This document shows positions 1-64,000 of a DNA stretch of 64,000 nt, in pieces; the stretch's first letter is position 1, and each line of letters starts with the position of its first letter. Below the pieces are notes generated by a model. That model searched no databases and was not told the DNA's origin. It worked only from the letters and a program-made list of their open reading frames with translations. This stretch comes from Paragordius varius. Taxonomy: Eukaryota; Animalia; Nematomorpha. The position numbers and the translations under genes are program-made. Location: contig OZ176052.1 in NCBI GenBank assembly GCA_964247055.1, forward strand, positions 10,478,001 to 10,542,000. Direction: 5' to 3'.

Positions 1-497
1 TAACACTTGGATACAACACACTCACTTTAGTCCTTTGATTCAAATTGGGGTAGTTGGAGACCCCAGGCCTGTTTTAAATTAAATACTTAAAAATATATGG
101 AAGGAATCTAAACCATGGCAAAATTTTGGACTTATATAACATTAATTAACCGAAATATATAAAAAATTTTATTCAAAATCGAAGTGTTAAATTACATCTA
201 ACATTAGTAGAAATGAAAAAAGCTGTCTATTTTGTATTGTTTTTCATTTTACCATTGCAGAATGTCACGTTGACTAAATTTTTAACTTTCGGTTTTGGCT
301 TAAAATAAGTTATATCAAGTATTTTCGAATAATTTTTTTTATATACTTCGCTTTATTAATGTTATATAGGTGCAAGATTTTGCCATGGTTTTAACTCCTT
401 CCATACTTTTTAAAGAATTTAATTTAAAACAGTGGGGTATTTAACTACCACAATTTAAATCGAAGGACTAAAATGAATGTGTTGTATCCAAGTGTTA
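1..497. mobile_element. piggyBac-like TTAA-flanked MITE, composite: a short inverted copy (1-190) nested in a second copy whose right part is 191-497
   Basis: Starts (t)taa-CACTTGGATACAACAC and ends GTGTTGTATCCAAGTG-ttaa. An internal left-type end (aatcgaagtg-ttaa) sits at ~177-190. 191-497 aligns by eye with 30060-30314. Family also at 29787, 46957 and 61205. Confidence 0.75.
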
Positions 498-3173
498 ATA
501 AAAAATTTAATAAATATTATATTTTTGTTTTTTTATATGTAATTTAGTAAATGTTTTTGGAATGGAAGATATACATTTAACAAAATGTTTTATTCGACAA
601 ATGTGCACAGATTTGCCAATTTCCGATTAGGAGCTGTAAAAAAGAGGTATTAGTAAGTATTTCAAAACACTATGATAACTCTGTTGTATTTCCATCATAA
701 TATTTTATCAGGATAATTTGCCCTTTTTAGTATTTAAGTAGTATTTTAGGTTAGGCGCCAGTTTCAAGTTGAAGGGTGATTTTAATTTCTTTCAAATATT
801 AATTAAATTTATAAATGAACTCTAAAAAAGCAATCCAAAAGTAATAATTTTCGTTTATTATTTTTTGAAGTGTTTATTTAAAATCTGCTCTCAAAATGTT
901 TTAAAAAACAATTTGTCGTTGCATATATATTTTACTAATTATAGATTATTATAATATCTATAATTTTAAAAATTTAACTAATATAAATTTCATATATAAT
1001 ATTTGTTTTTCCATCTGATTCACTCCTTTTTGATAAAATCATCGGTATATATTTTTACCTGATAATTTTTAATTTCATAATTCCATTACACAAAACAATA
1101 CAATTAGGCCTTCACAGAATGTTTATGCTTAGAAATTCCGGATTTCGCGAATTTTTTTTATGGCATTTGTGAATTTATTTTATGAAAAACGTAATGAAAC
1201 ATTTAGAGTTTTTGATATTTATTTCACTTATTCACGGGATAAGCATGGAAAAAACTGGTATGATTATAAATTATACATTTTTATTAATACTATCTAGTTT
1301 ATGTTGAAAAATTATCCAATATTTTTTTGTTATATGACTTTTTATTTTCTATGTTTACTTTTAATAATATTTTTGTGGTATAAGATCGGATTAAGAACAT
1401 TATGATGGTAAGAGGATATAAAAGATACATGACCACAAACGAATATATTTTTAAAGTCGAGAACACCTTTACCTACTATAATGTATATATTCTAATAATA
1501 AAATTTAAAACATTACTGTGCAAAAAGTGTTGTATGTACATTTCAAAAAACAGACAGGGGTAATTACAAAGATTTGGGTTTAAATTTAATTTAATCCAAT
1601 ATGCATAGAATTTTATTACGTTTATTTGTACAACATACATCTGTATAATAATAATAATAATAGTAATATCAATTATAAATTTAATAATTTTGCAACAACG
1701 TTTATTTTCTGTTTGATTTATGAACTCTTTTCGGGAACCAAAAAAAAAGTTAGTTAGTTCATAAATTTTGTGCTTTAAATTTATTTTTATCAAATATTTA
1801 AAATCTATCTTTTATACATATATATGTAAGGGGTTTGAGGTAGACCACCCATGGCATTCACAGTTATTTAGTTATCAGATAAAAATATTTTTTCTTAAAA
1901 TACACATTCATTTGAAATTGGCTTGAGAATAAAAAAATTTAATTAGGAATCGGCTAGTGTTTTTCGCTAATCAAGTTTTTTTAAGGAAACACCTCATTTG
2001 TTGTACTCTACTAAAACGTAAAAGCATTCATTATCTGTGTTTTTTTTAAAAAAAATTAAGTTTAAATTAGAGTTCGGCGCCTAAAATCTTTACTTCAATT
2101 GCTTTTGCATCAAAAACTGTAATATGTTGTTGTAATTTATTTTAAGTTGAAAAAAAATAAGTCAAAAGTTAAACAATGGAAAAGTATGTAGCATTGAATT
2201 GTGTGTTTTTGGAGGTTTTTTTTCTTTTTTTTTCGAAATATTTGAATACCTTAACTACCTTGAGATGTTTGACTTTTATCAAAAATAAATTTTTCCCCAT
2301 TTCATATGTTGCATAGATAGTATTCAAATCTTTTGCATTTTATCATAAAAATTTTCAAGTGTTAAATAAATCAAAGTGTAAAACATAGTATGACTAAACA
2401 TGATAATTTGATCCATCCTAGGGGCAAAAAGAAATGGAAATTTTGATAGAATTTAGTTGTTTTACAATTTTTTGGTCGGTACTTTGGTTGATTCACACGT
2501 TATTTTTTAGATTTTTTGAGTTATGCCATATAAATAATTTTTGTAGATTATATGGAATTGACTTCCTTGTTAAATATTGAGTAATTAGTTTGTAATTATA
2601 AATTGATGTTAATCCTATGTCCTTACATACTAATTTAGCGTTGGATTCCCCTGTTATTATAATTAAAAAATATATAATTTATGAAAAATACGTCATTAAG
2701 TCATTTTTTCCAAGTATTCTTAGAATTAATTTTCATAATTTTTGACTTTAAAAAATATATATATTAATATGATTGCAAAGTGCTTTCTTTCGATTGCCAT
2801 TTCCACTTTTTCTATTTCATAATGTAGGTTGATGAAAGTTTATTGATTTTTTTGGCCATTAGGAACTCAAATTATTAATATATTTTTTTCAAAATAATGA
2901 AACATTTTGTATCTTTTTAAACGTCCGTCCCTAAACTGCTTGTTTTAAGGGAACGGCATCCTACCATTTTTCTTTTATATGCAATAAATCAATAATTTTT
3001 TGCTCTTTTATTGTGTAAATTGCAAGACACATCTGGACATTTTCTTTACCAATATCTAGCTAGTATTTTCGGTAATTTTAATTTCCTTACGTTTTGGGTC
3101 TTGCCAATAATCGAAAAAAGGAATTTTACATATAAAATGTATTAAAGTGAATTGAAATTTTTGAAATTTAGAA

Positions 3174-3433
3174 CAGGGTTGTCCAACATTCGGCAATGCA
3201 AAATATTTATGCGGCCAGCGAGAAATTTTAAATAAATGTTAGGGAATCTAAGAAAAAAATAATTTTCTTAAACAAATTTCTGATAAATATTTTTGAATTT
3301 TGGCAAGAAGTTAGCAAAAAATGGTAAGATTAATAGTTGTTTTCACAGTCTAAGTGTAACTCATAAAATATTTGTTAATGCCCATATCGTTTCCAAATGC
3401 TGCCCTTAAAGCCATTTATGTTGGAAACCCCTA
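3174..3433. mobile_element. hAT (Charlie/Buster-type) MITE
   Basis: TIRs CAGGGTTGTCCAACAT / ATGTTGGAAACCCCTA (13/16 match). Flanks atttagaa / gtctagaa are a degenerate 8-bp TSD resembling the NTCTAGAN Charlie target. Interior matches 55320-55459. Confidence 0.7.
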
Positions 3434-3877
3434 GTCTAGAATAAATATTTTCGACTTGAAGATGGCTAAAATTACTATTTTGGATTTAGTATTGACATCT
3501 TTGATACAGCAAAATTAGCCCTTTTTAGTTAGCCTTGATTTATTTATATAATTAATATTTTTTTCAAAATCTTTAAAAATTTTTGACAAATTAAATTATA
3601 TTCATTATAGAAAATTATTATTTCTCGATTTATTATTGATATGATTTTAATTTACAAAAATTAGCTTATATTATACAATTTTGGGATTGATTTTTTGAAA
3701 ATTGATATGATTTTAATTTAGAAAAATTAGCATTTATTACACAATATTGGAATTGATTTTTTAAAAAATTTGTTAAAGTTAAAATATTTCCCTTATATAT
3801 CCCTAACTTTATAATCCAGCAAATTAGGCCTTTTCTAAACATAAAACATATTTTTTAAAAAAATTTTTAATTTATAG

Positions 3878-6800
3878 CTCCTATAGTTGCCGTGGCCTGT
3901 GAAGAACAAATTTTCATAGCCAATTGCCATTCGGGTCAAGTTATACGCATCCTTAGTGCCATGTTTGGGCGTTTTAGTCTTTTACCTTGTAAGAATGATT
4001 TGGAGGATTTAAGCCTCGAAGATGTCGATTTACAGTGCATGAGCAAAAATTCAACCAGTATCGTTAAACGACGGTATATACTTTTGTTTTAAAAAAAACT
4101 ATTTATTATGATTATTATGTAAGATTGATATATTTGAGGTGCTCACACTTGACATAGAAAATAAAAGATTTGTTAAGTAGGTGTCTACAATTATACGCAT
4201 ATATATAATGTGGTATTTTTTTCTTTTTCTTTTGAGGTGGGGGTCGCTCCACCACTTTTAAAACAAATGTAATTATAATCTATTTGTTTGTAAATATATT
4301 AATTTATATGATTTGTCTTTTAGATGTTTTATATAATAAAAAAGTGTTTTGTTTGTACATATTACAGTTTTTGAATTTATTTTATTTTGTATGGTTTTAA
4401 GGCGCAAGGATTTATCGAATTTGTATCTTTTCTTTCTGACTTTATTTTTTCAAGTGTACATACACTTGATAAATTTATTTTTATAATAAGATATACGACG
4501 TAATCATTGAACTAGAAATATCTAATTGCTTTGCATATTAACTCTATACATACTTTTATTTACGCGCATTTCATAAGAATATTGAAATGCTAAAATTGAT
4601 TTTGTTTATACAAATATAATTTGAATAGATGTGAAAACTATCCGAGTTGTATGTTAAAAGCCTCACGAGACGTATTTGGTGATCCATGTTATGGTACACC
4701 AAAGTATTTGGAAATTCAATACTTTTGTGATTCAGGTTTTAGCTAACTATATTTTACTGATTTTTTACTTGCTTTGCACGTTATATAAAAGTTTGGCATA
4801 TAATTTTTGCTATATATATGATCTATCTTATGTTATATGATTCGTATTTATAACTTAGTTATATCGCTACGAAAATATAATGGTATTTAACGCATGTTTA
4901 GTTTGCAGGAAAGAGCTTTGTGGTCGTTATATTATTTTAATTATAAAACTGAAATATTTCATAAATGTTTAAATATTATACCACAAATATAAATCATATA
5001 AGTGCTTAGATAAAAATGTCTATAAATTTATATTTTTTTTATATGGGAATGTGGAAAATTAAGAATATTATAAAGGTGAACATGCCATTAAATTTATACA
5101 ATGTTTAGCCTACTAATTATATTTATAATTTGAAAAAGGGTTGTTAACTATATATTTTTTGGTGATTAGCAATATTCATTAAATCATCGCAAAAACTGTG
5201 AAATAATGTTTACGTTTTTCATATATAAAAAAACTAGAAAAATCTGTCCCTATATACAATATTGTCGATGATTATGAGTATGTGGAACCCGGGTCCATAA
5301 CTGGTATTGACTCAAATGCGCTCAAACCATCGACTTTAGGTAACATGTCACAAACACAAAACACACAATTTATATCGACAACGCTCAAAACTCTGGATAC
5401 AAAAATAGGGACAGGAGAATTAAAAAATGATTCATTAACAAACTTTTCACTCACGACAGTGACAGATATAAATTTTTCAGATTTTGTCTCAAATTCGACG
5501 ACCATTAACCCAACTTTAATTGGAAACAATGAAGTTGTGAGCAATGTAAATTCTATAACTTTTGCTAACGCTACCACTTTACACCATATTGATTCAATGG
5601 ATAAATCTTTTACGCCGGATAATTTGACAATTTTAAAGGAGACGCCATTGACTAACAATGAAATTATTTTAGTAAGTCTTGTTAATATACAGTTTGAATA
5701 GATAAATTTTAATTGAATTTTAAATAAATAAGTATACCACGGGTAATAATCATTAATTTTTTAACTCTTGATCAATGCTTACAACTGATTTTAAAATGTC
5801 CATCACCCATGTTTTTCTTTGTTTAAGTCTTAATTTAAATATAATTATAACTTTTTGATTAAGTCTTAAATTTACTACAATTTTAACAATTAATTATATT
5901 TGATTATGTTTGATTCCAAATAGACTAGTCCCACCATTTTAGTTAATGCAGAGAGACAAACACAGTTGACAGAACAAAGTGGAACACCACAGGAATATGA
6001 TAAGGCGATTTTTGAGACTTCCACACTCCAGGATAATGAAATAATTTTACAAGAGCAATCACAAAATCATTCAATAGTTTATGATAATTCATTAAACAAT
6101 GAAACACTCTTGATTCAAAAGGTATCCTCATTAGCCTTGTATTGTCCAAACGTTGTGTCACGGTTTATATTATGGCCCTCTACTCCACTCGGTATCTCAA
6201 TCCAACAAAAATGTCCAAACAACGCCATAGGTATATATATATATATATATATAGCATTTAGTAAAAAGATAAAATTATCTTTAAATAAGTAATGGTGATA
6301 GTTTTTCGCAAATATATAAGGTCATTTTATAATATTATTCGGTAAATTTACAATTACAGACCAATTTGTAAGATTATCATTTTTCAATGGATTTATGACA
6401 TTTTGTAGGATTTGCTCAATGGTTTTGTGGTTCTGATGGGCATTGGTTTCCACGTTTTCCCGATTTGAGTGGTTGTAGTTCGCAATGGAGCATAGACTTG
6501 GAGAATAAGGTTTATACAGTTTTTATACTTTTTTATTTAAATTTTTAGCTCCAATTTTGCTTTAATTGAATACATAATTAAAATATTTTTTACGTTTCTA
6601 AATATCTTTGGTATAAACTTAGCCATTTCTCAATTAATTTACGATTCCATTCCAGTATATACCATCCCTTAAAATTCCGTATTTTTTGATTAAAATTTCA
6701 TCGTCTAAAACCGTATTTAAATTTCATAAATAGCGATTCTTATAGGTCAATCTTAAAAATAAGATGCGAAATTTATTAAATCACGGTTTGAAGATGTAAT

Positions 6801-9800
6801 AAATGAATGGTTTAACTTTATATTTGGACTCTATTTTGAATGGCTTCTTAATTAGTGTTCTTTGATTAACACTCCATTTAGTACCATCGAAAAAATATGA
6901 GTGATATCCGATTCGCATTGGCTTATGAAATCTCTCAAAATACGAACGGTAAGGACATGTTGGGTGGCGATTTGAAACGCATTGTAAAATTGATTAAGCA
7001 TTTAGCAATCGATGGATTAAAATACAACCATACTAATACAACCTTAGAGAGAAACTTTACTCATGTATGCAAAACAAATATTTTTGTTTTTTAACACTTG
7101 ATTCAATTAATTTTTTAATTTGTTTTCAAATTAATTATTTGAGATATATTTGTATTAAAACATGTAGGATCTCATAAATGCCAGTAACAGTTTATTGAGT
7201 ACGGCTAAATGGAGAACTTGGAATGATTTTTCCACAGCTGATCGATGGAAAATAGGGAGCTCATTTCTCTCCGGGTTAGATAACATTGCCAACATGATCT
7301 CTTATCAATACAACTCTACTGATGCCACATCTCCCACGAAAATCTCTAAAATTATAGCTAATTATCCTTACATTGGTAAATATTTGCAAATATATTTATA
7401 CCATAAAGTGTAAAAAAGTTAAAACAGAAGGGACGTGAATATGCAAACAAAAAACAGTTTTTTGGAAAAAACATCATAAAAAAGATAAAGAACCTTAATC
7501 CATATTTTTATGATTGAAGGAGTTTATATATTAGCGTAAGAGACATTTAACGCCATATTTCATAATTTTGAATTTAACAACCATCACTCGCTAAAATGCA
7601 GTTTATTGGTTCAATTTATTAATATTGAAGCTGTTCTTTAAAAAACTTTTATTTTCACATATTTTTTGCCCTTTGTAAACTTTTGCGAATATGTGTTTTT
7701 TTTCAGTTATCAAAAGCGCAACCATAAATCTCAAATCATCACACGAAAGGACTATCACATTTTCTGATGTTGAAACGCAAAATCTTTCACGGCGATCACA
7801 TGAACAAATTGAATTTTTGCCACCCACAAAAATAAATAATGCTGATACTATTCAAAGCAGTCACAACTATATTATAACATTGTTGAGTGGAAGTATACTT
7901 GGTGTGCTTGCAAAATCACCCGCAAATGCTCTTTCTGAAGACAAATATCATAGTAGAGCTTATAATAAAAGGTCTGATTTCCCTGCTAAAACTCCCGAAC
8001 TATCCAAAGATAAAGTTCCAAGACTCGGTACCAAAATAATATCGATAATAAGTTCGCCCACCGGAATTAGTCATCTACCAAAAAACAATCACATTAATAA
8101 TAATAATAATTATACATTAAGCAATCAACATTTGCACCAATCCTACGTGCCCCTGAAACAAGCTATTGTGAGACTCAAGTTTTACATTCAACACTTTAAT
8201 CCAATCCCTATGTCAACACAATCGTTAAATTCGAGTTTTATACCAACTGAAGAATCTCAAATAGTTTTTCCTTCATGGATGCCTGGGAATCCCAAATGTG
8301 TGTTTTTCAATTTTTATGGCAGGTAAAAACAACGAAGTTACTTCATAAATTGGGAAATGTATGCTATAATTTTGCAAAATCCTAATTTATTTTCATTATT
8401 TGCCTGATTTTTATATGTTAATTATGTCTCCAAGAAATTTATTAAATTAATATATGTTTTAGTAATATATTCTATTTAATTATTGTGTAGTATTATTACC
8501 AAATAATATTATATTTTTAGATCAGATTGGTCCTCTGATGGGTGTTGGGTATCATCGTTTGACAAATCAAAGGGGGTAGTCACATGCGATTGCAATCATT
8601 TAACAAATTTTGCCGTTCTATTTGATGTTGTAGGATTTGAGGTATTGATTTTACGATAATGGCAGGGGTGTTCAACACGCTTTTTTGGTACGCAAAAGTC
8701 TTGTAAAAAAAATGTTAAAAAAATAAAAAATTGGCTTTTAATCAAAACTTTACCATTATTTAGAAGATATATCATATAAAATTAGGCCCAAAATAAATAT
8801 ATCATACAATCAAAGCAGCCGCGAAGATATTTGTGTTGGACATCCCTGATATAAGGAAATTTACCCAAAAAAATTTTGCAAAAGCTTATTATTTCATTAC
8901 ACTCTGTTTTTTAAGTATTATCATTTTATTTCTTTTATATTTCTTTGATAGATTCCAATTGAACACGACACCATGCTCAGTATTATAACATATGTTGGCT
9001 GCATAATATCCGCAGTGTGTCTCTTCATGGCATTTATAACCTTCCAGTATTTAAGGTATATTTTAGGTTTATATAATATGAAACAATTAATCGACTGCAG
9101 ATAACATATATGCTTAATATAATTTCAATTTTTATACAGTAAATCACCCTTATATAATGTTGAACTTTATAAAATTAATAATTAAACCACTTTTTCTGTT
9201 AATCTAATTTAATTAATTTTTTCAATATAATATTGATTAATATAAATTAACAAATTAAAAAATAATTTTATTTTTTTTGTTTTTTATTATTTTGCCCTGA
9301 AATGCCCATATTGAAATTAGTTTGTAGCAAGGTATCAATTAACTTAGATAAATAGGATATTGTTCAAAATTTATTATATATTTATTTAATACGGAATTGA
9401 TTTTTATAAACATTTTTTATTTATTATCTAGGAATTTGATGAACGAACGCATGATAATACATAAACATTTGTGCCTCAACCTTTTTATAGCCGAAATGAT
9501 ATTTTTATTTGGGATACAAGCTACGAGTCATAAAGTATTTTTTTGTTTCCTTATTGTATTTTACAACGTTTTCCCTTTAAATCTTAAATAATTATTATTT
9601 ATACAGGAAAGGAAACAAATTTTATAGCTAAATAAATATATTTTAAAATTAATTAAAAAATAAATTATCTAAATAAATAATTATGGTCAAAGTAAAGAAA
9701 GATCATACGGCGAAAGCAATTCATCATTATAGTTTTCAACCTTTAGTAAAGTTTTTTATTTTGCAGATTGGGTGATATAAATATGGATATAATTAAGAAT

Positions 9801-12800
9801 AAGGTAAGGAAAAATGCTAGAGATGATGAGATTGATGGTTGTTTTAATTTTTTATTTTTAAAACCTGAATTTATTTAAATATTAGATAAGAAAGGATATA
9901 TTTAATGATAAAAATAGAAATATTTTGATTAATTATGAAAAATCAGCATTATATACCATTTACGGCTCAAATTCACTCTCGAACAATTTAAAATCACCTT
10001 TGAACAATTCAAATTCACCCTAAAATATATTATGTGTTTTAAACATAAATATCAACTATATTTGTTTATATTTAAAAAATTACATTTCGTTTAATATTAA
10101 CATAATACTGAAAAAATGATAGATTATACCATAAAAAATAATCTATATTAATGATGAGTTATATTGGCTCGAAAACACATAACTTTTTTAGTGTGAATTT
10201 GAATTGTTCAAGGGTTAAACGGTTAATAATGTAATAAAAAATTTATTTAATCGTTTTCATACAATTTTTGATTTTTTTAGTTCTTATTAAAAAGAATTTT
10301 ATTTATTTGCATTTTTGTTTGCAGATTGGGTGTGCAATAGTAGCTGCATCTCTTCACTATTTTTTCTTGGTTGCCTTCCTATGGATGTTGATTGAAGGGA
10401 TTCAACTTTACACAATGTTAGTTGAAGTGTTTGAGAGTGAGAAATCAAAAATTAAGCCATACATTTATTTTGCCTATGGTGAGTTTCAATTATTATTTTG
10501 TTGGTATTTAGAGAAAAAAAATTGTTACATTACATTGTTATACTTTAATTAATAATTAGAATTTTATTTGTAATCATAGTTTTCGCATTATCTTTAAATT
10601 TGGAATAGAATACACTATACAATTTGAATCCTCTCAGATAATTAATTATTTTAGCTGAAATTTACTGTTTTTACAGCATAAAAATACTATAATTATCTCA
10701 AAACAATTTTATAGGTATCCCTTGTTTAATTGTTGGTATATCGGCTGCTATATTCCCTCAAGGATATGGAACGAACAAATAGTAATATACATTATAAATT
10801 TAATTTAATGATTTAAACATATTTTATTAGTTTGAAAATATTTTTTTTATAAAATCAAACAATATTTTATTTTGGCAATGTAGCTGTTGGTTAACATCTC
10901 AACGATATTTCATTTTCAGCTTTATCGGACCGGTCACTATGATTCTTGTGGTATGATTTTTTAAAAATTTATTTACATCTTCTTTATACCAAATACTTCT
11001 GATTAACTAACCACATATTGTAAATTAAAACATGTAATATCGAAGAAATTCAACATAATTTTAACCTCATTGTTTAGAGAACGATATTTCGCTTTTATTT
11101 AGTTGCCATATCTTGAACCTGTGAATACTTTCTTATTATATGTTGTTATTGTTCAACGGTAATTTTAATGGTACATCTTAATACTAGAACACTGTTAACA
11201 AAAAATTAAGCATTGGACATTTTTATTGCATTTGAAAAAATATATGATATATATGGTTTTTATATTGTAAACGGCTTTGATCAAGCTTTGATTTTTTTCC
11301 ACAAATGCTTCATATTCATATTCCACTATCTATACCAACTTTTGCGGTTATTTAAAGGTTCACTATTTATATATAAATATTATTTTTCGTATGTACTCGT
11401 TTTAACTCTATTTTTACATTCTTGTATTAGGCAAATTTTGTATTCCTTTGTATTGCGCTGTATATTATGGGACGCCACTTTCAACGCATGCCATATCATC
11501 AAGACAAATCTCGAATCTCACTTATACGGTACTTTTTATAATATTCTTCTGATACATTTCATTTCATTTAGCAAAATAAAATGTAAACCAAGGCAATCAA
11601 TCACTATATATTTTTATAAAAAATCCCTTTTTTGAATTTTTAGAACATGGTTAAAGGGTGCTGTCGTCCTAATATTCCTGATGGGTCTCACATGGCTTTT
11701 TGGTTTACTTAATTTGGATGGAAAAAATTTGGCATTTGCCTACCTATTTACAATTCTGAATTCATTTCAAGGCCTCTTTATCTTCGTATTTCATTGCGTT
11801 ATGAATGATAAGGTATTCTATTTATATTAAATATTTAAATGCTTTATAAACTAGAGATTAGAGTAATATTGAGATTATACGGACAAAATATTACAATTAA
11901 AGACAAATACAAACCGCAATTTTTAACCATGATTTTTCCCATATAAACTATGTAATTACCGTTTTAAAGTATATACATAAATAATTTACGTATCCTTTCC
12001 TTATTTTGAAACCATATTCTTAAGGTAGAACAATGTATTGATGTTTTTTTAAAAACAAATTTTAGTTTTAAGGTATTGTACGTGTAATATCATTTTTTGT
12101 AAAAATTTTCTGCATGACTTTCATGTTGATCCTTAATTGATAAAAAACTATTATTTTAAAATGTATTGTTGAAGTTTGAATGGCATTATTTACCCTATTT
12201 GACTCTTAATTTTAATTTTAAGAATGATCTTATAAAATGTGACCATAAACAATATTCTCATACCCAATCTAAAACTTTAAATTACACACACCCACAGGTA
12301 TTAAAGGAATATAAACGCTTATTTATGCGCTCATCTCTCATGCCTGGCTGGATTAAATCGTATGTGTGTATGCAACACTCTGGAACAACCACCTCGTCAA
12401 ATAAATTGATTGAACGGTTAATTACTCTTTCGTCTGGTGGATCTTCATCATCTAATCCCAATTTGGGAAACGGAAACAACATTATTAATAATAAAAACTT
12501 TAACAAAACTTTAAACCCCCGTATAAATGGTGGTAATAATGCTCATTCATTTAATCCAAAGGGAGGGCAAAATACCTTATATGCTAAAAGCTCCAACGAT
12601 AATGTCTTATTACAATCATCCAACCATCATCCCAGCGCAACTCTTAATAAAATTCTAGAGTCTCCTTCTGATGTTACCGATTACGATTCGCGTTTTCATC
12701 CAAACTTAAAAAATGGTAAAAGTGATTATGAAAATACGTATCGTATTTTACGACATCACCACCACCCTATATCGCTTGATAATAGTAGTAAACTGCAGAC

Positions 12801-15800
12801 TTCACTGAACGATTCAAATTTTACTGATATCCATTCACTTCACAATGAGACTCAAAACGGTTGTGTGCTGAATGACACATATAATCGATACAATTGTAAC
12901 ACGCAATATGATCCCCTCGATGCTAGGAAACGATTGAAACCTGGTCAAACTGTAATCTCACCTAATTACTTGCATCCAAATGGTAAAAGTGCAGGAAATA
13001 CCAGATCTAAAAGTATAATTATTGTTTTAATGCTTCTATTATAATAACTATTTAATATTTTTTTGTTTATATATATAGTGTCACAACGACGTTATTATGT
13101 ACACTAAATAGTGAAAATTAATATAAAATAATTTGAAATTCTGATGACATGATATTATTAAAGCTTTTTTAATACAAAATTAAAAATTTCATCTGAATTT
13201 AGTTTAATTTAATTGACATCAATTACAATTTATTGAGAGAAAGAGAGATATGAGTTAATATAAACTCACAATATTGACGGGTTTTTTATTTAAGATTACC
13301 ATTAATTTTTTTATTATAATATATAAATATATATATATATATAGATATATCAACTCTATTATTTATTTTTCATTTGTGTTTTGTGAGATTTTATATGCTA
13401 TTCGTTACCACGCTATTACTAAAATTCTTAGGCTTTTTTCTTTAATATATCTTATCACGCCAAAAAATCTTACTATTCGGTTTTTTATTTGCTAGTAACT
13501 TTATTATAGGATGGATGGTCTAAAAGTTTAGGTATAATTATTATGCATTGTTTTGAAGAGATTTTCTCCTAAATTAATAAAAAAAACTTGGATTCTAATT
13601 TTTTTCCGCATTTAAACCTATATTTTATAGTGCACTGTAGATGTTTTGATATAAATATACCTATACTTTATTATATATCTTAGATAAAACTCAGTCGAAT
13701 TCCCGAATAAACAAAATTATCAATAATTGTCATCAGCTTCGAAAAAAATTCCTTTTACTATCAACCGGAAATATCGGCGGTACTATCTTTAGCCATATTT
13801 ATCATTTATCTTTCCAAAAAAATCATGTAATCACTAAATTGAAATAAATGGATTTTTTAATGTAATTCTTTTATTTTCGACACAAAACAGATAAATCAAG
13901 ATGCCATGATGATACGCAAACTGGATCTATCTTATACATTGGTATTTTTCATTATTTTACTCCTCGATTTATAAATAATATGAAATGATATCCGTTTATT
14001 TATAAAAAATTAATTTAATCTCTATATAGGTTGTAATGGGATGACAGGTGACGTTCCTTCAACCCAAACCTCTTTAAGTCGACAAGAAACTATGAAAAAG
14101 GTGGATTATCCTTCAGTACCTCTGAATTATGATTTAGCTAATGAACATTTCACCAACAACATTGTTAATACTAATAATAATATGAATGCGAATAGGTATA
14201 AAACTAATTGTTTTGCCTCACCAACGAATTTCAAGCAATATTTGGATGCTTCTTATTCGACGCCTGACGCTAAAAAGAATGTCAACGCAACATTACCCAT
14301 CAACAATAAGAATAATCTATTACCCCATTTTTATGAAAATGGATATTTTGAAGCACTTAACAATGGAAAACTCTTGTTTGAAAACATCAAGAACCACCCT
14401 GTATCCACCAATTTAAATAATCATAAGTCGACCTCAAATAGGCACTCATATATAAATACACCAATTATATCTGATACTACTGACAATAATTACAATAACA
14501 ACATGCACAAAATTAATAGCAGGAGTAATAATCGGCTTGGCTCAATAAATCCCACAAATGATCAAGAACACGATCTGCATGGTGAAACAGTGAAATCAAC
14601 TGGTAAAAATTATACTTTTCATAATTCATTAACCATATTCTTTTAGAGAGGTTATATCAAATTTTATCTGGTATTTACGTTTAACAAAACTTTTTACACA
14701 TGTAGAAGTAAATAATTTGTATTTCACAGTTTGATGTTTAAATTAATGGTTTTAACAAAAGTTGATTTTAAAAATTAAAGATAAAAGTATTAGATTATAT
14801 TTATATAATGTTTTGTACGATAATTTTTTAATCTAAAAATATGTCTATAAAACCGATCCATTAGAAAAGTCCACGCAACATTATGGTGATCTTTTACAGT
14901 ATACATCGCCGCAAGACACAAATTCTGCCTACTACAATTTTGAACGTACAATTTGTCCAAAAACCAACCCTAAGTTTGTGTCTGTGAATAAATATGAAAA
15001 AAATCATTTGGAAAAATTGAATGATTCTAATTCACTTCCCATATCGTTTGAACCGCATGACAATTATTATGGTAATTCAAATGGTGAATACGATTACAAT
15101 ATCAACTATCATGTAAGCAATAATTATTATATAATTACACTAGACAACAAATTTTTCTGCCACTCGAGTTTTTTGCATTTTCTGATATTTAGTATCATTC
15201 TAACAGTAAATCTGAAATAAAAATTATAACTCGATGAAAGAATTTTGTATAATTTGATTTTTTTGATTATGCGCCCTCTTTATCAAAATTTTACTAAAAA
15301 ATGTTTTTCTTTGAAAATATACAAGTAATGCCCATTTGTAATATATCATTTGAAAGAGTATTAAAAACTCTATAAAATGCATACTAATATGTATTACATC
15401 GACAGTTAATATTGGACACAAAGAGCGACAAACGCGCGAAGCGAGAGCATTTTTTTAATTATTATATTTTTAAAACTAATGGATGAAAATAGCTCAAACT
15501 TTGTTTAGATGGAGATGAATGTCCAAAAAAGATAACACAAAAAAGTTTTTTTTGATTAAAACATTTTTTATTGCTTTTATGTCACTCAAAACAGCCATTT
15601 TTAAGTTTTTTGTTTTTTAAAAATTACCATCTTGTCAATATTAATTTATTTTCTTTACAAGGCTGATAATTTCGAAATTTTAAAGATAAAAACAAAGTTT
15701 AAGGTATTTTTGATCTTTTATAGCCATTATGTAATAAATTTACAGTTGTAACTATGCATTTTAGTATCCACTATGTTAAATATTTATGATAATAATAATT

Positions 15801-17340
15801 TTTATTTAAAAAGCAAACCAAAAGCTTTTTCAAACATTTTCTTAAATTAAATACTAATATAACCCTAATAATTATATTAAAATAATTTATATGATTTTCA
15901 AATTAGTTTGTCTGTGAAAATTCTTGACTTATTTAAGGATTGAAAATTTCGACCATTTAAATCCAAATAACTTTTACATCCGATTGATTTAAATGACTTA
16001 CTACCATTTAAAAGATTCAGTTTTTTGCCCTCTTTCGAATGATATAAAATACATGGCTTCATATCTAAAACTTTAAATTTTCGAAATTTCGAGTTTAGTG
16101 TTAAATCGGGGCCAAAAATTATCGATAAACTCTAATATAAAAAAATTCTTCCATGCTAGACCAATTTTCTTTTCAGATATACTAATTATGTACTTTAATG
16201 AAATAAATTTTAAATTTACAAGAATGGCAGTTAAAAAAAGTTAAAATTTGTTGTCTAGTGTTATCTATCTTTTGGTATCTTTGACCAAGTCTAATATGTG
16301 AAAAATCTATTTTTGCTATTTCTATTTAAGTGATTTTTTCGTCATATTTCACTACAATGGATTCTTATTACTACATTTAAGTTTATATATTAATTTTGTT
16401 CTTATGATATAAGAGTTTGCTAAGGTTGATATTACCCAGTTGACAAAATCACAGTAAAAGGCAAAATGTAAAAATATAAAGACAAATATTTTTTTTAAAA
16501 CACAACCATACTTTTTATACAATTCCCATATAAACTGTTTGATTAAATTTTATAAATTAGTTTTACTAATTTTTATATTAAATTTATATTTTTCTTATTA
16601 AATTTTAAGAAGTTATATTTAAACATCAAGTTTAATAAAGTACAGCGAACTGTTGAAAAAATATTTTCGCATGTTTCGGTTATGTACTGTATAATTTTAA
16701 TTTTTAACTGTAATTAATTATATTTACAATTTTAAAGGTGGAAAACATTAGAAACGCTAATTATCCAGTCACAAACTTAGATGACGATCTCACAACCACA
16801 ACCTCAAACACGGAAGATTTGGATAATGATGAAAAGGCATTTAGCTTAGATGATGTCCATTACAATGTTAACAATAATACTAATATAATTGCTATCGGAA
16901 AATTAAGAAATAGTCACACAATTCCTGAGGGTATGTCCGCTTCATCACTACACACTAGTCCATACATCCACAATAAAAGTAACATACATCAAACTAATCA
17001 TGTTGAAAACACTTCACATAATGGCAGTATCAATAATCCACCTTTTACCGAACAAGACAGTAATAATATACTTTTTTCAACGTCTATGTTGCGAAGAAGT
17101 TTTCAACGGAAAAAACCTCCCTCCGCTTTCGTTCGAAGGGACGCCAATGGAGTTTTAACTACACTGTCGAACCCATTTGTTAGTGAGGAGGAAACATTAC
17201 CATTTTTAACACCACAAAAAGGAATAGCTGTTCTGCCCACAAATCATAATGAATTTTTGAAAGTAGATAATACTAAAAAAGCCACATCTAACGGTGCGTT
17301 AAAACGTAAATTTTGGTCAAGTGAATCATTTAAAAGCTAA
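3878..17340 (+). CDS. ADGRL: Latrophilin/Cirl-like adhesion GPCR (SUEL lectin - Ser/Thr stalk - HRM - GAIN/GPS - 7TM - long intracellular tail), ~1740 aa without the unidentified signal exon
   Basis: Phase-consistent GT-AG exons: 3878-4073, 4629-4735, 5238-5671, 5924-6230, 6409-6509, 6882-7064, 7168-7375, 7707-8322, 8521-8641, 8952-9055, 9432-9534, 10325-10478, 10715-10781, 10884-10950, 11431-11528, 11644-11812, 12298-13012, 13891-13941 (symmetric, optional), 14030-14602, 14865-15112, 16738-17340. Motifs: lectin [18 protein letters not shown]; [26 protein letters not shown]; GPS WSSDGC...[12 protein letters not shown]; secretin-class 7[47 protein letters not shown]. No olfactomedin domain (invertebrate type). 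Tail exon junctions are less certain than the domain exons. Confidence 0.95.
8663..8848. mobile_element. hAT-derived MITE in a latrophilin intron
   Basis: TIRs CAGGGGTGTTCAACAC / GTGTTGGACATCCCTG, same terminus family as 3174 and 55185. TSD is only partly preserved. Confidence 0.65.
13079..13107 (+). CDS. Candidate alternative terminal mini-exon of latrophilin (...[12 protein letters not shown])
   Basis: T-rich acceptor (ttttttgtttatatatatag) 66 nt after the donor at 13013, in compatible phase 1, with an in-frame TAA. No expression evidence. Confidence 0.3.
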
Positions 17341-18413
17341 TTTATGTGATTCATTTGCTTATCAGCCAGCCATCCAGCATTTTACAAAACATTCCAAAGT
17401 TGTCTAATTTATTGATATATAACGCTTTTTATGTATCATTCATTCATTATTTATTGTTTCGAAAAATAGAAAAAACGTTTGCATTTAACAATTGTCTTTC
17501 GAAACGCCGTAACACAATTTTTTAAATATTCCTGTGATGTAAATATATTATATATATGCTAATATCTGAAAAATATTTTGCCATTTTTTAATATGTGATA
17601 TTTAAATGTCTATATTTAATTGTCAATTTTCATTAATTATGACGTTTTTAGATGTTTTAGTTGAATTTATTAAATGTATATATATTTAATTTGCGTCCAG
17701 TATTGTAATTGCCACATCATTCCTTTTGTCCTTTATCGTTTCTTATAGTAACTTATGATGTAAAAGTTTTGATATTCTTAGATTTTTCAATTTATTTTTT
17801 TGATTTAAGTCGAAAATTATATATAAAATACATAAAAACAAACATGTTCAATATACATAATCAATATGTTACTTTATATGGAATCACTTATGACTTTTTA
17901 CCTAATTTTATTTGATTATTAATTATGTCATTTATTCTTTAGTAAATATTACTAATAAATACCAACTATATAAGGGAAAGAATAGATAATTGATATTGTG
18001 TGATTTTTATCCTTAGTTTTAGCGGTCATTTAATTGTAGCCTGAAGTTATTTTTCCCTAATTTAAATATTTGCATTCACCCATAGAAATTTTGTTATGTG
18101 AAAAAAATTAAATTTTTTGATAAAGCTTTGACATAACATATGGGTTTTATATTTTAGTTATTCATAACGGTATCTATTTACATTAGATAACAAATTTTGA
18201 CTATTTAAAGTGCCATAGCTATCTCTATGGCATTAGAAACTGTAAAATAGACACGCTGCCCATTTTCTACTTGTATTGCTAAACGAACAACTGTAGGGCT
18301 ACGTCATGTATAGGAAACGAAAAAATTCACTATATATTATATTATATTACCGTGGTAAACATGATAAGGTAAGTTGGAGCCTGCGAAGCCGCTACTGGAA
18401 AAAAACGGCTCAA

Positions 18414-20042
18414 TGTGGATTATTTCGAAACATTATTTAATAGTTATGATCTCATAGGATTTTCAAAACTGTGCAATTGACGGCTAACGGAAAAACCGCT
18501 AGACTATATTTTTAATTTTTAATGGGTATTATTTAAAGCATTAATTGAACTCGTTTGACTTCTGAAGTTTTTTGAAAATTAGCTCCAAAATCACGCCATT
18601 TTTGTATGGCGTCTCAGTTTTAAACCGGTAACCCCTACCTATAGACCTATTTGGAAAAAGCGCTGTGTTAATTTCTTTGCATTTATATGGCAAATATTTG
18701 GAATCATCTTTGATACCATCGTCTCATGGGTTATTCGAATAAATACCTCAACACTAAATAATCGTTATATGATGGCGTATTTTTAGGCGCATAAAGGCCC
18801 CAAATTATAATAAATTTAGTTACGGGAAATATTTCAAGCTTTTAATGAGCTTATATGGCTTCATAAATTTTCTGTAAATTAGCTCCAAAAACAACGCAAT
18901 TTCTATACATTAACGCAGTTTTTGGCGGGTAGCTAGTTATTCAAGGGCAGGTATAAAAAAAGCATTGGGCAAAATTTTTGTCTTTATATGGGGAATATTT
19001 GATCATGGATTCCATATGTTCCTATAAGTTATTAGAAATATTGCTTCAAAAGTAAAAAATTATTCCATGGCGGCGCATTTTTCAGGGCGTAAAACTTTAC
19101 TTAGCGACTCATTGAAATAATCCCCTATACTAAAATTTTTGTTATGTAAGGAATGAAAAAATATTTTAGGCCCTTATTGAACTCATATAGTCTCATAGAT
19201 TTCTAAAACTTGGCTTTACATGTTGTATCGATATGGTGATGCAGTTTTACGCGGGTAGCCCCCTAACCAGGGGCGAAAAAAACGCTCGATTAAAATTTTT
19301 GCCTTAATTCGGGTAAACCCTAGAAACATGATTGATAGGATTTTCGAAAAATTGCCTCACAACCAAAAAGTCATTCTATGGTGGCGCATTTTTCTAGGCA
19401 AGGGCCTAATTAAGGGGTTGTTTAATAAAATCGCACCACCTAAATTTTTGCCTTATTACGGGTAATAATTAGAGTGCCTATTAAACTCATATGACCTGAT
19501 AGATTTCTCCAAAGGCACGCTATTTCGATATGAGGGGGAATTTTAGCGGGTATCTTCTTACCCAGCAGCCAATATAAACAAAGCGCACGACTAAAATTTT
19601 TGTTTTAACAGGGAATACCTGAAATCCTCATTGAATTTTTACGGTCTCATACCTTGGGCGAAAAATAGATTCAAAAATTGTGGACTTATTTTTTTGGAAA
19701 AAATGGCATTTTGCGAAGGAGTGGGTAAAACGTGGGCGTAAATTAAAACAGCGAGCCGACTATGTTCGGCGCAATCGAAAAAAAAATCATATTCGAAATC
19801 GAATGGTCCAGCACGTTCTCCGGAAAATTGTCTCAAAGACACGATTTTTGTGGAACTTTTTTAAAAAAACCCGTTTTTTACACGGGGTAGGGCCGAACTG
19901 GGGCCCTAATTTAAAAAAAGCGAAGCTATTGTCGGGCCATTCATTAGTGATTAGATTTTTTCGACATTTGGGTTTTAATGGGTCTACCGATTTTCCAGAA
20001 ACCGATCACAAAGCCAGCATTTTCCATTTTTATAAATATATA
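18414..20042 (-). mobile_element. Non-autonomous Helitron, long form with ~300-bp internal tandem units; 3' terminus missing or diverged
   Basis: 19660-20042 matches the 5' ~400 bp of the copies at 40691, 45125 and 57904. 18414-18480 matches the 3' region of the 44533 copy. The motif gcgggtagc/aaccggtaacc recurs at ~18625, 18927, 19251 and 19546. Lies between the convergent 3' ends of latrophilin and tropomodulin. Confidence 0.75.
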
Positions 20043-20725
20043 ATTATTGGCGAACGTAAATTACCATAAAGATATTTTTCCTCATCCGGGGGTAAACATT
20101 TTGTATAATGAATGTGAAATAGCTTTATAAAATTTTTGAATACTAGTCCAAATTGTTTTGATAGATGATCTGTATCGATATCATATTAATAATATGGAGG
20201 CAATTAAAGCTAACTTAAATCAAGGGCTCACACCAGAAATATAAAATGTTCTTCCATATATTTTTATAAAAATTTATTAATTATATAGTAATTTTATTGT
20301 CGAATCACAAAATAAAATATATTGGCTTTGGGAAAAATTATTGTATAGATCATATATATTATATTTCGAGATATTATTATATTAATGATTTTAACGTCCA
20401 ATTTAAAATAAAAATTTGACAAATGACATAAATGGATGGGTACACTGTTTTTATGTACTATTTTACCACAAAGAATGGATTATTTAAAGTTTCGCATGAT
20501 TTCTAGCAACAATTGCTAACTATATTATATATATAATGGACATTTATCGTTAACAAATATATATAATATGAAAATGCCATTGAATTAAAGTTACAGATAG
20601 AAAATAGTCAATATCATTAATAAGCGTAAAAAGATTATAGTAAACTAACTGATTTAGTTAGTATATATGTGTGTGTACGGTCTAATATGGAATATCTGAG
20701 ATTCATTGAATGAAGGTGAACAAAA

Positions 20726-23700
20726 TTATGTTTGACTTTGTCGACGTTTGATTCTCACTAAACGCATGTAAAATATAATCATTTAAATTTTATTACCTAG
20801 ATCGGGGTTAAAAATTTAATATTTTTAACGTATAACTACAGTAGGTCCATTAATGTTGGTCGATTCACAGAATTTTTGGCTGGTACATTAGCATATTATA
20901 TAAAACAAAGTGTGTTCATTAAATAAAATTTAATCAGGAAAGATAGATGGAAATTTAATTTCAACCATTTGTTGTTTTTGACCCACATGCTACTGTGTAT
21001 TGCCAATTAGCCAAAAATAATGTGAATTAAGAATTAATAATGTGCATACTGTAAATTAAAAACATATATAGGCTCAAACGAAAATAAGGAAAAGCCGAAA
21101 AAAATCAGATGGGATCTTATTCCCTAAAAAAAGTTGTGAATACAATACCCAATACAAGTAATTGCAAATATTTTAAAGCAATTGTCAAAAAATTATTATA
21201 CATGCATCCTGGTTTCGTTTTAAGTATGAAGCAATTCGAACTCTGGCGTCAGCAACGTTGAATGTTAAGCCTAACCTTAGTAGATGGTAATTGTGTGCCA
21301 TTAAAGCAGCAATTTCCATTTCTGCTTTGTTTCCCAAATAGGTGTTACGCTAAAAATCAAAAATTTAAAATAATGGCATTTTTAACAAACTAAAAAAATT
21401 TATTATAACATCAACGTACCAGTCTATTTTTAACATATTCTATAAATAATTATCTTAAAAATGACAATGTTTGTAATATAAAATAGACAATTTTTAAAAA
21501 GCAAGAATTTTAACTAATAATTTTTTTAGTTGGTATTACTTCTGAATGCAAATAATTTTTTTGGTCAAAATCTAGTTAAATGGTGTGTTAATTGGTAAAT
21601 TAGGTATATAACCTGATTAGAAGCTCTAAATTCTCGGATGTTTGGATTATCGCAAATCGCTCCAAAAATATATACAATAGCATCAGGGGAGAGGGCATTA
21701 CTCTCCAAATTAAGACTGCGCAAACTTTGATTCTCCCTTATAGAATCGGCTAAAACCTAAAAATTCAACATAATAAATATAATTTCAATAATACAATAGG
21801 GTATTTGATAATAATTACATATTTAAACACAAATATTTAATAGTACTTTGGCTATGGTATCAGTCATGCGTGTATTAACAAGACTAAGATTTTCAATGTG
21901 TGTGTTATGTTTAAGGGAACGACAAATGCTTAAGTAATTTGATGGAGATATATCCTAAAAAAATGTATAAACAATTTTTCATATAAACCAAATATAAAAA
22001 TTTGATTTTGAAATTTATATAAAATAGATTATAGCGAAAAAAATGTAACCCGAATATTGTTTAGGTTTAAGGAAACTAAAGCCGGATCATTTTTTTCTAG
22101 GGATCTAAGCGAAGATTCAGGATCAGTTGTATTTGGTGGTTCTGGTGGTAATATTTTAAGTTTGTCACCTTTTGCAATGGCTAATAGGGTAAAATTAGAA
22201 TTTAGCAATTAAGATGGCCCAAAAATAGCAATAAAACATAATTTGTTAATATTATTATAAATTTGGTAGATGCGTAAAACAATAAATTAAAATATTTTAT
22301 TTGGTCCGAAAAAGAGATATAAATTATTTAAATCAATGATTTGCATGGTATAATATATATTGTAAGAATTATACCTCTAAATCCACCACCTTCTGTTGAT
22401 AAAGTTTTCAGTGTGTTGTTATATTGCGTTTGATTAACTAGACTGTGAAGTTCCAATATACCTGAATGAAAATTTATTTTATCAAAAATTGAAAAAACAA
22501 TTGGATGACCAAAATTAAGGTTTATGGAACAATGTCAAAAAAATAGAATCTTTCAATTTAATTAAAACATTAGATAATATATTTGGAAAGACGAGATATA
22601 CTGTTGTATAAAAGTATAGATAATTAGTGAAGTCATGGTTTGCTTAGAGGTTTAATGATAAATGGTTAATTAGTGTTTTAAAAAACAGAAGCCAGTTAAT
22701 ATATTTTTTGTAATACGAGGCCGGTAAAATAAAAAATGTTTTATTCGACAAAATCTATTTAATTAGCGAAATAGATATACAAAATAACTTATATTAAATA
22801 AACCAGTTTTAACAAAAAAGTTAACATATTTGCTAAAAAACCAATAATCATTTTTCCAAAAAAGAAATATGGGTATAATTAAAAAATGGTCCCAAAAAAA
22901 GGTTTTTCTGTACGTACATATTTTAAGTTTAAACATACCGGCAATATCCACAAGATCGGATTCTGATGCATTGTCTAAGGCTTTTTCATATTCTTCTGGC
23001 AAATCTATTGTAACTCGGTATTCATCTCTCTGTATTTCTTTAGGTTTCCAAACTTTACCTGGAAATATAAAATATATTTTTTATATCGAATAAAATATTT
23101 ATCAAAAAATGTTTATTACCTCTTGTTTGCTTAACAAATGGTACAGGTTCCTCCCAATCCTCTTCATTAATGCTTTGTTGTTCAAGATATTTGAGCAAAT
23201 TTCGACGATTGAGTGGACCGGTGGGAGCTTTTTTAGTTAATGTCACGCATCTCTCTGAAGGTGGTAACATAGGATCCTTTTGAAATGTAATTAATATTTG
23301 GTTATTGTAAACTATAGCATAAAAATTGGAATATAAAGTAGTGAAAATTAATACATCTGGATCAACATCATTGGCTAATTCATCTATTTCGCGCGGAGAC
23401 AAATGATTCAGTAAATCTTCTGCATCCATGTTGGAGAATTCGGATGTATCATGACCTTGTAATCGCGTGGTAGTCATGCGAGTTCTTGTTTCGCTATTTA
23501 GGAATGTTTGGTTTAAAAATATAAAAAAATACTAAAACAATAAATGCAACACACAAAAGGTAGAATGAATGTGTGAACTAATAATATGTTAGATACACCT
23601 GAAAAGGTAAGGCAAGACAATTAATATTAAGTATTTGTTGATATAAGACAAAATATACCAAGGTGGTGGCCATATAAAGGGATATCGCATTCGAAGCATA

Positions 23701-26700
23701 TCATCGAATTTATAAAATTTAATATTAGGTCAATATAAATCGCATTTGCAACAAAAATATATTTAGACTTTATTATTAATAGAAGTAACGATAAAACAAA
23801 ATATAAAATCACGCAAAGTATAAGCCAAACGTATAAATTTATATAAAGACAGTGACGCAATTTTTTACAAAACATTAATAGTTAATGTATAATGATATGC
23901 GTTAAATCATGTTATCAGAACAAAAAAAGTTGGCATAATTGTGTCATTAATCTATCATTAATAATTGTCATATGCGCTCGCTCGGTGAATAAAAATATCA
24001 CTTATTATTTCAGTTATTATTCGATAATTCCTTACTATATGTGGTAGACACCGCCTTTTTTGTCCATTTGAGCTAAAAATTCTTTGGGCAATTTGCCGGG
24101 ATTACTTACACGTTTTTTCGTGATCTCTTTGATTATTGTCTTTTTCTCGCCAGGTACATCGCCTTCAAACGTTAATTCTTGACGGACTGTCTCACCTTCT
24201 TTTTCAGGTAAAACATTTTTCCTAAAAAATGAAATTGTATATTTTCTTTGCGTTTTAATTAAAATAATAAAGTTAAGAAAATATTCTAGGCAGTTGTTTA
24301 AAAACAATCATTTTCTATATAATAATGTTCGAATATGTAACAATATAATGTTTCTTTGTTGCAAAAAAAACCAATATTTTTATTATTTATTTATAATTAT
24401 TAGAAAGCATGATATCAGCGTGCGTTTACCATTTTTTGCACAAGAACTTAGAGTTAAAAATTGTTACAACGTACTTTCCTTAATACTAACTATTTAAAAT
24501 ATACGTTTTTCCAGCAGCTATAGATGCTTCCAACATTTTTTCCGCCCGTTCCAGCTCGGATATATCTTCTTTGTTCAAATCCTCTCCAGATATAACTCCT
24601 CCATCACTAAATTCGGTGCTATCCGTTTTCTTAATCCCCGCCTATTATAAAAACCGTTAAATGATATTGAAAATTAAGTATATTAGTTTTGCTGTAAAAA
24701 CTAAAAAACCTGATGTTCAAAGTCAGCAAGATTTGGTAGTTTACGCGTTTTTTTCTTCCCAATCGTCGAACTAAATAAGATTTCTTCTCTGGGTTGGCGT
24801 GGACTACTCCCTGCCGTGTTTGTTTTGAGAGCTGTGGTCTCACCTTCTGGACTTTTTGTCATACTACTTTTTTGTAAGGGTGTTGTTGTTTGATTGCTAA
24901 TTTTGTTTGTAGGTTGTCGCGATGATTGTTGAGTTACAGGGGTCCTTACTGATTGTGAACGGCTTATATCCCCATTTTTGTGTGGTGGGCTTTTGGGTGA
25001 AAGGCCTCCCGGTTTTAAGGGTACTCCACCACGATCAAAGATGTTAGTTAATTCTTTACTATAATATTATTCAAAATAATAATAATAATTTTTGTATATG
25101 ACATTAATTTACAAACATAATTGGTAAAAATCAAGAGGATCAAACCGTAAAATTTTAAATAAAAGTTGTCAACTTCAAATAATCCATTTCAAATTATGAC
25201 TAATCATTAAACTTACGATCTAATAATTTTTAAATTTATTACCGTAAAACAAGACGCTAACAAATTTAACTACATATACACTTAACCTTTTGGGGTAGTT
25301 TTATATCCCAGAATTAAAATTTGATTATCAAAAATTTAACGTATTAGCCAAATGTAAAATTTTTTTTAGCTTGCCGATGTTTCAAAAAATTCCTGTAGAT
25401 TGTAAAAAACCTTTATCTCAAACATTTTCGCTGTCATTTTTTTTCTTGAAATTTTAAGTCGCTAATACAATGGGCAAATTAATGTAAATTATGGTTAGAA
25501 AATGCAAAACATTAACCTAGATTTCAGGTTATATTTTAAAATTTGATATATATTGAATAAAATGCTGTTTATTTAAATGTGTTATAGTCTTCCTTCAGAG
25601 TTTTAGAAGTTAAAAACTTGAAAAATATTTTATATTTAATACAGGATAACAATGTCATGTTTTATAATTAAATTTTAACCAAAACAAGTCAAAGTAGTCA
25701 TTTAACACGTTAAAGCTCTCTATATAAAACAACGCGAAAACGGTGGTCTGCAATATAAAAAGGTAATGAAATATTTAATACATTAGCATTGTGTGGGCAG
25801 AAAATATTTATATTTAAATTCAATTTTCCGATCAATTACCCTAAAACAATGCCAAAATTTAAGAACTAAAAAAAGAAAACTAGTATAATTGCTAGTATCT
25901 ATCGATGTGTTATATAATGAGATATATTAATACAGTTGAATAGGAGATATAAAGAGATAAAGTTACGGGATTACAGATTACACTAAATTGTAAAGTTTTT
26001 CGGCAATGTTTGAGTTTATGAAATTTACTCTAGAAAACGAATTTTATCGTTATCCAATTGATATAATAAAGAAATTCAAAATGGCAATCAAAGTGTTTTA
26101 AAGACCGTTTTCATAACTTACGTACGTTAAACCGTTTAACATATTTTAACTTAAACATTTACGATCGATTCTAGTGAAAATGAGCAGGTTAATTTAACAG
26201 TCCATTTATTAAAAAACAGCAAAAGCTACAGACCCTTTCTTTATATATTTATGTTGGTCTTTTCATGGGCAATTGGTACAGTAGCGTATGATATAAAAAA
26301 AATTTGTCCATAATTAAATAAAATTTATTGTTGAAAGATAGGAAATTTTCCAGTTATTATTTTTTTTCCATATGCTACTGAGCGACCAAAAATTTTGATT
26401 GACCAACATTATGTGAATACTGTTAAAATGATATTTTTGCATATCAAGCCAAAAAAATATTTTAAAGGTTAATGAATAGCAAAAATAAGTATATATAATA
26501 TCATACTCCAGCCTTCCAATAACAGGTTTTTGAATCATATGTGACTTCTTAATCCAAAAAAATATTATTAAAATCCTCCGAATATCGTTTAGAAGGAAAA
26601 AAAATTGACTAACAAATCATAAGAAAACCAAACTTATGATAAGAGATGGTGAGAACAGACATATGATAATCTTAAGGCTAAGAGAAATAGGAAAGAGCCA

Positions 26701-29700
26701 CAAAAACTATAGCTATCGATTTATTAAAACAATGATATTTTTATGTGTTTATACTTCATCCTTTCAATTTTAACAGTTAATATAAAACAAATATTGAAAA
26801 AAACATACAAATCTTATTCGATAAGATAATTTGTATCAGCTAAATAAATTAATTTCGTAGAAAAGGAAAAAAATGCGGCTTTTCAATTGGAAAACAAATA
26901 AGAAAAAAAACGGACAAACGATGATTATAATGGCATGATAAATGCATAAAAAATTAAATCAGAATATTTTATAATTACCCCATAATTTAGGCGTCCTGGT
27001 GGGTGTGTATTATATAATAAAGTAAATGTAGAAATCCTACTATTATATTATTAACAATTTATCATAAACAGTTATCAAAATGATAAATATAATTTTTGAT
27101 AGATAATAATTACCCTGAATTTATTGATTACATCATCATATAAATTTTCAAGTGAAATTTATTTTTACTAAAAGAAAAAATGACAAATCAAGGGAAGTAC
27201 TTATATGGTATAAAAAATTTTACAGTTAAATCAATGCAACTAGGGATAAATCAAAAAAATATTTCTATAGTAAATGATCCATCAGCTAATCCATTATACT
27301 TTTTAAAAAAATATTTTGTTTTTAAGTCTTTACCTTTTGACTTTTTCAGGAGTTTCTTTTTTAACACCAGCGGTACTTTTTGTCTCTGTTGTTACTAATG
27401 GAGAAGGAGTTTGTTTCTTAGCGGGCCTAGATTTAGCTTTGGGTGAAGCGCTTGGAGTCGAATATTTTGCTAATTTTTCTGAAGCGGTTGATTCTTGAGA
27501 AGTTGGGCTATCTGGAACCTTGACTGGCCTTTCTACTGTAGCAGGTTTTTTTGAATCTGGCGATCCTGATTTATCTGTGATCGCTGGAGACCTAATTATT
27601 TATAATGATTTTTATTTATATATATAAATAAACGGATTAGATAAAAAGCAGATTAAATAGTAAATGAATAATTATTATGGATGATGAGGTAAAAAACCTA
27701 TGAATAACTTTCGGATTTGGCTAATAAAGGATAGATTGGTAGCATAGATAACAATTTATAATTTATTTTATTGGTGAAAATTGCAAATTATTTATATATA
27801 TAATATTTGATGGACACAGAAAATCGATTTTTAATAATTAAAAAAAAATTATATTCCATATAAGTAGAATATATTGAAAAAATTTTGTTATGCAATAAAC
27901 ATGTTTTATAACTATAAAATGTACTAGACAATAGTAATTTCTCTATATATTCATAGAAAACTTTATGCAACGCCACGCTTCACAAATTAAAAAACCCCTA
28001 TCACAAAAGATCTGTAGTGGCTTCACCAGACTATACGTCTGCTAAGATGTGATATAAATTTAATATTTTAATTCAAAAGCCACAAAATGAAAATACAGTC
28101 ATATGATGATAATATTTTTTTCTAGAGCCTTTATATATATCATAAATGATTAAATCAGTTTATATTATTAATAAAGCGTTTTAGAAGCAAGTTCCCTATT
28201 ATAATGAGCTGTTAAGAAGACAAATAACATTTTTATGGCAATGTTTTAACAATACATATTAGTTAGATTATAATTTTTTTATCTAATATTTGTTGGATTA
28301 AGCGAATTTCTAAAAGAAAATTAATTATGAGATGTAAATACAAATCATGTTATGTCTTTCGATAAAAATTGGGGCAGTTAAAAAAGTAATTTGTAATTTA
28401 TAGTATTAGACTTTAAAACAAAAATTTAGACACCAAAATCCATTAAATGAATAATTTAATTTTTTCTAATAGTATATCAAAAGGTTTTATCCACATAATA
28501 AACTTTTTAAGTTTTGGCAGATAGTTCAATATTGAATTCGATATAAAGTTTATTATAAAATAGTTTACTTGGTTAGTACCAATTTGTATTGAGGTGTTCA
28601 ATAAACCAAAAAATTTCTTTTCATGGTAAATATATTCGTGAAAAATTAAAATTATATATGTATAAATAAAAAATATTCGCAAATTAAAATTATATATAAA
28701 TAAAATATAATTGGTAATTGTTTAAAGGTGAATGCAAAACAAATGGCTGCCACCTCTAATTATAAGGAAAGATGTTAAATTCAATGATAATTAATTACCT
28801 ATAAAGTCCAGAATATCCAATGAATATTAAATAATTTACAATAAAAAATTATTCTGGATGAACTCTCTGGCTTTCTTATAATATTTTATGAAAACTGTAC
28901 TAATATATAAAAGATCTCTTCCTATAATCCATCCTGAATCAGCATTATAAGTTTAATAGAAAAAAAATATTTTTTTATACAACGCAAAAATATTAAAACA
29001 GAGATTATAATTATTTTTGTATATAAGAAATTTTATAGGTTTTTAAGAACCATATGGAAAATGGGATTTTGAACTGGCACGAATTCCATAGAGAAGAACT
29101 CTTTTATAACATATAAAAATAATCTATTATACATATATATGTGAATGTTATTGATTATGCATTAATCCATAATAATTCAACAGGCATGTATTGTAATTAA
29201 ATCCAATCAAAATGTTCCAACAAAATTGGGAAATGAATCTAATAAATAAATTAACCACAATTGTCAATACAGAATTGGGGTGAATATTGTTAAAATGCAT
29301 TATCAAACGTAAAATTAAAAATATGTACATCTGTACCTAAGTGGACGCAAAAAATTTGGAGAAATTAATTATAAAATGAAACTAGATAAATAGGATTTCA
29401 AGTGTGAGTTATCAAGATTTGTCACCGATATGGGAAAAATATTTCAAAAAATGCAGATATAAGGATATTATTGTTTGGAATTTTTATAATATAATAATAT
29501 ATTTTACATTTTTAATTTGATTTTTTGAGAGGGGGACGGAGAAATTTTTATTTTCAATTTGGTGGGGCGTGAACAAATTAATGAATATGATATTGTTAAT
29601 ATTATAAAGCTCTTGTTTTTTCCATTCCTTAACAAATATTTATACCCATTTAACGAAAGAAAATAAATTTTTGATAAAATAAAGGATACATGACTGTAAT

Positions 29701-32700
29701 AATAATAATAATGACTGGTCCGTAATTGATGCAATTTATGGTAACGATTAAATCAATACCGAAATTTTTACTAAAATAATGTTACTTTAACACTTCGATT
29801 CAAATTGGGGTATCTAAATACCCCAGACTAAATTTGAGTTAGAGTTTTTAAAAAACTACTGAAGGAAACGGTATTAATTTAAATTTATGCTTCTATCCTA
29901 ATAAAAATTATATAAATATGCCAAAATATCTAAATAAAATTTTGTTTTGAAAAAAAAGTTTCATGTAAAACTACTTCGACGCCATTTTTATTTTGTGATA
30001 TGTTTGCGAAATATCGTCTTCATTCAATAAGGGTAAAATTAAAGCGAATTTTTTATTTAATTTACATTTAACATTGATAGAAATAGAAAAAGCTGTTTAT
30101 TTTGTATTATTTTTCAATTTTACCATTGCACGCATGTCACGTTGACTAAATTTTTACCTTTCGGTTTAGGCTTAAAATAAGTAATATCAAGTATTTTTAA
30201 ATAAAAATTTTACATATTTTGGTTTATTAATGTTATATAAGTGCAAGATTTTGCCATGGTTTCGATTCCTTCAATATTTTTTAAATAAATTTATGTGTTG
30301 TATCTAAGTGTTAATAGAGAAAATGAAAATTATTTTCTTAAAGTCAGTTTAACATTTTTAATCCCGTCCTGCGTTTTGCTCTTTCTAACTCTTTAACGTT
30401 CATTCATTATGCACATACGATCGCAGAAAATGTCGAAAAAATGCAACTGTAATGAGATAAATAGTCTGCAAATAAATCTCACCAAAACAAAAATATTAGC
30501 AATCGACAGGAAAGCTGCTTGCCAACAATTCAATAGCCATTAACGTAAATTTTATTTATATTAGAAAATTACACGAATCTAAGTTTAACAAGAAAAGATT
30601 ATTAAACCCGAGATTAACACAGAATATCCGAAAACGACCACTAATTATAATAAATTCGGACTCACATGCCAGTCAATGCAATTATCTCTTACTGTGTTAA
30701 GAAGGCATCTGAAAAAAATTGATAAATGGCTAGTAATTCTTTTGAGTTCATTATTTAATAGCAAACTCTTCAAAAATCGAAAACTACAAACACATCGATC
30801 TTAACTAAAATCTACCCTTATATGTTATTGCTTGGTGTGTACTAAATTGGGAAAAATAGCGGCATAAGTAAAAGAGGCCGTAGATTAATAGGCGGATGGA
30901 CAATATTCTTAAAACCAATTTAACCTTGCAAGCTGAATTAAAACAGCAATATATGGAGAGTTATCATATTGAAGTAGGTCGACAACACAATTACAACAAC
31001 CAAATACTATAAAAAGTCTTTTTGCTAAAATATTATTTATGTACACAGTTTATAAAAGAGATATCCTGATGAATTATATTTATTGATGAAAATTGTATAA
31101 GGTCATAGCGCTTTTGGTTTTGGGACTTACGAGTCATTTCATGTAGTATTACCATTTTTATAGGGAGATCCACTAAAGTCGCAAAATAACTTAGATTTTA
31201 TTTATGACATTATTTTCGGGAAAAGCTAAAGACATCATTTTGTTAACATTCCATTAATTTTTGGGGTGGTTTTATATCCCAGAGCGGTAATTGGAATATC
31301 TTAAAAAGTATATAAGGTATTAAGCCATAAAATGTTTTTAAAATGTTAAATTGTAAAAAAATCATAATTAATTTTTGTCGCCCTTTTTTTCATTAAATTT
31401 TCTTAAATCGCTAATGCAACAGGCAAATAAATATATATTATGGTTAGAAAATGTAGATAATCAACTTTAAAAAGCTTTGCTATATTTACCAACAAAAACT
31501 AGACATATTTTGATTTTAATATCAGCTGTTTTTTCAATCGTGTTTTGGAGCTGTCCCAATTTTAGACTCTAGAAGTGGCAAAACTATAAAAAATATAAGC
31601 CTTTTTAAATAATACATGAAAATAATATTTGATTTAAACTTTAACTAAAATATACTTCATTGTAGTTTATTTACAAAATTGAGCTTTGAAATATAGAACT
31701 ACCCTAAAAAGTAAATTAGAACAAAAAAATAAAGGTAATGATGTTTTAATATATTTTATAAATACACCAAAACTCCAAATTGGGCTATACTTAAAATAAA
31801 CGCAAAAGTGCAGGGATTAGACGATAAGAAGTTTTATTGGCTGTCGGTTCGGTTCTACTGATTTTCATATGATTTTTTTATTTTTAAAAATTTATAAAAA
31901 ACCAATTTATTATTACAATATAGTAAAAAGCCAAAATATATTATTGTGAATAATTGTGCATCATTATAATGTCCTAATTTACTTTGTAAAAATAAAAAAT
32001 TTTTTGCTTTAAAATTAAATTATAGATAAAAAGAAGGTTCGATTTTATAAAATCAATATGAAAAGCAAAAAATATTCTGATACCCTTTGCTTCTTCTTTA
32101 AATCTTTATTTATTTTACAAGTTAATAATTTCGGTTACATATAATTTCTAGGTCCAATGTATACATCTGAAAATTTTTTACTATATTTATTTGTTTTATT
32201 TTTTCCAATTATTCAAAATCAAGCATTCATTTTATTTTAGATGAGTATGCGTCCCAGTTTAAGATTTAAATATTTTTATATTAACATAGTTGCTTTTTAT
32301 GGCTACTCAAAATCTGTTAATAATTCAAAATATACTAACATGAAAGCATTTAAAAGTCTTGCCTTGATTAAAACAATGACAAAAAATTGTTATTAAGTAT
32401 AAAAATACATGTAATGTGGTTGGCTGATAATGCAGTTTTTATTCACGAAAATTGTATGATTCCTCAAAAATTATGCATGTAACAAGATATTAAATGTTTT
32501 ATCGAAACCAAAAGCTTTCTACAATTTATTTGATCTGGTCCAATATTTGGGCTTAAAGCCGTCCGTCTTAATTTTTAATAAAATTTTTATGGCGAAAATA
32601 CCCAAAATATTTGAAATAATTAAACTTTACAGCCTGGAGGAGCAAAGGGGATATTTATATTATTAATAAGTAATGTGAGTTAAGCATCAAAACCAAACTG

Positions 32701-34739
32701 ATATGAATTTCAGGTAATCAAATAATTAATTTAATAACCTAGCTGATCTTTAGGTTCAAAAAATTTGCCGAGCGCCCCATTTAAAAGATGCAAAAAATGG
32801 GCATAATTTTTTTATTATATTTCAATCATGAATGAGATAATTATTTTTTTGTTTGTTCTGTTGATTTAGGAAATAATATTTTAGCTATTTTATAAATCTA
32901 CAAGAATTGTTACTCTTCATCAAAACAAATTTGAACACATTTATATATTGTCGTCTAAAACTATGAATAAATGATTATAAATAACCTATAGTTTACGAAA
33001 TTTATTATCAGAGTAATATGTGGTGTATATAAATATTTAACGGACTTAAAATAATTATTTACCGATCAATTGGTGATGTTAAACAAAATAGATATTCTGA
33101 AGTGATAAATTAAAAAATAATACTTTACATATATAAATTTTATTTAGACATTTTAATGTAAATGATTATTTGGTTTTTTTTTCAAAATTTTTCCAGGCTG
33201 TAAAATAAATGGAGCCGCATGCGGCCTGGGGGCCGCGTGTTGAACCCCCACATTTAAACAAATTCTTATTTTAAACACAAAAAAATGTATTAAAGTCAAA
33301 TAGAAAATGACTGTGTTCGCCTGTTCTAACAACCCCTCCCCTCATTACCATATGAAAAATATAAATAATACAATAATAAAAATGTTAATTACTTTGCTTT
33401 GTTTCGGTCGGATTTTTCTGGCTTGGATGGCCTAGCACCCATTTGGAAACCAAAGAATCGAATAGGTGTAAATTTGGGGCTAAATTAGTTATTAAAATTA
33501 ATCAGTTTTTATATCGTAACACGAATATAAATATAATTTTTATTCGATGAATTAACTTATTTCCATTTTTATTGATGAGAGTTAGTTTTCTTATGAAAAC
33601 TATCGTTTCTCCACAACTCCCCCCATATTCACACTAAAAGATAATTTTTTTACATTTCAAATTTAATCAATTCTCATCTATACAAACTACATAAAAATAA
33701 CTCCTTATCACACATGTTATTTCACTATAATAAAACTATCGGAAAATCGTTATAAAATATAAAAAATAATCGAACAAAGAAATTAATGCTTTTCTCTCTC
33801 CATCCATCCTTATGAGAATATTGAAATAGAAAAATTTTTTATTAGAAACAATTTTATTTCCCTAACTCATCTTGGTAATGTTTTGTTCTGAAGAAATTGG
33901 GAATTGCACCATATGGCAAATCAGGTTAAAATAATTTTTTAATCAAACTTCTGCCATAGAAATCCAGTAAAATCTTATTAAGCTAATGTGAAAACCACAT
34001 ATATAAACATTAAAAAAATAATTATATAAAAATTAAAATAATTTTTTGAAAGGTGTTAATCTAGGCACATACGAATATTTCTTTAATTATAATTAAACCC
34101 TGAAGAGCAAAATTCTTGTAAAAAAACTGATTTGAGCACAAAAAGAAATTTTAAAATGGTATTTGTTAAACATTTGAGAGTTCTAATTAAAGTAGGTTAA
34201 TAAATATACTTATACAGTAAATATACTTTTAACGACAAAACGTAGGAGCCGATAGACAAATATTTTTGATTTATTTATCATATAAGTGATTATGTATAAA
34301 AGAGTGTTATTAATTTACATCTCATATTCGGTAACGTCTCAGAGTTTTTAAAGAAATGTATTTAAAAGTATGGCTGACTGTTTAAAAAATTTGTCTTCAA
34401 GTTTTTATGTCTGTTTTTATATTTTTAATTTGTCATAAACACAAGTTATTTTTAATTCTACAACATTACTTTAATTAGACATTATATTGATTACAAAACC
34501 AATCGATTTGGTATAAAAAACCACATAAAAAAGTAAGAAAAAAAATGAACGAATTACGCCGGTTCCGATTCATCAGAATCTGAAGATGTGGTCGAACTGC
34601 TAGAAGACTTCTTTTTCTCAGTCCTTTTCTTAGCTGTTGTGCTGGTGGAATGTTTTACCGCTGTTGAAGACGGCGGGACTTGCGATTTTCGATTTTTATC
34701 AGCAGAGCTACGTCGTAGTGTGGCAAGCATTTTTTTCAT
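20726..34739 (-). CDS. TMOD: Tropomodulin (actin pointed-end capping protein), long isoform of 754 aa
   Basis: Phase-consistent exons in transcription order: 34558-34739, 33393-33479, 27334-27591, 24710-25058, 24505-24641, 24036-24221, 23355-23493, 23120-23276, 22939-23058, 22375-22461, 22050-22180, 21847-21954, 21613-21756, 21202-21349, 20726-20757 (total 2265 nt). Motifs: LSPREIDELANDVDPDPMLPPSERC...KAPTGPLNRRNLLKYLE; EPPNTTDPESSLRSLEKNDPALVSLNLNNI; LRR SLNLESNAL; LGNKAEMEIA...ARVRIASYLKRNQD. The core is certain; the joining of the N-terminal exons is less so. Confidence 0.92.
21074..21123 (-). CDS. Candidate alternative last exon of tropomodulin (...RNQDA-WNKIPSDFFRLFLIFV*)
   Basis: tttttag acceptor in the correct phase (1) inside the last intron. 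Gives a hydrophobic C-terminus instead of -LRIKRRQSQT*. Confidence 0.25.
23659..23699 (-). CDS. Candidate alternative first coding exon of tropomodulin (MLRMRYPFIWPPP-), giving a short isoform
   Basis: GC-richer island in the intron just upstream of the conserved core. ATG follows an in-frame stop and the exon ends TG|gtatat in phase 2, matching the acceptor at 23493. Confidence 0.4.
25282..25846. repeat. MITE-like dispersed repeat, family D, in a tropomodulin intron
   Basis: Inverted ends ttttggggtagtt / aattaccctaaaa. The blocks ttttatatcccaga and tcgctaat...ggcaaat...attatggttagaaaatg are shared with 31258-31710 and partly with 59496-59800. Confidence 0.55.
26268..26340. repeat. Short dispersed repeat, family E (also ~20985-21030 inverted and ~54300-54385)
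   Basis: Shared caattgg..tacagtagc(g/a)ta(t/c)gatat...ttgtccataattaaataaa motif at three loci. Confidence 0.5.
29787..30314 (+). mobile_element. piggyBac-like TTAA-flanked MITE, full length
   Basis: ttaa-CACTTCGATT ... GTATCTAAGTG-ttaa, with a TTAA duplication. Inside a tropomodulin intron. Confidence 0.75.
30400..30990 (+). mobile_element. Highly decayed 3' fragment of a non-LTR retrotransposon (RTE-like reverse transcriptase C-terminus)
   Basis: Reads LQINLTKTKILAIDR (compare GLxINxxKTKxM). Downstream aaaagaggccgtagattaataggcggatggacaatatt resembles the GKRxRGRPxxRWxDxI tail. Many stops and frameshifts. Confidence 0.5.
31258..31710. repeat. MITE-like dispersed repeat, family D
   Basis: Inverted ends ttttggggtggtt / aactaccctaaaa. 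Homologous to 25282-25846. Confidence 0.55.
32630..33200. mobile_element. Possible Tc1/mariner-type MITE
   Basis: ta-CAGCCTGGA ... TCCAGGCTG-ta: a 9-bp perfect inverted repeat with TA on both sides. No second copy recognised. Confidence 0.3.
33205..33250. repeat. Right-end fragment of a hAT-Charlie-type MITE
   Basis: gccgcatgcggcctgggggccgcgtgttgaacccc is the typical subterminal GC palindrome plus TIR remnant. A related left end, cagcggtactcaaact...gggccgcatgtggccc, is at ~61892-61932. Confidence 0.45.
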
Positions 34740-36738
34740 TTCACCATTAATTTTTACCCCTTCCCACTAACTAACTAATTAACTTCTTAATTAGTAATAA
34801 ATAATTGGATGTATATGGTTGGATAAAAGCCAAATAGAATGTGATTATTTTTCTTGTTGTTCAAATATCCAAAGAACAATTTTAAAATCAAATTTTGCTA
34901 CACAGAATATATCCGAATTATACGGGTTAATCTACTACTGCAACAAACATTTAATGAGTTTTGGCGCATGCACACACTTGATAAATCAATATATGTTAAA
35001 AGAGAAATAAATAATTTTTCCCCAATATATACGATATTTTAAACAATGCTTGAATATATATAATATTTATGATTAATTCTATATGAGTTATAAAATAATA
35101 AATATATAGTAAGAATCTTAACCGATAATTATCTAATAATAATAGTAATATATATAAATATATGTTGGGAATAATTTTTTATATATACTGTTATAAAACA
35201 TATCAAATATCAGTATTAAAACAGTGCTATTCATTTTGCAAAACAAAAAATATGAGTAGCCCAATCTCAGCCATTATTCCGCTTAACTTTAAAAATATTA
35301 TAAAATAGTATATATATTCTGTTTACAACTATAAGCATGATAGAAACAAATAAAACTTTGAAACAAAACTATTTTTTTCGCTTGCTGAATTTGTCAATAT
35401 GATTTTCCCAAACTTTTAATCATTTTTACTAAAATATTTAAATGTCGTAAAATAAACATAATGTAACAAAGGAGTTTTAAATATCAAGTATTCAAAGTTA
35501 AGTGGGACCGTACAAGAATCGTTGTGGGGTGGTATGGCAAACACCATTTTTTCTTTTCTGTTAAGAAAAGATTTTAGATTTATGATTCTGACATTGATAC
35601 GCATTTCATGAGAATTATTAAATAAATTTAATAAAATAGATATCCATTATAGGGCATAAAGGCCCCAAATTAACGGCTAATAAAAAAACGCCTGACCTTA
35701 GTTTTTACCTAGTTACGGGAAATATTTCAAATTTTGTCCTATGACTTCATAATTTTTATGTAAATAAGCTCAAAACAACGCAATTTCTACATAGTAGCAC
35801 AGTTTTTGGCGGATAGCTTCTTATCCAAGGTCAGGTACAAAAAAGCGTAGGGCAAAATTTTTACCTTTATATGGGGAATATCTGGAATTATCATGGATTC
35901 CATATGTTCCTATAAGTTCTTGGAAAAATTGCTTCAAAATAAAAAATTATTCTATGACGGCGCATTTTTCAGAGCGCAAAACTTTACTAGAGACTCAATA
36001 TAACCCACTAAACTAAAATATTTGTTTTTTAAGGGGTAATAAATATTTTAGGCTCTTATTGAACTCACATAGTCTTATTGATTTCTGATATTTGCTCCAA
36101 AGAAATGCTGTCTCGATATGGTGACGTAGTTTTAGGCGGGTAGCCCCCTAAGCAGGGGTGAAACAAAAAAACGTTCGCTCGATTAAAATTTTTGCCTTAA
36201 CGGATAATACCTGGAATCATGATTGATTACATATGTTCTAGTGGGATTTTCAAAAAATTGCCTCAAAACCAAAAAGTCATTCTATGATGGCGCATTTTTC
36301 AGGACAAAGGCCAAATTAAGGGTAGTTTTACAAAACCGTTCTACTTAAACTTTTGCCTTTTTAAGGAATATTTCAAGCCCTATTGAAGTCAAATGGTTTG
36401 ATAAGTTTTCTAAAATTGGCCTCCAGGTCACGCTGTATCGATATGGTGGCGCAGTTGAAGGCGGGTAGCCCCTAACCAGAGGCCAATATAAAAAAGACGT
36501 TCGATAAGAAAATTTGCCTTTATAGGGCATTACCTGGAATCATCATCCATATGTTCTTAATAGTTTTTTGAAGAATGGCTTCAAAACTAAATAATAATTC
36601 AATGGTAGCGCAATTTTAGGGCGTAAAGGGCCTAACCGCTAATTTTAAAAAACCGCTCGACTGAAAATTTTGCCCCGTTTTATGGATAATATTTCAGGCC
36701 CTTATCAAATTTATATGGCCTGATAAGTTTTCTAATAA

Positions 36739-39700
36739 CACTGTGCAACAAAATATGGGGTCAATTTTCTGGACTCGATTTTCTAAATATTTTCTGATTC
36801 TTTATAGTATTGTGATCAGATTTGCGTAAAAAATTTTTTTACTTACCCAGCTCGTTTTCGAGATATGGGACTTTTTCCATATTTGGACATATCCAAAATT
36901 TTCTTGTTTGTAAATATTTTTCGCTATGTAAACAAATAATATGTGGCTTGCATATGTATTTTTACAAGATATTACCAATTTACCTTCAAAATAAAAAAAA
37001 ATTTACTCAAAATATCCAATACTTTTTGTTTTAGGGGGCAAAACCGTCAAAAATTGGGTAACTTAACATTTTTTCACACAAATATTTTTTATCAATTTAT
37101 TAAATCAAAACAAACTTTATTTTATGTTCTTGGATGTTAATAATGTTTGTTTAAGTATAAATATCACTTTGTAATAGCTTTGTGGACTTTAATTTTTAAA
37201 AATAAATTTAATTTTTACAGCTTTTTTGCTGTTTTTTTTATATAAAAAATGATTTAATTTACTCAGCTGTAAATACTAATTTCATTTTTTCATCTGAAAT
37301 TTTAAAATATTTACCATATATGATGTGTTCAACAATACTATTATGCCTTAAAATATAATCCTAACCAGGTAATTGTTTTTTTTAAAATTTAAGATGACCC
37401 CCGGGTTGATAAGTTTAAATTGACCTTATATTAGTTAGCTTATGAAAATATAATATCCTTCTCTCTTACCTTTGGCCGATGACAGATTTAATTGATAAAA
37501 AACTAATGAACATAGAAAAGCGGAGGTAGACCAACATCTAACTGGAAAAAAACAATAAATAATGATATAAATGTTGCCAACATTGATGATAACGCCTGGC
37601 AGGATCGCAAATATTACAGACAGCTTCTATACGGATACAATGGCTAGCCATTACACAAAGACGATACGAAAAGCATTATTTTGCATATTCACCTTTCTAC
37701 TCGAACTGCCCAAAAACGCCCCCCTCTAAATAGTTTACATAGATTTTTTGCTGTGAGATACAATATTTTTACCCGTGTAATAAGCGAAAAAAAGAATTTA
37801 TTATAGCATAAAAAATTATATATATCGTGTATAAAATATATTGCATTATATATAGTTTTAAAGCAATGTTGCATTAATATTTAGGGCCATGTGAATGAGC
37901 CAATTTTCAACCTCATTCACCTGGATTATGAGGAAGCATATGTTTGAGGGAGGTGATTGAGTTTTTGAGGTGGGAGTTTTGAAAATTTTTATCAGTATGA
38001 TGGATAACAGGTCTACACGCGATTTAGGTTATTTTGTTCAAATAATTTATAGCATCCCTCTTTATGAATACCGTAAAGAAATTAAGCAATGGCGAAGGCC
38101 TGTTTTATATTTTTATCAATATGATAAAAACAGTTACACGCGATTTATATGCGGGTCTTATTAAAAAGTTTTGTTTAGATAATTTCTAGATATTTGTGCC
38201 TCTTTATGAATCCGTAAATAAATTCAGCAATAACGAAAAGCTAAAGGTCTGGGAGGCTTTAGCCGAAGAAATGATCAATATTTAAATATTTATAAAATAT
38301 ATTCATTTATTGTGTAAAAATAAATTATTAATAAAATTATGTTAAATTAAATCGTTTCTCTGTACTCCTGTCTGATGGCTATTCAATATAGGTGTTGTCT
38401 GATCTTCTGATATAAAGTTTGCTAACTCATTTTCGTCAATGTTACCTATCGCTTTTATGGAAATATGTATTACCGAATACTCCGATTATCATTAGTAAGT
38501 AGCAGAGTTTCATGTCTAAAATAAACCAAATTTAAAAATACTCGATAGTATTCCTGATGATTTTACCATTTAGAATGGTTTCTAGTGAGGAAAAAATTAT
38601 ATGATGACATATTCTAAATTCTTGAAAAAACATATCAGTAGTTATACAATGATTTTCTAAATATTCATGAACTTGCTTATAAACTTCAACTAACTACCAT
38701 TTCTTGCCTAAATATATAAAAATAAAGCACTAAAAGCCCGAAAAATATTTTTTGATACATGTCCAATTTCCATAACCTACCATATACATATATTAAATGT
38801 ACTTTTTTAGGCTAATAGAGTTTTCAGATTCCAAAAATTCTTCCTAGTTCTCGAGATATAGGCTTTTGTAATAACCTTAACCCTGAACCAGGATTAAAAA
38901 TTCTTCTATCTCAACAGGATGAGGAAGGCTCATTCCCTCGGATTATTAAAAGTGGTAAATGAGCCGGCTCAACTGGCTCATTCACATGGCCCTTAGATGA
39001 AAGCATTCACAACCTAGATAATATACATTTTTAGCGTAACAAGGACAAAGGTGAATTATGCACTAAGGTAAGAGAGAAGGATAATACTATATTTTCATAA
39101 GCTAACTAATATAAGGTAAATTATTAAACATAACAACCCGACTATCATCCTACTTGGTTAGGATTATATTTTAAGGTATAAAATTTAGTATTCTTGAATA
39201 CATCATCCAGGTATCCAGAAAAGGGTGTGACAGGCTTGCTCCTTACCGTCACTGTATATGATAAATATTTAAAAATCTCAGATGAAAAAATGAAATTAGT
39301 ATATACAGCTGAGTAAATTAAATCATTTTTTACATAAAAAAAACAGCAAAAAAGCTGTAAAAATTAAATTTATTTTTAAAATTTAAAGTCCACAAAGCTA
39401 TTACAAAGTGATATTTATACTTAAACAAACATTATTAACATCCAAGAACATATAATAAAGTTTGTTTTGATTTAATAAATTGATAAAAAATATTTTTGTG
39501 AAAAAATGTTAAGTTACCCAATTTTTGACGGTTTTTGCCCCCTAAAACAAAAAGTATTGGATATTTTGAGTAAATTTTTTTTATTTTGAAGATAAATTGG
39601 TAATTTCTTGTAAAAATACTTATGTAAGCCACATATTATTTGTTTACATAGCGAAAAATATTTACAAACAAGAAAATTTTGGATATGTCCAAATATGGAA

Positions 39701-39825
39701 AAAGTCCCATATCTTGAAAACGAGCTGGGTAAGTAAAAAAAATTTTTACGCAAATCTGATCACAATACTATAAGGAATCACAAAATATTTAGAAAATCGA
39801 GTCCAGAAAAAGTTGTGTCACAGTG
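36739..39825. mobile_element. Foldback-type non-autonomous DNA transposon with ~730-760-bp inverted arms, CACTGTG termini and a TAA target duplication (CMC/Chapaev3-like by end structure)
   Basis: taa|CACTGTG ... CACAGTG|taa. Arms 36739-37472 and 39067-39825 are reverse complements; the ORFs 36822+/39514- and 36943+/39435- mirror each other. Superfamily is inferred from termini only. Confidence 0.75.
37884..38992. mobile_element. PIF/Harbinger transposon, internally deleted
   Basis: Perfect 19-bp TIR GGGCCATGTGAATGAGCCA and TTA TSD (37881-37883, 38993-38995). A + strand remnant at ~38196-38280 reads PLYESVNKFSNNEKLKVWEALAEEM (MADF/Myb-like, as in Harbinger ORF2). Confidence 0.85.
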
Positions 39826-40951
39826 TAATTAACTCCTAAATAACGCAATTTCCATATCATGGCGCAGTTTTAGGCGGGTAGCTCCCTACCCAGAGGCTGA
39901 TTCAAAAAAGCGCTTGATTAAACTTTTTGCCTTTTTACGGAGAATACCTGGAATCATGATTGATTCCATATGCTCTCATTAGTTTTTGGGAAAATTGTCT
40001 CAAAACTGAAAAATCCTTCTATAATGGCGCCTTTTTCAGGGTGTGAAGGGCCTAATTACCCGCTAATTTTCTAAAACCGCTTAAATTTTTGCCTTGTTAC
40101 AGGCAATATTTTAAGCACCTATTGAACAATATGGCCTGATAGATTTTCTAAGGCACGCTATTTTGATATGACGGGGCGGTTTTTAGCGGGAATCTGTTTA
40201 CCCGGTAGCCAGTATAAAAAACGCATGACTAATATTTTTGCCTTTGAACAGAGAATACTTGGAATCCTCATTGACTTTTTACAGTCTCATACCTTTGGCG
40301 AATAGATTCAAAAAGTTATTTTTGTAGACTTTTTTTGAAAAAATGGCATTTTACGGGGGAGTGGGTAAAAAGAGGGACTAAATTAAAAAAGCGAGCCGTC
40401 TATGAGCGCGATCAAAAATAAGTAAAAAAATCATATTTTAAATCATATGGTCCAACACGTTCTCCGGAAAATTGTCTCAAAGACACGATTTTTGTGGACT
40501 TCTGTTTTGAAAAAAAAACAGTTTTTTACACGGGGTGGGCCCGAACTGGGGGTCTAATTCTAAAAAAGGGAGAAGCAATTGTCGGGGCATTCTTTAATGA
40601 TTATATTTTTTCGATATTATTCGAATGGGTCTACCGGTTTTCCGGAAACAGATCACAAGGCCAGCATTTTCCATTTTTATAAATATATCGATTATATTAA
40701 TTATTGTATTAATATTAAAATAACCACCAATTATGTAACTTTTAAAATGTCTCTTGAAATTAATGACCAATTTTATTTATATATCGTAAATCGCTCTTTG
40801 GTTGCAGCGGTTTGATGCTTAAAATTTATACATTTAAATTTTCCTACTTTGATCAACTTAATATAAAGATAATTATTACATTATTTTTGTAATCCATAAA
40901 TTTAGTATGCCTGAATTTTAAAAATTTTATAATTGCACCTAAACTTATATC

Positions 40952-43707
40952 TAGGGTTGTGCTGACCAAGTCGTGACCCGGTCAATTGATCGGGTCAGTT
41001 ATTTATTTTTTAACCATGGTCATTTAAAAACATATGTTTTTTGAAAAAATGCTAGTATATTTTTTTGGAAAAAATACAGTAAGATTTTATTGTTTTTTAA
41101 TATATTCTAAAAAAAATATATAACATATGCATTTAAGCGTATCCCGTTTTAAAAAACAAAACAATCAAGCACTTTACAAAGTATGTAATTCTTCCATAAA
41201 CTAAAGTGACCAGATAGGCTGTTTTTCGCAGTACAGTACTGGGTTTTCGAAAAAAAACCGCGCCTGTACTGCGCTGACTTTTGTACTGCTTTTTGAAATA
41301 ATTTATTTAATAAATATGTTTTAATTACCATTTATTTATACAAGTTTTATTTGTATAATTCGATAGAGTACCTTTAGTTAAAATAGATAAATGGTTTTTT
41401 TGCTGTAAAAAACTATGGCCTTTAATTTTAATATATTATTTTCTGCTCTATTATACACGGAGTTGGGTTTTGGACCGGTCAAATCGCTTATGAATGCAGC
41501 CATTCGCGTAGTGGCGGAACTATTTCTATCAGACTCCAGATTTAGGCCAACCTTTCACTCAGGGCTTCAGCAAAAGCGACCTCAAAAATAAACAAAAAAT
41601 AAATTAATATTTTAATAATTTTATCTTTTGAAAATTCATTTCATATAAATTTCAGCTAAATTAAATTTATTTAGGTTTACTTTGATTATATCAAACGGAA
41701 AATTTTTATATTTCCGCAACATATTATTATTAAATTTCATTATATTTGGTTTCGATATATTTTTCTAGGAATAAAACAACTTTTTTATGTTTTGGGTGGG
41801 AGGTATGTTCCTCAATTTTTTGCTTCCCTAAACTCTAATTTTTAGCCAGTTTTCTTTTCATTTTATGCATAAACAAATTTATAGAGCTATTTTAATTTTG
41901 GCATATACACTTACACACATAATAATTTTTTTATTAATTCTTTTCATTTTAATTTTTTGTTCCATGCCTTTTCCTATAAACAAAATATGGACTACGGAAA
42001 AAACACAACTCACAATAGATACCTTGAAAGCAATTGTAATAGTCAAAAATACAGAAGAAAACTGTGAAGCTTTTTTAGATAAAATTTCTCAAAACCATAA
42101 ATTATTGGGACAAATACATAAATCTGAAAAATATATATAATTTATTATTTTTAGATATTATTACTATTATAAAAAAATAATTATTACTAATAATTATGTC
42201 ACGTCATATACCATTGATTGGGTAGACTCGGAACTATTTGAATTATTTTTGAATTTTACACTGTAGCAAAGTCGGCATTTGAATAATTTTCTATCGATTC
42301 ACCTATCTTTTTTTCATCAACGCATAGTTTTACCTACTGTCAAATAGTAATTTTTTCTAAAAAGCTGTGGAACAGAACTTTAATAAGATCGTGTGTGAAT
42401 GATTTTATCTGCACGGCAACATCTTATAAAAACCAGATATATTGTTTCCCTCTATTTTTATTATCATATATTGGTAATTATATTGTTTTTGACAATAAGC
42501 ATTTTTTAAAACAAACATACCATTATATATAAAAAATGGAAAGTAGTGGCTTGGTGATCTATTTCCGGGAAACCGGTAGACCCATTCAAATCCAAATGTC
42601 GAAAAAATATAATCATTAATAAATGCCCCGACAATAGCTTCGCCCTTTTTTTAAATTAGGCCCCCAGTTCGTGCCTACCCCGTGTAAAAAACGGTTTTTT
42701 TGAAAAGTCCACAAAAATCGTGTCTTTGAGAGAATTTTGGAAAACGTGTTGGGCCATTCAATTTCAAATATGATTTTGTTTAATTTTCGATTGCGCCGAA
42801 CATAATCGGCTCGCTTTTTTAGTTAAGGCCCTTTTACCCGCTCCTCCCGTAAAGTGCCATTTTTCCAAAAAAATTCAAAAGTAATTGTTTGAATCTAGTT
42901 TTCGCCCAAGTAAACAATATATTAGTATGAATGCACCGTTTTGAAATTCCTATGAGATCATAGCTAATAAATAATGTTTCGAAGTAATCCACATATATGG
43001 ATCATTTTGTCCCTTTTTTCAAATAGCCCCCTCAGTCAGAAGGAATTCCTCGGGCTGCGTAGCAGCACGAAATTTACGCTAGTATTATTATATATCCATC
43101 TATATAACATATGATATAATTATATGTATAGACATTTATATTAAATTTTTAATAAATTTATTGTTAAATATTTTAATTGTTTCTAATGAGCTTATAAATA
43201 GTAACGAACAATATCATTTAATATAAAACACCGAAAATCCGGTTAAAAATAGGCAAAGTATGTTTTAATTTTGTACTGCGCCAGGGTTCTAAATATCTGG
43301 TCACATTAGCATAAACCAATAAAATGAAAAACATCCTATAATTGGATATTTTAATGATGAAAGATGTAAAACAAACTAGGTAAAAGTTTATTTGAAATAT
43401 CCAGTATTAAATGCTATGTATTTGAAGATTTAAAAAGAAATGTGGCAAAATTCATTTGAAAACAATTTCTTGATTAAATTCGATGAAAATTTTTAATAAT
43501 AAATATCAAAAAAATGTATAATACAAATTTTTAAGAAAAAAACATTACAATATTAGTGAAGCGCAAGTGTAATTCGAACATTATTTTGACAATTCAATAT
43601 CGCATGATACTTCCTTAAGTAAAAAGTGGTCATGACCGTGGCCATGACCATGGACTGACTGGGTCTGACCAGTCTTTTTTGAAAAAGCAGTCAAATGCAC
43701 AACCCTA
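40952..43707 (-). mobile_element. Decayed hAT transposon (Ac/ZBED-like) containing a nested Helitron
   Basis: 11-bp TIR TAGGGTTGTGC and 8-bp TSD cttatatc / cttatatt (7/8). Minus-strand remnants in the expected order: BED-finger-like KCRLC (~42270), then GHFSLWKNYILCKVLDCFVF (~41150-41220; compare hAT HFxxxxWxLxxxVLxCxxF). Confidence 0.75.
42523..43082 (+). mobile_element. Non-autonomous Helitron, short form, nested in the hAT element
   Basis: Degenerate 5' end ttatatataaaaaatgg. 3' hairpin ctcgggctgc-gta-gcagcacga followed by atttacgCTAG|t. Confidence 0.8.
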
Positions 43708-44532
43708 CTTATATTCAATTAAAATATTTAATAACTTGTATCAAAAATATATGTAAATAGGCCACGCACCTTGTTCAATAGTTCTGAAGGCTTTGTGCAA
43801 CTTAAATTTTTGTATAAAGTCGATCATAGGTTTCAGAATCCGTAAAAATTGGAAATAAGCGCCATACGAGAAAAAACCAAATAATAAAAAACAGCTACTT
43901 TAAGTATTTTTGCTATAACTATTAAACGTTTACCATATGTTGGTGATAGAAGAAACAGTAAAGAAACAAACAATCAAAGTAGTTTCAAAAAATTTCAATT
44001 AACCGTTTTTGTGGTTTTGTTTCATTTTTACATGCTAAAATCGATTTTAAAAAAGATTCGGAAATTCAAATTAATTAAAACAAAAGATCTTTTGTCTATA
44101 TTTGACTTTCTTAGATTTAATTTAGATTAGAAAATTCGAAAATATAAAATTTTTATTAGTTAACTTAGATGAATTTCATTTTCATACTAGGTATAATTTA
44201 GCACCAAAAAACGGTTACTTTAAAATTTGATTAAGCGTTTTGCATTCGATTAATAAGCTAAAAAAATCAATAATATACACATATAATAATGATCATTGTT
44301 AATATGTCAACATATATGAAAATTTAATACCACTGTATAATTTTAGTACTTTTGATTCTAATTTACGTGGCTCAATTCCAGAAAATCCGAGCATAGGATT
44401 TGTAACTTTGGAGATGAGGGTCAGTTATTAATTATCTGAAGAGCCATTTATCGTAGTGCAGTCCTGTATATAAAATAAGCTTCATATACTGCTTATATGA
44501 TTATATAGTTTTTGAAATTTTTAGTATAATTA

Positions 44533-45125
44533 CTAGCGTAAATCTCGTGCTGCTACGCAGCACGAGGAATTCCTTCGGACTTCTGGGGGATGGGGGCTAT
44601 TTGAAATAAGGGACCATAAAATAATCCACATATGTGGATTATTTCGAAACATTATTTAAATATGATTTTATAGGAATTTTAAAACGGTGCATTCATACTA
44701 ATATATTGTTTACTTGGGGAAAAATAGATTTAAAAAATTATTTTTGTGGACTTTGTTTTTTTTGAAAAAGGTGGCATTTTACGGGGGGAGCAGGTAAAAA
44801 GAGGGCTTAAATCAAAAAAGCGAGACGACTATGTTCGGCGCAATCGAAATTAAGTAAACAAAAATTATATTTGAAATTGAATGGTCCAACACGTTCTTTA
44901 GAAAATTGTCTCAAAGACACGATTTTTGTGGACTTCTCTTTTAAAAAAAACCGTTTTTCACACGGGGTGGGCCCGAACTGGGGGCCTATTTCAAAAAAGG
45001 GCGAAGCTATTGTCGGGGCATTCATTAATGATTATATTTTTTCGAAGTTAAAATTTGAATGGATCTACCGGTTTTCCGGTACCAGATCACAAAGCCAGCA
45101 TTTTCCATTTTTATAAATATATAGA
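44533..45125 (-). mobile_element. Non-autonomous Helitron, short form, both termini intact
   Basis: On the minus strand a|TCTATATATTTATAA ... CTAG|t. Perfect 10-bp hairpin ctcgtgctgc-tac-gcagcacgag at 44544-44566, a few nt from the CTAG end. Inserted between A and T with no TSD. Confidence 0.88.
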
Positions 45126-46956
45126 TTAGATTATATTTTTAATACGTCCCTCTTTCATTATGAGTCCATATGAAAATAAATACTTGGCTTATTATGGCAC
45201 AATTCGTGAAATTTCCAGGTATATCAAAAATATTTTTTTAAAAAATGGAATTCATGAAAGAATGCATGACAGATTTATGTGTGGACCACGTTGATTTTTA
45301 AATATTAAAAAATATTGTAATTTCTTAAAATAATTGTATGCATATTTTAAAGTATTCCAACTTTTGGATTAACAAAATATAATTTGAAATATATTTTTTA
45401 AAAAAACACTATGTATAGATCCATTGTATATCCAAGTATTATATTTTTTAAAACGTAACTTCAAAAAATAATTAAAAAATTTTAAAATCACGGACATTTT
45501 GAGCGCAAATTTCGTGATTAGTTTAAAATTCATCTTACACTGCGCCACAAAATAATATCCCGTTAAATTATATATTCTGATTGGAAAATGTATCAGGATT
45601 ATCGTGATCTTTTGGTTTTGGCCCTTACGATTGATATAAGAAAGTTAAATACACTTTTGTGTTAAGTGCCCCATATCAGAAAATGATTTGCGCACATTTT
45701 TTTTAATAAATATTTATTGATGAAAGCTAGATGCACATTCCAAAAAATATCACTAAAATATCATAAACTACCTATAAAAAGTAAAACGATATTTTGAAAA
45801 ATTTGATTTGGGCTCCGAAAGTCCCAAGTTTTTTTACCCTTCTAAAGTGGGTTGGTTCTCTAAAATTAAACGCTAAAATGCCGGAATCGCACGAAATCTT
45901 AAATATATGCTAAATTTTGTTATCAACTAAAAATATTTTTCAAAAAATGCATTCTTTTTTTAAAAAAAATTCAATTTTTGCAATTGTTGAAGCCTGCTTC
46001 ATACTAGTCTGAGGCATTATGAAAACGGGATAGAAACGATCATATTATTAACACACATTTTCTTTATAATTTAATGATGCTGAACTTTTCTACCTCAGAA
46101 TTTTGATTAAAATATTCATTAGTCTTTATTAGGTTAAATTCAAATTGTGTTTTTTATAAAAATTCACCAAAACTTGAAAGTAAACCAACCTTTAAATTAA
46201 CAAGGTTTCACCACCCTAATTTTTCGCGTTTTCTGATATATGCTGTAGTAAGGCTAATACCAAAAAAGAATATTACGTCCCAATTAGATTTTTAAAACAT
46301 TTGAGCTTTCACTTTTTTTAAAAATTTTTAATTAGGTGTAATTTTTATATTATAATAACTATATATAATAATTTGTAAACAAAACATATATAACTTGTTA
46401 GAACGAAAAAACTCTATAAAATTAATTTTACGATAGAAGCAAAATTCATTTTAAAATATCAAAGCTTAAAAAGCCTAATCATAGCTTTTTTTGCAACCGT
46501 AAATGATAATCATTAAAAAGTAGAAAGAAAGATTGAATAATAATTGATATCTGTAAAGTCGACATCGTTCTTTCGGGATCAACAAAATTTTTTTTTAATT
46601 TTGTGTTTTTCTTGGTTTTTTATATATACTTTTATAAGTTTAGAATTGTTTATAAAAATATTAAAAAAGTAAACACTTTTCTACCTGGTATATTAAGTAA
46701 ATATATTTAAATTTTGAAAGGAATTGATCGAGATTGCGGATATCCCTAAATCAAGTATAATTTTCTTATTTTAGACCAAAAAAATTATCCCGATAAATTT
46801 TGTATTGTTGTGGAAAATTTATATTTAAAAAAATTTACGGAATATTGATGATATACTCGAAAACGTTATACGAAATAATTTGACACCAACATGGATATTT
46901 AAAAAGCATGAGCTCCGTTGCCGATTTTTGGAATACCGCATCCACTTTGTACAAAT

Positions 46957-47442
46957 TTAACACTTCGATTCAACTAGTGGTATCTAAATACCCCAGGCTG
47001 ATATTTTTAAAAACTACTAAAAGGTCCCAATTTATTTTGATGCTTCCATCCTAATAAATATGTAAATAATCCCAAATATATAAATAAAATATATTTCTGT
47101 ACAAAATTCCACATAAAACTACTTCGAAGCCCTTATTTTACTTAATAAAATTAAAGCTATTAATTCACATCTAACATTGAAAGACACAGAAAAAGTGGTT
47201 TTTGTATTATTTAAAGTTATATTGACCAAATTTTTATCTTTGGGGTTATCTTAAAAAATATATTAAATATTTTGAATGATTTTTTTGTATTTTTCGGTTA
47301 ATTGATGTTGTACAAGTGCAAACTTTAGCCATGGTTTCCTTCCTTCCATATTTTTTGAATTCAATTTTAACAGGATTGGGGTTTCCAAAGACCCTAATTT
47401 GAATCGAAGGACTGAAATGAATTTTTTGTATCCAAGTGTTAA
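46957..47442 (+). mobile_element. piggyBac-like TTAA-flanked MITE
   Basis: ttaa-CACTTCGATT ... GTATCCAAGTG-ttaa. Homologous to 29787-30314. Confidence 0.75.
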
Positions 47443-48279
47443 AAAAACACAAATAGGAAACAAAGTTTAAAATTTCTGGTATTTTTAAAATAATAAAACA
47501 ACAACTCTGGTAATATTAAAATTACACCAAAAACTATATAAATTCTAAAAGACTACACTTTAATTTGCATCCTTATTTCAATTTTTTATATGGAGATACC
47601 GAAATTTAAAAAGTGAATTTAAAAACCCACCATAAATTTTAATGTTTCAGCTTGACACAAAGATAACATTTGTATTCTAAAGATAAAGTTTTTTACGCTT
47701 TATTATACGGATTTGATAATATACAATTAAAAAAATAAAGTAATATTTCTTGTTTTTAAAAATCGCAACATCTTTAATAAGAATTTTCATTTGGAAGAGC
47801 AAAATAATGTCAGATTCGGTTTGCTAGAATTAGTCCAAATTTGAACTGTTCGTAAAATGGTCAAATTTGTTGTCTAGTTTATTAAAAACTAACAATGTAT
47901 TTTTACTCATACTGAATTAAAATAATTAATTTTTTAGTTAAAGAAATTCAAATTAAATTTAGACCCAATTTTAGCTTTTGAAGGCATGTGTTTATCAACT
48001 CAACATCAATATTTACATATAATTTTATATATTACTTAAAAAATTTGTTGCTCCATTTGATGTAAATCAATTTTCTGCCCTATAAAACATGAATAAAATG
48101 TTATATGAGCTTAAATCATAAGCTAAATGGGCAAAAATATGTCTAAAATTCAAAATGATATAAAATACTGGTGCGCCCTTGTGCCAATGCAAAAGGAAAG
48201 ATTATTTATGATAAATAAATAAAAAATTCAAATGATATGTCTTATTTTTCATCATAAATTTAATTATGTATGATTTTCC

Positions 48280-48282
48280 ATA

Positions 48283-48330
<48 letters not shown>
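48280..48330. repeat. (TA)n microsatellite (shorter ones at ~6231-6253, 13320-13343, 54503-54540, 60986-61004)
   Basis: Direct reading. Confidence 0.95.
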
Positions 48331-48333
<3 letters not shown>

Positions 48334-48536
48334 CATTAGACATTAATCTAAAATTAAAATTGCTTAAACTAAAATCAATGGTAAACCCTAAATCAGAGTG
48401 GATATTTTGTTTTAAGTTTAAAATTTATTTATATTCATTTTTTGTAGTTTGTGCTTAGTTAACAAATTTATCATGTACATATGGTAAAATATATTTACAA
48501 TTATTTTTAATATGCAAATATGAATACATCCTAATA

Positions 48537-48950
48537 TTATTGGCATTTTTTTTCACATTCTTCGAGTGTTCGAAAGTTATTTTTGTTTCCCTTACATCCT
48601 CCATATATAAATTTTTTACATTGCTGAGTAGTCGCATCAAAGTACCAGTTTTCAAAATAACCTCGACATGGGCCAGAATCTTTTGGCTCCAGGCATATTG
48701 AATTACGAGTACAACCTGTACTAAAACCTATAATATATATAAAAATATATAAATAACATTTTTCTCCTAAGATGCATGTATGCCTTCACGATACGCTTGC
48801 ATCTGCACACTTTACACAAAAAATATATTAATAAAATATATGTTTTCTTTATGCCGCGTCCACCTAACCTATTAGTATGGCGGATAGAATATTTAATAAA
48901 TTCAATGTAAAAGTCGAATGTATTGACCGACTTTCCCAAAATGGATCCAT
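48537..48950 (-). CDS. Small secreted single-domain Kunitz/BPTI serine-protease inhibitor (~90 aa)
   Basis: Exon 1 48869-48950 (MDPFWESRSIHSTFTLNLLNILSAILI, hydrophobic leader, G|gttagg). Exon 2 48537-48727 (in-frame alternative acceptor at 48715): GFSTGCTRNSICLEPKDSGPCRGYFENWYFDATTQQCKKFIYGGCKGNKNNFRTLEECEKKCQ*. All six Kunitz Cys and FxYGGCxGNxNNF are present; P1 is Arg. The Kunitz frame is absent from the supplied ORF track. Confidence 0.9.
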
Positions 48951-51899
48951 CCGGCGATTAATAAATTTTGATAATCCATATTTTTTAGGATTATTATTAA
49001 ATTATTTTACGACCATTTACTAATACGCTTTTTATTTCGCTAAAACACACACTTAGGCAACTTTCTTGATATATGATGAAATTTTCATGCAACACGTCAA
49101 CATAGGCAATAATATACTAATGAGGAAGAGTTTTTAACAAAAGAAAACAAAATTATTTTTTAAGGAACAAATACTTTTGAAAATTTTTTTGCCCTATTTA
49201 TATGAAATTTTTAATTAATTAGTTCATGCTTTCGAGCACTTGTCCTGTTACACACTATTATTCTTTTTTACGATTAAAGCTTATCTTTTTCACTTCATGT
49301 TATGTTATAGCTAAGTTGTTTTTAGGATTTAAGGATCGGTGCTTCATAAGTAGTCCTATTAGCTATGTAAATTTGCAAGATAGCTATGGATGCATTAAAT
49401 TATGAACACGAGATATACGTTATAATCATTTTTCTACAAATAATATGCACGAAAATAAATCATATAATTAAATTATTACAATTATTCTACTTAATTTGAA
49501 GGCCTAATAATACAATAGGTAGGCTGTCGGCCTCTTACACTGGTGTAGAGTGTCAGAGCTCGATTTCTGAAACTGGCTATTACTCCTTTACACTGTCAAC
49601 CATGAACAGGATAGTGAAACTTTCACAAGTCCTGATACCCTTTAACTTTTATCCATTAATAAAAGGAAAAGATGCTTAACTAAATATTTTATTAATCCGT
49701 TTTTATTTATTCACAACCTTTATACACGTATTTTTTAAGTATACGTTTCCTATTCATTTATTTATTAAAAATTTGGTTAGCCAAATAAGTAGGTGATTAT
49801 TAGCTTCTTTTATATTTATTTATAAATTGTATATATTTAATAAATGTTGATATATTTGTAATAAGGTTATTTCATTACTAATTTAAAAGTATGATACAAG
49901 CTTTTTATACTTACATACCTAGAAATAGAATGTAAAGAATTAGGCACCAATATCCCAACATTATTATGATATTTTAAATCTAAAAAATTATATAATCGCT
50001 TATAAAGCGCAACAAGCCTTGTTTATTTTGGACGGAAAAAGCTTATCTATTAATCACTAATTAATTATACACTTTACCCAATATCTTTTTTATTCCAAAA
50101 ATAGGAGTGAGAATTAATTAACTAATATATATATTTTGGCACAATGTGCTTAAAAATGGCTATCTAGTACTAACGTTGTAGCTATGTATATTATATAATA
50201 AAAAATTTTTTTTATAAATACTATTATATAAAGCCTATAAACTTTTGTAAAATTTTATATGCGCGTCAACAAAAAAAAATGATTGGGACATAATTATATT
50301 CTGATAGAAAAATGTATTAGATTGATACGCTTTTGATTTTGAGTCTTATGATTTATTTAAGGTTTTGCACTTTTGTGGTAATATCTCCATATGAAAAAAT
50401 TGCAAAATTGGTACACCATATGCTAAATGATTTCGCCAAATTTAGGGGTTCTTTCAAAAAATCTTTTATATTATATAGGCACACACAAAATTATATTAAA
50501 TACGAAAGTCTCAAATTTTCGGGCCCCTCTAAAATGAACTTGTTAATGTATAGGGACAAAAAGCTTCTATGGAATTTAGAAGCATGGTGGAGACTTATAA
50601 CACTTTAAAATAATGCAAATATATCTATATGCGACTGATATCGATTCGGATCTGTAATATGAAATTTTTTCTCAAATTGTTTTTAAACACATTTTATATC
50701 TAACTTAAATTCGTAATTAATTTAAATCAAACTGATTAAACTATGAAGCAGGAGTGATTTATAATTTCTCAAGTTATGTACCGTTTACATCATGCATCAA
50801 AATACCGAAAAGCCTTTAATTTTTAACAATGTATGCAACTTAATTATTATAACATATTGAAGATTGCTATCAATCTCTAAACTTTCTCGTTTATTAATAA
50901 GAACTATACAAAAATTTAAGCATCTTGAACTTTACATCCAAATTTAATTTAATAAATATTGTTTAGTGATATATATATTTAATATAAATATTGTTTTTAA
51001 AGATATAATTTATGATTATTAATATTTTTGGAAAAAAGCATTAGTTTTTATAATCATTATTAATTTAGTATAGTAAGCTAATTTTCCAAATTTCTCAATA
51101 TGAAACAAGTACCAAAACGGTAAAACATTTTAAATAGCTTGTAAACCCTAAAACCAAAAGCACCCGAAAATATTGATGCCATCCAGTTATATTATCAAGA
51201 TTTTAGGCTCCCCTATACAATGTTGTACATGTTAACAGTTTGCATTAATGGTTGCTAATTTTACACTATAAATGGGCAATTTGCAACACAGTAGTGTATG
51301 GAGAAAAGAAAGGACAAAATTGTTTATTTTTGTTGTTTTTCCATCCACTATTTTGCTGATTGCCCAACCATATTCTGAAAGCAACCAATACTATAATTAG
51401 AATAAAATTTTTTAACAGTTAACAAATCCTAAAAGATTTTTATATAAGAGAGGGCGCTTGATGTGTAGATTAGTCTGAATGCCGAAAAATTTTAAACGTA
51501 ATGAAAACATGTTTAGGTGTAATAGGGGGGTTGAGAAAACCCCAAAAACACACTATGTTTCAATTAACAAAAAATCATAATTACAAGTTTAAAATAAATT
51601 TATTAAAGAGCTATGCAAATTTAACTATGTCTCATGACAAGTTGTATTATTGATATAAATATATTAATCAAACAATATTTTTATATACAACTTAATGTAT
51701 CAATTCGATTGATAAAGTTCTCACCCCTAAGTGGTAATTATTAATAATATAAGTGATGCAATTTATTTATTTAACAAGTTTTAACATAAGAATGCCGAAT
51801 CATTACACATAGAATAAATAAGTGTTGATTGATTAATTGTAAAGCAAAAAAAATATTAAATTTAAAACCCGTTGGTAAATGAAAATTGAAGCATAAAAT

Positions 51900-54499
51900 T
51901 TAATGAAAACATTCATGCAACAGCCATACTTCCTACGTGCTTTTTCAAAAACTCGAGATATTTCTTTACCAAATAATATGGTTGCTTATCACGTTTACAT
52001 ACATTATCTGTTCTTATAGCATAAAGAGTGCGTGGCATATCTTTTTTTCTGTTGCAAACAAGTGGCATTCCTCTATCATTCTATAAATGAAATAATTTAT
52101 TAAAAAATATGCGGTGAAAGGGTTTCGGGGCTTTTTTATAGAAAGTTGTAATGTATGTAAAGTAAGTATGATTATTTTTTTATTCTTGTTGCACAAATCA
52201 AAAAAATTCAATAAATATTTTGTTACCTGACATTCATATGAAGTAGTTTCTGTATTGGCAGTACGAAGTAAGCCTATTGTATCATTATTAGGGACTAAAT
52301 CCACATGTTTAAACTCAGTTTTATAATATGTTCTTTGAGGAGACTGTTGACCTGTAATAATGGTATAATATTTAAACGAAAATGGTAGATTAACCAATAT
52401 TTAAAACGTAATCGTCGTATGCACCATATAATATTGATCAATTAAAAATAAATCGTTTAGGGTTTCCATATAAATTTTTTTAGGATATTTAACATATTTA
52501 CGCTAATTGCACAATTTTGCTCCCATTTGTCATTTAGCTAATTTTTTGGTTTCTTTATATAAATATATATTACAGTTTGTCGAAATGTTTTGATTCAAAA
52601 ATATTAAATAGAAATTTCAACACAAATATATTATGAGCTAATTGTGGTTTAGTTAACCCCATAAATTCTACGATTAAATATTTCTAGACCTGAGGAATCT
52701 ACACCAAATCTTAAACTTTCACAATTAGTGTATGGGCCACGAGGTTCTTCAAAAGAGACGGGTTCCACATTTTGTTCATTTTTTAATACAACAATTGCTA
52801 GCGGATTGTCCGATTTGTACTCTGTACGTTCCACTGAAATATTAAAGGGTTGTGTGCCTTCGATCGTAATATTTTCCGGCCTAAATACAATGTAATGAAA
52901 TTATTTTATTTAGTTTTAAATGAAATATAATTAACTTACATCATTATATAAATGATTTTGTCGATTAAATATGAGTTCTATCAATCCACAGCAAACTGGA
53001 ATGTTTTAATATACCGTCAATTATAATTTTATTAAAATCGCTTCAAAACTTGCATAAATAATATATATCATATATGAATGTTAGTCCGAATCAAAACATA
53101 TTATTTAAATGGTAGCTAGTTGTTTAAAATGCTAACCTTTAGATTACAGAAAAGTTTTTGTGGAATGTAAATAAATTTTTTATTTATTCACGAGAACTTA
53201 TATTATAAGTATATTATTTATGTTAAATTAGGACTGGTTTTAACTGAAAAACATAAATCAATATGATATGAAATTGTTAAGATAATTCCTTAACAAATTC
53301 CAAGAAAGGACTTGTTAAAAAACCATTTTGATATTTTAATTAGCTAAAATTAAATAAAGATGTCTGTTGCCATGTAGGTCTCTTATTAGCCATTTAGAGT
53401 ACCAAAATGACCTATAATAACTCTCGCACTATACGCAAAATTCAAAAATTTTGGATTTTAGAAATATCAAACACTTTTCCAAACATAATAATGGTATCAA
53501 AAATGTATACTTTACGTCTGTTACACATTCCTTTAACGTTACGATATGCTTGGTTGAAATATATACACCTTGACATTTCATCAAAGGAGTCCCCAATTTC
53601 ACCTTAAAATAATTAAAAACTTAAATGACCTATGTGTTTAAACTAATTGTATAAACCTCCCTCTCCATCCTTATAATGAGTTAAATTATGATAGCCTATA
53701 AATTTAAATAATGTAAATCATCATGCACCCGATTATTTTTAAATAAAGTCATAATTTTTATCGTTCGAATTCGTAAACTTATATTTTTATACAAAACGGG
53801 TTATAACGAAATTACGCCATTACATTTCCTGACAATAGTGTCATTAAAAATGGAAAGGAGGTCTGATATATTTTCAGTATTAAAAAAACCATTTTAAACA
53901 TATCGTAAGATTCAAATAAGCCTAAAAGATTAGGTAAGAAAATATACTAAAGTGTCTCATAATAAATTTATTAATGTAAATGATAAATTACATGATAAGT
54001 TAGATCATCCTTTTTTATAACATAATGTTTCTCATCAGCTGGCGTATCTGGCTGGAGACCGCCTAAAAAATCATAAAAATACAACGTGACAGAAAAGGGG
54101 AAGTTAATTAAAAAAATTTCTTTTAAGATATATATTAAAATTTTACACCTTCTCTGAGGGATACAAATAAAAAATTTTTAAAAGTTCATCTGCTATGACA
54201 GTAAAATGTTTCTAGTTATATCTAAGCTTTTTAAAACTATAAAATTTAAAATTTAACAAAGTTTAAATTTTTATTACAAAATATATGTTGGCCAATTCAC
54301 AATATTTTTGGCAATTGGCAATACAGTAGCATACGATATTAAACAAACATTGTCCATAATTAAATAAACAATATGAATGTTGTCAACTAAAAAATTGTTT
54401 AATATCAGACTGTTGTTTTTTATTAGTATATGCTGTATTGCGAATCGGCCAAAGTACTCTGAAGTGTCGTCCAACAATAAAGAAGGCACCGTTAGTGAT

Positions 54500-54537
<38 letters not shown>

Positions 54538-54597
54538 TAATCTACCGCTGATAGAATTGATGAAAAGGGATGCAACAATGACAGTAGTGATAAACAT
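51900..54597 (-). CDS. Secreted catalytically inactive trypsin-like serine-protease homologue (peptidase S1 fold), 224 aa
   Basis: Phase-consistent exons 54546-54597, 53992-54062, 53511-53602, 52690-52880, 52227-52351, 51970-52080, 51900-51932 (total 675 nt). Signal peptide MFITTVIVASLFINS. KCQGVYISTKHIVTLKECV = CGGxLIxxxxVLTAAHC; DNPLAIVVL = NNDIxLxKL; NCESLRFG = CxxSGWG; ECQNDRGMPLVC = CQGDSGGPLVC; LYAIRTDNVC = LxGIxSxGxxC. Catalytic positions read H57E, D102P, S195R. The first two junctions are the least certain. Confidence 0.75.
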
Positions 54598-54657
54598 TAT
54601 ATTGTAATTTTTAAGATACAAATAGCAATTAAATATCAAGCAAATTCTTTTCGGCCC

Positions 54658-54664
54658 TTTTATA
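54658..54664 (-). promoter_or_regulatory. Candidate TATA box of the protease-homologue gene
   Basis: cTATAAAAgg on the minus strand about 60 nt upstream of the ATG at 54597. In AT-rich DNA this is only suggestive. Confidence 0.3.
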
Positions 54665-55005
54665 GATTTCTAACAAACAATTAATATTACGAAATATTGC
54701 CTTATCTGCTCGTAGAATTCATTTTAGTTTAATATTATATCATAATAATTCACGTCAATCTTTGTTAATATTGCACCATTTTATTTGTAATGCTTTGTGA
54801 TTCATACATACTTTAAGAATACTTCTGTAAATGTAACATCATTTCCAATAAAATTGGAAACGTAATCAAATGTTTCAATAACAATAATACATTAGCTATA
54901 TTTTGCGTAATCGGAAACGCAATACATTAAATTATTTAATAATACTTAGTAAATAGTATTGTCAATACATACATGTATATTTCTCAAAAAAAAACAAAAC
55001 GAAAT

Positions 55006-55165
55006 TTAGATGTAAAGAAAAACAATCAGGGCGAACGTGTGTAAAGGTAAATAATATAGGCTTTCATTATTTAATTCGCAAGTATACGCTGTGTTGCGAG
55101 TTATTCTTGGATTATTATGAAATAGAGGACAATTATATGTTATAACGCTACAATGCCCTGTATGG
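55006..55165 (-). CDS. Candidate terminal exon of a second, more diverged secreted protein gene, possibly a paralogue of the protease homologue; may be a pseudogene
   Basis: aatttttatag acceptor, then HTGHCSVITYNCPLFHNNPRITRNTAYTCELNNESLYYLPLHTFALIVFLYI*, loosely matching C...PL.....C......YYL of the neighbour's C-terminus. A clean AG/GT-bounded exon at 57455-57548 (ASKYTNSKTFFGSKIFTINYFDLNWPKIRFL) may belong to it. The rest of the chain was not resolved. Confidence 0.3.
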
Positions 55166-55184
55166 CTATAAAAATTGTTTAATG

Positions 55185-55459
55185 GAGGGATGTCCAACAC
55201 GAGGTCCTCCAAATTTCTGAAGCCCGCGAGAAATTTTAGAAATATTATACACATCTAAATAAAATCGATTTTTTTAAACATATATTCCCATCATATAATA
55301 TTCAGCAATAAACTAGCAAAAATGGTGAAAATAATAGTAGTTTTTGCAGTCATATGGTGTAAAATTCTAATAAATATTTGTTAATGCCCATATATTTTGC
55401 GATGCCCGTCGGTTTTTTGAAAATACGGCCCGTGAAGCCATTTATGTTATACACCCCTT
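55185..55459. mobile_element. hAT-derived MITE (family of 3174 and 8663)
   Basis: Ends gagggatgtccaacac / atgttatacacccct. Interior aaatatttgttaatgcccatat...aagccatttatgtt is shared with 3370-3430. Confidence 0.65.
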
Positions 55460-55517
55460 AAAATGTTATTAAAATAAGGGTCCAAATAAATTAAAGAGAG
55501 CTATTATTGGCCTTTAC

Positions 55518-57113
55518 CAGGGGTTTTTAAACTTTTGTGATTCCCGACCCCATTTATGATTGTGAATTTCTTAGTGACCCCAACAAATATTAAAGAAAAA
55601 TATATTAATATTTTTTGATGATATATTTAGTTAGTAACAATATACATATGCATATGAAAATATATATATTTAGAATTTGTTTTACAACATATAAAAATCT
55701 AATATTGAAATTTGCACAAAATGTTATAGAAATGTTTTTATTAGAGTTTGATAACAAAAGTGAATTCTGACCGTCTTAATTCTCTCGAATATATCCAAGT
55801 AATTGCTTGGTAAATATTAAATTAAAGTTTACGCAATTTTAATGAGATGGATATGCTTGTTTTATTGCATAAAAATAATCTTGGTGTAATGTTGAAACTG
55901 CTGGACGTAAGACCTCATCAACATTGCTGAACGATCTTGGGATGTGTGTTAAAGCTGAGAAAGTAACTTCACATAAATATGTGTTATTGAATCTCAGAAG
56001 TACATAACGCCATATCGGCGATTATGGGAAATTAAGTTCTAGTTGCGATCCAGAATTGAGTCAAAAGCTTTTTTGGTAGAGTTGTAAGTTTAAGTCCCAC
56101 GAAAGCTCAGCAAATTCCTCTTAAGTTCTAAGTGGCAGATGATCAATCTCACTTAGGCCAATCCAAAACAGCCTTCAAATCCAAACTATTTTTTGTAAAT
56201 CAATATTTATTATAAAATATGTCTGGGCCTGTATTTCTAGCGCTTTTAATTGATCTACAATAGTTTTTGCAATAAAAGTTTTGGAATTTTGAATTTTAAA
56301 AATTGTTGACACCGGAAAACATTTCGAACGAATTTTTTTCCACCCTACTTTTCCAAAAGCTGATCTTTTTGATAAAACTTTCAATTTTATCGTTTGAAGT
56401 AAATATATCGCAATTTTTTCCTTGAAGAGATAAGTTAAGATCGTCGCCAAAATATCTGACAAATCACACAGCTTGGATAGCCACAAGTCATTTTAAAAAA
56501 TAATAACAATAATCTTTTTAAAACTTTGACCTCCTGACAACCTTCTTACTTCTGCATGTAATAACAAAGTTGTGTAAATGGAATCCACATCCTTACAGGA
56601 TTTGAAAATAAGCGACTGTTAATGGCTCTTAATAAAGTTTATGACCTTAACAGCACCCTGAAGCACATCGTTCAATTCTGGTGCTACTTTGCTGCAAGAG
56701 CCTCTCGGTGAATAAGGCAATAAGTAAAGTTTATATGATGATAAATAGCAGCTTGAAAAAATGATTCAAACCAAAATTTTTGCTCGATCGCTATTCACCA
56801 TCTGTGCACATACAACAATTTTTCTATTATAATCCTTCTGCTTTTAAAAATTCGTCAACTTTTAAACTGACTCATTCGGAATAACATGCACTTCGTTTAC
56901 AGTCATACAATGACTAGAAAATAAACGAAATGTTAATCTAAATAACACTTAAAAGTTGATAATATTTATCAAGATTTTTTCGGTTTTAAGAGATGACAAA
57001 AGCAAATCTACAGTTTTTATAAATTTCTATAACATCTTCTGAATCATAGCAAATTTATACAGATATCGGAATAGAAATGCTGGTTTAGTCGACCCATAGT
57101 TTAAGAAGCCCTG
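55518..57113 (-). mobile_element. hAT transposon of the Charlie/Buster (SPIN/ZBED8-like) group, internally deleted, with transposase pseudogene
   Basis: TIRs CAGGGGTTTTTAAACT / AGTTTAAGAAGCCCTG (14/16) and TSD gcctttac / gcctatac (7/8). Minus-strand frameshifted remnants in order: VCTDG, CLIHREALAAK...ELNDVLQGAVKVINFIKS, TLLLHAEVRRLSG, WLSKLCDLSDI...DLNLSLQGKNCDIFTSNDKIESFIKKISFWK, TYLCEVTFSAL (C-terminal dimerisation domain). Confidence 0.92.
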
Positions 57114-57903
57114 GCCTATACGATAAGTTATCTGGCTAAAAGGACATTATTTGTACATGCCTTGTGTGAGCGTTTTCATTTTGTTTGTCACATATTTATG
57201 ATATTACACCCCAATTTTTGATAAGGATGAAAAATTTAACCCCGTTAAAAAAATAGCCAATTATACCTATAGTTAAAGTATACAAAATTTAAATTTTCTA
57301 AGTTTGAAAATTATAATGTTGCATCTATATTTTATATGTCAGGTATAAAGATATTATTTAAACGTTTTGTTTAAATAAACAAATATGGGAATATAAAGCT
57401 AAAATAAATTTAATAATATATTATTAAATATTAAGGTTACCATTAATAACATACATAAAAACCGTATCTTAGGCCAGTTCAAATCAAAATAATTGATTGT
57501 AAAAATCTTGGAACCAAAAAACGTTTTGCTATTTGTATATTTAGAAGCCTATATATATTTTCAAAAATTTAGCATATTATTTTGGTGTATAGATGTATAA
57601 ATGATTATATTTTTGCTTTTCCATTGAGATTATATCATCAAAAGGATATGAACTGATAAAAAGGGAATAAAAGTATAAACAATGGAAAAGTTATAGTGTC
57701 CGCAAAAAAATTTCACTTTACGGTGAAAAAATTAAAATTTGGAGCATAAATAAAAAATTAATCCAATTGTTCCTGTTCCATCCTTAGTCAATCCCTAATC
57801 CATCCGGATATTATATGATACAGTTAAAAAACCCCAATAAATTAAATGTTTTGTAATAGACTAACATTTTTTTTGGTGAAAACATCCGATTATTTTAGGG
57901 TAA

Positions 57904-58538
57904 TCTATATATTTATAAAAATGGAATGGCTTTGTGATCTGGTACAGGAAAACCGGTAGACCGATTCAAATCCAAACTTCGAAAAAATATAATCATTAAA
58001 GAATGCCCCGACAATAGCTTCGCCCTTTTTTTGAAAAAGGCCCCCAGTTCGGGCCCACCCCTTGTGAAAAACGGTTTTTTTTTGAAAACACAAGTCCACA
58101 AAAATCGTGTCTTTGAGACAATTTTCTGGAGAACGTGTTGGTATATTCTATTTGAAATATGATTTTTGTTTACTTATTTTCGATTGCGCCGAACATAGTC
58201 GAGTCACTTTTTAGATTTAGGCCCTCTTTTTACCCGCTCCCCCCGTAAAATGCCATTTTTTTCAAAAAAACAAAGTCCACAAAAATAATAGTTTAAATCT
58301 ATTTTTCGCCCTAGGTATGAGACCGTAAAAATCCAATATGGATTCCACGTATTCCCTGTTAAAAGGCAAAAATTGTCAGGCGTTTCTTTGATGATAGCTG
58401 CTGGGTAAGGAGCTACCCGCTAAAAACTGATTCCTCATCTAATTTTGTGATCTGGTATAGACCCATTAAAATCCAAACTCCCCCCCCCCCCAAAAAAGTC
58501 CGAAGGACTTCCTCGGGCTGCCACGAGATTTACGCTAG
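57904..58538 (+). mobile_element. Non-autonomous Helitron, short form, both termini intact
   Basis: a|TCTATATATTTATAAAAATGG ... ctcgggctgccacgagatttacgCTAG|t (hairpin partly deleted). ORFs 57905/57913 mirror 40494, 44871 and 19680. Confidence 0.85.
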
Positions 58539-59495
58539 TAAAATATAAATCGTGTTTTTACCAACGCTTACATTTACTTAATTAAAGTTTTTAAGTCAAA
58601 ACATTTTGTCATTAGAAACAGTGCACAATTTTAATTAACAAACATCATAATTTCCTGTGTTTTGTTTTGAGGGAAGTTGCGTATTAAAATTTTTTAGAAC
58701 TTTAATAGTCCTACATTTAAAACTAGAATTACCCTACCAAAATATTTGTTAATAAAAATAAAATATATATATAAAGAAATCATTCTTTTAACACTTCATT
58801 ATCATTTCATTTCTCCAAGTTTAAATATTGGTATAGTTTATATCCCAAAACAAAATTTCATATCTCATTAAATATTTTTACTTTATAATTTAAATTTTAG
58901 TTTATATTTTTATTTTATTTTTACGTTTGACAAAGATTACTTGTAGTAATCGAAATATTATAATAAATTTATATTATTTTTGCTGAATTATTCCATATAT
59001 AATAAAAATAGACTAGTGTTAAAAGATATTTTAGTTAAAATTATTATTAAACAATTTTGTCGTGTATTAGATAAAAAGCTTATTTTTACAGTTTTGTGAC
59101 TACTGTTGTTTAAAAGGAGAGATAAAAACCACGATTACGAACTGATGTTAAAATATCTTAAGTTTATTTGCTTAAAGCTTTTTAAAAGTAATTATTCACA
59201 TATTCTAATCATAATTTTATTTGATTCCATTAGCAATTCAAAAAGATTTATAGATATCACAAAAAAGCTTGAAAATTTTTTGAATACCCCTAAAGGCTAA
59301 AGAATGAATTTTTTAAAATTTGGCTTAATATTATATACATATAATATTATAATTTAAAATCGTTCTGGAATATTAAAGTACCCTAAAGTCAAGTTTTTTA
59401 AATTTTGAATAAACTCAAAACCAATATATAGCCAAAGTTAATATTTATGACAATTGATAATTTATATGCCATAATATAGCATAAAAATCATTTCA

Positions 59496-59800
59496 TTTTC
59501 GGGGTTATACCCCAGAGCAATGAATATCTTAAAATGTTTTAGCGCAAATTTAAAATATGCTTTCTTTACTTTTTGGCGGACAACACAATAATACATTTTT
59601 AAAAAATAAAAACATCATTCCTTCGTCCCCATTTTATAATATAAATCGCTAATATATTATGCAACATGTATATAATGAAAATATTTTAATTTTAGTAAGC
59701 TTTCTTTCAGGTTCATTTTACCAGAAAAAACTTGATTTTCGATTTTAACAGCTGTTTAGTTTAATCTTATTCGGAGTTCCACGACTCTAGAAGTAGGGGT
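59496..59800. repeat. Partial copy of repeat family D
   Basis: ggggttatacccagagc, aaatcgctaat, cagctgttt and gactctagaagt blocks are shared with 31258-31710. Confidence 0.45.
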
Positions 59801-60373
59801 TTTGACAATTGAATTTTCTATAAAATTTAAAACATTAGTTTATTTACATGATGGAGCTCTGCAATATAAAACTCTCCAATACGTCATCGAGAAACGAGCA
59901 CTATCCTGGCCCTTTTTGCCCTTATTTTCAGTAATCCTTTTAGCTGATGGAAGATTTATTAAATTAAAAATTTCTTTTTTATTTCTCCTTTCCAAAACCA
60001 ACATGAATCTTCAAATTGGAAATAAGCTATTTTCTTTAAAATGGTAAATTTCCTGATATCGCGGGATAAAAATTAAGATATCATATTGCTGGATATGTTA
60101 AAAGAGGTAACCGAACTTATTAATCTACTTACTTATAGATTTTGGGGCATAAAACCGCCTCAAAAAGTCATCGTGTGCAAAAAATGTTATAATAAAGTGA
60201 TAAAATTATAATAAGATTAAATATTGTAGCATAATAAAATATGGTATAATTATTATTTATTTTTAAATATAATATTAATTTTTAAAATTTAGCTTTAGGA
60301 TTGAAAACCAACTGAAACTAATATTTATCCCTCCTAATATATATCATATTATTACCTTTTGCTTTAGGTCCGC

Positions 60374-63300
60374 ATGAGTATTTTAAAAACAAATTTTAAA
60401 CAATCTTTAAGTTTTGAATCTTTCTTATCCAAAAACTTTATTCAAGTAATATATTGATAATATTAGGTTTCAAAAAATGGAAATAAAATATTTTGTCCCT
60501 TTTACGATAATATTAATATTTTGAGTTTTGATAATGGAATTAAACATGATTCAATTGGAAAGGTAATATATTTTGTCTGATATGTAGGATGGAATGGATG
60601 ATATTGTATCATGTTTTACTATTAAAAATGAAGAAAATATCATTGTCGCTTATAAAAATGGTTTAATTAGATTATGGGACGTTTGCAAAAACGAATGTCT
60701 AAGATCGTGGAAAGTAATGTTTGTTTTTAGTTATATTATATATAAGATTTAATTATTGCTATAATTATGTTAGACTTTTACTTTAACGCCAATATGTGCC
60801 ATGTCCATGGGTGATTTAACACAAAGTTTTTTGGCATTTGGAACTACAACCAACGGTTTAATTAAAATTTATGATGTGGAAAATGGTTATTACACACATC
60901 AATTCAAACAAATTGGGGCAGGTGGTGTCAGGTATGCTTATTTTTTGGTTATAAATTAAAAAGGTGTATGAAAATTTTCCTATAATTATATATATATATA
61001 TATATTAGTAACATAACATTTCAATACGATTCGGAGTTAAAAGAAATTGTATGCGTCATAGCAGCATGTGAAAATCATTCAATATATGTTTGGCCGCTTA
61101 ATTCCGAAGATTCTAAATCGAAATCGACAAAAAGTTATATTTGTTAAAACAAAAGATTTTTTTAGTTATATTTTTGCATCTATTATTTGATGTATATAAC
61201 TGGTTTAACACTTGAATACCACCCATTCATATTAGTCCTTCGATTCGAATTGGGGTAGTTAGATACCCTAGGCTTGTTTAAAATTAAATATTATAAAAAA
61301 TATGGAATAAATTGAAACCATGGCAAAAGTCTCGTATAACATTAATGAACCGGAATATAATAAAAAATTTATTCTAAAATACAAGATATTACTTTTTAAG
61401 TGTTAGAACCCAAAAATATAAATATAGCCAATATGACATGTGTTTATTTAAATACAAAAATAATGCAAAATATTTTCTCTGTTTATATCAATGTTAAATA
61501 TAATTTTGATAAAAAAGTAAACTTGATTTCAGGCTTATAATCAAATAAACACGGTATTTTGCAAAAATGTTGTGCAATAAAAATTGCGTCCAAGTAGTTT
61601 GATAAACTTTTTAAAATTTATTTAGATTTGGTTTATTTATATAATTTTCGTTAGAGCATAAATATAAATTGGAACCGTTTCTTCCGGTTAAAAATTTCAA
61701 CTTTGTCTGGGGTATTTACATACCCCAATTTGAATCGAAGTGTTAACTAGGTTTAAATTTTATTATAGATAGTTTTCGGTTTTGTCTGACCTCACACACT
61801 GCTCAAATCACTGGTTTAGTGGTATTACATGAATGCCAAAAATTGATAAGGTATTTAATTTTATCAATAAATAAATAAATATAATATAACTCAGCGGTAC
61901 TCAAACTGCAAGCAAAGGGCCGCATGTGGCCCTTAAAACGCTTTTTATGGCCATTAATTATTTACTAAATATATTTATTTGCTTATTTTAAGTATAAATA
62001 TCTGTAAATCTGTCAACAGCTATGAACACAGTTTTTATAGTTTTTAGCATTAATATTTTATAGAAGATTTATCATATTATTTATGTATTCCGACCCTATC
62101 GTTTAAACCTTTTCAATCAATTGATCAAGTAATTATCATATTTTGCAATATTTGATTAATATGTTTTTTTATCAAAATAAGCGATTAATCACTCTTTGTA
62201 ATAGGAAATTAACTGTTGATTAGTGCGGTTACAATTTCAAAGGTGTGGGAGAAATTAACCATGCCATAGCTGCTTTATAGTGACATTAGATATAACTTGC
62301 CTATTCTAGGCCCTTTTCGCTTAGCACTTTAGATTAATGTTTGTTTTTTATATATTATTATAATTGTCAAAGTTTCTTTTTTTTTATTGAGAATCTTTTA
62401 AACGTAAAAATGTAATTATAGGCTGATATTTTATCTTTATTGATGAAAGCAAGACTCTGAAAACATTCCTTTTTTTTCAAATAAAGTGTATATATATATA
62501 TATGATCTTTTATTAAACGTTTTTTCCAGAATCCTTATGTTTAATAGTGTTTTTTTATACATATATCTAAATCTTTACTTGTTAAAAAATTATTTAAGCC
62601 ATTTTTAATTTGTACCACCCATTATATTTTTTATTACAGTTGCGCTCAAGATCGACTTATTATTTTGTGGGATCTGATTGTTGGCCGACCCCTAAAATTA
62701 TTTCAAACGAAAGCTTCACTATGTGCTGGAATATCCCTAATACCCAATCAATTTAGCAATGTATCATCATTAGAGGACAAAATTGATACTAATGATTTTA
62801 ATAATGACAAGGATTTGCAACACAAATATTCATTTATCACTATTGATGCCAGTTCTGACCTGGTCTGTTGGTGTTTACAACTGTTTTCATCATCTGATAC
62901 CACGAAAAGCATAAATGATGATGATACTGTTGGAGATAACATTGCTATAAAAGGTTAAATTCATTTATAATTTTCGTTTAGCATTTCAATACTTTTTCGC
63001 ATCAATATACATGTGTGTAAATATTGTAAACATATAACTTAATTGGTTAAGTAAATTAATTTAACCTCAAGCCTCTAATCGTTTTTCCATAAGCTTGTTG
63101 ATATTAAGTCGCGTTTGTCGATGTTATCATAATAAAATCTTCCGCATAAAGATTATGGGCGTACCGATTGTCATATCTTTAATTATTTCATTTTTAAAAT
63201 AGCATATTGATGAAGTCCCTTATTTAATGATTGGGAAGCTTTTTGAATCCAATTGACGCTATTTTTACTGTAATACAGGCAGAAAACGCACTATAACATA

Positions 63301-64000
63301 TTTATGAAACCCGCTTTTGACATGAGAGAACTAACTTCTAATATAGGTAGCCATATAGGGATTTCTGAAACTATGTTTTATAATCAAACAACAAGAGCCC
63401 AAAATCAAATACCATGCACGCACTAAAATAAAGCTTCCTTCTAAAAATAAACCCCATAAAGGATCCATATTGAACCCCATCTTTTTAATAAATTCCTTTG
63501 CTGACGATTAATATTTATTATTTGTATTATTATTATATTTGAATGATAAATAATGTGTTCATAAATTATCGTTTTTTATTTCAGATCCATACAAGTTATC
63601 CCGCATATATGAAACAAATTTGCTCGATCAGTATATGGCAACCACCTCTTGCGATTTTGATAACCGAAATGTGGACATGAATGATCAAATTGATAATATG
63701 AAAATGGAACAAGACTCAACTAATGTCAATATTAACAGGGAAAAGGTTGCTGATGCATTACAACCAGTATACTCTTGCTACAATCATGCTACACAAAAGT
63801 TTTTCATTGTGAATCATCAAAAAGATATTGCATGTTTCGATGTACGAAACAAACGATGGGCCCAACGGGTATTTAGTTATGATTATTAATACTTTTTTCA
63901 AAATTTTAATGCCTAATAATCTGCAAAATTGGTAAATTTACAGTTTGTGGGCGAAATCGAAGAAATATGTGCGCTAAAACTCTTGAAATATCCAGAATGT
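60374..64000 (+). CDS. TBL3: Transducin beta-like protein 3 / U3 snoRNA-associated protein 13 (WD40, SSU processome), 5' part, runs off the window
   Basis: Exons 60374-60445, 60467-60562, 60588-60713, 60774-60931, 61009-61133, 61769-61850, 62640-62953, 63585-63868, 63944-64000+, all GT-AG and in phase. MSILKTNF..., IRLWDV...RSWK, IKIYDVENGYYTHQF, LTSHTAQITGL, SCAQDRLIILWDL and FVGEIEEI match the TBL3/Utp13 N-terminal propeller (comparison with the human sequence from memory). Confidence 0.85.
61205..61746 (-). mobile_element. piggyBac-like TTAA-flanked MITE in TBL3 intron 5, opposite orientation to the 29787 copy
   Basis: ttaa-CACTTGAATAC ... AATCGAAGTG-ttaa. Confidence 0.75.

What the first reader, a model, noticed from the sequence alone, without database searches (positions are those of the whole stretch)
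60446..60587. Two spliceosomal micro-introns of 21 nt and 25 nt in TBL3, in a genome whose other introns here are tens to thousands of nt
Seen in sequence: intron 1 (60446-60466) is GTAATATATTGATAATATTAG and intron 2 (60563-60587) is GTAATATATTTTGTCTGATATGTAG. Both start with the same 10 nt. Read through, intron 1 gives GTA ATA TAT TGA TAA TAT TAG (all three stop codons), and intron 2 shifts the frame, so both must be removed to make the protein. After removal, LKTNFKQSLSFESFLSKNFIQ|VSKNGNKIFC aligns without gaps to human TBL3 FKTNYAVERKIEPFYKGGKAQLDQTGQHLFC (recalled, not searched). Established: introns this short are typical of ciliates, chlorarachniophyte nucleomorphs, microsporidia and dicyemids, and are very rare in most animals. 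A 3n intron carrying stops fits the known NMD-driven depletion of stopless 3n introns. Latrophilin and tropomodulin introns here are 61-5801 nt. Inference: this animal may have a separate micro-intron class and a spliceosome tolerating very short 5'SS-branch point distances.
Basis: partly seen in the sequence, partly recalled or inferred. Interest (0 to 1): 0.8.

Follow-up and report, generated by a model that had tools for sequence, protein, structure and literature searches.

The report
Two tiny introns in hairworm TBL3
The only TBL3/UTP13 gene of this AT-rich, probably horsehair-worm genome starts with two very likely real introns of just 21 and 25 bases, at the same places where a coral and amphioxus have ordinary introns. 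That points to a third animal group with introns under 30 bases, but no RNA data show the cutting here.

Summary
GT..AG segments of 21 nt (60446-60466) and 25 nt (60563-60587) flank a 96-nt open exon, and a contig built from raw DNA reads matches the stretch without a difference.

The gene is the genome's single TBL3/UTP13. Tested exon by exon against profiles of TBL3 N-termini, exons 1 and 2 align on contiguous diagonals. No shuffle of exon 2 (0 of 2000) reached its score.

An octocoral and amphioxus have a 96-nt exon bounded by phase-0 introns at the same two positions (231/74 nt and about 627/409 nt). A rotifer keeps the second (59 nt).

The most likely reading is that these are ancient U2-type introns shrunk to micro size. 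U1 and U2 snRNAs are canonical.

Not shown:
- No RNA contig covers this gene.
- My genome-sample screen for a separate micro-intron class was inconclusive.

Mitochondrial palindromes point to Nematomorpha. In the literature I could search, animal introns under 30 nt are reported only for myxobolids and dicyemids. The layout, with micro-introns at positions 1-2, then about 60-77 nt, then kb-sized introns, mirrors parasitic flatworms but is about 10 nt shorter.

This scan had already noted the same phenomenon many times on other DNA of this genome.

The parts
60374..60445 (+). TBL3/UTP13 exon 1 (ATG, 24 codons, ends in phase 0)
   Evidence: Open frame. It aligns to positions 5-29 of the animal TBL3 profile. 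It aligns without gaps to coral residues 10-33 and amphioxus residues 3-26, and all three end at the intron. Score plus correct diagonal was reached by 5 of 2000 shuffles.
60446..60466 (+). Micro-intron 1: 21 nt, GT..AG, phase 0, length a multiple of 3, with three in-frame stops
   Evidence: Sequence; read-through stops. It sits at the same position and phase as the 231-nt intron 2 of coral TBL3 and an intron of about 627 nt in amphioxus.
60454..60458 (+). Candidate branch site TTGAT in intron 1 (A at 60457: 11 nt after the first G, 9 nt before the last G)
   Evidence: Read from the sequence. It fits the yTnAy consensus, but such a match is likely by chance in AT-rich DNA. This is inference only.
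60467..60562 (+). Exon 2: 96 nt, 32 codons, phase 0 at both ends
   Evidence: It aligns whole to profile positions 29-60 or 30-56. No shuffle (0 of 2000) reached its score. The coral (L030:931-1026) and amphioxus (L029:1505-1600) exons are the same length and align without gaps.
60563..60587 (+). Micro-intron 2: 25 nt, GT..AG, phase 0, frame-shifting if retained
   Evidence: It sits at the same position and phase as the 74-nt coral intron 3 and an amphioxus intron of about 409 nt. The 59-nt rotifer intron 2 is phase 0 and falls at the same alignment column.
60577..60581 (+). Candidate branch site CTGAT in intron 2 (A at 60580: 17 nt after the first G, 7 nt before the last G)
   Evidence: Read from the sequence. 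Inference only.
60588..60713 (+). Exon 3 (42 codons, first clear WD repeat)
   Evidence: Profile positions 63-105, i-Evalue 7e-10. 40% identical to coral residues 66-106, and both end in RSWK at an intron. WD40 hits in PDB and Pfam.
60714..60773 (+). Intron 3: 60 nt, phase 0
   Evidence: Same position as the 117-nt coral intron 5.
60774..60931 (+). Exon 4
   Evidence: Its best PDB hits are yeast Utp13 residues 104-144 (E 5e-7), with human TBL3 also listed. Profile positions 107-147.
60932..61008 (+). Intron 4: 77 nt, phase 2
   Evidence: The coral has a phase-2 intron within one codon of this place (my reading of the alignment).
61009..61133 (+). Exon 5
61134..61768 (+). Intron 5: 635 nt, holding a repeat element of about 550 nt
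   Evidence: The element has at least 50 further matches in the genome at 68-79% identity.
61769..61850 (+). Exon 6
61851..62639 (+). Intron 6: 789 nt
62640..62953 (+). Exon 7
62954..63584 (+). Intron 7: 631 nt
63585..63868 (+). Exon 8
63869..63943 (+). Intron 8: 75 nt
   Evidence: Read; frames.
63944..64000 (+). Exon 9, cut by the window's end. The gene continues to about 67150 in window-equivalent coordinates (locus L004).
   Evidence: Exon pieces are collinear with the TBL3 profile up to position 792. The Utp13 C-terminal domain PF08625 is over its cut-off at window-equivalent 66788-67009.

Best explanation
Both segments are genuine U2-type GT-AG spliceosomal introns of the single TBL3/UTP13 gene of a hairworm-type animal, and both must be removed to make the protein. 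They are not new insertions. They occupy two ancient phase-0 intron positions that bracket a 96-nt exon conserved from cnidarians to chordates, and in this lineage they have shrunk to 21 and 25 nt.

The signals left are a GTAAT-type 5' splice site, a yTGAT stretch that could serve as branch site 7-9 nt before the 3' end, and a TAG 3' splice site. There is no pyrimidine tract. The genome's U1 and U2 snRNAs carry the canonical recognition sequences, so the ordinary major spliceosome most likely removes them, recognising the whole intron as one unit.

Shown here: the sequence, the frames, the homology of each exon, the conservation of intron positions, and the canonical snRNAs. Inferred: actual splicing, the branch point, and how the intron is recognised.
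For: - Sequence and frames.
- A DNA contig from raw reads is identical over 60338-60743.
- Gene identity: exon 4 has Utp13/TBL3 as its best PDB hits, and exon pieces are collinear with a 61-sequence animal TBL3 profile from position 5 to 792.
- Single copy: the Utp13 domain is found once in the 110.6-Mb genome, so this is unlikely to be a pseudogene.
- Exon-by-exon profile test: exon 1 lies on diagonal 5 and exon 2 on diagonal 29, which equals 5 plus the 24 residues of exon 1. Exon 3 follows within 2 residues.
- Shuffles: 0 of 2000 reached exon 2's score; 5 of 2000 reached exon 1's score on the right diagonal.
- Intron positions: the coral and amphioxus genes have a 96-nt exon at the same place with phase-0 introns on both sides, and the rotifer shares the second intron.
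- snRNAs: U1 has ACTTACCTG at its 5' end and U2 has the GTAGTA branch-site box.
- Another conserved gene, an HSP70 on contig C4, has two exon matches in different frames only 16 nt apart, which implies an intron of 19-28 nt.
Against: - There is no RNA evidence at this gene. The three runs guessed to be RNA gave no contig on it, so splicing itself is unobserved.
- Exons 1 and 2 are too short and too diverged for pairwise BLASTP, Pfam or PDB searches to pick up alone. Their support comes from profiles and from matching position and length.
- The branch-site motifs are short and expected by chance in 27% GC DNA.
- My ORF-bridging screen of 274 kb did not separate real micro-introns from decoys.
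Confidence: 0.88

Rival explanations
1. The real intron is one 142-nt segment (60446-60587), and 'exon 2' is intronic or is skipped in the main transcript. Exon 1 would join exon 3 in frame.
For: Exons 1 and 3 are both phase 0, so skipping the 96-nt exon keeps the frame. An intron of 142 nt would be an ordinary size. Exon 2 alone finds nothing in PDB, Pfam or BLASTP.
Against: Exon 2 is open in the right frame. It aligns end to end to the TBL3 profile exactly where 32 residues would otherwise be missing, and 0 of 2000 shuffles reach its score. It has the same 96-nt length and boundaries as the coral and amphioxus exon.
Confidence: 0.04
2. Translation starts at the ATG at 60594 in exon 3. The upstream pieces are 5' UTR or a small upstream ORF, and the GT..AG spacing is a coincidence.
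For: An ATG lies two codons into exon 3. No RNA data are available.
Against: The protein would lack about 58 conserved N-terminal residues that exons 1 and 2 supply on exact diagonals. A coincidence would also have to reproduce two conserved intron positions and a conserved exon length.
Confidence: 0.03
3. The locus is an artefact or a decaying pseudogene. The short segments would be assembly errors or small insertions that break the frame.
For: Stops and a frameshift are what a broken gene would show if the segments were not removed.
Against: A contig built from raw reads is identical. This is the only Utp13-domain gene in the genome, and UTP13 has an essential function in ribosome biogenesis (the essentiality is established knowledge). 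The rest of the gene is open and collinear over about 800 profile positions. Both segments have exact GT..AG ends at conserved intron sites.
Confidence: 0.02
4. The segments are removed by a route other than the spliceosome, such as IRE1-type cytoplasmic splicing (which cuts a 23-26-nt XBP1 intron) or DNA elimination in somatic cells.
For: The size range resembles the XBP1 unconventional intron (from my own knowledge).
Against: Both have canonical GT..AG ends and lie at positions of ordinary spliceosomal introns in other animals. I saw no paired stem-loop cleavage motifs when reading the sequence. The DNA reads retain the segments.
Confidence: 0.01

Closest known systems
Ultra-short introns of myxobolid Myxozoa and of Dicyema japonicum (PMC13644364, Mol Biol Evol 2026)
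   Same: These are animal GT-AG introns of 20-27 nt at conserved intron positions. They have no pyrimidine tract, a few A residues upstream of the AG are proposed as the branch point, and the U2 snRNA is canonical.
   Different: In those lineages the median intron is 22-27 nt, so most introns are tiny and the genomes are compact. Here only the first 2 of roughly 19 introns in the gene are tiny, and the rest are 60 to 789 nt in a repeat-rich genome. The lineage is also different: the mitochondrial DNA has the Nematomorpha hallmark (PMC6649704). That paper reports a 5' signal reduced to GTa, whereas these two introns share ten bases; with only two introns this cannot be generalised.
Bimodal intron lengths of parasitic flatworms (Gyrodactylus salaris modes about 32 and 58 bp; tapeworms; PMC4040987)
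   Same: A short mode dominates at intron positions 1 and 2, a second mode lies near 58-60 nt, and there are also long introns. TBL3 here reads 21, 25 | 60, 77 | 631-789 nt, the same layout.
   Different: The short mode here is about 10 nt shorter (21-25 against about 32-36 nt), which puts it under the 30-nt limit. The phylum is different. I showed the layout for one gene only, not genome-wide.
Tiny introns of ciliates and chlorarachniophyte nucleomorphs (as cited in PMC13644364, and from my own knowledge)
   Same: Introns of 15-30 nt are spliced by a conventional spliceosome. In Paramecium, introns whose length is a multiple of 3 and that lack stops are depleted (from my own knowledge). Intron 1 here is a multiple of 3 and has stops.
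   Different: Those are unicellular lineages in which nearly all introns are tiny. One intron here cannot test the NMD rule.

Membership tests
U2-type GT-AG spliceosomal intron | GT at the 5' end and AG at the 3' end | tested here: met
   Both segments have these ends.
U2-type GT-AG spliceosomal intron | Removal restores an open frame collinear with orthologues | tested here: met
   tested exon by exon.
U2-type GT-AG spliceosomal intron | Position and phase shared with introns of orthologous genes | tested here: met
   Shared with coral and amphioxus for both introns, and with a rotifer for the second.
U2-type GT-AG spliceosomal intron | Branch site (yTnAy) upstream of the 3' splice site | tested here: inconclusive
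   TTGAT and CTGAT are present 9 and 7 nt before the intron end. Such short AT-rich motifs are expected by chance, and there are no lariat data.
U2-type GT-AG spliceosomal intron | Absent from mature RNA | tested here: inconclusive
   The three runs guessed to be RNA gave no contig on this gene. The reads tool allowed only this one call.
U2-type GT-AG spliceosomal intron | The genome encodes U1 and U2 snRNAs with canonical recognition sequences | tested here: met
   U1 scores 124 bits and has ACTTACCTG at its 5' end. U2 scores 178 bits and has the GTAGTA box. U12 was not found, which does not prove its absence.
Classical metazoan intron with four signals | Pyrimidine tract before the 3' AG | tested here: not met
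   The last 8 bases before the AG are mixed A/T(/G) in both introns. I do not file them under this description.
Genome-wide ultra-short intron regime (Myxobolidae or Dicyemida type) | Individual introns under 30 nt | tested here: met
   21 and 25 nt.
Genome-wide ultra-short intron regime (Myxobolidae or Dicyemida type) | Most introns of the genome are ultra-short (median 22-27 nt) | tested here: not met
   In this gene 2 of roughly 19 introns are ultra-short. In CCT and HSP70 genes most gaps between exon matches are tens to hundreds of nt.
Neodermatan-type bimodal intron architecture | Short-mode introns concentrated at intron positions 1-2, with a second mode near 58 nt | tested here: met
   TBL3 introns 1-2 are 21 and 25 nt; introns 3, 4 and 8 are 60, 77 and 75 nt. 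This is one gene only.
Neodermatan-type bimodal intron architecture | Short mode at about 32-36 nt in a flatworm | tested here: not met
   The lengths are 21 and 25 nt. The mitochondrial palindromes point to Nematomorpha rather than a flatworm (PMC6649704).
TBL3/UTP13 gene | C-terminal Utp13 domain (PF08625) over the curated cut-off | tested here: met
   63.4 bits against a cut-off of 25.9. It is the only match in the genome.
TBL3/UTP13 gene | N-terminal WD propellers collinear with TBL3 orthologues | tested here: met

The most novel reading that the evidence does not exclude
Horsehair worms would be a third, independent animal lineage with a discrete class of 20-30-nt spliceosomal introns. 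Unlike myxozoans and dicyemids, they keep these at the first one or two intron positions, next to introns of about 60 nt and of kilobase size, in a repeat-rich genome. One conventional U1/U2 machinery would then have to recognise 21-nt and kilobase introns by different routes. That would make this animal a natural system for asking what sets the minimal intron length.
Probability: 0.5. Interest if true: 0.7.

Novelty: new member of a known kind. Interest (0 to 1): 0.55.

Why it matters
A 2026 survey of 51 animal genomes found introns under 30 nt only in myxobolid myxozoans and a dicyemid (PMC13644364). If RNA confirms these junctions, Nematomorpha would be a third lineage, and a 21-nt intron would be near the shortest length reported for animals.

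The case is informative for three reasons:
- The intron positions are ancient, so the tiny size comes from shrinkage and not from new insertions.
- The same gene also has introns of about 60-77 nt and 630-790 nt, so the size cannot be put down to overall genome compaction.
- The U1 and U2 snRNAs look ordinary.

There is also a practical consequence. Gene finders and RNA aligners with minimum intron lengths of 20-70 nt will truncate or break the 5' ends of genes in this genome, which would inflate apparent gene loss in hairworms.

Tried and rejected
- **RNA evidence.** The single read-laying run (X1 plus three runs guessed to be RNA) gave no RNA contig on the gene, only 21-nt chance matches.
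- **Large protein search.** I gave it one conserved WD exon. It returned only giant multi-WD proteins and no TBL3, so that job was wasted.
- **Word search with an 89-aa exon**. It found one fragment, because the tool's length window excludes full-length proteins.
- **Exons 1 and 2 searched alone.** PDB, Pfam and pairwise BLASTP against a metagenomic TBL3 exon, coral and amphioxus found no significant match. The pieces are too short, which is why I switched to profiles built from TBL3 proteins. I reached those through a metagenome locus.
- **Genome-sample screen for a micro-intron class** (274 kb; GT..AG candidates between open frames compared with five decoy dinucleotide pairs). The codon model did not discriminate. 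The apparent excess at 20-29 nt is no larger than that of the TG..GA decoy, which shares the stop-codon bias. The result is inconclusive.
- **Family scans.** In the Tubulin and CCT scans no gap between adjacent exon matches was micro-sized, and matches with stops inside them could not be resolved without the DNA.
- **Hairworm orthologue.** I could not obtain a hairworm TBL3 to compare intron lengths within the phylum.
- **Joined model.** In one local script I concatenated exons only to count stops and phases; nothing joined was printed, saved or searched.

Full report
**Observation.** A 21-nt GT..AG segment lies at 60446-60466 and a 25-nt GT..AG segment at 60563-60587. Both begin with GTAATATATT. 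They enclose a 96-nt stretch that is open in one frame. Reading through the first segment meets TGA, TAA and TAG in frame. Reading through the second shifts the frame into stops. With both removed, exons 60374-60445, 60467-60562 and 60588-60713 join in phase 0 without stops. A 406-nt contig that Logan built from the raw reads of DNA run X1 covers window 60338-60743 with no differences or gaps. The short lengths are therefore not an assembly collapse, although X1 may be the sample the assembly was made from.

**What the gene is.**
- The best PDB hits of exon 4 (60774-60931) are yeast Utp13 residues 104-144 (E 5e-7), and human TBL3 is also listed.
- The C-terminal Utp13 domain PF08625 is found once in the 110.6-Mb genome, 6.4 kb downstream on the same strand.
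- All open pieces between 60374 and about 67130 (window plus L004) hit a profile of 61 animal TBL3 proteins in strictly collinear order, from profile position 5 to 792.

This is the genome's single, full-length TBL3/UTP13 gene. The introns I could place are 21, 25, 60, 77, 635, 789, 631 and 75 nt, and about 90 nt or more further on. Only the first two are micro-sized.

In one local script the exons were concatenated only to count stops and phases.

Searched alone, the 24- and 32-residue pieces are too short for PDB, Pfam or BLASTP. I therefore obtained TBL3/Utp13 proteins through a metagenome locus and built profiles.

Against a profile of 42 N-termini:
- Exon 1 aligns at profile positions 9-22, on diagonal 5.
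- Exon 2 aligns at positions 30-56, on diagonal 29, which equals 5 plus the 24 residues of exon 1.
- Exon 3 aligns at positions 63-102.

No shuffle of exon 2 (0 of 2000) reaches its score. Only 5 of 2000 shuffles of exon 1 reach its score on the right diagonal. The animal-only profile gives the same picture: exon 1 at 5-29, exon 2 at 29-60, exon 3 at 63-105.

**Intron positions.** I mapped the exon structure of annotated TBL3 genes by exact protein-to-DNA matching.

| Species | Structure at this place | Intron lengths |
|---|---|---|
| Octocoral *Dendronephthya* | 96-nt exon (L030:931-1026) bounded by two phase-0 introns | 231 and 74 nt |
| Amphioxus | 96-nt exon (L029:1505-1600) bounded by two introns | about 627 and 409 nt |
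| Rotifer *Brachionus* | only the second intron kept | 59 nt |
| This genome | 96-nt exon 2 bounded by two phase-0 introns | 21 and 25 nt |

Exon-wise alignments are gapless. The window's exon 1, coral residues 10-33 and amphioxus residues 3-26 all end at the intron. Exon 2 aligns to the two 96-nt exons end to end. Exon 3 and its coral counterpart both end in RSWK at the next shared intron. The two micro-introns therefore sit at ancient metazoan intron positions. Chance GT..AG pairs, a downstream start, or a single 142-nt intron would not reproduce this.

**How it probably works.** The introns keep a GTAAT-type 5' site, a TAG 3' site and no pyrimidine tract. Each holds one yTGAT stretch: TTGAT with its A at 60457, and CTGAT with its A at 60580. 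These lie 9 and 7 nt before the intron end and could serve as the branch site. That is inference, because such motifs are expected by chance in 27% GC DNA.

The genome has multi-copy U1 and U2 genes with the canonical ACTTACCTG 5' end and the GTAGTA branch-site box. No U12 was found, which does not prove its absence. I conclude that the ordinary major spliceosome most likely removes them, as was argued for myxozoans in PMC13644364.

**Which organism.** The mitochondrial contig carries long palindromes with no spacer next to COX1: 131-nt arms at 95% complementarity and 97-nt arms at 99%. This is the hallmark described for Nematomorpha (PMC6649704). Earlier notes of this scan reached the same identification. 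At 110.6 Mb the genome is about half the 200-300 Mb reported for the hairworms studied so far (bioRxiv 10.1101/2024.06.11.598342).

**Is there a class?** My own evidence is thin.
- In an HSP70 gene on contig C4, two exon matches in different frames lie 16 nt apart and overlap by four profile positions. This implies an intron of 19-28 nt.
- A decoy-controlled screen of 274 kb was inconclusive, and no more genome DNA could be fetched.
- Many earlier notes of this scan describe 20-32-nt introns at the 5' ends of other genes in this same genome, and one reports RNA support at another locus. I treat these as leads, not as evidence.

**Comparison with what is known.**
- PMC13644364 (2026) reports animal introns under 30 nt only for myxobolid myxozoans and *Dicyema*, where most introns are tiny.
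- PMC4040987 describes a bimodal distribution in parasitic flatworms (about 32 and 58 bp), with the short mode at intron positions 1-2. That is the layout of this gene, but its short mode is about 10 nt longer.
- Searches of the held literature found no report of such introns in hairworms. Subscription papers are not covered.

**Verdict.**
- The reading as real, obligatory micro-introns is strongly supported by comparative evidence (confidence 0.88) but is not shown in RNA.
- The wider claim of a separate intron class is plausible but was not established here.
- This is a new member of a known kind.

Noticed in passing
window 61205-61750 (inside TBL3 intron 5): A repeat element of about 550 nt with terminal inverted repeats, so it looks like a MITE. 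It has at least 50 further matches across the genome at about 68-79% identity.
   Followed up: partly
G000:C4:12482315-12484199 (+): In an HSP70 gene, exon matches for profile positions 13-90 and 87-436 lie 16 nt apart in different frames. This implies another intron of 19-28 nt. The sequence could not be fetched.
   Followed up: partly
L024 (G000:C44:5980-10320), mitochondrial contig: Zero-spacer palindromes with arms of 131 and 97 nt lie near COX1. There is also an array of hairpin units of about 50 nt repeated every 72 nt at L024:773-1472, just upstream of COX1.
   Followed up: partly
G000:C6:565000-634000 and G000:C3:257000-528000: There is a cluster of 14 U1 snRNA matches on C6 and a large array of U2 snRNA copies and fragments on C3. 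Many score well below the best copies, so they are probably pseudogenes.
   Followed up: no
whole genome G000: No U12 snRNA match was found. The minor spliceosome may be absent, as in nematodes, but the search cannot prove absence.
   Followed up: no
whole genome G000: The assembly is 110.6 Mb in 44 contigs, about half the 200-300 Mb reported for hairworms studied so far. Run X3, filed under a different organism label, holds 37% of the sampled 31-letter words of this locus.
   Followed up: no
window 60985-61008: A short (AT)n microsatellite sits directly before the 3' splice site of the 77-nt intron 4.
   Followed up: no
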